Program-made: the position numbers and the translations under genes
Part shown: positions 1 through 32,000 of the stretch, one piece after another
How the letters are laid out: every line of letters starts with the position of its first letter
Numbering within the stretch: the stretch's first letter is position 1
Assembly: GCF_000260965.1 (NCBI RefSeq)
Contig: NC_017856.1
Location: forward strand, 1,440,001-1,472,000
DNA: 32,000 bases
Origin: Methylophaga frappieri
GTDB taxonomy: Bacteria > Pseudomonadota > Gammaproteobacteria > Nitrosococcales > Methylophagaceae
Direction: 5' to 3'
Notes under the pieces: generated by a model
Seen by the model: only the letters and a program-made list of their open reading frames with translations
The model's database searches: none
What the model was told of the DNA's origin: nothing

Positions 1-152
1 AGATTCTGCACATGACCGCAGCAACAATCAGAAACAGGTTAAGTCGTGGTGAGCCGATGCCACCATCTATCAAAGTTGGGCACAGACGCTTATTCCCTGA
101 AAGAGAGCTAAACGACTGGATTATGTCGAAGATTGATTCCATCGAATCATAA
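1..152 (+). CDS. AlpA/Xis-type helix-turn-helix DNA-binding protein, C-terminal fragment (5' end outside window)
   Basis: The frame starting at nt 3 is open from the window edge to TAA 150-152. Translation: ILHMTAATIRNRLSRGEPMPPSIKVGHRRLFPERELNDWIMSKIDSIES. It resembles the C-terminal half of AlpA/excisionase-like HTH proteins. It sits directly upstream of a rep gene, as in many integrative islands. Confidence 0.5.
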   Translation, partial: ILHMTAATIRNRLSRGEPMPPSIKVGHRRLFPERELNDWIMSKIDSIES

Positions 153-191
153 GTCTTTTTTGAGCATTCTTTACTTAGTGACGCTCACGTT

Positions 192-1067
192 TTGACTTCT
201 CAAACTGAAGCTCTTAGCGCAGAAGAGAAAAATGTCCATAGGTTTATAACTCAAGCCTCAGACATCAACTCAATAAGTGCTCAAGAAGCAGGGAGTCGGG
301 CATATATGCCTAGGTCATTAGTTTTGGCGACACTTCCCCACAGTAAAAGACAAGATCCTTTTTTTGTTCGCAAAAATGGGAATTTCAGCCTTGCACTAAT
401 GGCACACCCCGATATCGGCCTTCCCTACGGAAGCTTGCCCAGACTTTTGATTGCATTTCTAACTACAGAAGCTGTAAGAACGAACAGTCGTGATATTGAG
501 CTTGGTAAATCACTATCTGACTTTCTTACCAAACTGAAAGAAACACCCAACGGAGGGCCAGGGGGAGGCATTACCAGGGTAAAAGAGCAAATGAGACGTT
601 TGTTCTCAACTCGAATTTCTTGCACATACACTAACAAGAATCTCGTAAGTGGAACTAACTTAGATATTGTTGATAGCTATGATCTGTGGTGGCACCCTAC
701 ATCTCCAGATCAATCGTCCCTATTCAAAAGTCATGTATGCCTAAATGAAGGTTTTTTCAAAGAAGTGACCCAAAGACCCGTTCCAATTGATATGAGAGCC
801 CTAATGGCACTTAAAAAGTCTCCTCTGGAAGTGGATATCTATTGTTGGCTGACATATAGAATGAGCTACCTTGAGCGTACAATAGTGATCTCATGGCAAG
901 ACCTTCAAATACAAATAGGAAGCTCCTACGCAAGAATGAGAGACTTCAAAGCAAAGTTCATTCAACATCTGAATCGAGTTTTGGCCGTATACCCTTCTGC
1001 AAGAGTGAGGGCTGTTAAGAACGGTTTAGAGCTAAAACCAAGTTTGACGCACATTCCTAAACGCTGA
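192..1067 (+). CDS. Plasmid-type replication initiator RepA (RPA-like family, from memory of the family consensus)
   Basis: 291-aa ORF with a TTG start at 192. An alternative ATG lies at 306 (MPRSLVLATLPH). The segment GSLPRLLIAFLTTEAVRTNSRDIELGKSLSDFL...LWWHP matches my recollection of plasmid-encoded RepA proteins found on genomic islands. It is followed immediately by iterons and a DnaA box. Confidence 0.65.
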   Translation: MTSQTEALSAEEKNVHRFITQASDINSISAQEAGSRAYMPRSLVLATLPHSKRQDPFFVRKNGNFSLALMAHPDIGLPYGSLPRLLIAFLTTEAVRTNSRDIELGKSLSDFLTKLKETPNGGPGGGITRVKEQMRRLFSTRISCTYTNKNLVSGTNLDIVDSYDLWWHPTSPDQSSLFKSHVCLNEGFFKEVTQRPVPIDMRALMALKKSPLEVDIYCWLTYRMSYLERTIVISWQDLQIQIGSSYARMRDFKAKFIQHLNRVLAVYPSARVRAVKNGLELKPSLTHIPKR

Positions 1068-1119
1068 TTTTCACAAGCCAGACTCATGTGGACAAAGTTG
1101 TTAGTGATGAAAGATATCC

Positions 1120-1201
1120 ACGCATTAACGGTCGCGTTAGAAGCTTATTTTTACGCATTAACGGTCGCGCTAAGTTCGTTTTTTACGCATTAACGGTCGC
1201 G
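1120..1201. repeat. Three direct 17-bp iterons ACGCATTAACGGTCGCG (putative RepA binding sites of an oriV)
   Basis: Perfect copies at 1120-1136, 1153-1169 and 1185-1201. Spacing is 33 and 32 bp, about three helical turns. A partial CATTAAC follows at 1203-1209. The array starts 53 bp downstream of the rep stop. Confidence 0.8.
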
Positions 1202-1252
1202 CCATTAACCCTCAAAGCCATACTAGGCAAGGCTTTCCAGCCCCCTCCTATA

Positions 1253-1278
1253 GTATTACCTGTAGTTATTACCTGTAG
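1253..1278. repeat. Tandem 13-bp direct repeat TATTACCTGTAGT x2
   Basis: Perfect tandem copies at 1253-1265 and 1266-1278. A related TTATTACCAGAAACTGTAGTT occurs at 1711-1731, followed by a CTGTAGTTTT/GAAAACTACAG hairpin. Confidence 0.7.
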
Positions 1279-1294
1279 TTAGTTCGCTAAATTA

Positions 1295-1303
1295 TGTGGA
1301 TAA
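1295..1303 (-). promoter_or_regulatory. Consensus DnaA box (TTATCCACA on the minus strand)
   Basis: TGTGGATAA at 1295-1303 is the perfect 9-mer consensus. It lies ~95 bp after the last iteron. Near-matches GTGGACAA occur at 1088-1095, 1403-1410 and 1661-1668. Confidence 0.6.
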
Positions 1304-1400
1304 CTAAAAGTTTTCTCGAAATCTGCTCAGATCAAACGTGTTTGGTTTTCATATGATCAGAATAATTTCTGAGCATCGGTCTACCAATACTGTGGGGATA

Positions 1401-1459
1401 GAGTGGACAATTTACGTGTAGCGTGTGTGATAGACGAAATAGGCGTGTGTAATAGCCGA
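1401..1459. repeat. Repeat block A: GAGTGGACAA box plus a pair of 17-mers GCGTGTGT(G/A)ATAG(A/C)CGA
   Basis: GAGTGGACAA at 1401-1410. GCGTGTGTGATAGACGA at 1421-1437. GCGTGTGTAATAGCCGA at 1443-1459, 22 bp apart. Confidence 0.75.
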
Positions 1460-1614
1460 AGCTATTCACTGCTTATGCAGGATGACATTGCAGATCTCAC
1501 TCATACTAACTCCACAACATTGTTTTTACAGGGTTTACACGGTATCAGGGAGCTACAATCTCAAGATTAGGAGTAACCATATTTAGCTCCAATAAAGCCA
1601 AATAAACCAACAAA

Positions 1615-1668
1615 ACGTGTGTGATAGACGAAAAAGCGTGTGTAATAGACGACGCTATGAGTGGACAA
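1615..1668. repeat. Repeat block B: a second pair of the same 17-mers followed by the GAGTGGACAA box
   Basis: ACGTGTGTGATAGACGA at 1615-1631. GCGTGTGTAATAGACGA at 1636-1652, 21 bp apart. GAGTGGACAA at 1659-1668. Same strand as block A, but the box is on the other side of the pair. Confidence 0.75.
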
Positions 1669-1854
1669 ATTCCGTGTTGTAAATGAATCTAGTGACCGAA
1701 CAGAGCTATGTTATTACCAGAAACTGTAGTTTTATTTGTCGAAAACTACAGACTCAATGCAAGAGCATGGTAAACATGTACGAGGTTATTAGTGTTAGTA
1801 CCAAAGGTGCTTAGACCACGATGTTTCATAGTGATAAATAAATTGGAATTGAAC

Positions 1855-1899
1855 TAGGCTGCCATCCATCTAGTTAGGTAAATTATGGATGGCAGCCTA
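1855..1899. repeat. Perfect 15-bp inverted repeat with a 15-nt loop, just upstream of the first cassette core site
   Basis: TAGGCTGCCATCCAT (1855-1869) pairs with ATGGATGGCAGCCTA (1885-1899). The loop contains GTTAGGT (1873-1879). GTTAGGC follows at 1907-1913. Confidence 0.8.
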
Positions 1900-1929
1900 A
1901 TACACTGTTAGGCAACAATAAGTCCATTT

Positions 1930-2397
1930 ATGACAAAAATAGAATATACAAATTTGCAAGATCTTGATCAGGGTGAATTGCTTTCAGTCTTAAATAAAGA
2001 CAAGATCCGAGAGCACTTGGTATCACACGATAAATTCAACGAACAATCGTTGGCTGAATGGGTTTCAAGCAAGCTTAGTGTAGATTCAGCCGAAGGATGT
2101 AAAGTAAGAGGAATACGTGTAAATGGGGCTGTTGCTGGTTGGTGTGGAATCCAGTTTGAAAATGAATCCTATGAGCTCGCAGTAGTTTTGAATGAAGCCT
2201 ACTGGGGTATTGGTACTGCCGTGTTTAAAGACATGATGATATGGGCTTCAGAGTTGGGCCACAGACTTGTAGTTTTGCATTTGTTTAATACTCGCCCTGA
2301 ATACAAGTTTCTTACAAAAATAGCATCACGAGTGTACGAAAGCACGATGTTTGGTCAAAAATACACGAGCTATGAACTTAGGGTGCCAAGTGCCTAA
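1930..2397 (+). CDS. GNAT-family N-acetyltransferase (cassette 1)
   Basis: 155 aa. It has a GNAT-like motif A region, VVLNEAYWGIGTAVFKDMMIWASELG. The stop lies inside the attC R'' box. Confidence 0.5.
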   Translation: MTKIEYTNLQDLDQGELLSVLNKDKIREHLVSHDKFNEQSLAEWVSSKLSVDSAEGCKVRGIRVNGAVAGWCGIQFENESYELAVVLNEAYWGIGTAVFKDMMIWASELGHRLVVLHLFNTRPEYKFLTKIASRVYESTMFGQKYTSYELRVPSA

Positions 2398-2445
2398 CAA
2401 GGCAAGGCAGTCGGATGCTTCGCACCGCTGCTTGCGGCGTTATGT
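2392..2445 (+). other. attC site 1 (54 bp)
   Basis: R'' GCCTAAC at 2392-2398 and R' GTTATGT at 2439-2445. The internal imperfect palindrome GCAGTCGG...CCGCTGC carries a bulged base. Confidence 0.7.
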
Positions 2446-2458
2446 GAAGGGGTAAAAA

Positions 2459-2953
2459 TTGAAGTCAGCAATAATCTTTGGTTCATCTAGATACGATGGA
2501 AATACGAGTCAATTGGTCAAACAAGTTCGCTCAGAGATAGATGCTTCATTGTTTGAACTAAAGGATTACGACATCACACCTTTCGATTATCAACATCAGA
2601 ACAAAAATGATGACTATCTGCCGTTGGTTAGAGAGTTGGTACAGCATGATCACCTTGTGTTTGCTACACCAGTCTATTGATATTCGATGAGTGCTCAATT
2701 AAAAATCTTTTTCGACAGACTTTCTGATCTTCTGACAATTGAAAAGGATTTAGGGAGACGGTTGAGAGGTTTATCTTGTTCTATTCTGGCAACGGGTAGT
2801 GATAGCGCTTTACCCGAATGTTTTGAAGAGACATTTAAACTGACTTTTGAATACCTCGGCATGACATACAAAGGGGTGCTTTATTGTCCCTGTATTGATG
2901 CTGTTGAGATGAAACTTCCCTCAAGAGAACTGATACATGAAATCATCAAATAA
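2459..2953 (+). pseudogene. Flavodoxin-like fold NAD(P)H-dependent FMN reductase family gene interrupted by one in-frame TGA (cassette 2)
   Basis: ORFs 2459-2680 and 2687-2953 are in the same frame. The junction reads ...FATPVY-TGA-YSMSAQLKIFFDR, whereas this family normally reads PVYWYSM, so TGG to TGA. TTG start at 2459 with GAAGGGG upstream. Confidence 0.7.
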
Positions 2954-3003
2954 CAAGTCACTGCCGTCGACCGCTAGCACGGCGGCTGAATGAAGCGTTA
3001 AGC
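2948..3003 (+). other. attC site 2 (56 bp)
   Basis: R'' AAATAAC at 2948-2954 and R' GTTAAGC at 2997-3003. It shares AAGTCACTGC...GGCTGAATGAAGCGTTA with sites 4 and 6. Confidence 0.75.
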
Positions 3004-3025
3004 ATTCTTAGAATCGGAGCATGTA

Positions 3026-3538
3026 GTGAAGTCGGATATATCAATGGAAAAGCTGAAAGAAGATCACGCATCAGAGCTTTACGAGTTGACTGAATGTAAC
3101 CGTGAGTACTTGCGAGAGTGGCTCCCTTGGCTTGATTCAATAGGTTCGATCTCCGATACGATGGCATTTATCGAATCTACAACGAATGGCCCTGCAACAT
3201 TTGCACTATTTTACAGTGGTAAAATTTGTGGAGTAGCTGGCTTTCACAACATAAACAGCCAGCACAAGTATGGGTCAATTGGGTATTGGATAGCCCAGAA
3301 TCGAACTGGAAAGGGAATTGCTACAGCCGCAGTCAAAGAATTGCTTAGAATTGGATTTGAAGAATATAGTCTCAATAAAATTGAAATAAGATGTGCGAAA
3401 AATAATTCGAAGAGCCGAGCTATTCCAGAGCGACTTGGATTCAAATATGAAGCAAGTTTAAGGCAATGTGAGTGGCTATACTCAAAGTTTGTTGATCATG
3501 CAATATACTCAATGCTGGCATCAGAGTATCGTGCTTAA
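3026..3538 (+). CDS. RimJ/RimL-type GNAT N-acetyltransferase (cassette 3)
   Basis: The region LYELTECNREYLREWLPWL...GYWIAQNRTGKGIATAAVKELL...IEIRCAKNNSKSRAIPERLGF is typical of the Acetyltransf_3 group. The start is either GTG 3026 or ATG 3044. Confidence 0.75.
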   Translation: MKSDISMEKLKEDHASELYELTECNREYLREWLPWLDSIGSISDTMAFIESTTNGPATFALFYSGKICGVAGFHNINSQHKYGSIGYWIAQNRTGKGIATAAVKELLRIGFEEYSLNKIEIRCAKNNSKSRAIPERLGFKYEASLRQCEWLYSKFVDHAIYSMLASEYRA

Positions 3539-3568
3539 CAAGCTTGTCCGCTGACAGGGGCGTTAAGT
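3533..3568 (+). other. Mini attC-like site 3 (36 bp)
   Basis: GCTTAAC (3533-3539) + 22 nt + GTTAAGT (3562-3568). Only a short CTTGTC/GACAGG stem lies between the core sites. Confidence 0.5.
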
Positions 3569-3583
3569 ATCGAAAGGGATATT

Positions 3584-4183
3584 ATGCAAAACTTAACGGA
3601 CTTACCTGAAAACTTACCTGTTCCTTTTGATGATGGTGCTTGTGATCACCTTAAAAACAGGAAACTTCCCTCAATTAGGCTATCAACAACTGATGATTTG
3701 GAAGTCGATTTCTCTAATCTTGATAATCGTGTAGTTATTTATTTCTATCCAATGACTGGTCGACCGGGTACCACATTGCCTGATGGCTGGGATGAAATTC
3801 CTGGTGCTAGAGGCTGCACCCCACAATCTTGTTCATTTAGAGACCATTACTTAGAGTTGAGGGAACTTCAAGCTTCAGTTTATGGGCTCAGCACTCAGAA
3901 TACTGAGTATCAAAAAGAAGCAGTAAGCCGCCTGCACCTCCCATTTCCATTGGTTAGTGATAGTTCTCTAAAATTCATTCAAGCATTGAATATCCCAACT
4001 CTGGAGGTCTCAGGTATGACCTTGTCTAAACGGGTGACGGTAATAGCTAATCATGGGGTTATAGAAAAAGTTTTCTATCCAGTATTTCCACCCAATGAAA
4101 ATGCAGATGAGGTCATAAAATACCTAAAAGCAAAAAAGCTTAACAAGACACTGCAGCCGACTGCTATCGCGTCGACTGAATGA
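3584..4183 (+). CDS. Peroxiredoxin (AhpC/TSA, BCP-like) (cassette 4)
   Basis: VVIYFYPMTGRPG...ARGCTPQSCSFRD...LPFPLVSD shows a thioredoxin-fold peroxidatic Cys context. The last ~15 codons (LNKTLQPTAIASTE) are read-through into attC 4. Confidence 0.7.
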   Translation: MQNLTDLPENLPVPFDDGACDHLKNRKLPSIRLSTTDDLEVDFSNLDNRVVIYFYPMTGRPGTTLPDGWDEIPGARGCTPQSCSFRDHYLELRELQASVYGLSTQNTEYQKEAVSRLHLPFPLVSDSSLKFIQALNIPTLEVSGMTLSKRVTVIANHGVIEKVFYPVFPPNENADEVIKYLKAKKLNKTLQPTAIASTE

Positions 4184-4193
4184 AGCGTTATAT
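4138..4193 (+). other. attC site 4 (56 bp)
   Basis: R'' GCTTAAC at 4138-4144 and R' GTTATAT at 4187-4193. The stem is CAGCCGAC/GTCGACTG with one mismatch. Confidence 0.8.
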
Positions 4194-4213
4194 CCAGGGA
4201 TGAGTAGCGAGCT

Positions 4214-4633
4214 ATGTTAATCACTGAAGTATCTGAACCGTCAGAAGAGGACTTTGAGGTCCTGAAAAATGGACTAAATGGGTTCAATGAGGTTCATTCT
4301 GGGCCACTTCTTAATGAAAAGGTTTCATCGTTTGTAAAAAATGATAAAAATGAAACGGTAGGCGGTATCCTCGGAGAAATTAACTGGGGTTGGTTACACA
4401 TAAAAGGGTTATGGGTTTCGGAGTCCGTGAGGTCTAAAGGATTGGGGGCAGGCCTCCTAAGTAAGCTTGAGACTTATGCGAAATCAAAAGGCATAACTAA
4501 CATTCGACTTGAAACAACATCCTTTCAAGCCTTGGGCTTCTATGAAAAACAAGGATATGTTTTATTTGGGCAATTACCTGATATGCCTCCGACCTACACA
4601 AGCTATTTTTTAATGAAGCAGACAAGGATATAA
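4214..4633 (+). CDS. GNAT-family N-acetyltransferase (cassette 5)
   Basis: 139 aa with motif A, VSESVRSKGLGAGLLSKLETYAKSKG, followed by FYEKQGY. Confidence 0.7.
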   Translation: MLITEVSEPSEEDFEVLKNGLNGFNEVHSGPLLNEKVSSFVKNDKNETVGGILGEINWGWLHIKGLWVSESVRSKGLGAGLLSKLETYAKSKGITNIRLETTSFQALGFYEKQGYVLFGQLPDMPPTYTSYFLMKQTRI

Positions 4634-4658
4634 CAAGCCGCTGTGCTGGGCGTTAGGC
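4628..4658 (+). other. Mini attC-like site 5 (31 bp)
   Basis: ATATAAC (4628-4634) + 17 nt + GTTAGGC (4652-4658). Confidence 0.45.
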
Positions 4659-4664
4659 TGTGAT

Positions 4665-5138
4665 ATGGAATCTCAAAAAGTGAATTATGATCTCCGACGA
4701 GCTAACGAAGGTGATTATGAATTTTGTTACAAGCTTACAAAACAGAATATGTACGACCTATTTTGTCGTCACTGGGGTGGTTGGTTCGACTCAGAATTCC
4801 GAAAAGGCTTTGTCGCAGACAATATTCAAATAATAAGAGTCAGAGATAAAGCGATAGGGTATTTCAGCTATGTAATCAACAAAGATTCACTCTACATCGA
4901 TAACATTCAACTTGCCTCTCAATTTCAAGGGCAAGGTATTGGGACAAAGCTTCTCACTGATTTTCTGACAAAAAATCAAAATACTGTAATCAGACTCACA
5001 ACGTTTGAGGATAATCCGGCCAAACATCTTTATGAAAAATTGGGATTTAAAGTGATTGTAAGAAATGGTTCTACAATCAAGATGGAGATAGTGCCTAACA
5101 AGTCACTGCAGCCGACCACTACCGCGTCGGCTGAATGA
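4665..5138 (+). CDS. GNAT-family N-acetyltransferase (cassette 6)
   Basis: 157 aa with motif A, QLASQFQGQGIGTKLLTDFL, followed by HLYEKLGFKV. The tail (NKSLQPTTTASAE) is read-through into attC 6. Confidence 0.7.
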   Translation: MESQKVNYDLRRANEGDYEFCYKLTKQNMYDLFCRHWGGWFDSEFRKGFVADNIQIIRVRDKAIGYFSYVINKDSLYIDNIQLASQFQGQGIGTKLLTDFLTKNQNTVIRLTTFEDNPAKHLYEKLGFKVIVRNGSTIKMEIVPNKSLQPTTTASAE

Positions 5139-5148
5139 AGCGTTATAT
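5093..5148 (+). other. attC site 6 (56 bp)
   Basis: R'' GCCTAAC at 5093-5099 and R' GTTATAT at 5142-5148. The stem CAGCCGAC/GTCGGCTG is perfect. Confidence 0.8.
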
Positions 5149-5160
5149 GCCCGAGAGAGT

Positions 5161-5676
5161 ATGTGCGTGGAACAACTAGAGAGAGCTAAAAGATATCTCA
5201 CTCGCATGGAAAAAATATATGAAGGAATATTTTCATCATCACATGATCGTGACTCATATGACGATGATGTGATTTCATTCTTTATTCATTGTTACCACGT
5301 TAGAGACTGGATTATCCATTTGAATAGGCTGGGGGCTACGGCTAAAGAGGTAGATTTATACATAAATAGTCACAGGTCTCTAATGATTTGCGCGGATCTC
5401 GCGAATGGATCTAAGCACTGTAAATTGACGCGGTCGTTACGAACAGAACGACAACCTCATATTTCAGGTACGCGGCGAGATACATCGGGATGGCTAACTG
5501 GCGACGGAGGCGGAGAGGTTATGAAGTGTAAATATACCGTGCTCAGTAATGAAGATTTCTTAGATGCCCTTGAACTAGCAAGAGACAGTGTCACATTGTG
5601 GGAGAAATACATGGTGGCACTCCAAGAGGCATATAACAAATCAAAGCAGCAAGAGCCTTCGGCCGGGACGTGCTAA
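5161..5676 (+). CDS. Hypothetical protein (cassette 7)
   Basis: 171-aa ORF starting 13 nt after the attC 6 core. No motif I can assign with confidence. CADLANGSKH is faintly reminiscent of a degenerate HEPN-type helix, which is speculative. Confidence 0.4.
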   Translation: MCVEQLERAKRYLTRMEKIYEGIFSSSHDRDSYDDDVISFFIHCYHVRDWIIHLNRLGATAKEVDLYINSHRSLMICADLANGSKHCKLTRSLRTERQPHISGTRRDTSGWLTGDGGGEVMKCKYTVLSNEDFLDALELARDSVTLWEKYMVALQEAYNKSKQQEPSAGTC

Positions 5677-5703
5677 CACGCGCCCCTGTTTGAGGCGTTA
5701 GCC
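5671..5703 (+). other. Mini attC-like site 7 (33 bp)
   Basis: TGCTAAC (5671-5677) + 19 nt + GTTAGCC (5697-5703). Confidence 0.45.
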
Positions 5704-5705
5704 AT

Positions 5706-6134
5706 ATGAACGAAGAAGAACGCTGTAATCACATCGTATCGCTTGATGAAGAACTCTTAAAAGGTGGGGCCATCCTCTCGGAGTGCTGCTCTTTTATGAT
5801 CCGAGAATCGGATTTGGCGTCTGTACATGGAGCAAATCTGACATCAATACTTACGGCAGTTTCTGGGATCGAAACCTATCTGCGCTCCGAGTATTCCGAG
5901 AAAGAGCGCTGTAGCCTCTTTGAGTTAATTGATCGTGCTCCCATATCAGACGACCTTCGATCTGATTTGCACAAGCTAAGGAAGTACCGAAATATGTGGG
6001 GGCATGTAAATGACCCATGGGATGATCAAATGCTGCTAGATGCTCCTGAAGAGTCGGAAAAAGAGCTAGAAGAAATAGCTCTGTTCGCCGCTAGAGCGCT
6101 GAGAAAAACAATTTATGAGAATCAGTGGGTCTAA
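5706..6134 (+). CDS. HEPN-domain protein (DUF4145-like architecture) (cassette 8)
   Basis: 142 aa. The C-terminal helix carries the R-x4-H HEPN signature in the common RN form: LHKLRKYRNMWGHV. No adjacent MNT-type partner is present. Confidence 0.55.
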   Translation: MNEEERCNHIVSLDEELLKGGAILSECCSFMIRESDLASVHGANLTSILTAVSGIETYLRSEYSEKERCSLFELIDRAPISDDLRSDLHKLRKYRNMWGHVNDPWDDQMLLDAPEESEKELEEIALFAARALRKTIYENQWV

Positions 6135-6137
6135 AAT

Positions 6138-6185
6138 GGCTAACCAAACAATTAAATTTGCACCCTGCGGTCGCTGGGCGCTAGA
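6138..6185 (+). other. Terminal attC-like site 8 with a mutated R' core
   Basis: R'' GGCTAAC at 6138-6144. The distal box reads GCTAGAC (6179-6185) instead of GTTAGAC. It shares GCTGGGCG with mini site 5. Confidence 0.45.
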
Positions 6186-6197
6186 CATCTAAAACGA

Positions 6198-6605
6198 ATG
6201 TTCCAACAATCAATCGCCACAATTAGAGCCCTCTTCGTCCTCTCAATCAGCATATTCTTGTTGTCCTGTGAGAAAGCACCAATTACAGAAACATGGATCG
6301 GAACATATTCCTTCCCCACCGATGAGTCACCGGATTTTCCACTGTATATGTCGCTAATAATCCAAGACGACGTCGTAACTGGACAAGCCATCGACGGAAA
6401 CATGGAAAAAGCACCTATCAGCGGAAACATTGAGGCTGGCTTCTATTCCCTGCTTTTACATCCTCTAAAGCACGGCTCCAAAACAAACCAAGATGTCACG
6501 TATCAAGGCCAACGGCTTGGCAACACCATAGAGGGAGAGCGGGTTCATGTAGTCGGGGCCAAAGGCCAATGGAAAGCCAACATCTTTTCTAAAGCATCAG
6601 ATTGA
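6198..6605 (+). CDS. Putative lipoprotein, function unknown
   Basis: The signal peptide has a lipobox: FVLSISIFLLSC. No attC follows. The 3' end overlaps the convergent ORF by 9 nt. Confidence 0.5.
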   Translation: MFQQSIATIRALFVLSISIFLLSCEKAPITETWIGTYSFPTDESPDFPLYMSLIIQDDVVTGQAIDGNMEKAPISGNIEAGFYSLLLHPLKHGSKTNQDVTYQGQRLGNTIEGERVHVVGAKGQWKANIFSKASD

Positions 6606-6866
6606 GTTTTTATTACGCTCAATTAGACGGTCAAATTGCTTATAGAATGAAGGTGCCTTATCAACCAATATTTTCTCTACGATAATTTTTCTTCTATCCG
6701 AGAAGCCAAGATCTTCATGGAAAATGATCTTCTGGCCATCAATCTTTTGAATTACCCCATTTTCCATGCAGAGTTTTAGACGATATTTTGCCAGCAGATA
6801 TCGCCTGTAAATGATAAATGTCAGTAATGCAGTTAATGTAATGATCAATATCCATTCAGTAAGCAT
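6597..6866 (-). CDS. Small single-pass membrane protein, last gene of the T4SS-fragment operon
   Basis: 89 aa with the N-terminal TM WILIITLTALLTFIIY. It starts 27 nt after the VirB6-like stop. Confidence 0.4.
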   Translation of the reverse strand: MLTEWILIITLTALLTFIIYRRYLLAKYRLKLCMENGVIQKIDGQKIIFHEDLGFSDRRKIIVEKILVDKAPSFYKQFDRLIERNKNSI

Positions 6867-6893
6867 TGCTCAATCCCTCGAAGGCTCATCATT

Positions 6894-7901
6894 TTACGAA
6901 CCAGTGATGGTATTACCTCTTCTCAATTTTGCTGTAATAGCTTTTGCCACGTTACGTGATGATTTTGCACCTTCCACAGTGCTTTTTCCGGCCTTGAAAG
7001 TAAAACGACCTACCCCTCTCACACTATCTACCATTGAGCCCGTGATACGACGACCTGAGAGCATTGAACTCAAAGAAATACCGTGAGCTAAGCTTGATGC
7101 AATGGAAGTCACTTGCAGCAGAACTAAAATCGCCATAACTGACAGAAATATTGCCGGTATGGCACCTTTAACCTCAACGTTTGATGGTGTTGCCACGGCC
7201 GTATAGGCGGACAAATAGTTACTCAACAAGGTGACGATTAATTTGAGGATGGCACCTACTAACATTGAAATAAAAATAAAATTTAAACACTGCATAATCC
7301 ATGACTCAAACAGCCTTTTCGTCGGTTCGAACATAATCAAAACAATAAAAATTGGTCCGACCGCTAATAAAGCAGATAGAGCTAGTTTTGATAACACCAA
7401 TAGAAACGCCCCCACAATTGTGAGAGCCAAACCTAACAGCCAAATCACGTATGCGGACAACAATAACGATAGATTAGGTATACCCCATTCAGCCTCTAGC
7501 TCAGCCTTGGTCTGAAATGTGGTACCCAAATCCCACATATCCATCAAAATGCTATCCAGAAACCCACCGATACCTGTCGCCCCACCTGTCGTAGATGCTA
7601 AGTTCGCTAAGCTACTTGGTAGGTTAAACAGAAAATCCACAACAAATGAATTGTAATAGCCAAGGTTTACAGCCAAAGAAACAATAAGGGTTAACTTCAC
7701 AACACGATTGAAGCCATCAGTCACCAGCTCAGTCGAGTTTCCAGTGATAACCTTCCATCCCCACAAAGTCACGTAAATCAGCAATAACGTCGTCACAACT
7801 GGCGTAATGGATGCAATGACTGATGTTGCAACGTCATTGATATATGTGGCTAATGTTGTATCAATCTCATCAAACGTTTTTTGTACTAATGTAGCTGCCA
7901 T
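6894..7901 (-). CDS. Type IV secretion system VirB6/TrbL-family polytopic inner-membrane protein
   Basis: 335 aa. The N-terminus TFDEIDTTLATYINDVATSVIASITPVVTTLLLIYVTLWGWKVITG and multiple TM segments are typical of TrbL/VirB6. The gene order J-lipoprotein-L matches IncP trbJ-trbK-trbL and pKM101 traC-eex-traD. Confidence 0.75.
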   Translation of the reverse strand: MAATLVQKTFDEIDTTLATYINDVATSVIASITPVVTTLLLIYVTLWGWKVITGNSTELVTDGFNRVVKLTLIVSLAVNLGYYNSFVVDFLFNLPSSLANLASTTGGATGIGGFLDSILMDMWDLGTTFQTKAELEAEWGIPNLSLLLSAYVIWLLGLALTIVGAFLLVLSKLALSALLAVGPIFIVLIMFEPTKRLFESWIMQCLNFIFISMLVGAILKLIVTLLSNYLSAYTAVATPSNVEVKGAIPAIFLSVMAILVLLQVTSIASSLAHGISLSSMLSGRRITGSMVDSVRGVGRFTFKAGKSTVEGAKSSRNVAKAITAKLRRGNTITGS

Positions 7902-7915
7902 GTCGTGTTAGTCCC

Positions 7916-8131
7916 TTACCAGTCAACAAAGTCCAGTCCTTTACCACCCGTACTCTCAATTCTTTTTTGCTTCATTTTCTCGTTGAATGTCATTTTGCAG
8001 AGGTCTCTATCATTGAGATTAGTGATAGCCAAACATTCCTCGATGACTTCAGGTTCAATCGCTACCTTTCCTTCCTCTTTGCATCCATTCAAAGTTGCCA
8101 ATGCAATAAGTATTAATGTCCAATTTTTCAT
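7916..8131 (-). CDS. Small lipoprotein in the TrbK/Eex (entry-exclusion) position
   Basis: I chose the internal ATG at 8131, preceded by GGAAGAG. It gives MKNWTLILIALATLNGC with a lipobox. The 95-aa version from TTG 8203 would overlap the upstream gene. 71 aa. Confidence 0.6.
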   Translation of the reverse strand: MKNWTLILIALATLNGCKEEGKVAIEPEVIEECLAITNLNDRDLCKMTFNEKMKQKRIESTGGKGLDFVDW

Positions 8132-8147
8132 TTCTCTTCCTTGATTA

Positions 8148-8867
8148 TTACCAGCTAACAAAATCAAAGCCTTTGCCGCCTGTGCTCTGAATACGTTTTT
8201 CAAGAGTCCGTTGAGACTGCCTTTCTCTATAAGCTGTTTGGCTTTGTTGCAGGGCAGTTAATTTATTAGCTTCATTCGTCAACATTAGTTGCTCGGCAGC
8301 AATGCGAGCATTTAGATCAGCTATTTCTTTTGGATCTTCAGCAACGTTAATTCGCTCAAGTAACACCTGAAGGTTTCGTGTGCGTTTATTAGCCTCGTTA
8401 TAGGCTTGCTCTGCGAGAGCACTATTTAGTGCAACTTGATTTTGATTAGCACTGAAATCAATCGAATGAGTTGACCCTTCGCCTAACCCAACCTCATCAA
8501 CATCTATGATTCGTGTAGCACTCATAATCTCTTGAATACGATCTTCCAATTCATCATAGTCACCACCACCCAAATCAGCTGTCAGCTTTAATATCTCTCC
8601 TAGCTCAGCTGGTATGTAATAACGACTAGAGGGATCGTTTACTAAATCAGCCAACCCTCTAGCACCAGTTAATGCCTCAAGTTGCTCTGCTGAAATTCCA
8701 GTTTGTTGCTGTAATTCATCAAACTGCTTCTCAAGCTGAACCAGTGTTTTTACCGCTTCAGCTATGGCAGTAACATCAATAACAGGAATTCCACCTGCAA
8801 AAATTGGATTGGATAGAAACAATGTGGATGTGAAAACGAGGGGCTGAACACACTTCGTTAACTTCAT
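8148..8867 (-). CDS. Type IV secretion system VirB5/TrbJ-family protein
   Basis: 239 aa. A signal peptide is followed by GGIPVIDVTAIAEAVKTLVQLEKQFDELQQQ and a helical body, which is the TrbJ/VirB5 pattern. Confidence 0.7.
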   Translation of the reverse strand: MKLTKCVQPLVFTSTLFLSNPIFAGGIPVIDVTAIAEAVKTLVQLEKQFDELQQQTGISAEQLEALTGARGLADLVNDPSSRYYIPAELGEILKLTADLGGGDYDELEDRIQEIMSATRIIDVDEVGLGEGSTHSIDFSANQNQVALNSALAEQAYNEANKRTRNLQVLLERINVAEDPKEIADLNARIAAEQLMLTNEANKLTALQQSQTAYRERQSQRTLEKRIQSTGGKGFDFVSW

Positions 8868-9027
8868 AAAGCTATTCCTTTTCTGATTATGAAATTTGCT
8901 GTTGAGCTTTAGAAGTTATAACCACCGCGGATCTCGACTTCAAGCAAATGAATTACAAAAGATTTTTCTAAGGCGAGAACTATTCATGAAATTTGAAGTA
9001 ATCACGAAGTGCGAGTTGAACAAAATC

Positions 9028-9065
9028 AAGTAACTTATAAGTAAAACATAAGTAACAATAAGTAA
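9028..9065. repeat. Four helically phased AAGTAA direct repeats
   Basis: AAGTAA starts at 9028, 9039, 9050 and 9060, with 11, 11 and 10 bp spacing. They sit in the AT-rich divergent intergenic region between the trbJ-like operon and the phd-like gene. Confidence 0.6.
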
Positions 9066-9378
9066 ATTATAAATAATCAGAATTTAAGCTTTAATTATCA
9101 AACAGTTAAACAACCAAAATAAATAACAAAAATAAAAGTAGAGATGGGAGGGCAGGATACGGATAAAAGTTCCGTTTTGTCCCAAAACCTCTACTTCACT
9201 TTAATCCCATCACCATCTCTACAATTGAACTAACTCTAAAACTCTGCATGGATGAAATGACTTATAGTGTCTTTGCATATTTGTTTACAGCTCCAGTGTT
9301 TCCAATCATTTTGCGCAAAAGTTCTGTATCGTGGAGTTATCAGATCATTAATTACTTACATGAAAATGGGAGTATTAC

Positions 9379-9630
9379 TTGAGTACACACCCAATCTTTG
9401 CTGACACAGCGGTTTCTATATCGGACCTGAAGAAAAACCCTATGGTCGTGATTGAACAGGGCAAAGGCTTTCCTGTCGCTGTACTGAAGAAAAATGTCCC
9501 TGTGTTCTACGCTGTACCAGCGGCAGCATATGAAGCGTTAATAGATAAGCTGGATGATATGGAACTAGCCCAAATTGTCCATGAGCGTGAAGGCCAACCG
9601 TCCAGAGTAATTACACTGGATGAGCTGTAA
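9379..9630 (+). CDS. Phd/YefM-family type II antitoxin (no cognate toxin ORF downstream)
   Basis: 83 aa. TTG start with GGGAG 7 nt upstream. SISDLKKNPMVVIEQGKGFPVAVLKKNVPVFYAVPAAAYEALIDKLDDMEL matches the Phd/YefM/StbD pattern. Confidence 0.7.
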   Translation: MSTHPIFADTAVSISDLKKNPMVVIEQGKGFPVAVLKKNVPVFYAVPAAAYEALIDKLDDMELAQIVHEREGQPSRVITLDEL

Positions 9631-9710
9631 CCAAGGCTTACTAGGCAGACATTACATGAAACCAAAATACCTCGTTGCGCAATACGCAACACGCTGATAA
9701 ACTACTAATC

Positions 9711-9989
9711 ATGATTAAGAGCTTCAAACATAAAGGACTTGAGAAGTTTTTCACGACTGGAAGCACAGCCGGTATTCAGGCGAAACACTCAGCAAAGGTT
9801 CGAGATCAACTTGCGTTCTTAGATTCTGCAACCTGTATCGAAGATATGGATTTACCCAGCTTTCGACTGCATGAATTAAAGGGCAAGCTTAAAGGAAAGT
9901 ATTCCATTACTGTTTCAGGGAATTGGCGAATTGTCTTTGAGTTTATAGATGGAGACGCTTACATCGTTAATTATGAGGATTATCACTAA
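9711..9989 (+). CDS. higB: HigB toxin (RelE/ParE superfamily, plasmid maintenance system killer)
   Basis: From ATG 9711: MIKSFKHKGLEKFFTTGSTAGIQAKHSAKVRDQL...GNWRIVFEFIDGDAYIVNYEDYH, the canonical HigB sequence pattern. It overlaps higA by TAATG. Confidence 0.9.
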   Translation: MIKSFKHKGLEKFFTTGSTAGIQAKHSAKVRDQLAFLDSATCIEDMDLPSFRLHELKGKLKGKYSITVSGNWRIVFEFIDGDAYIVNYEDYH

Positions 9990-10327
9990 TGACTTTTCAA
10001 CAACATAACCCGCCCCACGTTGGCGAATTAATTTATCGCACATACATTGAACCATTCGATGATGTATCAGCTAACAAAATTGCTGTTGCATTGGGTGTAT
10101 CGCCAAGCACATTTAACCGTTTATTAAACGGTAAATCTGATTTATCACCTGAAATGGCTGTACGTCTTTCTGCTGTTCTTGGACGTACCGCTGAAAGCTG
10201 GTTACGTCTTCAGGAAAGTTATGATCTATGGCAAGCAAAACAGAAAGTCGATACAAAAAGTCTACATAAAATAGACTTTGCTCAATTCGCTGAACAGGTG
10301 AGAGGAGAGCTACTCGAACCCTACTAA
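9989..10327 (+). CDS. higA: HigA antitoxin (XRE-type HTH)
   Basis: HPGELI-like N-terminus (PPHVGELIYRTYIEP) followed by the HTH ANKIAVALGVSPSTFNRLLNGKSDLSPEMAVRLSAVLG. Confidence 0.9.
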   Translation: MTFQQHNPPHVGELIYRTYIEPFDDVSANKIAVALGVSPSTFNRLLNGKSDLSPEMAVRLSAVLGRTAESWLRLQESYDLWQAKQKVDTKSLHKIDFAQFAEQVRGELLEPY

Positions 10328-10346
10328 GTAATGAAGGTGTATTGAA

Positions 10347-10673
10347 ATGAAATACAAAGGATATGAAGCTGTTATTAGATACAGTGATGAAGATGAAACC
10401 TTTATCGGTGAAGTGGTCAACACTCGCGATATTTTAGTATTTGACGGTAATGATATTGCCGAAATAACTGACTCATTCCACGCTGTTGTAGATGAGTATT
10501 TACAAGGTTGTGAGGATGAAGGAAAAGCACCTGAAAAGCCATTCTCAGGGCAGTTTGTTATGCGAGTTAAGCCAGAACTGCATAGAGAATTATTCATTAA
10601 AGCTAAAGAATCAGGCAAAAGCCTAAATGCTTTTGTTAGTGAGCAGTTAGACCGGATTGCTCATACATCATAA
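10347..10673 (+). CDS. HicB-family antitoxin-like protein with C-terminal RHH (no hicA nearby)
   Basis: MKYKGYEAVIRYSDEDETFIGEVVNTRDILVFDGNDIAE...FSGQFVMRVKPELHRELFIKAKESGKSLNAFVSEQL is the HicB_lk_antitox pattern. GAAGGTG lies upstream. Confidence 0.7.
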   Translation: MKYKGYEAVIRYSDEDETFIGEVVNTRDILVFDGNDIAEITDSFHAVVDEYLQGCEDEGKAPEKPFSGQFVMRVKPELHRELFIKAKESGKSLNAFVSEQLDRIAHTS

Positions 10674-10686
10674 GGTTTTAAACGTT

Positions 10687-11178
10687 ATGGAAAACGCCAT
10701 TACCAACACAACAAAACAGCATTACATCACGTCGATTGCTGCCCTTAATATCCCGTCACTGGATGGTACGGGAGACTGGCATTTTTCGGATTGTTTTATT
10801 CATCATGGGGACTTTTTACCCCAGCAACACTTAGCCGAAATCGACACAATATCGACCCGTCACCTACTCGGTGACTATGGCATTTTTGAATGCTCAGACA
10901 TTCTTAAAAAATATGGTGCTTCACCATTGCCAGACCAAGCCGAAATCTATGCAGCAAATCACTATCGCGCCGTTGTAGATATGATCTTTGATCTGGTCAA
11001 GAACGGCCAAAGCATCACGGACACGGTGATTTTAGATGACTGGTTCCCCGAAGACTCGGAAAAGCAGACCGTCTACCAGCTGCTAGATAAGCTCAAAGCG
11101 GATTTGACTGATCAACAATGGATGATGATTGACGAATGGAAGACATTATCTAGAGCAATTACTCATCTGAGTATCTGA
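10687..11178 (+). CDS. Hypothetical protein (163 aa)
   Basis: I prefer ATG 10687 over the overlapping TTG 10657. It starts 13 nt after the hicB-like stop. No recognisable motif. Confidence 0.45.
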   Translation: MENAITNTTKQHYITSIAALNIPSLDGTGDWHFSDCFIHHGDFLPQQHLAEIDTISTRHLLGDYGIFECSDILKKYGASPLPDQAEIYAANHYRAVVDMIFDLVKNGQSITDTVILDDWFPEDSEKQTVYQLLDKLKADLTDQQWMMIDEWKTLSRAITHLSI

Positions 11179-11222
11179 GTGCATACTCACGCAAATAATG
11201 ATCTTGAACAAACACTCAACTT

Positions 11223-11912
11223 TCATGAAAAAAAACTAACCAGTCTCTGCCATATAGTTTTCTTGCCTTGCCCGATTGGCTGCGTAGCTACAGACACTTT
11301 CCCGGTGAGGTGCTTAATTACCCTCTCTTCCATATCAGCTAATTCTCTGCTTGATTTATGTGAAAAGTAATTAGCTAACCCCACGAGAGATATGTATACA
11401 GTAGTGAACAATTGAAAAATTACTAACCATCTCCCCCATCCCTCGCCCACTCCAATGGAAGAATCACCTGATGTAGTCATAACAAGAACGCTCAAGTAAA
11501 TGGAATCCATAAATGCATCTACCAGACTCTGGGCTTGAACCAGACTATTTAGGTAACACTCTGATTGCATGCATACTTGTGATATCCCAAAGACAATAGA
11601 ATCACCAGAATCAATCACTGAAGTAAAAAAGTAAGCTGACGCAAACAGCATCACAGTATCAAGATACAACGAGATAATTCCATTGATAGAACTGGCTCTA
11701 TTGTTATAAGTATTAGCAATACTAAGAATCGATATAAAACAGCCTATAAAAAGAATCAATGCAGATAGAAGGATAATTAACTTTATCCAATCTGAGGCTA
11801 TCGGAGTCATTAGACCAATAGCAAATGTCCCAAGGACTAGAAATAGAGTCCACTTGGCTGGCGTGATATTTTTTTTATCCATACTTTCTCTATGTACCAT
11901 GTAACACACCAA
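11223..11912 (-). CDS. Multi-pass membrane protein with a K+-channel-like pore-loop segment (degenerate filter)
   Basis: There are four predicted TM helices. Then SIYLSVLVMTTSGDSSIGVGEGWGRWLVIFQLF aligns by eye with the Ion_trans_2 pore helix/filter (..YFSVVTLTTVGYGD..), but with TTSGDSS in place of TTVGYGD. The start is uncertain (11912 TTG, 11900 or 11882 ATG). Confidence 0.45.
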   Translation of the reverse strand: MVCYMVHRESMDKKNITPAKWTLFLVLGTFAIGLMTPIASDWIKLIILLSALILFIGCFISILSIANTYNNRASSINGIISLYLDTVMLFASAYFFTSVIDSGDSIVFGISQVCMQSECYLNSLVQAQSLVDAFMDSIYLSVLVMTTSGDSSIGVGEGWGRWLVIFQLFTTVYISLVGLANYFSHKSSRELADMEERVIKHLTGKVSVATQPIGQGKKTIWQRLVSFFS

Positions 11913-12218
11913 ATGTTACAAGATTTATAAAAGTCCATATCTAACAGAGATTATTCCAAGCCAAAAAGCCTCAAAATTGGTAATAGTGTTGCACTGTAGC
12001 TAAAATTTTTAGCATAAATGATTCTTTACCGACCAGAAATGGCCTTTTTCGATACCTTCATGCAACAGAATGTATGCATTTTGTTGCACAACATGAAATG
12101 AGATGATTTTTAAATAACATCGTTCTCTGTGAGTGACAAAGACGAGCTGTCGGCAGCAGCTACCTGTTACTCATAGCACACAAAAGGGTTCTACTTGTAA
12201 TCCCCCCTTATTCGGAAA

Positions 12219-12743
12219 ATGGAGTTTGTAAAATTGGAATGGTTAGAAAAATACGGTGATTTTGACTCACCTGATAAAAGGGAAGAATTTTTCAGGAGCC
12301 ATGTCATAGATATACATCAGGGTGATATGCTGTTTTCCGGCGGCCTAGATCCTTTTATTTTATATGAGATTGAAGATAGCTTTAAACGAGGTAATTTTAT
12401 TGCTTGTATCTTACTTTGCCAACTGGCTATAGAACACTGTTTGGCAAATGAATTCCTCCTAACCGAACATGAATCAATTTGTACAAGAGGATTCGCACAG
12501 CTTATTTCTAAAGCCCGTGAACTCGATATTATTGATAAAGCTATGGAGTCACAGTTAACAGAGTTGCGTCTAATGAGAAACCCTCATGTTCATCCTAGGT
12601 TTGGAGATGGTAAAGGCACTTACATTCGGAGAGTTATAGATAAAGGACTGAATTACAATGAATTACCTGTGGCAGATGGCATTGAAGCTATTAAAATTTT
12701 AGGTTGTTACTTAAACACACCGCGCCTTTATGAATGGCGTTAG
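12219..12743 (+). CDS. HEPN-domain protein (DUF4145-like)
   Basis: 174 aa. It has the paired-helix pattern FKRGNFIACILLCQLAIEHCL ... QLTELRLMRNPHVH with the R-N-x3-H motif. It ends at TAG 12741-12743, which is in frame with the next ORF. Confidence 0.6.
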   Translation: MEFVKLEWLEKYGDFDSPDKREEFFRSHVIDIHQGDMLFSGGLDPFILYEIEDSFKRGNFIACILLCQLAIEHCLANEFLLTEHESICTRGFAQLISKARELDIIDKAMESQLTELRLMRNPHVHPRFGDGKGTYIRRVIDKGLNYNELPVADGIEAIKILGCYLNTPRLYEWR

Positions 12744-13535
12744 TTGCACCATAATGACGAGGATCTTGAATTGTTAATTGATAAAAATTGGTGCCTTCAA
12801 AACGCTTTTGATGAAATCAATCAAGTTTATTATCCTGGGGGATTAACAACTGGCCCCCAACGAAACAGGCTAATTGAAGCTTGGGGTCAGTTAGTTGGGA
12901 AAACAAAAGCTTTGGCTGAACTAGATTTACTGGTTGTTGAATATGGCTCCATCAACAAAATGTCAAAATCTGTCCGAATGAGTCCCCAGTCAATTAAATA
13001 TCTCAGAAATTTTTTTGAATCGTTACCTGATGACTTTGAACAAATCATTCCTATGAAAAGTTATGAATTTATTGAAGGAAGAAAATGCTCACTGGAAGAA
13101 AATCTTTACCATGAATTTAAAGAAGTAAATGGTAACAACCCCACAAAATCTATTCAAAATCTTGTTGATGAATATATTTTGGCATTTTTAAATAGTTCTG
13201 GTGGTAGTATCTTCTGGGGTATTTGCGATGATGGAAAGGTAAAAAGCCTTGAGCTAAACTCTAGAGAAAAAGACGATATTAAAAAAGCTATCTATCAAAA
13301 GATAAATACAATTGAGCCATCGATAGACCCAACTAAAATTGGAATTCACTTCCACAAGGTTTTAGAGGCTACAAATGGTCATGTATTAGAAGTAAATGTG
13401 CCGAAATCAAACTCAACAGGCTTATACTTTAATTCGTCAGGCAACACTTGGGTTAAAGTTAATGGCTGTAAGCAAAAGCTTCAAGGCTTGGCACTACAAG
13501 ATTATATTATTCAACGTATTCAAGATTACGATTAA
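12744..13535 (+). CDS. Schlafen-like AlbA_2 domain protein (possibly the C-terminal part of an amber-interrupted HEPN fusion)
   Basis: The C-terminal half LVDEYILAFLNSSGGSIFWGICDDGKVKSLEL...GHVLEVNVPKS...WVKVNGCKQKL matches the AlbA_2 (Schlafen-group divergent AAA) pattern. The only start is a TTG directly after the upstream TAG. The first in-frame ATG is codon 73. Confidence 0.5.
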   Translation: MHHNDEDLELLIDKNWCLQNAFDEINQVYYPGGLTTGPQRNRLIEAWGQLVGKTKALAELDLLVVEYGSINKMSKSVRMSPQSIKYLRNFFESLPDDFEQIIPMKSYEFIEGRKCSLEENLYHEFKEVNGNNPTKSIQNLVDEYILAFLNSSGGSIFWGICDDGKVKSLELNSREKDDIKKAIYQKINTIEPSIDPTKIGIHFHKVLEATNGHVLEVNVPKSNSTGLYFNSSGNTWVKVNGCKQKLQGLALQDYIIQRIQDYD

Positions 13536-13593
13536 CAAGTGCCAAGCCAATACAATTGACATTATTAACCAACGAGAAAATACAACTAAAGAG

Positions 13594-14904
13594 CTATATG
13601 TCTTCCTTATATTCAATTTTGTATGGTTGAAGATCCGCTAACCATTTTTTCAATGTTGTAGCACGACGTTTAGCCGTTTTCTCAGATAATGAAGATACGC
13701 AGTTTAAGAGGAACTGCTCAGCTGAATTCGGATCCAATTCACTAATATCTGATTTTTCACAATACCTCATCCACTTAGTGCCACATTCAGAAAGCTCAAA
13801 TAGATTTGCTAAGACTTGATACTTTATATGATTTGATTTCCGAGTTAATAAAAACGATCCTTCGGAAGTAATTTCATTTTTCCTAGTAAGTAACCCTAAC
13901 GCCTTTGCTGCATCAACATAATAACTAACCTGTCTTGGTGAGTTTATGTTTTCAAAATTATCATGTGTCAGTGTTTTACCATGATCCACTAAATCCATAA
14001 CTTTAAGGATGGTTTCTATATCATTTGCTTGAGGAACATCAATTGATGATATGGATGTTAAATTAGTATTTTTTAGCGGATCTAGCTTCTCTTTAACGCT
14101 TTGGTTATCTAGAACAATTTCATTTCCAATATACTTTGGAATAATTTTCACATTTACATTACTAGAAACTATTTTGTTATAAAACTGCTCAATTTGATGA
14201 GTATCAAGTGAATATTTAGAAAGGGCTTCATTAAGTTGTTCAATATTGCCTGCTGTAAAAACATTTTCGAGTACGTCTAAGGCTTTATAGGCAAGCTCTT
14301 CATCATTAGCACCAAGTCTTACATCAACAGAACTAAAGTCTGCTCCCAACTCATACAGGTTGAATACTCGTTTATTGGAAAGATCAAATAAACTCATAGC
14401 TGACTTAAACAGCTCTGTAAACTGTTCTTGAATCGCATTCGAAATATCTGCTGCAACCTTATGTGTTTTTTTGTTTACATTTTTTACGACTAGCCTAAAA
14501 ATCCAACTTTCTTCAGGTGAAGAGCTCCACTTATCGATTGAGTCAACATAAAACCCTTCTGTTGGTAGAAAGTCATCGGGCAAATCTTTTTGTCTAATAA
14601 AAGTTACTTCATCTTGCTCAGGATCTTTTCCAATATAAGCCAAATAGTAACCTCGTTCAGGCTGCTCATATGCTTCTCTAAACGAAATCCGCTTAGCTCT
14701 CAATAGGTTGAGTTTGTTTTTTGATATAGGTAAATAAAGCCAACCCTCTTTATGTACTGGTTCACTTTTTTTATCGCACCAAAAGACAATGTAATAGGTG
14801 CCCATAACCTTATCTTTTGCACAATAAAGAGTTGGCATATCAAAGTATTCATATACTTCAATAATGCTTAAATCTCCTAACTGGGATTTTTTATTTAGCA
14901 ACAT
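13594..14904 (-). CDS. Hypothetical 436-aa protein, third gene of the methyltransferase operon
   Basis: GGTGAG SD 4 nt before the ATG, which lies 9 nt after the upstream stop. No nuclease or NTPase motif is visible. The C-terminal segment SPRQVSYYVDAAKALGLLTRKNEITSEGSFLL looks winged-helix-like. Confidence 0.6.
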   Translation of the reverse strand: MLLNKKSQLGDLSIIEVYEYFDMPTLYCAKDKVMGTYYIVFWCDKKSEPVHKEGWLYLPISKNKLNLLRAKRISFREAYEQPERGYYLAYIGKDPEQDEVTFIRQKDLPDDFLPTEGFYVDSIDKWSSSPEESWIFRLVVKNVNKKTHKVAADISNAIQEQFTELFKSAMSLFDLSNKRVFNLYELGADFSSVDVRLGANDEELAYKALDVLENVFTAGNIEQLNEALSKYSLDTHQIEQFYNKIVSSNVNVKIIPKYIGNEIVLDNQSVKEKLDPLKNTNLTSISSIDVPQANDIETILKVMDLVDHGKTLTHDNFENINSPRQVSYYVDAAKALGLLTRKNEITSEGSFLLTRKSNHIKYQVLANLFELSECGTKWMRYCEKSDISELDPNSAEQFLLNCVSSLSEKTAKRRATTLKKWLADLQPYKIEYKEDI

Positions 14905-14913
14905 TAGCTCACC

Positions 14914-15354
14914 TTATACTGGATGTATTTTTACAACACAGCTCCATGGTTGGGCACTCACATCAAACCAAACTGAAAAATGATTTGGTCTAGTCTCTTT
15001 CATTACCCCTAAGCTTGGCTTTAAATTAACCTCAGCAATTTTCACATTAGCAGTTCTATTCTTATGTATAGCTATGCGCCTACAATTTTTTATATTGTCA
15101 AAGTGCGATGTAGCGAAGGCGTCACATTGTTTATCTTTTGGTAGGTCACCAAACCTTTCAGAAAGCTCACCACATTCATCTCTAAATCCATAGTGTATTT
15201 GGTGTGGGTCATCAACAGTCATCAGAAAGTCATCGTCATCTGGAGGAGAGTTATAAACTATTCTAAAAAGGATACCTGTAGTAGGAATACTACCGGTTAA
15301 AGGGCAGTGTTTCGGCATATCCTGTGCCCAACTATAACTACCTTGTGCTGTCAT
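14914..15354 (-). CDS. Hypothetical 146-aa Cys/His-rich protein, second gene of the methyltransferase operon
   Basis: AAGGA SD, starting 17 nt after the MTase stop. It begins ...HCPLTGSIPTTGILFRIVYNSPPDDDDF and ends ...HFSVWFDV. I cannot name a family. Confidence 0.55.
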   Translation of the reverse strand: MTAQGSYSWAQDMPKHCPLTGSIPTTGILFRIVYNSPPDDDDFLMTVDDPHQIHYGFRDECGELSERFGDLPKDKQCDAFATSHFDNIKNCRRIAIHKNRTANVKIAEVNLKPSLGVMKETRPNHFSVWFDVSAQPWSCVVKIHPV

Positions 15355-15371
15355 AAACCATCCTTATTTTT

Positions 15372-16055
15372 CTAATGACTAAGCTCATTATATAAACGTT
15401 CTTTAGCAACACTTACTGCTTCCTCAGCTATGTCTACTCCTAAGAAGCGTCTATGATTTCGAATTGCAGCGACACCAAACGATCCCGCCCCCATGAATGG
15501 ATCCACTATAAGCTCACCCTCATCTGAACTTTGACCAATCAAAATTTCAGCTAATTCTACTGGCTTTTCAGTTGGATATCCTCTATAAACTCTAGGGACC
15601 TCTAGAATATCTGGAATAGAAAAGTTTTTTAACTTCCTTTTTCCTTTTTCAAAAAACAGGATAAATTCATATCTTGCACGATAGTGATAGCCCATTCCTA
15701 TCTTTTTTTTGTCCCAAATTAGTGGTTTCCAAAACTTAAAACCTACTTTTTCAGCTATAGGTTTTACAATAAATGCAGTCTCTTGATCACAAAATAAATA
15801 AAAGTGGGAGTTTTTTTTGAGAACTCGATATATTTCAATAAATAATTGTTCAAAAGATGAGTTAGGAAAAATAGTAAACCATGCGTTGCTTGATGCCTTG
15901 CTATTTTTCAAGCGTGTTGTTGTTCCAATTGCTCTGTGTTTTTCTAATGACTCATATGGTGGATCAGTGATAAACAAATCAACAGACTCGTCAGCCAAAG
16001 CTCCTAAAAAATCAAGTGCATCTGCACATTTTAAGTCAAAATTCGTTATTTCCAT
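15372..16055 (-). CDS. DNA methyltransferase, beta-class N6-adenine/N4-cytosine (DPPY type)
   Basis: Motif IV LFITDPPYES precedes motif I LIVDPFMGAGSFGVAA, which is the beta-class order. I prefer ATG 16055 (MEITNFDL). The ORF track's TTG 16091 lies inside a hexamer repeat. Confidence 0.8.
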   Translation of the reverse strand: MEITNFDLKCADALDFLGALADESVDLFITDPPYESLEKHRAIGTTTRLKNSKASSNAWFTIFPNSSFEQLFIEIYRVLKKNSHFYLFCDQETAFIVKPIAEKVGFKFWKPLIWDKKKIGMGYHYRARYEFILFFEKGKRKLKNFSIPDILEVPRVYRGYPTEKPVELAEILIGQSSDEGELIVDPFMGAGSFGVAAIRNHRRFLGVDIAEEAVSVAKERLYNELSH

Positions 16056-16152
16056 TTTTATAATTTGAGGAAGACTCAACCTCAACCTCAACTTCCAACT
16101 TTAATAAGAGCAAAGGTCGGAAGCTTATCATTTTTAGTGCACTACGTTTACA

Positions 16153-17139
16153 TTACTTAGTTAACCTTCGTGCTAAATCCTCCGCTTTTAAGTGGGTATA
16201 ACGCTTTAACATCATCAAATCCTTATGGCCAGTTATGGATGAAACTTCCATTATGTTCAATCCCATCTCAAAAAATCGACTTGTAGCTTCATGCCGTAAA
16301 TCATGGAAACGTAAGTTTGCGATATTGGCACATTTACAACAACGTTCAAATGCATGTGTTATAGAATCAGCACGCATTGAAAACACTTTACCGTTAATAT
16401 TTCGTGGGATCTCAGCAAGGATATTTAATGCCGATGTAGAAAGTGGGACTGTTCTGCTATCACCATTCTTTGTATCTGGGAGAGTTACAACTCTCTTGGC
16501 TATATCAATGTTTTCCCAGCGCAGTTTGGCAATTTCTCCTCTACGCATGGCAGTCTCAATTGCAAATCGAATAATGGCTGATATTTCACCACCGTATTTT
16601 TTTGCTGCATCAAGAATCCGTTCCTGTTCATTCCCTTCTAACCTACGCTCCCTACCTCGTTTTGGCTGAGGTGGTACAGTGATCCTGTCTACAGGATTGC
16701 CATGAGGCAAATAAATGCCCCATTCCTTGGAGGCAATGGTCAGGATCCGTTTAATACACAACAACTCTTTTCTAACGGTTTCCGGCTTTACTCTTTTAAG
16801 CCTAGTGTCTCTGTAATCTGCCAACACACTAGGGGTGATGCTAATGACAGCATATTCCCCAATGCAATTGCTGATACAACGAATCATCGATCCCATACTG
16901 ACAGCAGACTTTTTCGAGGGGAGTATTTCAGTAATATAACGTTTAGTTAATTGCTGGACAGTGGTGGTTTCTGCAAGAGTGCTTGAAATGAACATTTTGT
17001 TGTCCATTTGAGCTTCAACTTGAGTAGCCCACTTTTGGGCCAGAGATTTGTTTCTGAATGTTTTGGTTTGGACTGGGTAGCCTTTTTTGCGGACTTTTGC
17101 CTGCCATTGGCCTTCCCCACGCTTTATATAACTTGCCAT
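16153..17139 (-). CDS. Tyrosine site-specific integrase
   Basis: 328 aa. The N-terminus is KRGEGQWQAKVRKKGYPVQTKTFRNKSLAQKWATQVE. The catalytic region carries RRGEIAKLRW, RFHDLRHEATSRF and GHKDLMMLKRYTH (R..H-x-x-R..Y). It is transcribed away from the adjacent tRNA 3' end. Confidence 0.9.
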   Translation of the reverse strand: MASYIKRGEGQWQAKVRKKGYPVQTKTFRNKSLAQKWATQVEAQMDNKMFISSTLAETTTVQQLTKRYITEILPSKKSAVSMGSMIRCISNCIGEYAVISITPSVLADYRDTRLKRVKPETVRKELLCIKRILTIASKEWGIYLPHGNPVDRITVPPQPKRGRERRLEGNEQERILDAAKKYGGEISAIIRFAIETAMRRGEIAKLRWENIDIAKRVVTLPDTKNGDSRTVPLSTSALNILAEIPRNINGKVFSMRADSITHAFERCCKCANIANLRFHDLRHEATSRFFEMGLNIMEVSSITGHKDLMMLKRYTHLKAEDLARRLTK

Positions 17140-17180
17140 AACGTTAAATCATCCTTTATTACGTTAGTGTCATTTTATGA

Positions 17181-17200
17181 GTGTCCCAACAGTGTCCCAA
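17181..17200. repeat. Direct repeat GTGTCCCAA x2 (11-bp register) between int and the tRNA
   Basis: Copies at 17181-17189 and 17192-17200, about 45-60 bp upstream of the int start codon. This could be an arm-type or operator site. Confidence 0.4.
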
Positions 17201-17267
17201 AACACCGATTTACAGAATAACTCCTGACACCAAAATAATATAACTCATTGAAAAAAGGAAGATTAAA

Positions 17268-17344
17268 TGGCGTCCCCGGCAGGATTCGAACCTGCGACCT
17301 TACCCTTAGGAGGGGGACGCTCTATCCAGCTGAGCTACGGGGAC
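17268..17344 (-). tRNA. tRNA-Arg (anticodon CCT), CCA encoded
   Basis: The reverse complement is GTCCCCGTAGCTCAGCTGGATAGAGCGTCCCCCTCCTAAGGGTAAGGTCGCAGGTTCGAATCCTGCCGGGGACGCCA. It folds as a cloverleaf. The acceptor is GTCCCCG/CGGGGAC, the D stem GCTC/GAGC, the T arm GCAGG-TTCGAAT-CCTGC and the anticodon loop CTCCTAA. The anticodon stem has one C-T mismatch. Confidence 0.9.
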
Positions 17345-17375
17345 AAGGCGCTAGATTATAACAGGGTGGGCGGTT

Positions 17376-17741
17376 TTATTTAGATACCGCAGCTTGTATC
17401 AATAGATTCTGCATCTCGGGTAGTGCGCCAATATGTGGCAGCAAAGTGATGGTCAGATTTGGTAGGTCCTGTTTTCCAATATCGATTTGTTCGGGAATAT
17501 CCTCCGCGACATGGCGGCCGGTATTTAGAAAATATGGCAAAATCACAACCTCTGCTGCACCCTGCTCCGCACAAACTCTGATGCCTGTGGGTATAGATGG
17601 TTCAGCTAATTCTAGAAAGGCTGCCATGACCAAACTATATTGGTGCTGGCACTTTGCCGCGAGAGACTCAGCAAGTGCCATCACTTCATGATTCGACTGA
17701 TTTCGGCGACTACCATGCGCCACAATTAATAACGCTTTCAT
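17376..17741 (-). CDS. cbiX: Sirohydrochlorin chelatase, small CbiX-type
   Basis: 121 aa. MKALLIVAHGSRRNQSN...VVILPYFLNTGRHVAEDIP is the CbiX/SirB pattern. GGGAG SD. Confidence 0.75.
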   Translation of the reverse strand: MKALLIVAHGSRRNQSNHEVMALAESLAAKCQHQYSLVMAAFLELAEPSIPTGIRVCAEQGAAEVVILPYFLNTGRHVAEDIPEQIDIGKQDLPNLTITLLPHIGALPEMQNLLIQAAVSK

Positions 17742-17755
17742 TTCACTCCCTATAG

Positions 17756-19408
17756 CTAATGCTGACTGGCATGATGCGCGCCAAGTCCTGTTTGTGCCCT
17801 AATAAACTGGTCACGAAACAAGGATCTCGACTCGGTAGCGGCGGCACTGCGGTCAGTTATTGAAAATAACCAAATCAATACAAATGCCACCATAATAGAA
17901 AATAACGCCGGGTATTTGTATGGAAAGACTGGCTCGGCAAAGCCGAATATATCTACCCAGACGATAGGCCCCAAAATCACGAGCATTACCGCCGTAAATA
18001 ATCCGGAAAAACCACCAATAACGGCCCCTCGGGTAGTCAAATTTTTCCAGTACATGGATAAAAACAACACCGGGAAATTGGCACTGGCGGCAATGGCAAA
18101 GGCCAGTCCAACCATAAAGGCGATATTTTGCGTCTCAAACAGGATCCCGAGACCAATCGCAACCATGCCCAAAAAAATGGTAGCCACTCTGGAGACACGC
18201 ATTTCCATTTGTCCGCTGGCCTGACCTTTTTTGATTACGCTGGCATAGAGATCATGTGAAATTGCCGATGCGCCGGCCAGTGTTAACCCGGCCACAACCG
18301 CTAAAATAGTGGCAAAAGCGACCGCAGAAATAAAACCCAAAAAGATATTGCCACCCACGGCGGCGGCTAAATGGACGGCTGCCATGTTGTTACCACCGAT
18401 TAATCCACCTTGCACATTTAAAAATGCCGGATTGGTTGACACCATAACGATGGCGCCAAAACCGATAATGAATGTCAAAATGTAGAAATAGCCAATGAAA
18501 CCAGTGGCATAGAATACTGATCGCCGTGCTTCCTTGGCATTTGCAACGGTAAAGAAGCGCATCAAAATATGTGGCAGACCGGCGGTACCAAAGATTAACG
18601 CCGCACCAAGTGAAATTGCAGACACAGGATCAGAAACGAGACCACCCGGTGCCATGATTTCCAGTCCTTTTTGATGTACGGCGACGGCTTCAGAAAATAA
18701 GCGATTGAGATCAAACCCGACGGAACGTAATACCATAAATGCCATAAAGGTCGCGCCAGATAAGAGCAACACGGCCTTGATAATTTGCACCCATGTGGTT
18801 GCCAGCATGCCGCCAAAAGTGACGTATAACACCATCAACACGCCAACTAGCACAACCGCTAACTCATAAGGCAAACCGAATAAGATCTGTATCAGTTTGC
18901 CAGCGCCGACCATCTGTGCGATGAGATACAGCAATACGACTGCGAGCGCACCAAACGCCGATAAAACCCGCACCGGCAGCTGACCAAGCCGATATGAGGC
19001 CACATCAGCAAAGGTATAACGGCCGAGATTACGCAGACGCTCTGCAATCAAAAATAAAATCAGTGGCCAACCAATCAAAAATCCGATCGAATAAATCAGT
19101 CCATCATAACCGGACAAAAAAACCAGACCGGAGATACCCAGAAATGACGCCGCAGACATAAAGTCACCGGCAATGGCCAGACCATTTTGAAAACCAGTAA
19201 TACCACCACCAGCAGCGTAATAATCTGCTGTTGAGCGTGTGCGTTGCGCTGCCCAATAAGTCACCGCCAGTGTCGCAAACACAAACAGGCAAAACATCAC
19301 CACGGCAGGGACATTAATTGCTGAATCAGCTGTGATCTGCTCAACCTCAGCCATCCCTATTGCTGGGAACAGAGCGAACAGTATCAAAAAGACGTAACGT
19401 TGCTTCAT
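17756..19408 (-). CDS. actP: Cation/acetate symporter (solute:sodium symporter family)
   Basis: 550 aa and polytopic. [32 protein letters not shown] is typical of ActP. It is translationally coupled (ATGA overlap) to the upstream DUF485 gene. Confidence 0.85.
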
Positions 19409-19719
19409 GACAGGTCCTGCAAAATCGCCTGCGTTAACGCATCAAAACGGGTGTTCGCCATGTGAACATAAATGCCAGTCAGCACAAACGCCGAGACAAT
19501 AATGACCACGCCCAGCGGGATGCCAATCGTCATCACCGTATCAGCCTCAATTGGCTGGGCCAACCAGCCCGGCATAAACGCGATCAGTAAAATAAAACTG
19601 AAATAAAGGACTAAGATGATGGCTGACAAACTCCATACCCAGCGTGCGCGTTGCGTGACCAATTGCTGGAATCGGGGATCATCATGAATTTTTTGATACA
19701 TTTCAGCGTCCATCGACAT
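19405..19719 (-). CDS. DUF485 inner-membrane protein (YjcH-like)
   Basis: 104 aa. The [32 protein letters not shown] pattern and its position upstream of actP fit YjcH. Confidence 0.8.
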
Positions 19720-19936
19720 TAGGGTGATCCTTAATCTTGTTTCAAGCGGTGGTATAGTTGGAGTATATCAGTCGATAGTGATGGAAAACGCCGACAATGA
19801 ACCTGAAAAAATGTGACGCACTTCGCATTATTAAAAAAACGGTTTATGATGAAATATTTGTAACACAGCTGGATAGTCGGGAAGTCTGTCCTTTTTGCCT
19901 TAATGGCTTGTTGCCGGAAGCAACCTGAATATCGTC

Positions 19937-21076
19937 ATGCTGGGAGCATCTGACCGGATGACCATCGACGCAAAGCAATCCACTGAGCTGGCACCTTATG
20001 AAAAGGCCAGACGCTTGAATATTCTCCGAAAAACCAAAAAAGTTCTGATCATCGATGACCAGTCAACGGGGAGAACCATCCTCGCCAAGATCATTCAACA
20101 AATTGGCGATAACATTGAAGTGACAGCGTTGAGTAATCCGATTACCGCACTTGAGTGGCTCAATTTGAATGAAGCAGACTTGATTGTGACCGATTACCGC
20201 ATGCCCGACATCAATGGCATTGAATTCATTCAGCAAGTACGTCAGCAACCCAAATATGCCAATGTACCCATCATGATGATCACGGTGGTTAGTGAAAAAG
20301 CCGTCCGTTATGAAGCATTGGAGGCAGGAGCAACCGCATTTCTGATGCGTCCCATCGATCAGATTGAATGCCGTACCAGCTGCCGCAACCTGTTGCAGCT
20401 CCATGAGCAACATCTGATTATCGAAGACCGTGCCAACTGGCTGGAGCGTCAGGTTGAACTCGCCACCGAACAAATCCTGCAACGCGAAAAAGAGACGATC
20501 ATTCGACTTGCTAAAGCAGGTGAATATCGTGATGAAGGAACGGGCAACCATGTTATCAGAATGGCTAAATATGCCCGGCAGATTGCCGAAGCAATGGGCT
20601 GTTTCACCATGCAGGAATGTGAAGATTTAGAGTATGCCGCACCGATGCATGATATTGGAAAAATCGGCATTCCCGATAATGTGCTGTTAAAACCAGGGCC
20701 ATTAAATCCGGAAGAATGGGAGATTATGAAAAGCCACTCGGTTATCGGCCATGAAATCCTCTCCGGCAGTCAATCAAAATATATGCAAATTGGCGCCATT
20801 ATCGCCTTACACCATCATGAAAGATATGATGGCAAAGGCTATCCTAATGGCCTTAAAGGCGATGCGATACCCCTTATCGCGCGCGTTGTCTCCGTTGCAG
20901 ATGTATACGATGCCTTAGTTTCTGCACGCCCCTACAAAAAAGCATGGTCAGAAACCGATGCGCTGGACTTTCTCAATGCCAATGCAGGTAGCCATCTGGA
21001 TCCACGTTGCGTGGCGGCTTTTATGGAACGATATGAAACGATTCAAACCATCAAGGCAGCCTATGCGGATGAATAA
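19937..21076 (+). CDS. Response regulator with HD-GYP c-di-GMP phosphodiesterase domain (RpfG-like)
   Basis: REC domain ([13 protein letters not shown]...[17 protein letters not shown]). HD-GYP domain (HVIRMAKYA...[11 protein letters not shown]...[15 protein letters not shown]). Confidence 0.85.
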
Positions 21077-21088
21077 CGGGTTCTGGAT

Positions 21089-23656
21089 ATGATGAAATCG
21101 CCCCCGCTTTCCTTATGGCAAAAAATAAAACTGCGACTGGCCCAAACAGGCGATAGCGAACCGGAACAGGCAATCAAAGTCCGACTAACCATCGGGCTCA
21201 TTATTATTTTTTATTTTTGTATTCCGTGGCGCGAGGATCAGACATGGTTGTCCACACTGGTGGGCTTACCCAGCCTCATCAGCCTCATCTATTATGCATT
21301 AGCCTTAATGATTGCGACGGCAATCCTGATTCACCCGCGTCCTGCCCCTTTACGCCGGATTTGTGGAATTTTGATCGATCTCCTCGCACTCTCAATCCTG
21401 ATGTTTTTTGCTGGCGATCAGAGTGTTTTTCTGTTTGTTCTATATCTCTGGATTATGCTGGGAAATGGTTTCCGATATGGCGTTAACTACCTTTATATCT
21501 CGTTCATTATCGGACTGATTGGCTTTACCCTGGCGGTGCTCGGCGGCGCTTACTGGCAACATCCTCAACACAAACCGTTTGGTTTTAGTTTGCTGTTTTT
21601 GCTGGTTTTGATTCCACTCTATTCCGCTTTTTTGATCACCAAACTGCATGCGGCGATTGCCAGCGCCCGACAGGCAAATGAAGCCAAGAGTCGTTTTCTG
21701 GCTAATATGTCCCATGAGTTACGTACCCCATTGAACGGCGTCATCGGGGTTGCCGATCTGCTTAATGAAACCGCCCTGGATACGAAGCAACGTGACTTTG
21801 TCGGCATTATGCGTACATCGGCACATACGCTGCTTGGCTTGATTGAAAATGTCCTGGATATCGCCAAAATTGAAGCCGGAAAAATTGTAATCAGCCGAGA
21901 AGTATTCGATCTGCATCAGTTATTGCACGGCATTATGAGCATGCAAGCCCCTATGGGACGAAGCAAAGGCTTACACGTCAGCTTTCATATTGATCCTGCC
22001 GTGCCATTCATGGTTGAAGGCGATGCTCAACATTTACGACAAGTTCTCATTAATTTAATCGGCAATGGCATAAAATTCACGGATACCGGTAGCATTAAAC
22101 TTCATGTGTTAATGGCCGATAACAATGCAGATGAACCGTTTGTTCGGTTTGAAATTATCGATACCGGCATCGGCATTTCACAGGACGCCCAGAAAACTGT
22201 ATTCAATGACTTTACGCAAGTCGCCGGTTTGGGTCAGCGCAGTACGGGTGGGACCGGTCTTGGGACGACCATCGCCAAGGAATTGGTTGAGCTGATGGAT
22301 GGCCAAATTGATTTAGAGAGCGAACCGGGGGTGGGTACCACTTTCTGGTTTGAGTTACCGCTTGCCAAGGTGGCAGAACAACCTCAACTACAAAAAGATA
22401 TGCCGATGCTTACACTCTGTGCCGTGCCCATTCAGCAACAGCTCGATCAAATTCTGGTGGACTGGCAACTCAACTATCAACACACCGCAACAACGGCTCA
22501 AGCGCTTGCCGAACTCATGCGCCTTGCGAATGCAGGCACCGCCTGCGACACGTTATTGATTGATCAGCAGTGCATGCAGGATATTGCGCCTATTCAATTT
22601 GCCAAGATGATTCATTCCGAACCCAGTTTGTCTGGCTTATCACTAGTATTAATTAATCCCGCTTCCAGCAGTCTGCACGACCCCTTATTGAAAGAACATT
22701 TTATCTGCATTGTCAAAGACTTAACCAACAAGCCACAGCTGTTTAATGCGATTCATGCCGGCCAGTCGCGACATCAGACCAGCGAAGAGAATGTTATCTC
22801 ACTTGCCGAACATTATGCCTCACAGTCCCACGCGAAACCTTTATCTATCCTTATTGCTGAAGACAACAAAGTGAATCAACAAGTCTTGGCTGGGGTGTTG
22901 GAACATGCCGGCCATCAAGTAAAAATTACTGATAGTGGTGAGCAGGCTCTAGATGCATTGACAAAAAGTCTGCGTAGTTTCGACATGTTAATTGTTGATA
23001 TGAATATGCCGGATTATTCTGGTGCAGAAGTGATTCGGGCCATGCGTTACCTAGATACCTCGATTCACTTGCCCGTCATTATGTTGACAGCAGATGCAAC
23101 GCCGGAAGCCAAAAAACGCAGCCTGGATGCCGGCGCCGATGTATTTCTAACCAAACCGATTGACTCGCGTGCACTACTGAAAGCTATCGCTGAACTGGCC
23201 GCAAACCGTCCAGTCACACTAAGCGAAAATCCAAAAACGGCCTCACCCACTGACCATAATGAGCAAACAACGCTTTGGCTTGATCCACAAACCCTGCGTG
23301 ACTTGAGTCAATTAGGTGGTGGTACCGAATTTTTAGCACAATTGGTTCAGGGTTTTATCGCTGATGGTGAAACACATATCCAACGGATTGCCGCCGCTAA
23401 TGGCGAGGATTATTTGACCCTGCGTGAAAGCCTGCATGCCTTAAAAGGCTCCGCCGCGGAAATGGGGGCAAATCAACTCTCCGGCTTATGTCGTCAAGCG
23501 GAACAAATCAAACCACATGAGATGCACGCACAATCCAACCAGAGATTATTGACCACGATTGAGCAGGCTTTTGAACAGACAGTCATCGCGCTGCAACAGG
23601 AATTAACCCAGCAGCAACGCGAGCCGGCCTCCCCATCAGGACGCGATGCGCGCTGA
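21089..23656 (+). CDS. Membrane-bound hybrid sensor histidine kinase with REC and HPt (RpfC-like)
   Basis: The N-terminal region is multi-TM. H-box FLANMSHELRTPLNGV. ATPase G-boxes DTGIGI and GTGLGTTIAKELVELMDG. REC ILIAEDNKVNQQV...DMLIVDMNMPDYSG. HPt LHALKGSAAEMGA. Confidence 0.85.
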   Translation: MMKSPPLSLWQKIKLRLAQTGDSEPEQAIKVRLTIGLIIIFYFCIPWREDQTWLSTLVGLPSLISLIYYALALMIATAILIHPRPAPLRRICGILIDLLALSILMFFAGDQSVFLFVLYLWIMLGNGFRYGVNYLYISFIIGLIGFTLAVLGGAYWQHPQHKPFGFSLLFLLVLIPLYSAFLITKLHAAIASARQANEAKSRFLANMSHELRTPLNGVIGVADLLNETALDTKQRDFVGIMRTSAHTLLGLIENVLDIAKIEAGKIVISREVFDLHQLLHGIMSMQAPMGRSKGLHVSFHIDPAVPFMVEGDAQHLRQVLINLIGNGIKFTDTGSIKLHVLMADNNADEPFVRFEIIDTGIGISQDAQKTVFNDFTQVAGLGQRSTGGTGLGTTIAKELVELMDGQIDLESEPGVGTTFWFELPLAKVAEQPQLQKDMPMLTLCAVPIQQQLDQILVDWQLNYQHTATTAQALAELMRLANAGTACDTLLIDQQCMQDIAPIQFAKMIHSEPSLSGLSLVLINPASSSLHDPLLKEHFICIVKDLTNKPQLFNAIHAGQSRHQTSEENVISLAEHYASQSHAKPLSILIAEDNKVNQQVLAGVLEHAGHQVKITDSGEQALDALTKSLRSFDMLIVDMNMPDYSGAEVIRAMRYLDTSIHLPVIMLTADATPEAKKRSLDAGADVFLTKPIDSRALLKAIAELAANRPVTLSENPKTASPTDHNEQTTLWLDPQTLRDLSQLGGGTEFLAQLVQGFIADGETHIQRIAAANGEDYLTLRESLHALKGSAAEMGANQLSGLCRQAEQIKPHEMHAQSNQRLLTTIEQAFEQTVIALQQELTQQQREPASPSGRDAR

Positions 23657-24520
23657 TTGACGTTGCACCAGCCGGTTCATCATGCGCAAATCACGACCGC
23701 TTAGCTGCATCGCCGAATCTACCCAGATTCGGGTAATGTCCATCAACTCTTGTTCCGTGATGGGATTACAATAATCCTTAACATTCGCCATGGCGCGGTG
23801 ACTGACCCAGTGTTTCTGCGCATCATTAATATAACGATACACGGCCAGTTCGCCTTCTCCCTGCTGCGCCAGAATATCCACTACGCCCATTTCATAAAGC
23901 GTTTCCGCGTCGTAAAGCTGCCCGCTCATGATCATTTGCTCGGCCTTGCTGGAACCGATTTTGCGACTCAGTAGTGAATACGCGCCCATCCCCGGAAATA
24001 AATTGAACAAAACTTCGGGCAGCCCCATTTTCGTTCCACGTTCGGCAATCAACACGTTACTGGACAGCGCCGACTCAAAACCACCGCCCAAGGCATCACC
24101 CTTGACCAGAGCAATCGTTGTCAACGGTAAGTCCAGATGGCGCATGTTGCGATGTAATACATCAATACATTTTGTGGCGTAGGTCCATAGTAAATCTCTG
24201 TCACCGTTTTCAATCGCAGTGGCAAAAGCGTTTAAATCGCCGCCCAAGTTGAACACACCAGGCACATCGGAAGCTAACACCAGAAATTGATATTTATCTG
24301 TCAATCCTGCAGCGTGCTCTGCTTTGACATCGTCGAAAAAGTGAGCAATGTCAGTCAATAAAGTGCCAGTAAAACAGGGTCTTGGTTCACCATGCATGAG
24401 AAACCATGCTGCCTTGTACTTGGCGTCGTAATGCGTTGTTAGATGTTGATAGCGTTGTTTTACACTGAAGTTTTCCTTTGCTTCAGATGTGTTCAACTGT
24501 GCTAAAGCATTCATATCCAT
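23636..24520 (-). CDS. Crotonase-superfamily DSF-synthase-like protein (RpfF-like)
   Basis: 294 aa. VFNLGGDL, ALGGGFESALSSNVLIAE and MGLPEVLFNLFPGMGAYSLL match the enoyl-CoA hydratase fold in the RpfF/DspI-like arrangement. It is convergent with the kinase gene and overlaps it by 21 nt. Confidence 0.65.
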   Translation of the reverse strand: MDMNALAQLNTSEAKENFSVKQRYQHLTTHYDAKYKAAWFLMHGEPRPCFTGTLLTDIAHFFDDVKAEHAAGLTDKYQFLVLASDVPGVFNLGGDLNAFATAIENGDRDLLWTYATKCIDVLHRNMRHLDLPLTTIALVKGDALGGGFESALSSNVLIAERGTKMGLPEVLFNLFPGMGAYSLLSRKIGSSKAEQMIMSGQLYDAETLYEMGVVDILAQQGEGELAVYRYINDAQKHWVSHRAMANVKDYCNPITEQELMDITRIWVDSAMQLSGRDLRMMNRLVQRQSARIAS

Positions 24521-24666
24521 CTCCTTGATGTGCCCGAGGCTGACAACCCTGTTCAGCGTTGGCAGGGTAACTGATGGATAACTAGCAGGAACTGTGCCGT
24601 CTTTTTTATTTTAGGGTAAGACAGACCGTTTCAGCCTTTTGTGGAAAATATTTTTGTATATTTAAA

Positions 24667-25659
24667 TCAACCACTTAAAGACGAAAGCGCGGTAATATGA
24701 GCTTGGCTGGCACGAACTAAACCCGGAATGTGATACCCACCCTCTAAAACAGAAACCAACCGCCCCTGACAATGGCGAGCCGCAATTTGCATTACCATTT
24801 TTGTCAGTGCCTTAAATCCGTCATCGGTTATCTCATGACAACCCAGCAGATCGTCTACACGGCTATCAAATCCAGCGGAAATCAAAACCAGCTGCGGAGA
24901 GAAAGCATTCGCCGCCGGTAACAATTTTTCTTTAAATGCAGCCAGCATAGCGGCATCACCACTGCCACACGGCAGGTGCACATTGATATTGAATCCTTCC
25001 CCAGCACCATGGCCGGTGCGCTCGGGTAGGCCTGTTCGCGGATAGGCATCCCGATCATGTGTCGAAAAGAACAAGACACTGGGATCATCATAAAAGGCCC
25101 ATTCTGTACCATTGCCATGATGATAATCCCAGTCGACAATCAAGATCCGCTCAAGCCCATACTGCTGCTGAGCGTAGCGCGCGGCAATCGCAACATGATT
25201 AAAATAGCAAAAACCTTCTTCCCGCCCCGTATTCGTCGCATGATGACCGGGCGGCCTGGAGGCACAAAACGCATTTTTAACTTTTTCCTGCATCACCGCA
25301 TCAACGCAATTCAGCACCCCGCCCGCCGCTAACCTGGCTGTGGCATAAGCCTCCGGCGCGTGACGTTTTATTGACGCTTGATGTTCAATACTGTGAATGG
25401 TGCTTAACCAGCGAACTTTTGCCGGTGTTGCGGCAATTGAGGTCACTTTATTGGCACGATGTAAGGCATTTAAAGTATGTGCAACCTGGCGGTATCGCGC
25501 TGGCGATTCAGGGTGGTCCGGTGTGATTTGATAATCCACAAAGCGATCATCCAGCACCAACCCGGTTTTGAGTGATTCGTTGGAACTTGCTGAAACCGCC
25601 CGCAGCGATGCTGGCAAACACGCGAGTCCAGCCAGTTTTAACAGCTTCCTGCGCTGCAT
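24667..25659 (-). CDS. Histone deacetylase-family (acetylpolyamine/acetoin-type) amidohydrolase with predicted Tat signal peptide
   Basis: I prefer ATG 25659 (GGAG 6 nt upstream), giving MQRRKLLKLAGLACLPASLRAVSA. The HDAC core carries RPPGHHA, DWDYHHGNGT and EGGY. Confidence 0.8.
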   Translation of the reverse strand: MQRRKLLKLAGLACLPASLRAVSASSNESLKTGLVLDDRFVDYQITPDHPESPARYRQVAHTLNALHRANKVTSIAATPAKVRWLSTIHSIEHQASIKRHAPEAYATARLAAGGVLNCVDAVMQEKVKNAFCASRPPGHHATNTGREEGFCYFNHVAIAARYAQQQYGLERILIVDWDYHHGNGTEWAFYDDPSVLFFSTHDRDAYPRTGLPERTGHGAGEGFNINVHLPCGSGDAAMLAAFKEKLLPAANAFSPQLVLISAGFDSRVDDLLGCHEITDDGFKALTKMVMQIAARHCQGRLVSVLEGGYHIPGLVRASQAHITALSSLSG

Positions 25660-25694
25660 AGACACTCCGCTAAAAACACAGTCATCAAGCTAAT

Positions 25695-28220
25695 CTAGCA
25701 TGTCTTGGTCGTCAGTAAGCTATCAATCGGCGCCGGTTTGCCTATATGGAAACCTTGAGCATAGTCGACGCCTATGCTTTCCAGGCTGTGCAGAACCTCA
25801 GCATTTTCAACAAATTCTGCAATTGTCTCTAATCCCATCACATGGCCAATCTCATTGATCGCCCGAACCATTTGCGCATCAATCGGATCGGTCAGCATAT
25901 CGCGAACAAATAAACCATCGATTTTGATTGCACTGACCGGCAGATTTTTTAAATAAGCAAATGACGACAGACCACTGCCAAAATCATCCAGCGCAAAATG
26001 ACACCCGACATTGCGCAGTACCTGAATAAATTGCTTTGCCTGATCAACATTGGCGATTGCCGCCGTTTCCGTAATTTCAAAACTGAGCATGGAGACCGGA
26101 AAAACGGCGTCATGCAAACGCTGGCTGATATGGGTCAACAAAGCCTGATTCCCCATTGATGAACCAGAAAGATTAATAGCTAATGTCTGATTAAAGGGCA
26201 GCGCCTGATGGTGGTGTGTTAACCAATCAATCACGGTATCAATCACCCAACGATCAATTTTATCGGCAAGGTTGTAACGTTCAGCAATAGGTAAAAAAAC
26301 ACCGGGCGAGATAATCTGATCTGTCTCATCGCGCATTCTCAATAACACTTCGTACTTGAGTGTATTTGCGTTGTCATGCAGGCCCTGAATTGGCTGGGTA
26401 TAAAGCATCAGGCGCGATTCGCTTAAAGCGTGTTTAATTTTTTGAACCCACTGAAATTCACCCGATTGTTCAGCGAGCATTGCATCATCATTCTGAAACA
26501 CATAGACACAATTTCGACCAAACTGCTTTGCCGCATTACAAGCGGACTCAGCCCGCTTCAGTGGATCCTTATCCGCGTTATTTGACGCCTCATCTTCAAT
26601 CATCGCCACGCCAATACTGGCGGTGGTGGTTAATTCCTTTGACTGCCAAAAAAATGTAAAACTATCAATGCCATAACGTATTTCTTCAGCCACTGTTTTA
26701 GCATGTTCAAGATCACTACTTTCCATTAACAAGGCAAATTCATCGCCGCCTAGCCTTGCCAGGGTTTCTTGTGGCCCAATGAACTGACTTAAGTAACCAG
26801 ATAACTGACTAAGCAGCGCATCTCCCGCAGTATGGCCTGCTGTTTCGTTAATGACCTTGAATAAATCTAGATCAAGGTAACAAAGCGCATGCTGATCTGT
26901 GTTCTGCAGGTTCAACGCCGTCAAGCGACGTTCAAACTCACTACGATTGATCAAACCTGTTAGCGGATCGTGTGTCGCCTGATGACTCAAGGCTTGTGCC
27001 AATGAGTGTGCCTCACTGACATCTTCCAGAATTGCCACGAAATGACTGATCTCCTGGTTCACTGAGCGAATCGGCGCAATATAAACCTTGGCCCAATACA
27101 CGGGGCCATTGTGACGTCGACTGGAAAACTCACCCACCCATTGCCGTCCAGCCTGAATGGTTTGCCACAAGGACCGAATCCGGCCAGGGTTGCTAAACTG
27201 TACTTTAAATAATCGAGGTGTTTTACCAAGCGCTTCGGCCTGGCTATAACCAGTAATTTTTTCACAACGAGGATTCACATATTCAATGAAACCTTGCCGA
27301 TCGGTAATAATAATGCCGTTCGGGCTCGCTTCTACTGCACGCGATAATTTTTGCAAATGCGCCTGTTTTTCAGAAAGTCGGGTATTCGCTTCGGTTAACG
27401 CCAAGGTACGTGCTTCAATCTGACTCTCGCGCTGGGCAACCTCCCACTGCAAATCGGCCAGCAATGCCTCGTGACTTTGTTGTAAACGAAAACTGTCGGT
27501 AATGTTCTGATTGGCGCGGCGTACCAGCGAAATCATAAAGAGATAGTATGCTGTCAGTCCGGCGACCAAAAACAAGGGTAAGCTACTGGCCTGTTGCTGA
27601 CTGAAAACCTGATAGGCCGTGACCATAATCAACATTAATACCGGCGGTAGCGTGTAAGCGACAAAAGCGGTCAATGATGCGGCAAGTACGGGTACTGCCG
27701 CAGCCAGGACGGTACTGATTAAAATATAAAAAAGACTGCTTATCTGCGGATCGGTAGCAGCTAAATAAAACAGGCTTAGCGCTCCCCATGCCAGCCCAAC
27801 AAAGAGTGTTGCCCACGTATATTGTCTTATCCAGCGGTGTACCGAAATCGACTCAGCCCCGCGCTGATAGCGCCACCACAAAACCAGTCTGATACCGGAA
27901 AAAAAACTGATTACACCGGCCCAGACTTGCAATAAGCCACTGAAATCATACTGCCCAAATACCAGTGCCATTAACCAGGCAACAGCAATGACAGTCAAAT
28001 TGGCAAACGGCGCTTGCTGGGACAATAAAAATGCTTGCTGTCTGGGCAAGGCGGCCCCATCCATACTCGCTGTTTCCTCTAATTCTGATTTAATTAACGT
28101 GAAATCGGCCGAATGACCAACAGAATTACGTTTTGACTGCTGGTAAAAGAAAGATTTTTTTACCATGCTAATTTTAACGTAAATGCCCTGATTTTCAGTG
28201 ATGCAAGCCGCAATTTTCAC
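25695..28220 (-). CDS. Membrane sensor PAS-GGDEF-EAL protein (c-di-GMP turnover)
   Basis: GTG start at 28220 with GAGGTGA upstream. The N-terminal half is multi-TM. PAS SPNGIIITDRQGFIEYVNPRCEKITGY. GGDEF motif ARLGGDEFALL. EAL-domain motifs FEITET, DDFGSG, KIDG and EFVE. Confidence 0.85.
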   Translation of the reverse strand: MKIAACITENQGIYVKISMVKKSFFYQQSKRNSVGHSADFTLIKSELEETASMDGAALPRQQAFLLSQQAPFANLTVIAVAWLMALVFGQYDFSGLLQVWAGVISFFSGIRLVLWWRYQRGAESISVHRWIRQYTWATLFVGLAWGALSLFYLAATDPQISSLFYILISTVLAAAVPVLAASLTAFVAYTLPPVLMLIMVTAYQVFSQQQASSLPLFLVAGLTAYYLFMISLVRRANQNITDSFRLQQSHEALLADLQWEVAQRESQIEARTLALTEANTRLSEKQAHLQKLSRAVEASPNGIIITDRQGFIEYVNPRCEKITGYSQAEALGKTPRLFKVQFSNPGRIRSLWQTIQAGRQWVGEFSSRRHNGPVYWAKVYIAPIRSVNQEISHFVAILEDVSEAHSLAQALSHQATHDPLTGLINRSEFERRLTALNLQNTDQHALCYLDLDLFKVINETAGHTAGDALLSQLSGYLSQFIGPQETLARLGGDEFALLMESSDLEHAKTVAEEIRYGIDSFTFFWQSKELTTTASIGVAMIEDEASNNADKDPLKRAESACNAAKQFGRNCVYVFQNDDAMLAEQSGEFQWVQKIKHALSESRLMLYTQPIQGLHDNANTLKYEVLLRMRDETDQIISPGVFLPIAERYNLADKIDRWVIDTVIDWLTHHHQALPFNQTLAINLSGSSMGNQALLTHISQRLHDAVFPVSMLSFEITETAAIANVDQAKQFIQVLRNVGCHFALDDFGSGLSSFAYLKNLPVSAIKIDGLFVRDMLTDPIDAQMVRAINEIGHVMGLETIAEFVENAEVLHSLESIGVDYAQGFHIGKPAPIDSLLTTKTC

Positions 28221-28336
28221 AAAAATTTCACCTCGTTGGACGGCTCATTATGATCATCTTCGAGTAGAGTAACTGCACAATTTTTTTACACACAAAGCGT
28301 TAATGTGATGTTTAGGGACAAAAAAGGAATCACATC

Positions 28337-29248
28337 ATGGCTGTCATACTAATAACCGGTGGTACCGGCCTCATCGGTTCGGCATTAACTGAGGCCTGGC
28401 TGCAAAAGGATAATGACGTGCTCATACTCAGCCGTCACCGTGCTCGCCATCGTCACCGGTTTCCCGAGCGGGTAACGCTACTGCCCAATTTGCAGGCTAT
28501 CCCTGCCCACCAGAAGATCGATATTGTCGTTAATCTGGCGGGGGCGCCTATTGCCTCACGCCGTTGGTCAGCAAAACGAAAACAACAACTTTATGAAAGT
28601 CGTATCACCTACACCCAGGAACTGGTTGCCTGGTTAAGCCAACGCACCACAAAACCCGATACCTTGATTAGTGGTTCTGCAGTTGGCTGGTACGGCGATC
28701 AAGGGGCCACCATTCTCGATGAACTTAGTTCAGCCAATACGGGGTTTACCCATACACTATGCGCAGACTGGGAACAGGCCGCTAACCGAGCAGTGGAATT
28801 CGGTATCCGCGTAGTTATCGTCCGAACCGGACTGGTGTTATCACCGCAAGGTGGTTTTTTAAGTCGCCTATTACCTGTGTTTCGACTCGGCCTCGGCGGC
28901 CGCGTTGGCGATGGCAAACAATTCATGCCATGGATTCACCTGACAGACATTTGTCATTTGATTTTATTTCTGGCCGATCAGCCCAATGCCCGTGGCGTCT
29001 TCAATGGCTCCGCGCCGCTGCCCGTCACCAATCAGGTATTTACCGACACCCTTAGCGCTATACTAAAAAAACCGGCCATATTGCCCATGCCTGCTTGCCT
29101 GTTAAAAGGCATGCTGGGTGAAATGGCTACCTTATTACTTGATAGTCAACGCGCCTTGCCTGAAAAAGCGCAAGCAAGCGGGTATCAGTTTCACTATACT
29201 GATCTGACAGCGGCGCTTGCCAATGTCGTCAAAAAAACTAAAAAGTAA
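28337..29248 (+). CDS. TIGR01777/YfcH-like epimerase-family (SDR39U1) protein
   Basis: ILITGGTGLIGSAL Rossmann motif, and a C-terminal DUF1731-like region GQRALPEKAQASGYQFHY. Confidence 0.8.
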   Translation: MAVILITGGTGLIGSALTEAWLQKDNDVLILSRHRARHRHRFPERVTLLPNLQAIPAHQKIDIVVNLAGAPIASRRWSAKRKQQLYESRITYTQELVAWLSQRTTKPDTLISGSAVGWYGDQGATILDELSSANTGFTHTLCADWEQAANRAVEFGIRVVIVRTGLVLSPQGGFLSRLLPVFRLGLGGRVGDGKQFMPWIHLTDICHLILFLADQPNARGVFNGSAPLPVTNQVFTDTLSAILKKPAILPMPACLLKGMLGEMATLLLDSQRALPEKAQASGYQFHYTDLTAALANVVKKTKK

Positions 29249-29257
29249 CGGAGAGAT

Positions 29258-30271
29258 ATGTCTGAACGTGCCATTTTATTGGCAAATCTGGGATCGCCGG
29301 ATGCGCCTGATACGCCTGCCGTACGCCGCTATCTGAATCAGTTTTTAATGGATCCCTACGTGATCCAGTTACCTTGGATATTACGTCGGCTGATCGTGAG
29401 TCTACTGGTCTTGCCAACCCGCCCCAAAAGCTCAGCTGCCGCTTATCAAAGCATTTGGTGGCCTGCAGGATCGCCATTGATTGTGTTGTCAGAGCAATTG
29501 CGCGATGCGGTACAGGCCGAAGTTGCTATGCCCGTTCACTTGGCCATGCGTTATGGTAATCCCGCGATTGAATCGACCTTGCTGGAAATTGCTACCAATC
29601 CTGCCATCAAGGAAGTGGTTTATCTACCACTTTATCCGCATTACGCTGACAGCACCATTGCGACATCGATTGACGAAGCAGAACGCGTCATCGAAGAACA
29701 TGATCTTGATTTAAAACTGATTATTCCAGCGCCATTTTATCAAGAGCCGGATTATATTGATGCCCTGTATCAACAAAGTCTGCCGTATCTCTCACAGCCC
29801 TATGATCATTTGATTTTTAGCTATCATGGTTTGCCAGAATCCCATATCACCGGCTCTGATCCTTCTGGCGCACACTGCCTCCAACGTCAGGATTGTTGCC
29901 AGCAACCACATCCAGCCCATGCGACATGCTACCGGCATCAAGTGATGGCAACCACGCAAGCCTTTGCCAAAAAGGCAGGACTGGCACAAACAGACTACAC
30001 CGTTGCCTTCCAATCTCGCTTGGGCAGACAGGTATGGCTGGGACCCAATACTGAGGATATTCTCACCCAGTTGGCCAAAGAAGGGGCTCGGAATGTGATG
30101 GTAATGTGCCCCGCTTTTGTTACCGATTGTTTGGAGACATTGGAAGAAATCGCGATTCGGGGAAAAGAAGTGTTTGTGGAGGCGGGCGGCGAATCATTAA
30201 CGCTGATTCCCTGCTTAAATGTTCACCCTGCCTGGGTATCCACTTTGGCAAAATGGCTCAGACAAGCTTGA
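29258..30271 (+). CDS. hemH: Ferrochelatase
   Basis: ILLANLGSPDAPDTPAVRRYLNQFLMDPYVI, LIFSYHGLPE and MCPAFVTDCLETLEEI are hallmark ferrochelatase blocks. Confidence 0.9.
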   Translation: MSERAILLANLGSPDAPDTPAVRRYLNQFLMDPYVIQLPWILRRLIVSLLVLPTRPKSSAAAYQSIWWPAGSPLIVLSEQLRDAVQAEVAMPVHLAMRYGNPAIESTLLEIATNPAIKEVVYLPLYPHYADSTIATSIDEAERVIEEHDLDLKLIIPAPFYQEPDYIDALYQQSLPYLSQPYDHLIFSYHGLPESHITGSDPSGAHCLQRQDCCQQPHPAHATCYRHQVMATTQAFAKKAGLAQTDYTVAFQSRLGRQVWLGPNTEDILTQLAKEGARNVMVMCPAFVTDCLETLEEIAIRGKEVFVEAGGESLTLIPCLNVHPAWVSTLAKWLRQA

Positions 30272-30272
30272 T

Positions 30273-30761
30273 TTAAACCCGACCAATAAGGGGTTGCCGT
30301 ACCACGCCACTGGTATATTCCCCACCCGGTCCATAAGCGGATGCTTCAGGATCCCGACCACGCAAAATACTCATCGCACGCTGCAAATATTGCCGGTTTA
30401 CGCTGACAATTCCGCCATTAATTTGGTTATTCTGCTGACATGCCTGCGCGGTTTGCTTTAACGATGCCAGCATTTTTTGTAACGTTTCCGCCTGCGCTGG
30501 TAGCTGATTGGCAATAAATGCCGCCATACCTTGCCGATCTGCCGGGAACCCGGCCTGTTTTAAAATCAGTTCCCGTTGTCTTCCAAGCGCCTCAAGTTGC
30601 CTGACCAGCGGTTGCTTTTGTTTAAGACAATGATTCAGTTTAGTTTCATCACGATCCATTAACGCCTGACGTTCAACTTGGAGTAAGTTGGCAAATTCAT
30701 TGGCAATTTGGCTTTCAGACTTGAGTGTCGATTGCATTTGCTGTGCTGGCGTCATGGTCAT
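30273..30761 (-). CDS. flgN: Flagellar export chaperone FlgN
   Basis: 162 aa. EFANLLQVERQALMDRDETKLNHCLKQKQPLVRQLEAL is the FlgN pattern. It sits downstream of flgM. Confidence 0.75.
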   Translation of the reverse strand: MTMTPAQQMQSTLKSESQIANEFANLLQVERQALMDRDETKLNHCLKQKQPLVRQLEALGRQRELILKQAGFPADRQGMAAFIANQLPAQAETLQKMLASLKQTAQACQQNNQINGGIVSVNRQYLQRAMSILRGRDPEASAYGPGGEYTSGVVRQPLIGRV

Positions 30762-30775
30762 GGCATTGTCTCGAA

Positions 30776-31090
30776 TTAAAATTGACGCTCAAAATCAATC
30801 ATATTTTGTGCCAGTTTTTCTGTATCGACTTGGTAATCCCCGTTATCTATTGCTTCACGAAGCGCGGCGATCCGTTGCTGATTTGTTTCCGGCATAGCAG
30901 CAATCGTTTTTTGCAAACTTTGTAACTGGCTAGCGGTATCGGTCAGACTAAACGTATCTGAACTCACTGCCCGCGCATCAACGGTCCCGCCAGATGACTT
31001 TTCCCCTGCCACACCAGTCCGTGACGGATTGCTGGTATTGGGCAAATTGCCGGGTTTGATATTGTTAATTTCTGACATAACTGTCTCCAA
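30776..31090 (-). CDS. flgM: Anti-sigma-28 factor FlgM
   Basis: 104 aa. The C-terminal QQRIAALREAIDNGDYQVDTEKLAQNMIDFE is the canonical FlgM sequence. Confidence 0.85.
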   Translation of the reverse strand: METVMSEINNIKPGNLPNTSNPSRTGVAGEKSSGGTVDARAVSSDTFSLTDTASQLQSLQKTIAAMPETNQQRIAALREAIDNGDYQVDTEKLAQNMIDFERQF

Positions 31091-31146
31091 TAAGGCTTAA
31101 TGACCTTATCGGCCATTTCCCATAAAACTTAAATTAATTCCGAATT

Positions 31147-31851
31147 TCATAACGTCCCAACTCTGACCACACCGGCGGCATCGACGACGCCCTCAACGAT
31201 GCGCTCGGAACGCGTATTTTTCACTCTGACCCGCTGGCCCATTTCAGCATCTGCCATCGCCTCCCCTTTTACGCGAACCTCCATATTGCCAACGGCAGAC
31301 ACCAGCGTAATTAATTGACCTTTCTGAACGAGATGCTGAGGTTTAAATTGACGTTTTGACAAGACAGCGCCCATTGCCAAAGGCGATTTTAATTGTTGGC
31401 CGATTAGAGATTGCATATCGGTGGAATAACCACTTCGCATGGTAAGAATGTTCTGATTTGCCAGTTTAACATCGTCAGCAGTCATGATGTGGTCTGCAGA
31501 TAACGGCCGCGTTGTCACCGCAACGGCGCGCATGACTTCAATTGTAGCAGGAACGTAGACCGTCCATGCGACAGGCTGATGACATCGTACCCCCACGGTC
31601 AGCTTGCCGGAACGTAATTGGTCATTATTGGTAAAGGTTTCTAGATCACTGTCACAACGTTGCAAGCGTAAACGTTTATCAAGTGAGTCCACACTAACGA
31701 CCGGATTATTCCAACGGCTCTGTGCATCATTTAATGCAAATAGATACGCCGCATGTTCAATCGCATTTAATTCATGCAAATCCGCTGCATTCACAGGCAA
31801 TGTCAAAAACATGGCGTAGAGTGTCGCTGTGCAAAAAAACTGTTTAACCAT
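31147..31851 (-). CDS. flgA: Flagellar basal-body P-ring formation chaperone FlgA
   Basis: It has a signal peptide. The C-terminal SAF-like block VKGEAMADAEMGQRVRVKNTRSERIVEGVVDAAGVVRV is present. It lies in flgA-flgM-flgN synteny. Confidence 0.85.
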   Translation of the reverse strand: MVKQFFCTATLYAMFLTLPVNAADLHELNAIEHAAYLFALNDAQSRWNNPVVSVDSLDKRLRLQRCDSDLETFTNNDQLRSGKLTVGVRCHQPVAWTVYVPATIEVMRAVAVTTRPLSADHIMTADDVKLANQNILTMRSGYSTDMQSLIGQQLKSPLAMGAVLSKRQFKPQHLVQKGQLITLVSAVGNMEVRVKGEAMADAEMGQRVRVKNTRSERIVEGVVDAAGVVRVGTL

Positions 31852-32000
31852 CTAGGTAGCCTTACTAGATTTTAACCTCGGATCGGTTTACAGATTGTTC
31901 GCCCAATCCCCTAGTAAAACTGAAGCAAGATTTGTACCGGCTAAAAAGTTTTTGAGCTTATTCAGGGCACTCATTGATGAATAGTTACGGTAGTAACATA

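Follow-up and report, generated by a model that had tools for sequence, protein, structure and literature searches.

A small HEPN-type gene and a Schlafen-type gene that follow one another on the + strand of the 32,000-nucleotide stretch of Methylophaga frappieri DNA analysed here (the window) are very probably two intact genes, separate from each other and each mobile on its own, that lie side by side in a defence or cargo island integrated at a tRNA-Arg. Both are found inside a low-GC island of this genome, the context of which is given by the drop in GC, an integrase and the tRNA-Arg. The upstream gene (ORF A) and the downstream one (ORF B) share one reading frame, and only a TAG stands between the two open frames, as had been noted in the first-pass annotation and as the sequence confirms; immediately after this TAG comes a TTG at 12744, and the frame stays open until the TAA at 13533-13535. 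The features to which we refer are the following.

12219..12743, + strand: ORF A, small HEPN-superfamily protein, 174 aa from the ATG at 12219
12576..12593, + strand: Rx4H HEPN catalytic motif R120-N121-P-H-V-H125 of ORF A, from family conservation
12741..12743, + strand: TAG, the true stop of ORF A
12744..12770, + strand: intergenic spacer of 27 nt (nine codons), open in frame, probably by chance
12771..13535, + strand: ORF B, prokaryotic Schlafen (pSlfn) protein, 254 aa, TTG start
13098..13121, + strand: Ex4ExK catalytic motif E110-x4-E115-F-K117 of ORF B, from family conservation
13227..13229, + strand: D153 of ORF B, third acidic residue of the catalytic site, 38 positions beyond E115
13594..14904, - strand: DUF6575 + DUF7226 protein, 436 aa, convergent neighbour, from Pfam
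15372..16091, - strand: PF01555 DNA methyltransferase, from Pfam
16153..17139, - strand: tyrosine integrase, which with the tRNA-Arg delimits the low-GC island on the right
17268..17344, in the feature row 16153..17344 (- strand): tRNA-Arg(CCT), at the same island boundary

The shared frame, with a TAG alone between the ORFs, is what speaks for a 438-codon HEPN-AlbA_2 fusion interrupted by an amber codon, in which case a toxin gene would have been inactivated recently; this was the first of three explanations offered in the first-pass annotation. The homologues of both proteins contradict it, as none of them is fused. With the fused 438-aa sequence as query, 77 matches were obtained, all of 245-342 aa and each spanning at most 58% of it, and all 77 are free-standing homologues of ORF B; the 19 close homologues of ORF A (163-184 aa) are free-standing as well. 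Among 111 distant homologues of ORF A, the long proteins are only ABC-ATPase+DUF4145, HEPN and LRR proteins, with no Schlafen fusion, and HEPN is absent from all 39 distant AlbA_2 fusion proteins. The only other locus in which the pair is found in the same order (L005, 82-87% identical) points in the same direction, since there ORF A ends with a TAA five codons earlier, a 17-nt indel separates the locus from the window, and a spacer of 20 nt places ORF B in a different frame from ORF A. Moreover, at dS 0.65 the dN/dS ratio comes to 0.165 (ORF A) and 0.107 (ORF B); this purifying selection on each of the two ORFs shows that both have been maintained as separate genes. An interrupted fusion is therefore extremely improbable.

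The matching frames, as well as the nine codons past the TAG without a second stop, would also suit a programmed read-through of the TAG, giving some HEPN-Slfn fusion besides the two separate products. This second explanation of the first-pass annotation has fared no better, and we grant it almost no likelihood: the frame relation is not kept in L005, TAG is an ordinary stop in the window, where it terminates 5 of the 31 long ORFs, no suppressor tRNA accompanies it (the tRNA-Arg is the only tRNA in the window), and an Rfam scan, in which a tRNA was the sole match, detected no structured RNA where the two ORFs meet. A reassignment of TAG or a suppressor tRNA was rejected on the same two grounds of stop usage and tRNA content. 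Any same-strand gene pair shares its frame one time in three. By our estimate, a nine-codon AT-rich spacer is free of stops about half the time, and the combined chance is about 0.18, so that the in-frame relation is not above what chance would give. The common frame and the single TAG would thus be a coincidence, and a false lead is removed, as neither an interrupted toxin fusion nor a recoding event appears to be present here.

Against both the interrupted fusion and the read-through stands, furthermore, the fact that ORF B has a conserved start of its own. The first ATG of the second open frame is indeed codon 73, as reported in the first-pass annotation, but the TTG immediately after the stop, which that annotation considered necessary, is not the start of the family. 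In 13 loci, the conserved N-terminus is encoded from a TTG in 12 cases and from a GTG in one; the corresponding codon of the window is TTG 12771, which is also the start used by RefSeq WP_041366996.1 (254 aa). A Shine-Dalgarno sequence, GAGGA, lies at 12759-12763, 7 nt 5' of this start, and AAGGA, GAGG or AGGA occupies the equivalent place in homologous loci, most of which have a purine-rich Shine-Dalgarno. Between the previous stop and the conserved TTG there are 0-12 in-frame codons in the homologue loci, with the stop directly 5' of the TTG in one of them (L017). Translation of ORF B would then begin from this conserved, weak TTG behind the GAGGA element. A scan for promoters and terminators around the two genes gave sites no more numerous than in shuffled sequence, and on the + strand between ORF A and ORF B it found nothing, including no terminator-like site; the two genes are probably co-transcribed, neither of them needing the other.

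As for the identity of the upstream product, the helix LRLMRNPHVH (residues 116-125), with the R-N-x3-H pattern for which ORF A had been singled out, is present in the sequence, and the conservation of the family centres on it: across 29 members, down to 20% identity, R120, H125, E72 and R117 never vary, and N121 is kept in at least 90%. In the AF2 model of ORF A, which is all-helical (pLDDT 88.7), the Rx4H motif sits at the C-terminal end of helix 107-124, and the conserved acidic residue E72 lies in helix 60-79; an acidic residue of helix 2 close to the active site is a HEPN feature as defined in PMC3710099. Foldseek against the PDB returned HEPN proteins (AF_0298, HepT, sacsin) as 17 of the 18 best matches, weakly (E at least 0.14, TM 0.3-0.5), the remaining one being the HEPN-clan subunit 1wty. 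Profile scores are low for the single protein, with PF05168 at E 0.01 and 16.4 bits (Pfam cut-off 22), DUF4145 at 13.5 bits (cut-off 23.1) and the NCBIfam HepT model at 12.4 bits, far under its cut-off of 60 bits; at E up to 0.01, 12 of the 29 relatives match PF05168 and 11 match DUF4145, with a best E of 1.2e-5. Sequence searches of the PDB with two HEPN-like profiles gave only a weak match to Cas13b at its RNxxxH motifs (E 0.18) and matches to ComA, which were dismissed as chance. The HEPN assignment of the first-pass annotation thus holds up at the superfamily level, while the Pfam score of the protein taken singly falls below threshold. Judged from sequence, ORF A belongs to HEPN at the superfamily or family level, as a small family in which the motif is invariant.

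The protein may begin slightly downstream of the first ATG: RefSeq WP_151194733.1 (169 aa) starts at TTG 12234, in agreement with the 'MEW...' N-terminus of the homologues, and a conserved extension of about 45 aa forms the N-terminal part. A profile search with the closer ORF A alignment yielded three true genome loci. From 12219 or 12234 to 12743, ORF A would represent a minimal HEPN protein, predicted to act as a metal-independent RNase through R120 and H125, and probably dimeric by its likeness to other HEPN toxins. It defines a small stand-alone HEPN family, which shares the same pool of cassettes and islands with the ORF B family.

The AlbA_2-type block AFLNSSGGSIFWGICDDGKVKSL, already recognised in ORF B in the first-pass annotation, is borne out by a match to PF04326 (AlbA_2) with E 2.9e-16 and 60.5 bits (cut-off 25.3), covering profile positions 1-117 of 118. 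In 23 close relatives there is no variation at E110, E115 or K117, and D153 is kept in at least 90%; in 39 distant ones none of the four residues varies. The family profile matches SLFN13 (5yd0) with E 9e-7, and all 35 Foldseek matches of the ORF B model (pLDDT 85.3) at E up to 1e-3 (1e-7 to 2e-4) are AlbA_2 domains of SLFN5/11/12/13/14, SAMD9 or DIP2311. Read from its sequence, ORF B can be firmly assigned by family to the pSlfn nucleases, with the Ex4ExK and D residues. NCBIfam gave nothing for ORF B, and no PADLOC model matches either ORF A or ORF B.

The Slfn/AlbA_2 nuclease domain makes up the C-terminal part of ORF B and is preceded by a conserved five-helix domain of about 95 aa, which has no Pfam match and which is joined to another C-terminal domain in one protein (P0077). 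This N-terminal helical domain might be a sensor or a regulator. By analogy with RorSlfn5, EcoSlfn7 and mammalian SLFN11/13, ORF B may cleave tRNA or other RNA on a phage trigger. ORF B adds to the pSlfns a compact variant of 254 aa, marked by the conserved TTG start and by an N-terminal helical domain that lacks annotation; this variant occurs widely among Vibrionaceae, Aeromonas and marine metagenomes, where an integron cassette often carries it.

The third explanation offered in the first-pass annotation, a tightly coupled two-gene module, finds weak support in the recurrence of the pair in a single close relative, and the partner is missing from most contexts. In about 10 contexts of ORF B there is no HEPN-like ORF upstream, 7 contexts of ORF A have no AlbA_2 gene downstream, and P0079, which at 84% is the nearest homologue of ORF A apart from that in L005, has no partner beside it. 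Vibrio parahaemolyticus and Aliivibrio carry each of the two genes by itself in an integron cassette, between attC-type repeats. The two genes therefore occur independently of each other.

A looser coupling of the two genes was also considered. The HEPN RNase and the pSlfn would cooperate, one regulating or neutralising the other or both serving as dual RNase effectors, with an exchangeable HEPN partner belonging either to the ORF A family or to DUF3644, which is a HEPN family according to PMC3710099. Consistent with this, L005 has kept the pair across dS 0.65, the spacers measure 20-27 nt with no terminator-like site between the genes, and two loci (L083/L084) show the opposite order, with an AlbA_2-254 remnant directly upstream of the ORF A homologue. 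DUF3644 follows AlbA_2 in Aeromonas-type loci (L002-4, L020, L022), and in Alteromonas it precedes the HEPN-like gene, a homologue of ORF A (L010, L013). MAE_18760 Schlafen-HEPN fusions have been described (PMC3710099), and MazF-Slfn fusions demonstrate that dual-RNase architectures exist. However, every one of these adjacencies amounts to a single evolutionary event, L002-4, L020 and L022 being one Aeromonas locus and L010 and L013 one island type; both genes exist as single-gene integron cassettes, and in L083/L084 only the HEPN-like gene is intact, its AlbA_2 neighbour being dead. Since defence islands abound in HEPN domains, a count of 3 in about 11 contexts is unremarkable. Taken together, the retention in L005, the adjacency in L083/L084 and the DUF3644 neighbours make some loose functional association possible, although we regard a cooperating module as unlikely. 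A wider form of the same idea is a long shot. In this version, marine Gammaproteobacteria would possess a dual-RNase defence module whose loosely linked members swap partners: the 254-aa pSlfn on one side and, on the other, small HEPN-type RNases drawn from the ORF A family, DUF3644 and perhaps HEPN_Cthe2314. HEPN would gate or complement Schlafen, and the Methylophaga pair would be one realisation.

Two independent genes in a common island remain our preferred reading, and the rest of the island offers one more candidate for a partner. The convergent DUF6575 + DUF7226 gene, whose product shows a weak match to PD-T4-10_B (E 1.3e-9), is the sole flanking gene also kept in L005, with 62% identity to its counterpart there. 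The island further contains, close to the pair, a methyltransferase, a gene resembling AbiEi and others resembling TA genes. It might be argued that the real partner of ORF B is the PF01555 methyltransferase 1.8 kb away, in a restriction-modification-like or methylation-sensing arrangement to which ORF A would be a bystander. Homologues of this enzyme, 71-72% identical, adjoin pSlfn-254 genes in two loci and in two different orders (L016, L023), a methyltransferase and an AlbA_2 gene are adjacent in L068, and PF01555-PF04326 fusion proteins exist in L033, L048 and L049/50/52. On the other hand, no methyltransferase lies near most pSlfn-254 loci (L001, Aeromonas, L018, L021, L085-90), ORF B and the methyltransferase are encoded on opposite strands of the window, separated by two further genes, and RNA is the substrate of the Schlafen nucleases characterised to date. 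Orphan methyltransferases are, besides, a common cargo of islands. A partnership of this kind seems improbable for the present locus; the recurrent methyltransferase-Slfn neighbourhoods and fusions may nevertheless be the more interesting lead.

Comparison with known systems places the two genes on familiar ground. Contrary to the statement in the first-pass annotation that no HEPN + Schlafen pairing had been described, HEPN domains of the MAE_18760 family fused to Schlafen domains are listed in PMC3710099 (Anantharaman et al. 2013). The pairing is thus already known, and the arrangement of ORF A and ORF B is ordinary. Those fusions resemble the present case in combining Schlafen and HEPN in a conflict-system context, but each of them is one polypeptide in which Schlafen is N-terminal, whereas here two genes are found, HEPN and then Slfn; in addition, the Pfam matches of ORF A are only to the generic HEPN and DUF4145 families, as opposed to the MAE_18760-type HEPN of the fusions.

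With the type VII system HepT/MntA (PDB 5yep, 6m6u, 7ae8), ORF A shares the Rx4H motif and probably the four-helix HEPN core, and HepT is among its best structural matches, with weak E values. Unlike HepT, it carries the N-terminal extension of about 45 aa, and no nucleotidyltransferase (MNT) domain was found in the window neighbours of ORF A or next to its homologues; the reading of ORF A as a HepT/MntA-type toxin was rejected because the MNT gene is absent. The HEPN protein of an integron cassette (PDB 3jrt; PMC3710099) is, like ORF A, a small stand-alone protein with an Rx4-6H motif in a gammaproteobacterial cassette, and the V. parahaemolyticus homologue of ORF A is an attC-flanked cassette, as in the 3jrt family. 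PDB searches with either family profile (E up to 1 or up to 10) did not recover 3jrt, which is also absent from the best 50 Foldseek matches, and ORF A thus constitutes a separate family. HEC-08/DUF3644 (EC042_2821; bioRxiv 10.1101/2024.01.29.577857), in which the histidine of the Rx4-6H motif is required for phage defence, is also a stand-alone HEPN protein, although of a different HEPN family, about 400 aa long with extra domains, and absent from this window.

On the Schlafen side, the fold of ORF B matches the nuclease C-lobe of SLFN13/11/12/14 (PDB 5yd0, 7zel, 7lrc; PMC5862951), and E205, E210 and D248 of rat SLFN13 (5yd0) align with its catalytic triad with equal E-x4-E...(38 residues)...D spacing. 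Compared with the mammalian proteins, to which it is 16-22% identical, ORF B has a single AlbA_2 lobe instead of a two-lobed pseudo-dimer, and neither linker nor helicase. Close parallels are the pSlfns RorSlfn5 and EcoSlfn7 (Perez Taboada et al., Nat Microbiol 2026; PMC13056530), which, like ORF B, combine PF04326 and the Ex4(E/D)xK motif defined in that work with an accessory domain; ORF B also lies in a defence island, and its unannotated domain recalls the approximately 17% of pSlfns with unannotated fused domains. Unlike the tested pSlfns (Ig-like, DUF262, HisKinase), ORF B is small (254 aa), and its accessory domain is N-terminal, helical and of about 95 aa. ORF A and ORF B would join these systems as candidate minimal, single-gene RNase defences.

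Two open reading frames separated by a single in-frame TAG were described in the first-pass annotation, and this description, together with the motifs assigned to them, is accurate in the window sequence. The features concerned are:

12219-12743, + strand: ORF A, 174 aa, with LRLMRNPHVH at residues 116-125 and a TAG stop at 12741-12743
12759-12763: Shine-Dalgarno sequence of ORF B, GAGGA
12771-13535, + strand: ORF B, 254 aa

A TTG at 12744 directly follows the TAG, and the same frame stays open up to the TAA at 13533-13535; the block AFLNSSGGSIFWGICDDGKVKSL lies within this second open stretch, in which no ATG occurs before codon 73. The earlier view that ORF B needs the TTG right after the stop is not correct, as the N-terminus common to its homologues, M-[LI]-I-[ND]-K-N-W, corresponds to TTG 12771 and not to TTG 12744. 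The RefSeq start agrees (WP_041366996.1, 254 aa); the original GenBank entry (AFJ02586.1, 263 aa) started ORF B at 12744. Among 13 homologous loci, including the window (12771), L001 (6001), L003 (6001), L005 (1414), L016-L023 and L085 (4001), 12 have TTG as start codon and one has GTG, with a purine-rich Shine-Dalgarno sequence 5-9 nt 5' of this codon in most, and 0 to 12 in-frame codons separate it from the preceding stop. Given this conserved start, the nine codons past the TAG are an intergenic spacer with a ribosome-binding site. Conservation of a non-ATG start suggests that translation of this potentially toxic nuclease is kept deliberately weak at initiation. By a rough estimate, the probability that the two ORFs share a frame by chance, and that the AT-rich spacer of 27 nt contains no other stop, is near 0.18.

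Whether homologues are fused or split had been raised in the same annotation, and they are split. The 438-residue joined sequence, with X in place of the stop, retrieved 77 protein clusters (245-342 aa), each matching the AlbA_2 half only; none is a fused homologue, query coverage never exceeds 58%, and the top match is Methylophaga frappieri itself (100% identical). ORF A alone retrieved 19 clusters of 163-184 aa, and phmmer, run exhaustively over 1.84 billion representatives, gave 111 matches, nearly all of 100-230 aa; three are longer, namely an ABC-ATPase+DUF4145 protein, one HEPN and one LRR protein, with no AlbA_2 fusion among them. HEPN is likewise the fusion partner in none of 39 distant AlbA_2 proteins from metagenome loci (L029-L078). 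The only other locus with both genes, the 3.2-kb contig L005, carries orthologues of ORF A and ORF B with 82% and 87% amino-acid identity, as well as a convergent downstream gene 62% identical to that of the window. There, ORF A stops at a TAA five codons earlier, and a 20-nt spacer containing AAGGA leads to an ORF B with the same conserved TTG start but in a frame different from that of ORF A, the two junctions differing by a 17-nt indel. Between the two loci, ORF A has a dN/dS (Nei-Gojobori) of 0.165 and ORF B one of 0.107, at a dS of ~0.65 in each case, so that both are maintained as working, separate genes. We therefore reject an amber-interrupted fusion, which finds neither a fused homologue nor a constant frame nor relaxed selection on either ORF, and also stop-codon read-through, since the frame relation is not kept in L005, TAG is an ordinary stop in the window (5 of 31 long ORFs end in it) and the sole tRNA present is a tRNA-Arg. 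The observation has no recoding or pseudogene significance: ORF A and ORF B are neighbouring nuclease genes of defence type, in an ordinary arrangement.

The HEPN assignment of ORF A holds at the level of the family. The window protein itself scores below threshold in Pfam (HEPN, E 0.01, 16.4 bits against a cut-off of 22; DUF4145, E 0.075), and 12 and 11 of 29 family members match HEPN and DUF4145, respectively. In these 29 proteins, with identities down to 20%, R21, E50, E72, L116, R117, R120 and H125 are invariant and N121 nearly so, which corresponds to the Rx4H motif and helix-2 acidic residue by which HEPN RNases are defined (PMC3710099). The AF2 model is all-helical (pLDDT 88.7), and its best structural matches, with weak scores, are the HEPN proteins AF_0298, HepT toxins and sacsin; there is no similarity to the integron-cassette HEPN structure 3jrt. 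No MNT partner gene was found for ORF A, which we interpret as a minimal, stand-alone HEPN RNase belonging to a small family of its own.

For ORF B, the AlbA_2 assignment is confirmed by Pfam (AlbA_2/Schlafen, PF04326, E 2.9e-16, residues 119-246); no convincing model for either ORF was found in PADLOC or NCBIfam. Five N-terminal helices (residues 9-84) precede an alpha/beta domain in its AF2 model (pLDDT 85.3), and all 35 Foldseek matches in the E range 1e-7 to 2e-4 are Schlafen 5/11/12/13/14, SAMD9 (tRNase/DNA-binding domains) or DIP2311, a bacterial AlbA_2 protein. The family profile matches rat SLFN13 (5yd0) with E 9e-7, aligning E110, E115 and D153, with identical 38-residue spacing, to E205, E210 and D248, mutation of which abolishes the RNase activity of SLFN13 (PMC5862951). 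E110, E115 and K117 are invariant in 23 close relatives, D153 is at least 90% conserved, and the residues matching all four are invariant in the 39 distant ones. By analogy, an RNA target and a trigger would be expected for ORF B.

The neighbourhoods of 90 fetched loci, scanned with family HMMs, bear on a functional module of the HEPN-like and prokaryotic Schlafen (pSlfn) genes. There was no HEPN-like ORF upstream of full-length ORF B homologues in Aliivibrio (L001) or Aeromonas (L002-L004, L020), nor upstream of homologues in L016, L018, L021, L023, L025, L027, L028 or V. parahaemolyticus (L085-L090), and no AlbA_2 gene downstream of ORF A homologues in Photobacterium L006/L012, L011, Alteromonas L013, L007-L009, L080, L081/L082 or L083/L084. 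Downstream of P0079, the nearest ORF A homologue apart from the one in L005 (84% identity), lies an unrelated gene in convergent orientation. Aliivibrio and V. parahaemolyticus carry the AlbA_2 gene as a single-gene cassette, bounded by attC-type repeats beginning at its stop codon, and V. parahaemolyticus also carries the HEPN-like gene in this form; each gene is thus mobile on its own and presumably autonomous. A second adjacency, in the opposite order, is seen in L083 (168-909) and L084 (147-888), where a 3' remnant of the ORF B family (pSlfn-254, or AlbA_2-254), its last ~45 codons (residues 210-251, 76% identity), lies ~100 nt upstream of an intact ORF A homologue, with a HEPN_Cthe2314 gene 18 nt past the latter. 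In addition, DUF3644 genes are immediate neighbours of both families, placed after the AlbA_2 gene in Aeromonas-type loci and before the HEPN-like gene in Alteromonas-type loci:

L002-L004 6836-8053; L020 2224-3435; L022 966-2180: DUF3644 genes after pSlfn-254
L010 4732-5985; L013 3726-4979: DUF3644 genes before ORF A homologues

These proteins (405-417 aa) have a conserved R-[ND]-x3-H motif, and DUF3644 is a HEPN family (EC042_2821; Anantharaman et al. 2013, PMC3710099) validated as the single-gene defence HEC-08 (bioRxiv 10.1101/2024.01.29.577857). Each such adjacency, however, represents one evolutionary event, and HEPN genes are very common in islands of this type, which makes a functional module improbable.

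The two genes lie in an island with the following features:

192-1202 and 6894-7901: RepA_C replication gene and TrbL/VirB6 gene
9379-10673: HigB/HigA-like and HicB-like small genes, upstream of the AbiEi-like ORF
10657-11178, + strand: AbiEi-like ORF, 173 aa (PADLOC AbiEi model, E 7e-54; no significant Pfam match)
13594-14904, - strand: DUF6575 + DUF7226 gene, 436 aa (weak PADLOC PD-T4-10_B match, E 1.3e-9)
15372-16091, - strand: PF01555 DNA methyltransferase
16153-17139, - strand: tyrosine integrase, adjoining the tRNA gene
17268-17344, - strand: tRNA-Arg(CCT)

A drop in GC from 46-50% to 33-42% left of ~17.3 kb, the integrase and the tRNA-Arg(CCT) mark the right boundary of a tRNA-integrated island; no left boundary (att repeat) was found within the window. 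RepA_C, behind which three iteron-like repeats of 23 nt lie at a spacing of 32-33 nt (1115-1202), and TrbL/VirB6 are plasmid or ICE remnants in this chromosomal island. Small genes arrayed on the + strand at 1930-6605 comprise four for GNAT acetyltransferases, one for a redoxin and three unknowns, and between them lie attC-like repeats of ~69 nt (GCCTAAC...GCGTTA; 2948-3016, 4138-4206, 5093-5161). This has the look of a cassette array of integron type, and the window shows no integron integrase; ORF 5706-6134 of the array weakly matches the HEPN-like family HMM (E 1e-4). The stop codon of ORF B lies inside TAACAAGT (13533-13560), which matches the 5' core of the window's attC-like repeats exactly (GCCTAACAAGTCAC...), resembles the TAACAA with which attC sites begin at the stop codons of Vibrio homologues, and may be a remnant of cassette origin. 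In L028 (3986-4779), a pSlfn-254 variant in two overlapping ORF pieces, with a duplicated ENYKFIEG segment, is probably a frameshifted pseudogene within a cassette-like array.

The DUF6575 gene, the only neighbour kept with the pair in L005 (2237-3208, - strand), and an upstream 146-aa ORF lacking a family match (together 13594-15354) form a minus-strand operon with the methyltransferase. The latter shares 71-72% identity with methyltransferases that immediately adjoin pSlfn-254 genes in L016 and L023, loci which differ in gene order and each have a 92-93-aa Cys-rich ORF, and metagenomes contain PF01555-PF04326 fusion proteins and another adjacent pair:

L016 5133-5789; L023 3288-3941: methyltransferases beside pSlfn-254
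L068 237-962: adjacent pair
L033 987-2528; L048 1-1017; L049 2882-4477: PF01555-PF04326 fusion proteins

This link, which the main text of PMC13056530 does not mention, seems to recur at least as often as the one with HEPN. Fusion partners of the 39 distant AlbA_2 proteins comprise ABC/SMC-type ATPases (15), response-regulator-type receiver domains (4), PF01555 methyltransferases, MazF/PemK and protein kinases (3 each) and a STAND NTPase (1), the MazF/PemK fusions indicating that two different RNase toxin domains can share one protein.

A HEPN-Schlafen pairing is not undescribed, as had been supposed: the combination was listed in 2013, with MAE_18760-family HEPN domains fused to Schlafen domains (PMC3710099). 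Those fusions are single proteins, whereas the window has two genes, in the reverse domain order and with another HEPN family. Known pSlfn defence nucleases are single-gene systems with variable fused sensor domains, 17% of them with unannotated domains (PMC13056530); ORF B has their Ex4(E/D)xK motif (PMC13056530) and, on its sequence and predicted fold, would best be filed as a new small member of the pSlfn family.

Follow-up and report, generated by a model that had tools for sequence, protein, structure and literature searches.

Three adjacent genes of Methylophaga frappieri, located within a 32,000-nucleotide stretch of DNA (the window), appear to constitute an anti-phage operon carried as cargo by an integrative element at tRNA-Arg. 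We give a probability of about one half to the reading that this operon is a methylase-coupled variant of the toxin-antitoxin/abortive-infection system PD-T4-10, and not a classical restriction-modification system. As judged from sequence homology, the products of its second and third genes, denoted A and B, belong to the PD-T4-10 family as a divergent member, and the first gene, encoding a DPPY methylase, is co-transcribed with this pair. PD-T4-10 from E. coli ECOR65 is a validated toxin-antitoxin-like abortive-infection system (Vassallo et al. 2022, PMC9519451), in which B is toxic and is neutralised by A, and the pair protects against T-even phages by abortive infection (PMC9519451). This anti-phage activity is established, while its mechanism is not known and its proteins contain no informative domains. 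In one large branch of the family, which includes the present operon, the C-terminal domain of the toxin-like B derives from restriction enzymes and Dam-type methylases, a hint that DNA methylation can be linked to this little-understood type of defence.

Genomic Context of the Operon

The genes, their modules, and the elements that adjoin them are as follows.

15372–16091, minus strand: gene 1, beta-class N6_N4 DNA methyltransferase (PF01555, 4.8e-35; PADLOC MTase_II, 2.3e-40)
14914–15354, minus strand: gene 2, 146-aa small protein A, divergent PD-T4-10_A family member by profile homology
15139–15219, minus strand: lineage-specific insert in gene 2, aa 46–72 (gap in homologues; pLDDT <50)
13594–14904, minus strand: gene 3, 436-aa large protein B, composed of DUF6575, a linker region, and DUF7226 (Pfam, PADLOC, homologues, AlphaFold2)
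14284–14901, minus strand: DUF6575 module of gene 3, aa 2–207, beta-rich (Pfam, PADLOC, homologue alignment, AlphaFold2)
13603–14052, minus strand: DUF7226 domain of gene 3, aa 285–434, winged helix and helical bundle (hhalign, Pfam, AlphaFold2)
16153–17139, minus strand: tyrosine integrase of the operon-bearing island (PF00589, 1.8e-29)
17268–17344, minus strand: tRNA-Arg(CCT) (ARAGORN)

Genes 1 and 2 are separated by 17 nt (aaaaatAAGGAtggttt-ATG) and genes 2 and 3 by 9 nt (GGTGAGcta-ATG), so that the ORF coordinates reproduce the two gaps given in an earlier reading of this DNA (the sequence-only reading). The integrase adjoins the operon, as that reading had described, on the upstream side, and the convergence with a HEPN/AlbA_2 unit was likewise found, since the minus-strand operon faces a HEPN-like/AlbA_2 pair encoded on the plus strand at 12219–13535. 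The tRNA-Arg(CCT) gene is the probable integration site of the island; a search inside the window for a second att site, in the form of a copy of the tRNA 3′-end, detected none of at least 14 nt. The GC content is 33–38% across the operon versus 46–50% in the flanking core genes. Besides the integrase, the tRNA, and the HEPN/AlbA_2 pair, the defence and mobile features of the window include HigBA and an AbiEi-like gene, and those neighbouring the homologous loci comprise AbiJ, TIR, Type I restriction-modification, an EAD1 protein, a PLD-helicase, and prophages.

Many unrelated genomes contain strongly significant homologues of all three proteins, arranged in this gene order, which indicates that the trio is not a product of chance. 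The order methylase-A-B on one strand with short gaps was observed in Methylophaga, Catenovulum, Colwellia, Glaciecola, Rheinheimera, and several metagenome-assembled genomes. Identities across the systems are 67–69% for the methylase (compared with those preceding the homologous pairs of loci L001–L004, L011, and L012), 33–37% for B, and 24–30% for A. The sequence-only reading had stated that it would fail if the three genes never co-occurred elsewhere, an objection removed by this recurrence. The results support that the three genes form one conserved operon within a mobile defence island.

Domain Structure of the Large Protein B

Full-length homologues of gene 3 numbered 32, and its AlphaFold2 model showed a mean pLDDT of 87.6. 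Pfam detected DUF6575 (2.7e-21) and DUF7226 (7.1e-8). When the PADLOC models of PD-T4-10 (PDLC04023 and PDLC04024) were applied, PD-T4-10_B matched gene 3 at 1.3e-9 over aa 10–121 only; this alignment covers positions 15–121 of the 353 in the model (~107 positions, ~30%), and the likeness does not extend over the full length. The DUF6575 module is the part that gene 3 has in common with the N-terminus of the PD-T4-10_B toxin. It contains no invariant residue of a catalytic type, that is, no invariant acidic residue, Lys, or His, and Glu16 is not retained in the homologues from Pantoea and Rahnella. Since B lacks conserved catalytic residues, we infer that it serves as a sensor or scaffold.

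The C-terminal DUF7226 domain carries the conserved motifs PQANDI (aa 291–296), RQxxYYxxA (aa 324–332), and TAKRRATTLxxW (aa 410–421). The winged-helix-looking end noticed from the sequence alone corresponds to aa 322–346, and this assignment is backed by the Pfam DUF7226 match, by AAA_assoc_C matches on DUF7226 homologues, and by a helix and beta-hairpin in the AlphaFold2 model. Elsewhere, DUF7226 forms the C-terminus of a REBASE-type Type II restriction-enzyme family (PADLOC REase_II PDLC03513), whose members adjoin methylases, or is fused to Dam-family methylases. Alignment of the gene 3 domain with the C-termini of these enzymes and Dam fusions by hhalign gave a probability of 99.9% (E 6e-32). 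Its winged-helix shape and partners suggest that DUF7226 binds DNA, though it could instead bind protein or regulate transcription. A literature search returned nothing on DUF7226, DUF6996, or DUF6997, and DUF6575 and PD-T4-10 are detailed only in the work of Vassallo et al.

These results bear on the reading of the operon as a classical Type II restriction-modification system with a two-subunit endonuclease, in which B recognises DNA through DUF7226 and a catalytic site that escaped recognition, located in A or in the DUF6575 region, cuts unmethylated DNA. We consider this unlikely. It is in accord with the presence of DUF7226 at the C-terminus of the REase_II family and with the invariant polar residues present in A. 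However, neither A nor B gave a nuclease or NTPase family or fold in Pfam, NCBIfam, PADLOC, PDB sequence, or Foldseek searches, the DUF6575 region is devoid of invariant residues of the above type, and hhalign found no similarity between the N-terminus of B and the DUF6996/DUF6997 part of the PDLC03513 enzymes, which is probably their catalytic part. The sequence-only reading had held that a confident match of either partner to a known Type II restriction-enzyme family would make this an ordinary restriction-modification system; such a match was obtained by halves, as DUF7226 is common to B and PDLC03513 but the whole protein matches no restriction-enzyme model. Its remark that gene 3 shows no P-loop, PD-(D/E)XK, HNH, GIY-YIG, or PLD signature agrees with the Pfam, NCBIfam, and PADLOC scans, which contained none of them. 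A PDB sequence search with the large-family profile of gene 3 gave nothing, and the full-length 436-aa model yielded only noise in Foldseek against PDB.

In systems of the PDLC03513 type, DUF6996-DUF6997-DUF7226 enzymes are accompanied by Dam-family or N6_N4 methylases. These systems and the present one share a homologous C-terminal DUF7226, an adenine-type methylase in the neighbourhood, and a large protein of ~430 aa. The present system differs in that DUF6575, which has no catalytic signature, replaces DUF6996/DUF6997, in that a small second protein accompanies the large one (25/27 loci), and in that the methylase is dispensable in ~30% of loci.

Homology and Predicted Fold of the Small Protein A

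Direct profile scans of gene 2 against Pfam, NCBIfam, PADLOC, and PHROGs gave no match, with none to PADLOC PD-T4-10_A at E ≤ 1, and a word-indexed homologue search with the single 146-aa protein returned only itself. Relatives emerged only with profiles, which revealed a family of ~1,700 clusters (1,681 with profile A3). PADLOC PD-T4-10_A matched 96 of the 146 sampled relatives (best 1.5e-14), and an HMM made from these matching relatives alone scored gene 2 at 5.5e-30. The homology of gene 2 to PD-T4-10_A, as traced through sequence profiles, is transitive but strong. The earlier view that the two partner proteins fit no recognisable nuclease or NTPase class is supported. Both have relatives, however, namely the PD-T4-10_A family for A and DUF6575 as in PD-T4-10_B for B.

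The residues Arg31, Asp42, Phe43, Ser83, Gly116, His125, and Trp129 are near-invariant in this family. Gene 2 had also been described as Cys/His-rich, and the quoted strings are indeed present; the richness is, however, lineage-specific and not conserved. Much of it lies in the Methylophaga-specific insert (aa 46–72), which contains HQIHYGFRDECGE and was modelled as disordered by AlphaFold2, in a protein whose core shows a pLDDT of ~85–94. The cysteines vary among close homologues, and His125 is the only one of the Cys/His residues that is near-invariant family-wide. A conserved metal-binding site in gene 2 is therefore not supported, and the idea of a zinc finger or other metal site was rejected. 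PDB sequence searches with the small-family profile and the 146-sequence profile gave nothing, and phage genomes contained no tblastn match to the A consensus. The family has no stretch sufficiently conserved for back-translation, and no further A loci came from viral or metagenome contigs. Three longer A-family proteins (P0088, P0093, and P0117) that resembled fusions were set aside as uninformative, because they look like mis-called N-terminal extensions and match no local profile.

The use of Foldseek on AlphaFold2 models, which had been suggested for both partners, was productive for A only, for which weak matches to ADP-ribosyltransferase folds were obtained. The top matches in two independent libraries are proteins of this fold: Tpt1/KptA of three archaea, RES toxin, ParT, cholera toxin A, and CNFy in PDB, and DarT (probability 0.96) followed by Arr and RNA 2′-phosphotransferase in BFVD. 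Their TM-scores are 0.31–0.44, versus 0.1–0.2 for unrelated proteins. The model of A thus carries a weak ADP-ribosyltransferase-like signal that is consistent across libraries. It raises the idea that the effector activity belongs to A, which would be a minimal enzyme of ADP-ribosyltransferase fold (DarT/Tpt1/Arr type) targeted by B to unmethylated invader nucleic acid, or that A modifies B to inactivate it, similar to a type VII toxin-antitoxin. Arg31 and Ser83, on strands 1 and 2, respectively, and His125, with which a later strand begins, are near-invariant among ~150 diverse relatives and would fit such an enzyme. Against it, all the fold matches are weak (E 0.02–3), the structure model was built on an 11-sequence alignment, and no sequence link exists to any solved structure or Pfam ADP-ribosyltransferase family. 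Moreover, A has no conserved catalytic Glu, so that the canonical triad (H-Y-E or R-S-E) is absent and His125 is the third conserved polar residue, and in the E. coli prototype B was the only component toxic when expressed singly, A being the antitoxin (PMC9519451). We regard this reading as very improbable.

The ADP-ribosyltransferase toxin-antitoxin defence modules, including DarTG, ParST, and RES-Xre, resemble the A/B pair in their two-gene, toxin-antitoxin-like abortive-infection logic, and the fold predicted for A recalls DarT, Tpt1, and Arr, which have a minimal ADP-ribosyltransferase fold. These modules differ from the pair in sequence, with no homology detected, and in the macrodomain or Xre antitoxin and the catalytic Glu, all of which are missing here. 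In addition, the ADP-ribosyltransferase-like component is the antitoxin, not the toxin, in the PD-T4-10 prototype.

The Methylase and Its Association with the A/B Pair

Gene 1 possesses a DPPY motif at aa 43–46 (nt 15954–15965) and an FxGxG motif, DPFMGAGS, at aa 197–204. The location of DPPY N-terminal to FxGxG places it in the beta class, and this motif order and the PF01555 match bear out the earlier description of a beta-class DPPY methyltransferase. It contains the SAM-binding and catalytic (D/N/S)PP(Y/F) motifs expected for the methyltransferase of a Type II restriction-modification system, and its target is probably N6-adenine. Translation may in fact begin at the ATG at 16055 and not at the TTG at 16091. 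Relatives in PDB include CcrM, M.MboIIA, and a DpnA-annotated methylase (~1e-12), and a tblastn search of phage genomes with the methylase was negative.

To describe the association of this gene with the pair, 27 distinct DUF6575-DUF7226 loci were surveyed, together with a comparison set of four pairs without DUF7226. A adjoins B in 25 of the 27 loci, with tight spacing and often with overlapping ORFs. A methylase of the gene 1 family or the Dam family is located within ~1.5 kb in 19 of the 27, versus none of the four DUF7226-less pairs (one-sided hypergeometric p ~0.016). Two unrelated methylase classes are found beside the pair, the N6_N4 family on the upstream side and the D12 class (Dam family) on the downstream side. 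The remaining 8 loci have no adjacent methylase, which indicates that methylation is not obligatory for the A/B core.

In an alternative explanation, the methylase would be independent cargo, an orphan of the anti-restriction type typical of mobile elements that travels beside a self-sufficient A/B pair with no functional coupling. The gene 1 family is present alone on small Col plasmids (4.9 kb) from E. coli, Klebsiella, and Raoultella, on phage-plasmids from Aeromonas and Edwardsiella, and in Salinivibrio (60–73% identity for the plasmid and phage-plasmid members), and its solitary occurrence on the plasmids and phage-plasmids shows that it can act independently. The existence of methylase-less pairs and the activity of the E. 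coli prototype without a methylase point in the same direction. This explanation is doubtful nevertheless: the methylase-A-B order on one strand is widely recurrent, a second methylase class, the unrelated Dam family, fills the same role in another subtype, and methylase adjacency tracks DUF7226, a domain that is itself independently fused or adjacent to methylases.

The layout of these loci is relevant to the restriction-modification reading as well. The methylase stands first in a tightly spaced operon, and the two methylase classes alternate beside the pair, as is the case for isoschizomer restriction-modification systems. At L001–L003 and L050, a Dam-family methylase is followed by an N6_N4 methylase and then by the A/B pair, an order that recalls the DpnII cassette, which is arranged as dpnM-dpnA-dpnB. 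This reading is nevertheless opposed by the survival of the pair without an adjacent methylase (8/27 loci) and by the prototype, which is active from a 1.9-kb clone without a methylase and in which A alone neutralises B (PMC9519451).

The core of the operon and PD-T4-10 are both built from a pair of closely linked genes on one strand, the small A preceding the larger B (here with the 9-nt gap); in both, B begins with DUF6575 and A comes from the same sequence family, and the pair is located on mobile elements and in defence islands. Plasmid-borne A/B pairs of the same arrangement were found in cyanobacteria, Bacillus, actinobacteria, and enterobacteria. Unlike in PD-T4-10, the C-terminal part of B is here replaced by DUF7226, A is too divergent to match the PADLOC A model directly, and a DNA methylase is co-transcribed; sister loci have a Dam-family methylase, a ~100-aa protein, or a membrane protein instead. 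Standard defence-finder rules may miss the locus, in which A is unmatched and B partly matched, and the present survey singles out loci with weak or absent matches to the PADLOC PD-T4-10 models.

Proposed Mechanism

The repeated wiring of the DUF7226 branch to DNA methylases suggests that what is sensed is DNA and its methylation state. The effector may be methylation-protected, as the sequence-only reading had proposed. In the methylase-coupled PD-T4-10 variant favoured here, the methylase would mark host DNA, and B would read DNA or its methylation state via DUF7226. The A:B complex would stay quiet as long as the DNA is methylated, and unmethylated or rapidly replicating invader DNA may recruit or activate it, whereupon a toxic or abortive activity would be released or the invader blocked directly. 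Enzymatic chemistry, if any, would most likely reside in A, given the near-invariant Arg/Asp/Ser/His constellation, which is enzyme-like for an “antitoxin”, and the ADP-ribosyltransferase-like predicted fold. In gammaproteobacteria, a host methylase such as Dam could substitute at the methylase-less loci, several hosts of which are Dam-carrying members of this class; methylase-bearing loci, however, are present in such hosts as well.

Discrimination of self from non-self by methylation is likely, as in BREX and MADS-like systems, which also combine a DNA methylase with partners containing no recognisable nuclease. The present operon differs from them in having three small genes only, with no PglZ, BrxC, BrxL, ATPase, or phosphatase, and a small beta-class methylase in place of PglX; no components are homologous. 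A more specific, and highly unlikely, version is a nuclease-free restriction-like system. DUF7226 of B would read the motif methylation set by the operon methylase, and on unmethylated invader DNA B would deploy A, a minimal ADP-ribosyltransferase fold with an unusual Arg-Ser-His site. A would then modify nucleic acid in a DarT-like manner, or a protein target, blocking the invader or triggering abortive infection. Were this true, the mechanism of the whole PD-T4-10 family would be revealed as well. The analysis provides functional context for DUF7226, DUF6575, and the small-protein family of A, for which there is no Pfam model.

Some minor observations concern the sister loci. A conserved membrane protein is present in 5 of the 8 loci that have no adjacent methylase; the 229-aa membrane protein of the window itself (11223–11912) was considered as its counterpart and proved to be unrelated. 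When the A/B/membrane-protein locus of Pantoea was compared by distant blastn with 5,426 complete genomes of E. coli, no match was obtained.

Results and Discussion

Operon and its mobile island

The sequence-only reading described three consecutive minus-strand genes, and re-inspection of the ORFs and their spacing confirmed this description, with gaps of 17 nt and 9 nt and the Shine-Dalgarno sequences AAGGA and GGTGAG preceding the respective starts. The 436-aa product matches Q7C_1437 of the Methylophaga frappieri chromosome at 100% identity. The genes and their upstream neighbors are as follows.

15372-16091, minus strand: gene 1, methylase, 239 aa
14914-15354, minus strand: gene 2, small protein A, 146 aa
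13594-14904, minus strand: gene 3, large protein B, 436 aa
16153-17139: tyrosine integrase (PF00589 at 1.8e-29), directly upstream of the operon
17268-17344: tRNA-Arg(CCT), upstream of the operon

The GC content of the operon is 33-38%, versus 46-50% for the core genes on the right. Leftward, the cargo includes a HEPN-like/AlbA_2 pair convergent with gene 3, an AbiEi-like gene, HicB, HigB/HigA, type IV secretion genes, and a RepA_C gene, for which the following positions were assigned.

192-1067: RepA_C
6894-7901: TrbL/VirB6
8148-8867: T4SS-family protein (PF07996)
9675-9989: HigB-like toxin
9989-10327: HTH antitoxin, following the HigB-like toxin
10347-10673: HicB-family protein, overlapping the AbiEi-matching ORF
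10657-11178: AbiEi-like protein (PADLOC AbiEi at 6.8e-54)

The integrase, tRNA-Arg, low GC content, and island gene content together identify the operon as cargo on an integrated mobile element. The RepA_C, TrbL/VirB6, and T4SS-family genes indicate an integrated conjugative element or plasmid, which runs past the left edge of the window and has its far end outside it. The HigB/HTH, HicB, and AbiEi-like genes represent further toxin-antitoxin/abortive-infection cargo of the same island, and no AbiEii partner was evident.

Relationship of the A/B pair to PD-T4-10

Neither partner protein proved to be without relatives. For B, Pfam assigned DUF6575 to aa 2-207 (2.7e-21) and DUF7226 to aa 322-422 (7.1e-8), an architecture common to 32 full-length homologues of 26-46% identity, and a match to the PADLOC model PD-T4-10_B (1.3e-9) was confined to aa 10-121. 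Single-sequence searches with A (Pfam, NCBIfam, PADLOC, and PHROG profiles; homologue search) found nothing. Small proteins of ~130-140 aa encoded upstream of the B homologues align with A, and a profile of 11 such proteins retrieved 1,681 clusters at E ≤ 1e-3 among 1.84 billion representatives, nearly all of them stand-alone proteins of 120-145 aa. PADLOC PD-T4-10_A was matched by 96 of 146 A relatives (best 1.5e-14), and an HMM built from those relatives only, with the window A and its near homologues left out, scored the window A at 5.5e-30. No credible Pfam family was obtained for the 146 relatives, which gave two isolated matches at E ~0.009. On these profile matches, the window pair is homologous to the A/B pair of PD-T4-10, an anti-phage toxin-antitoxin-like system of E. 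coli. PD-T4-10 was described as two overlapping ORFs without predicted function, of which B, a DUF6575 protein, is toxic and is fully neutralized by A, which could not be deleted; deletion of B abolishes T4 resistance, and the system acts by abortive infection (Vassallo et al., PMC9519451). The 1.9-kb fragment in which the E. coli prototype was cloned contains only A and B, whereas the window operon adds a methylase. Our literature search found no later mechanistic work on PD-T4-10, and the present locus gives concrete mechanistic handles on this family.

In the AlphaFold2 model of B (mean pLDDT 87.6), the N-terminal region is rich in beta structure, the middle is mixed, and the C-terminal domain is helical and contains a helix and a beta-hairpin at aa 323-346. 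Invariant polar residues concentrate in three motifs of the C-terminal domain, PQANDI, RQxxYYxxA, and TAKRRATTLxxW. DUF6575 is essentially devoid of them, and homologues from Pantoea and Rahnella do not retain Glu16. As the sequence-only reading had noted by eye, no nuclease or NTPase signature is recognizable in B, and Pfam, NCBIfam, PADLOC, PDB sequence, and Foldseek searches revealed no such family or fold, nor that of any other enzyme.

In A, Arg31, Asp42, Phe43, Ser83, Gly116, His125, and Trp129 are near-invariant. The Cys/His-rich strings previously pointed out are indeed present, but they are not conserved among homologues, and one lies wholly within a Methylophaga-specific insert (aa 46-72) that is disordered in the AlphaFold2 model, the core of which has a pLDDT of ~85-94. 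The best Foldseek matches of this model were all of the ADP-ribosyltransferase fold, comprising Tpt1/KptA, RES, ParT, cholera toxin A, and CNFy in the PDB and DarT, Arr, and RNA 2'-phosphotransferase in BFVD. Each match is weak (E 0.02 or worse, TM-score 0.31-0.44), and we take the predicted ADP-ribosyltransferase-like fold as a lead rather than a result. A rival explanation, in which A is a DarT-like effector, would draw on the DarT match; the A family has no conserved Glu, and A is the neutralizing partner in the prototype.

Co-occurrence of A, B, and the methylase

Removal of duplicates at 90% identity left 27 distinct DUF6575-DUF7226 loci. The small gene lies directly upstream of B in 25 of them and a methylase within ~1.5 kb in 19. 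The three genes constitute one conserved operon, as had been proposed. The two loci lacking the small gene are a frameshifted one at a contig edge and one disrupted by IS21. In the latter (L005/L020:194-4250, a Rheinheimera metagenome-assembled genome), the IS21 transposase and IstB genes stand in place of the sequence ahead of an intact B, and neither A nor a methylase remains. Presumably the lone B is either silent or tolerated in this host, a point relevant to the toxicity of this variant of B.

The methylases fall into the window's N6_N4 family (upstream, on the same strand as A/B, 67-69% identical where aligned, and sometimes preceded by a Dam-family gene), Dam-family genes downstream of the pair, and divergent N6_N4 methylases at two loci. 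No such methylase was found within 4-5 kb of four plasmid-borne A/B pairs (Oscillatoria, Bacillus, Rhodococcus, and Arthrobacter) with a DUF7226-less B; methylase adjacency thus tracks DUF7226.

Eight of the 27 loci have no methylase, and five of these encode a conserved membrane protein of 170-190 aa. This protein, divergently transcribed next to A/B, occurs at eight loci in total (L019, L021, L022, L024, L025, L026, L028, and L043; for example, L024:4988-5506 and L043:6714-7268, both minus strand), most without a methylase and two with a window-type methylase upstream in the operon. It bears the motif ITSFHRY..K.FD.DH.WGF...GYNWDVF.KKLE.LS, showed no Pfam family in two members tested, and is a candidate alternative accessory or effector. 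The membrane protein encoded in the window itself (11223-11912) was considered as its counterpart and rejected, the two being unrelated. The second subtype, with a Dam-family methylase downstream of B, has a highly conserved 96-100-aa protein between the two genes, with the motif W.R.N.Y.DIADMIDE...TRRNWWD...LRAAQ.RQG and no Pfam family in the one member tested. It was located at five of the 27 loci, one of them without a detectable methylase.

L006:7299-7595
L007:7293-7595
L008:7290-7580
L014:7377-7673
L052:6295-6591

Gene 1 matches PF01555 N6_N4_Mtase (4.8e-35) and PADLOC MTase_II (2.3e-40), and its DPPY motif is N-terminal to FxGxG, which is the beta-class order. In amino-methyltransferases, DPPY rather than SPPY points to N6-adenine, suggesting this as the probable target of gene 1. 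Its solved relatives (CcrM, M.MboIIA, a DpnA-annotated enzyme, and N4-cytosine methylases) give no target site because they match at only ~1e-12. Nearly three tandem TTGAGG hexamers (16075-16092, minus strand) overlap the annotated TTG start, and since the N-termini of homologues are not conserved in this region, the true start may be the ATG at 16055. Window-type methylases are also solitary on small Col plasmids and phage-plasmids, the latter of Aeromonas and Edwardsiella. On the 4.9-kb Col-type E. coli plasmid pKMi029_4 (L047), the one plasmid inspected, a methylase 60-70% identical to the window type is the sole cargo annotated in the PLSDB gene table besides replication/mobilization genes; the same gene is on Klebsiella and Raoultella plasmids of identical size. 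Such occurrence suggests that the methylation specificity is widely useful and conserved. It would also suit a rival explanation in which the methylase is a hitchhiking orphan, against which stands its recurrence near the pair. From the locus counts, DUF7226-less pairs, prototype, and solitary methylases, we conclude that the A/B pair is the invariant core and that the methylase, although dispensable, accompanies it often and non-randomly as an accessory tied to DUF7226.

DUF7226 in restriction-modification proteins

A one-genome-per-species scan retrieved 16 full-length B relatives and 12 proteins sharing the C-terminal domain only, which form four groups. The first comprises DUF6996-DUF6997-DUF7226 proteins of ~430 aa, the second Dam-family methylases fused to DUF7226, and the third one 728-aa Dam-DUF6996-DUF6997-DUF7226 fusion (these three groups come from loci L031, L033, L039, and L041 and from L032, L034-L037, and L040). 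The fourth is one protein in which an N-terminus of no assigned family precedes DUF7226. It lies in a Myxococcota locus (L030:3663-6432), where the gene order is a window-family methylase (1e-117), a different small ORF, and this 434-aa protein, apparently another "methylase + small protein + X-DUF7226" arrangement. The first-group proteins align with PADLOC REase_II (PDLC03513) across a large part or the whole of their sequence and adjoin Dam-family or N6_N4 methylases; no NCBIfam name (two tested), PDB relative (one tested), or literature was found for them. Profile-profile comparison matched the C-terminal domains of the B set and the REase/Dam set (99.9% probability, E 6e-32, same three motifs) and found the N-terminal parts of B and the DUF6996/DUF6997 proteins unrelated. 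This match and the group architectures identify DUF7226 as a module of restriction-modification proteins recurring beside or fused to adenine methylases, and B carries it. DNA binding is its likeliest role, judging from the modeled winged-helix shape. A classical restriction-modification system with a cryptic two-subunit nuclease would accommodate this shared module and the adjacent methylase; no nuclease is detectable in the locus, and the similarity of B to the REase_II-matching proteins ends at the C-terminal domain. Of the proposal of a novel restriction-modification-like defense module, the defense-related and methylation-tied character is retained; the locus belongs to a known family as a divergent, methylase-coupled variant and is not demonstrably restriction-modification.

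We infer that the methylase would mark self DNA and that B, through DUF7226, would respond to DNA or to its methylation state; the A:B complex would in turn operate as a methylation-gated toxin-antitoxin/abortive-infection module. A is more likely than B to be the seat of any chemistry, since B has no conserved catalytic residues and A has an enzyme-like invariant set, though this is the weakest part of the argument. A might act on B, which fits its antitoxin behavior following the logic of type VII toxin-antitoxin systems, or alternatively on nucleic acid.

One methylase-A-B operon (L029:4868-8811, Rheinheimera sp. EpRS3) neighbors the dam gene of its host; judged by eye from their N-terminal sequences, the surrounding genes resemble the aroB-damX-dam-rpe region. 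Of the 271 positions in the E. coli-type Dam model, the Dam ORF there matches only 2-180, and it appears truncated or recombined.
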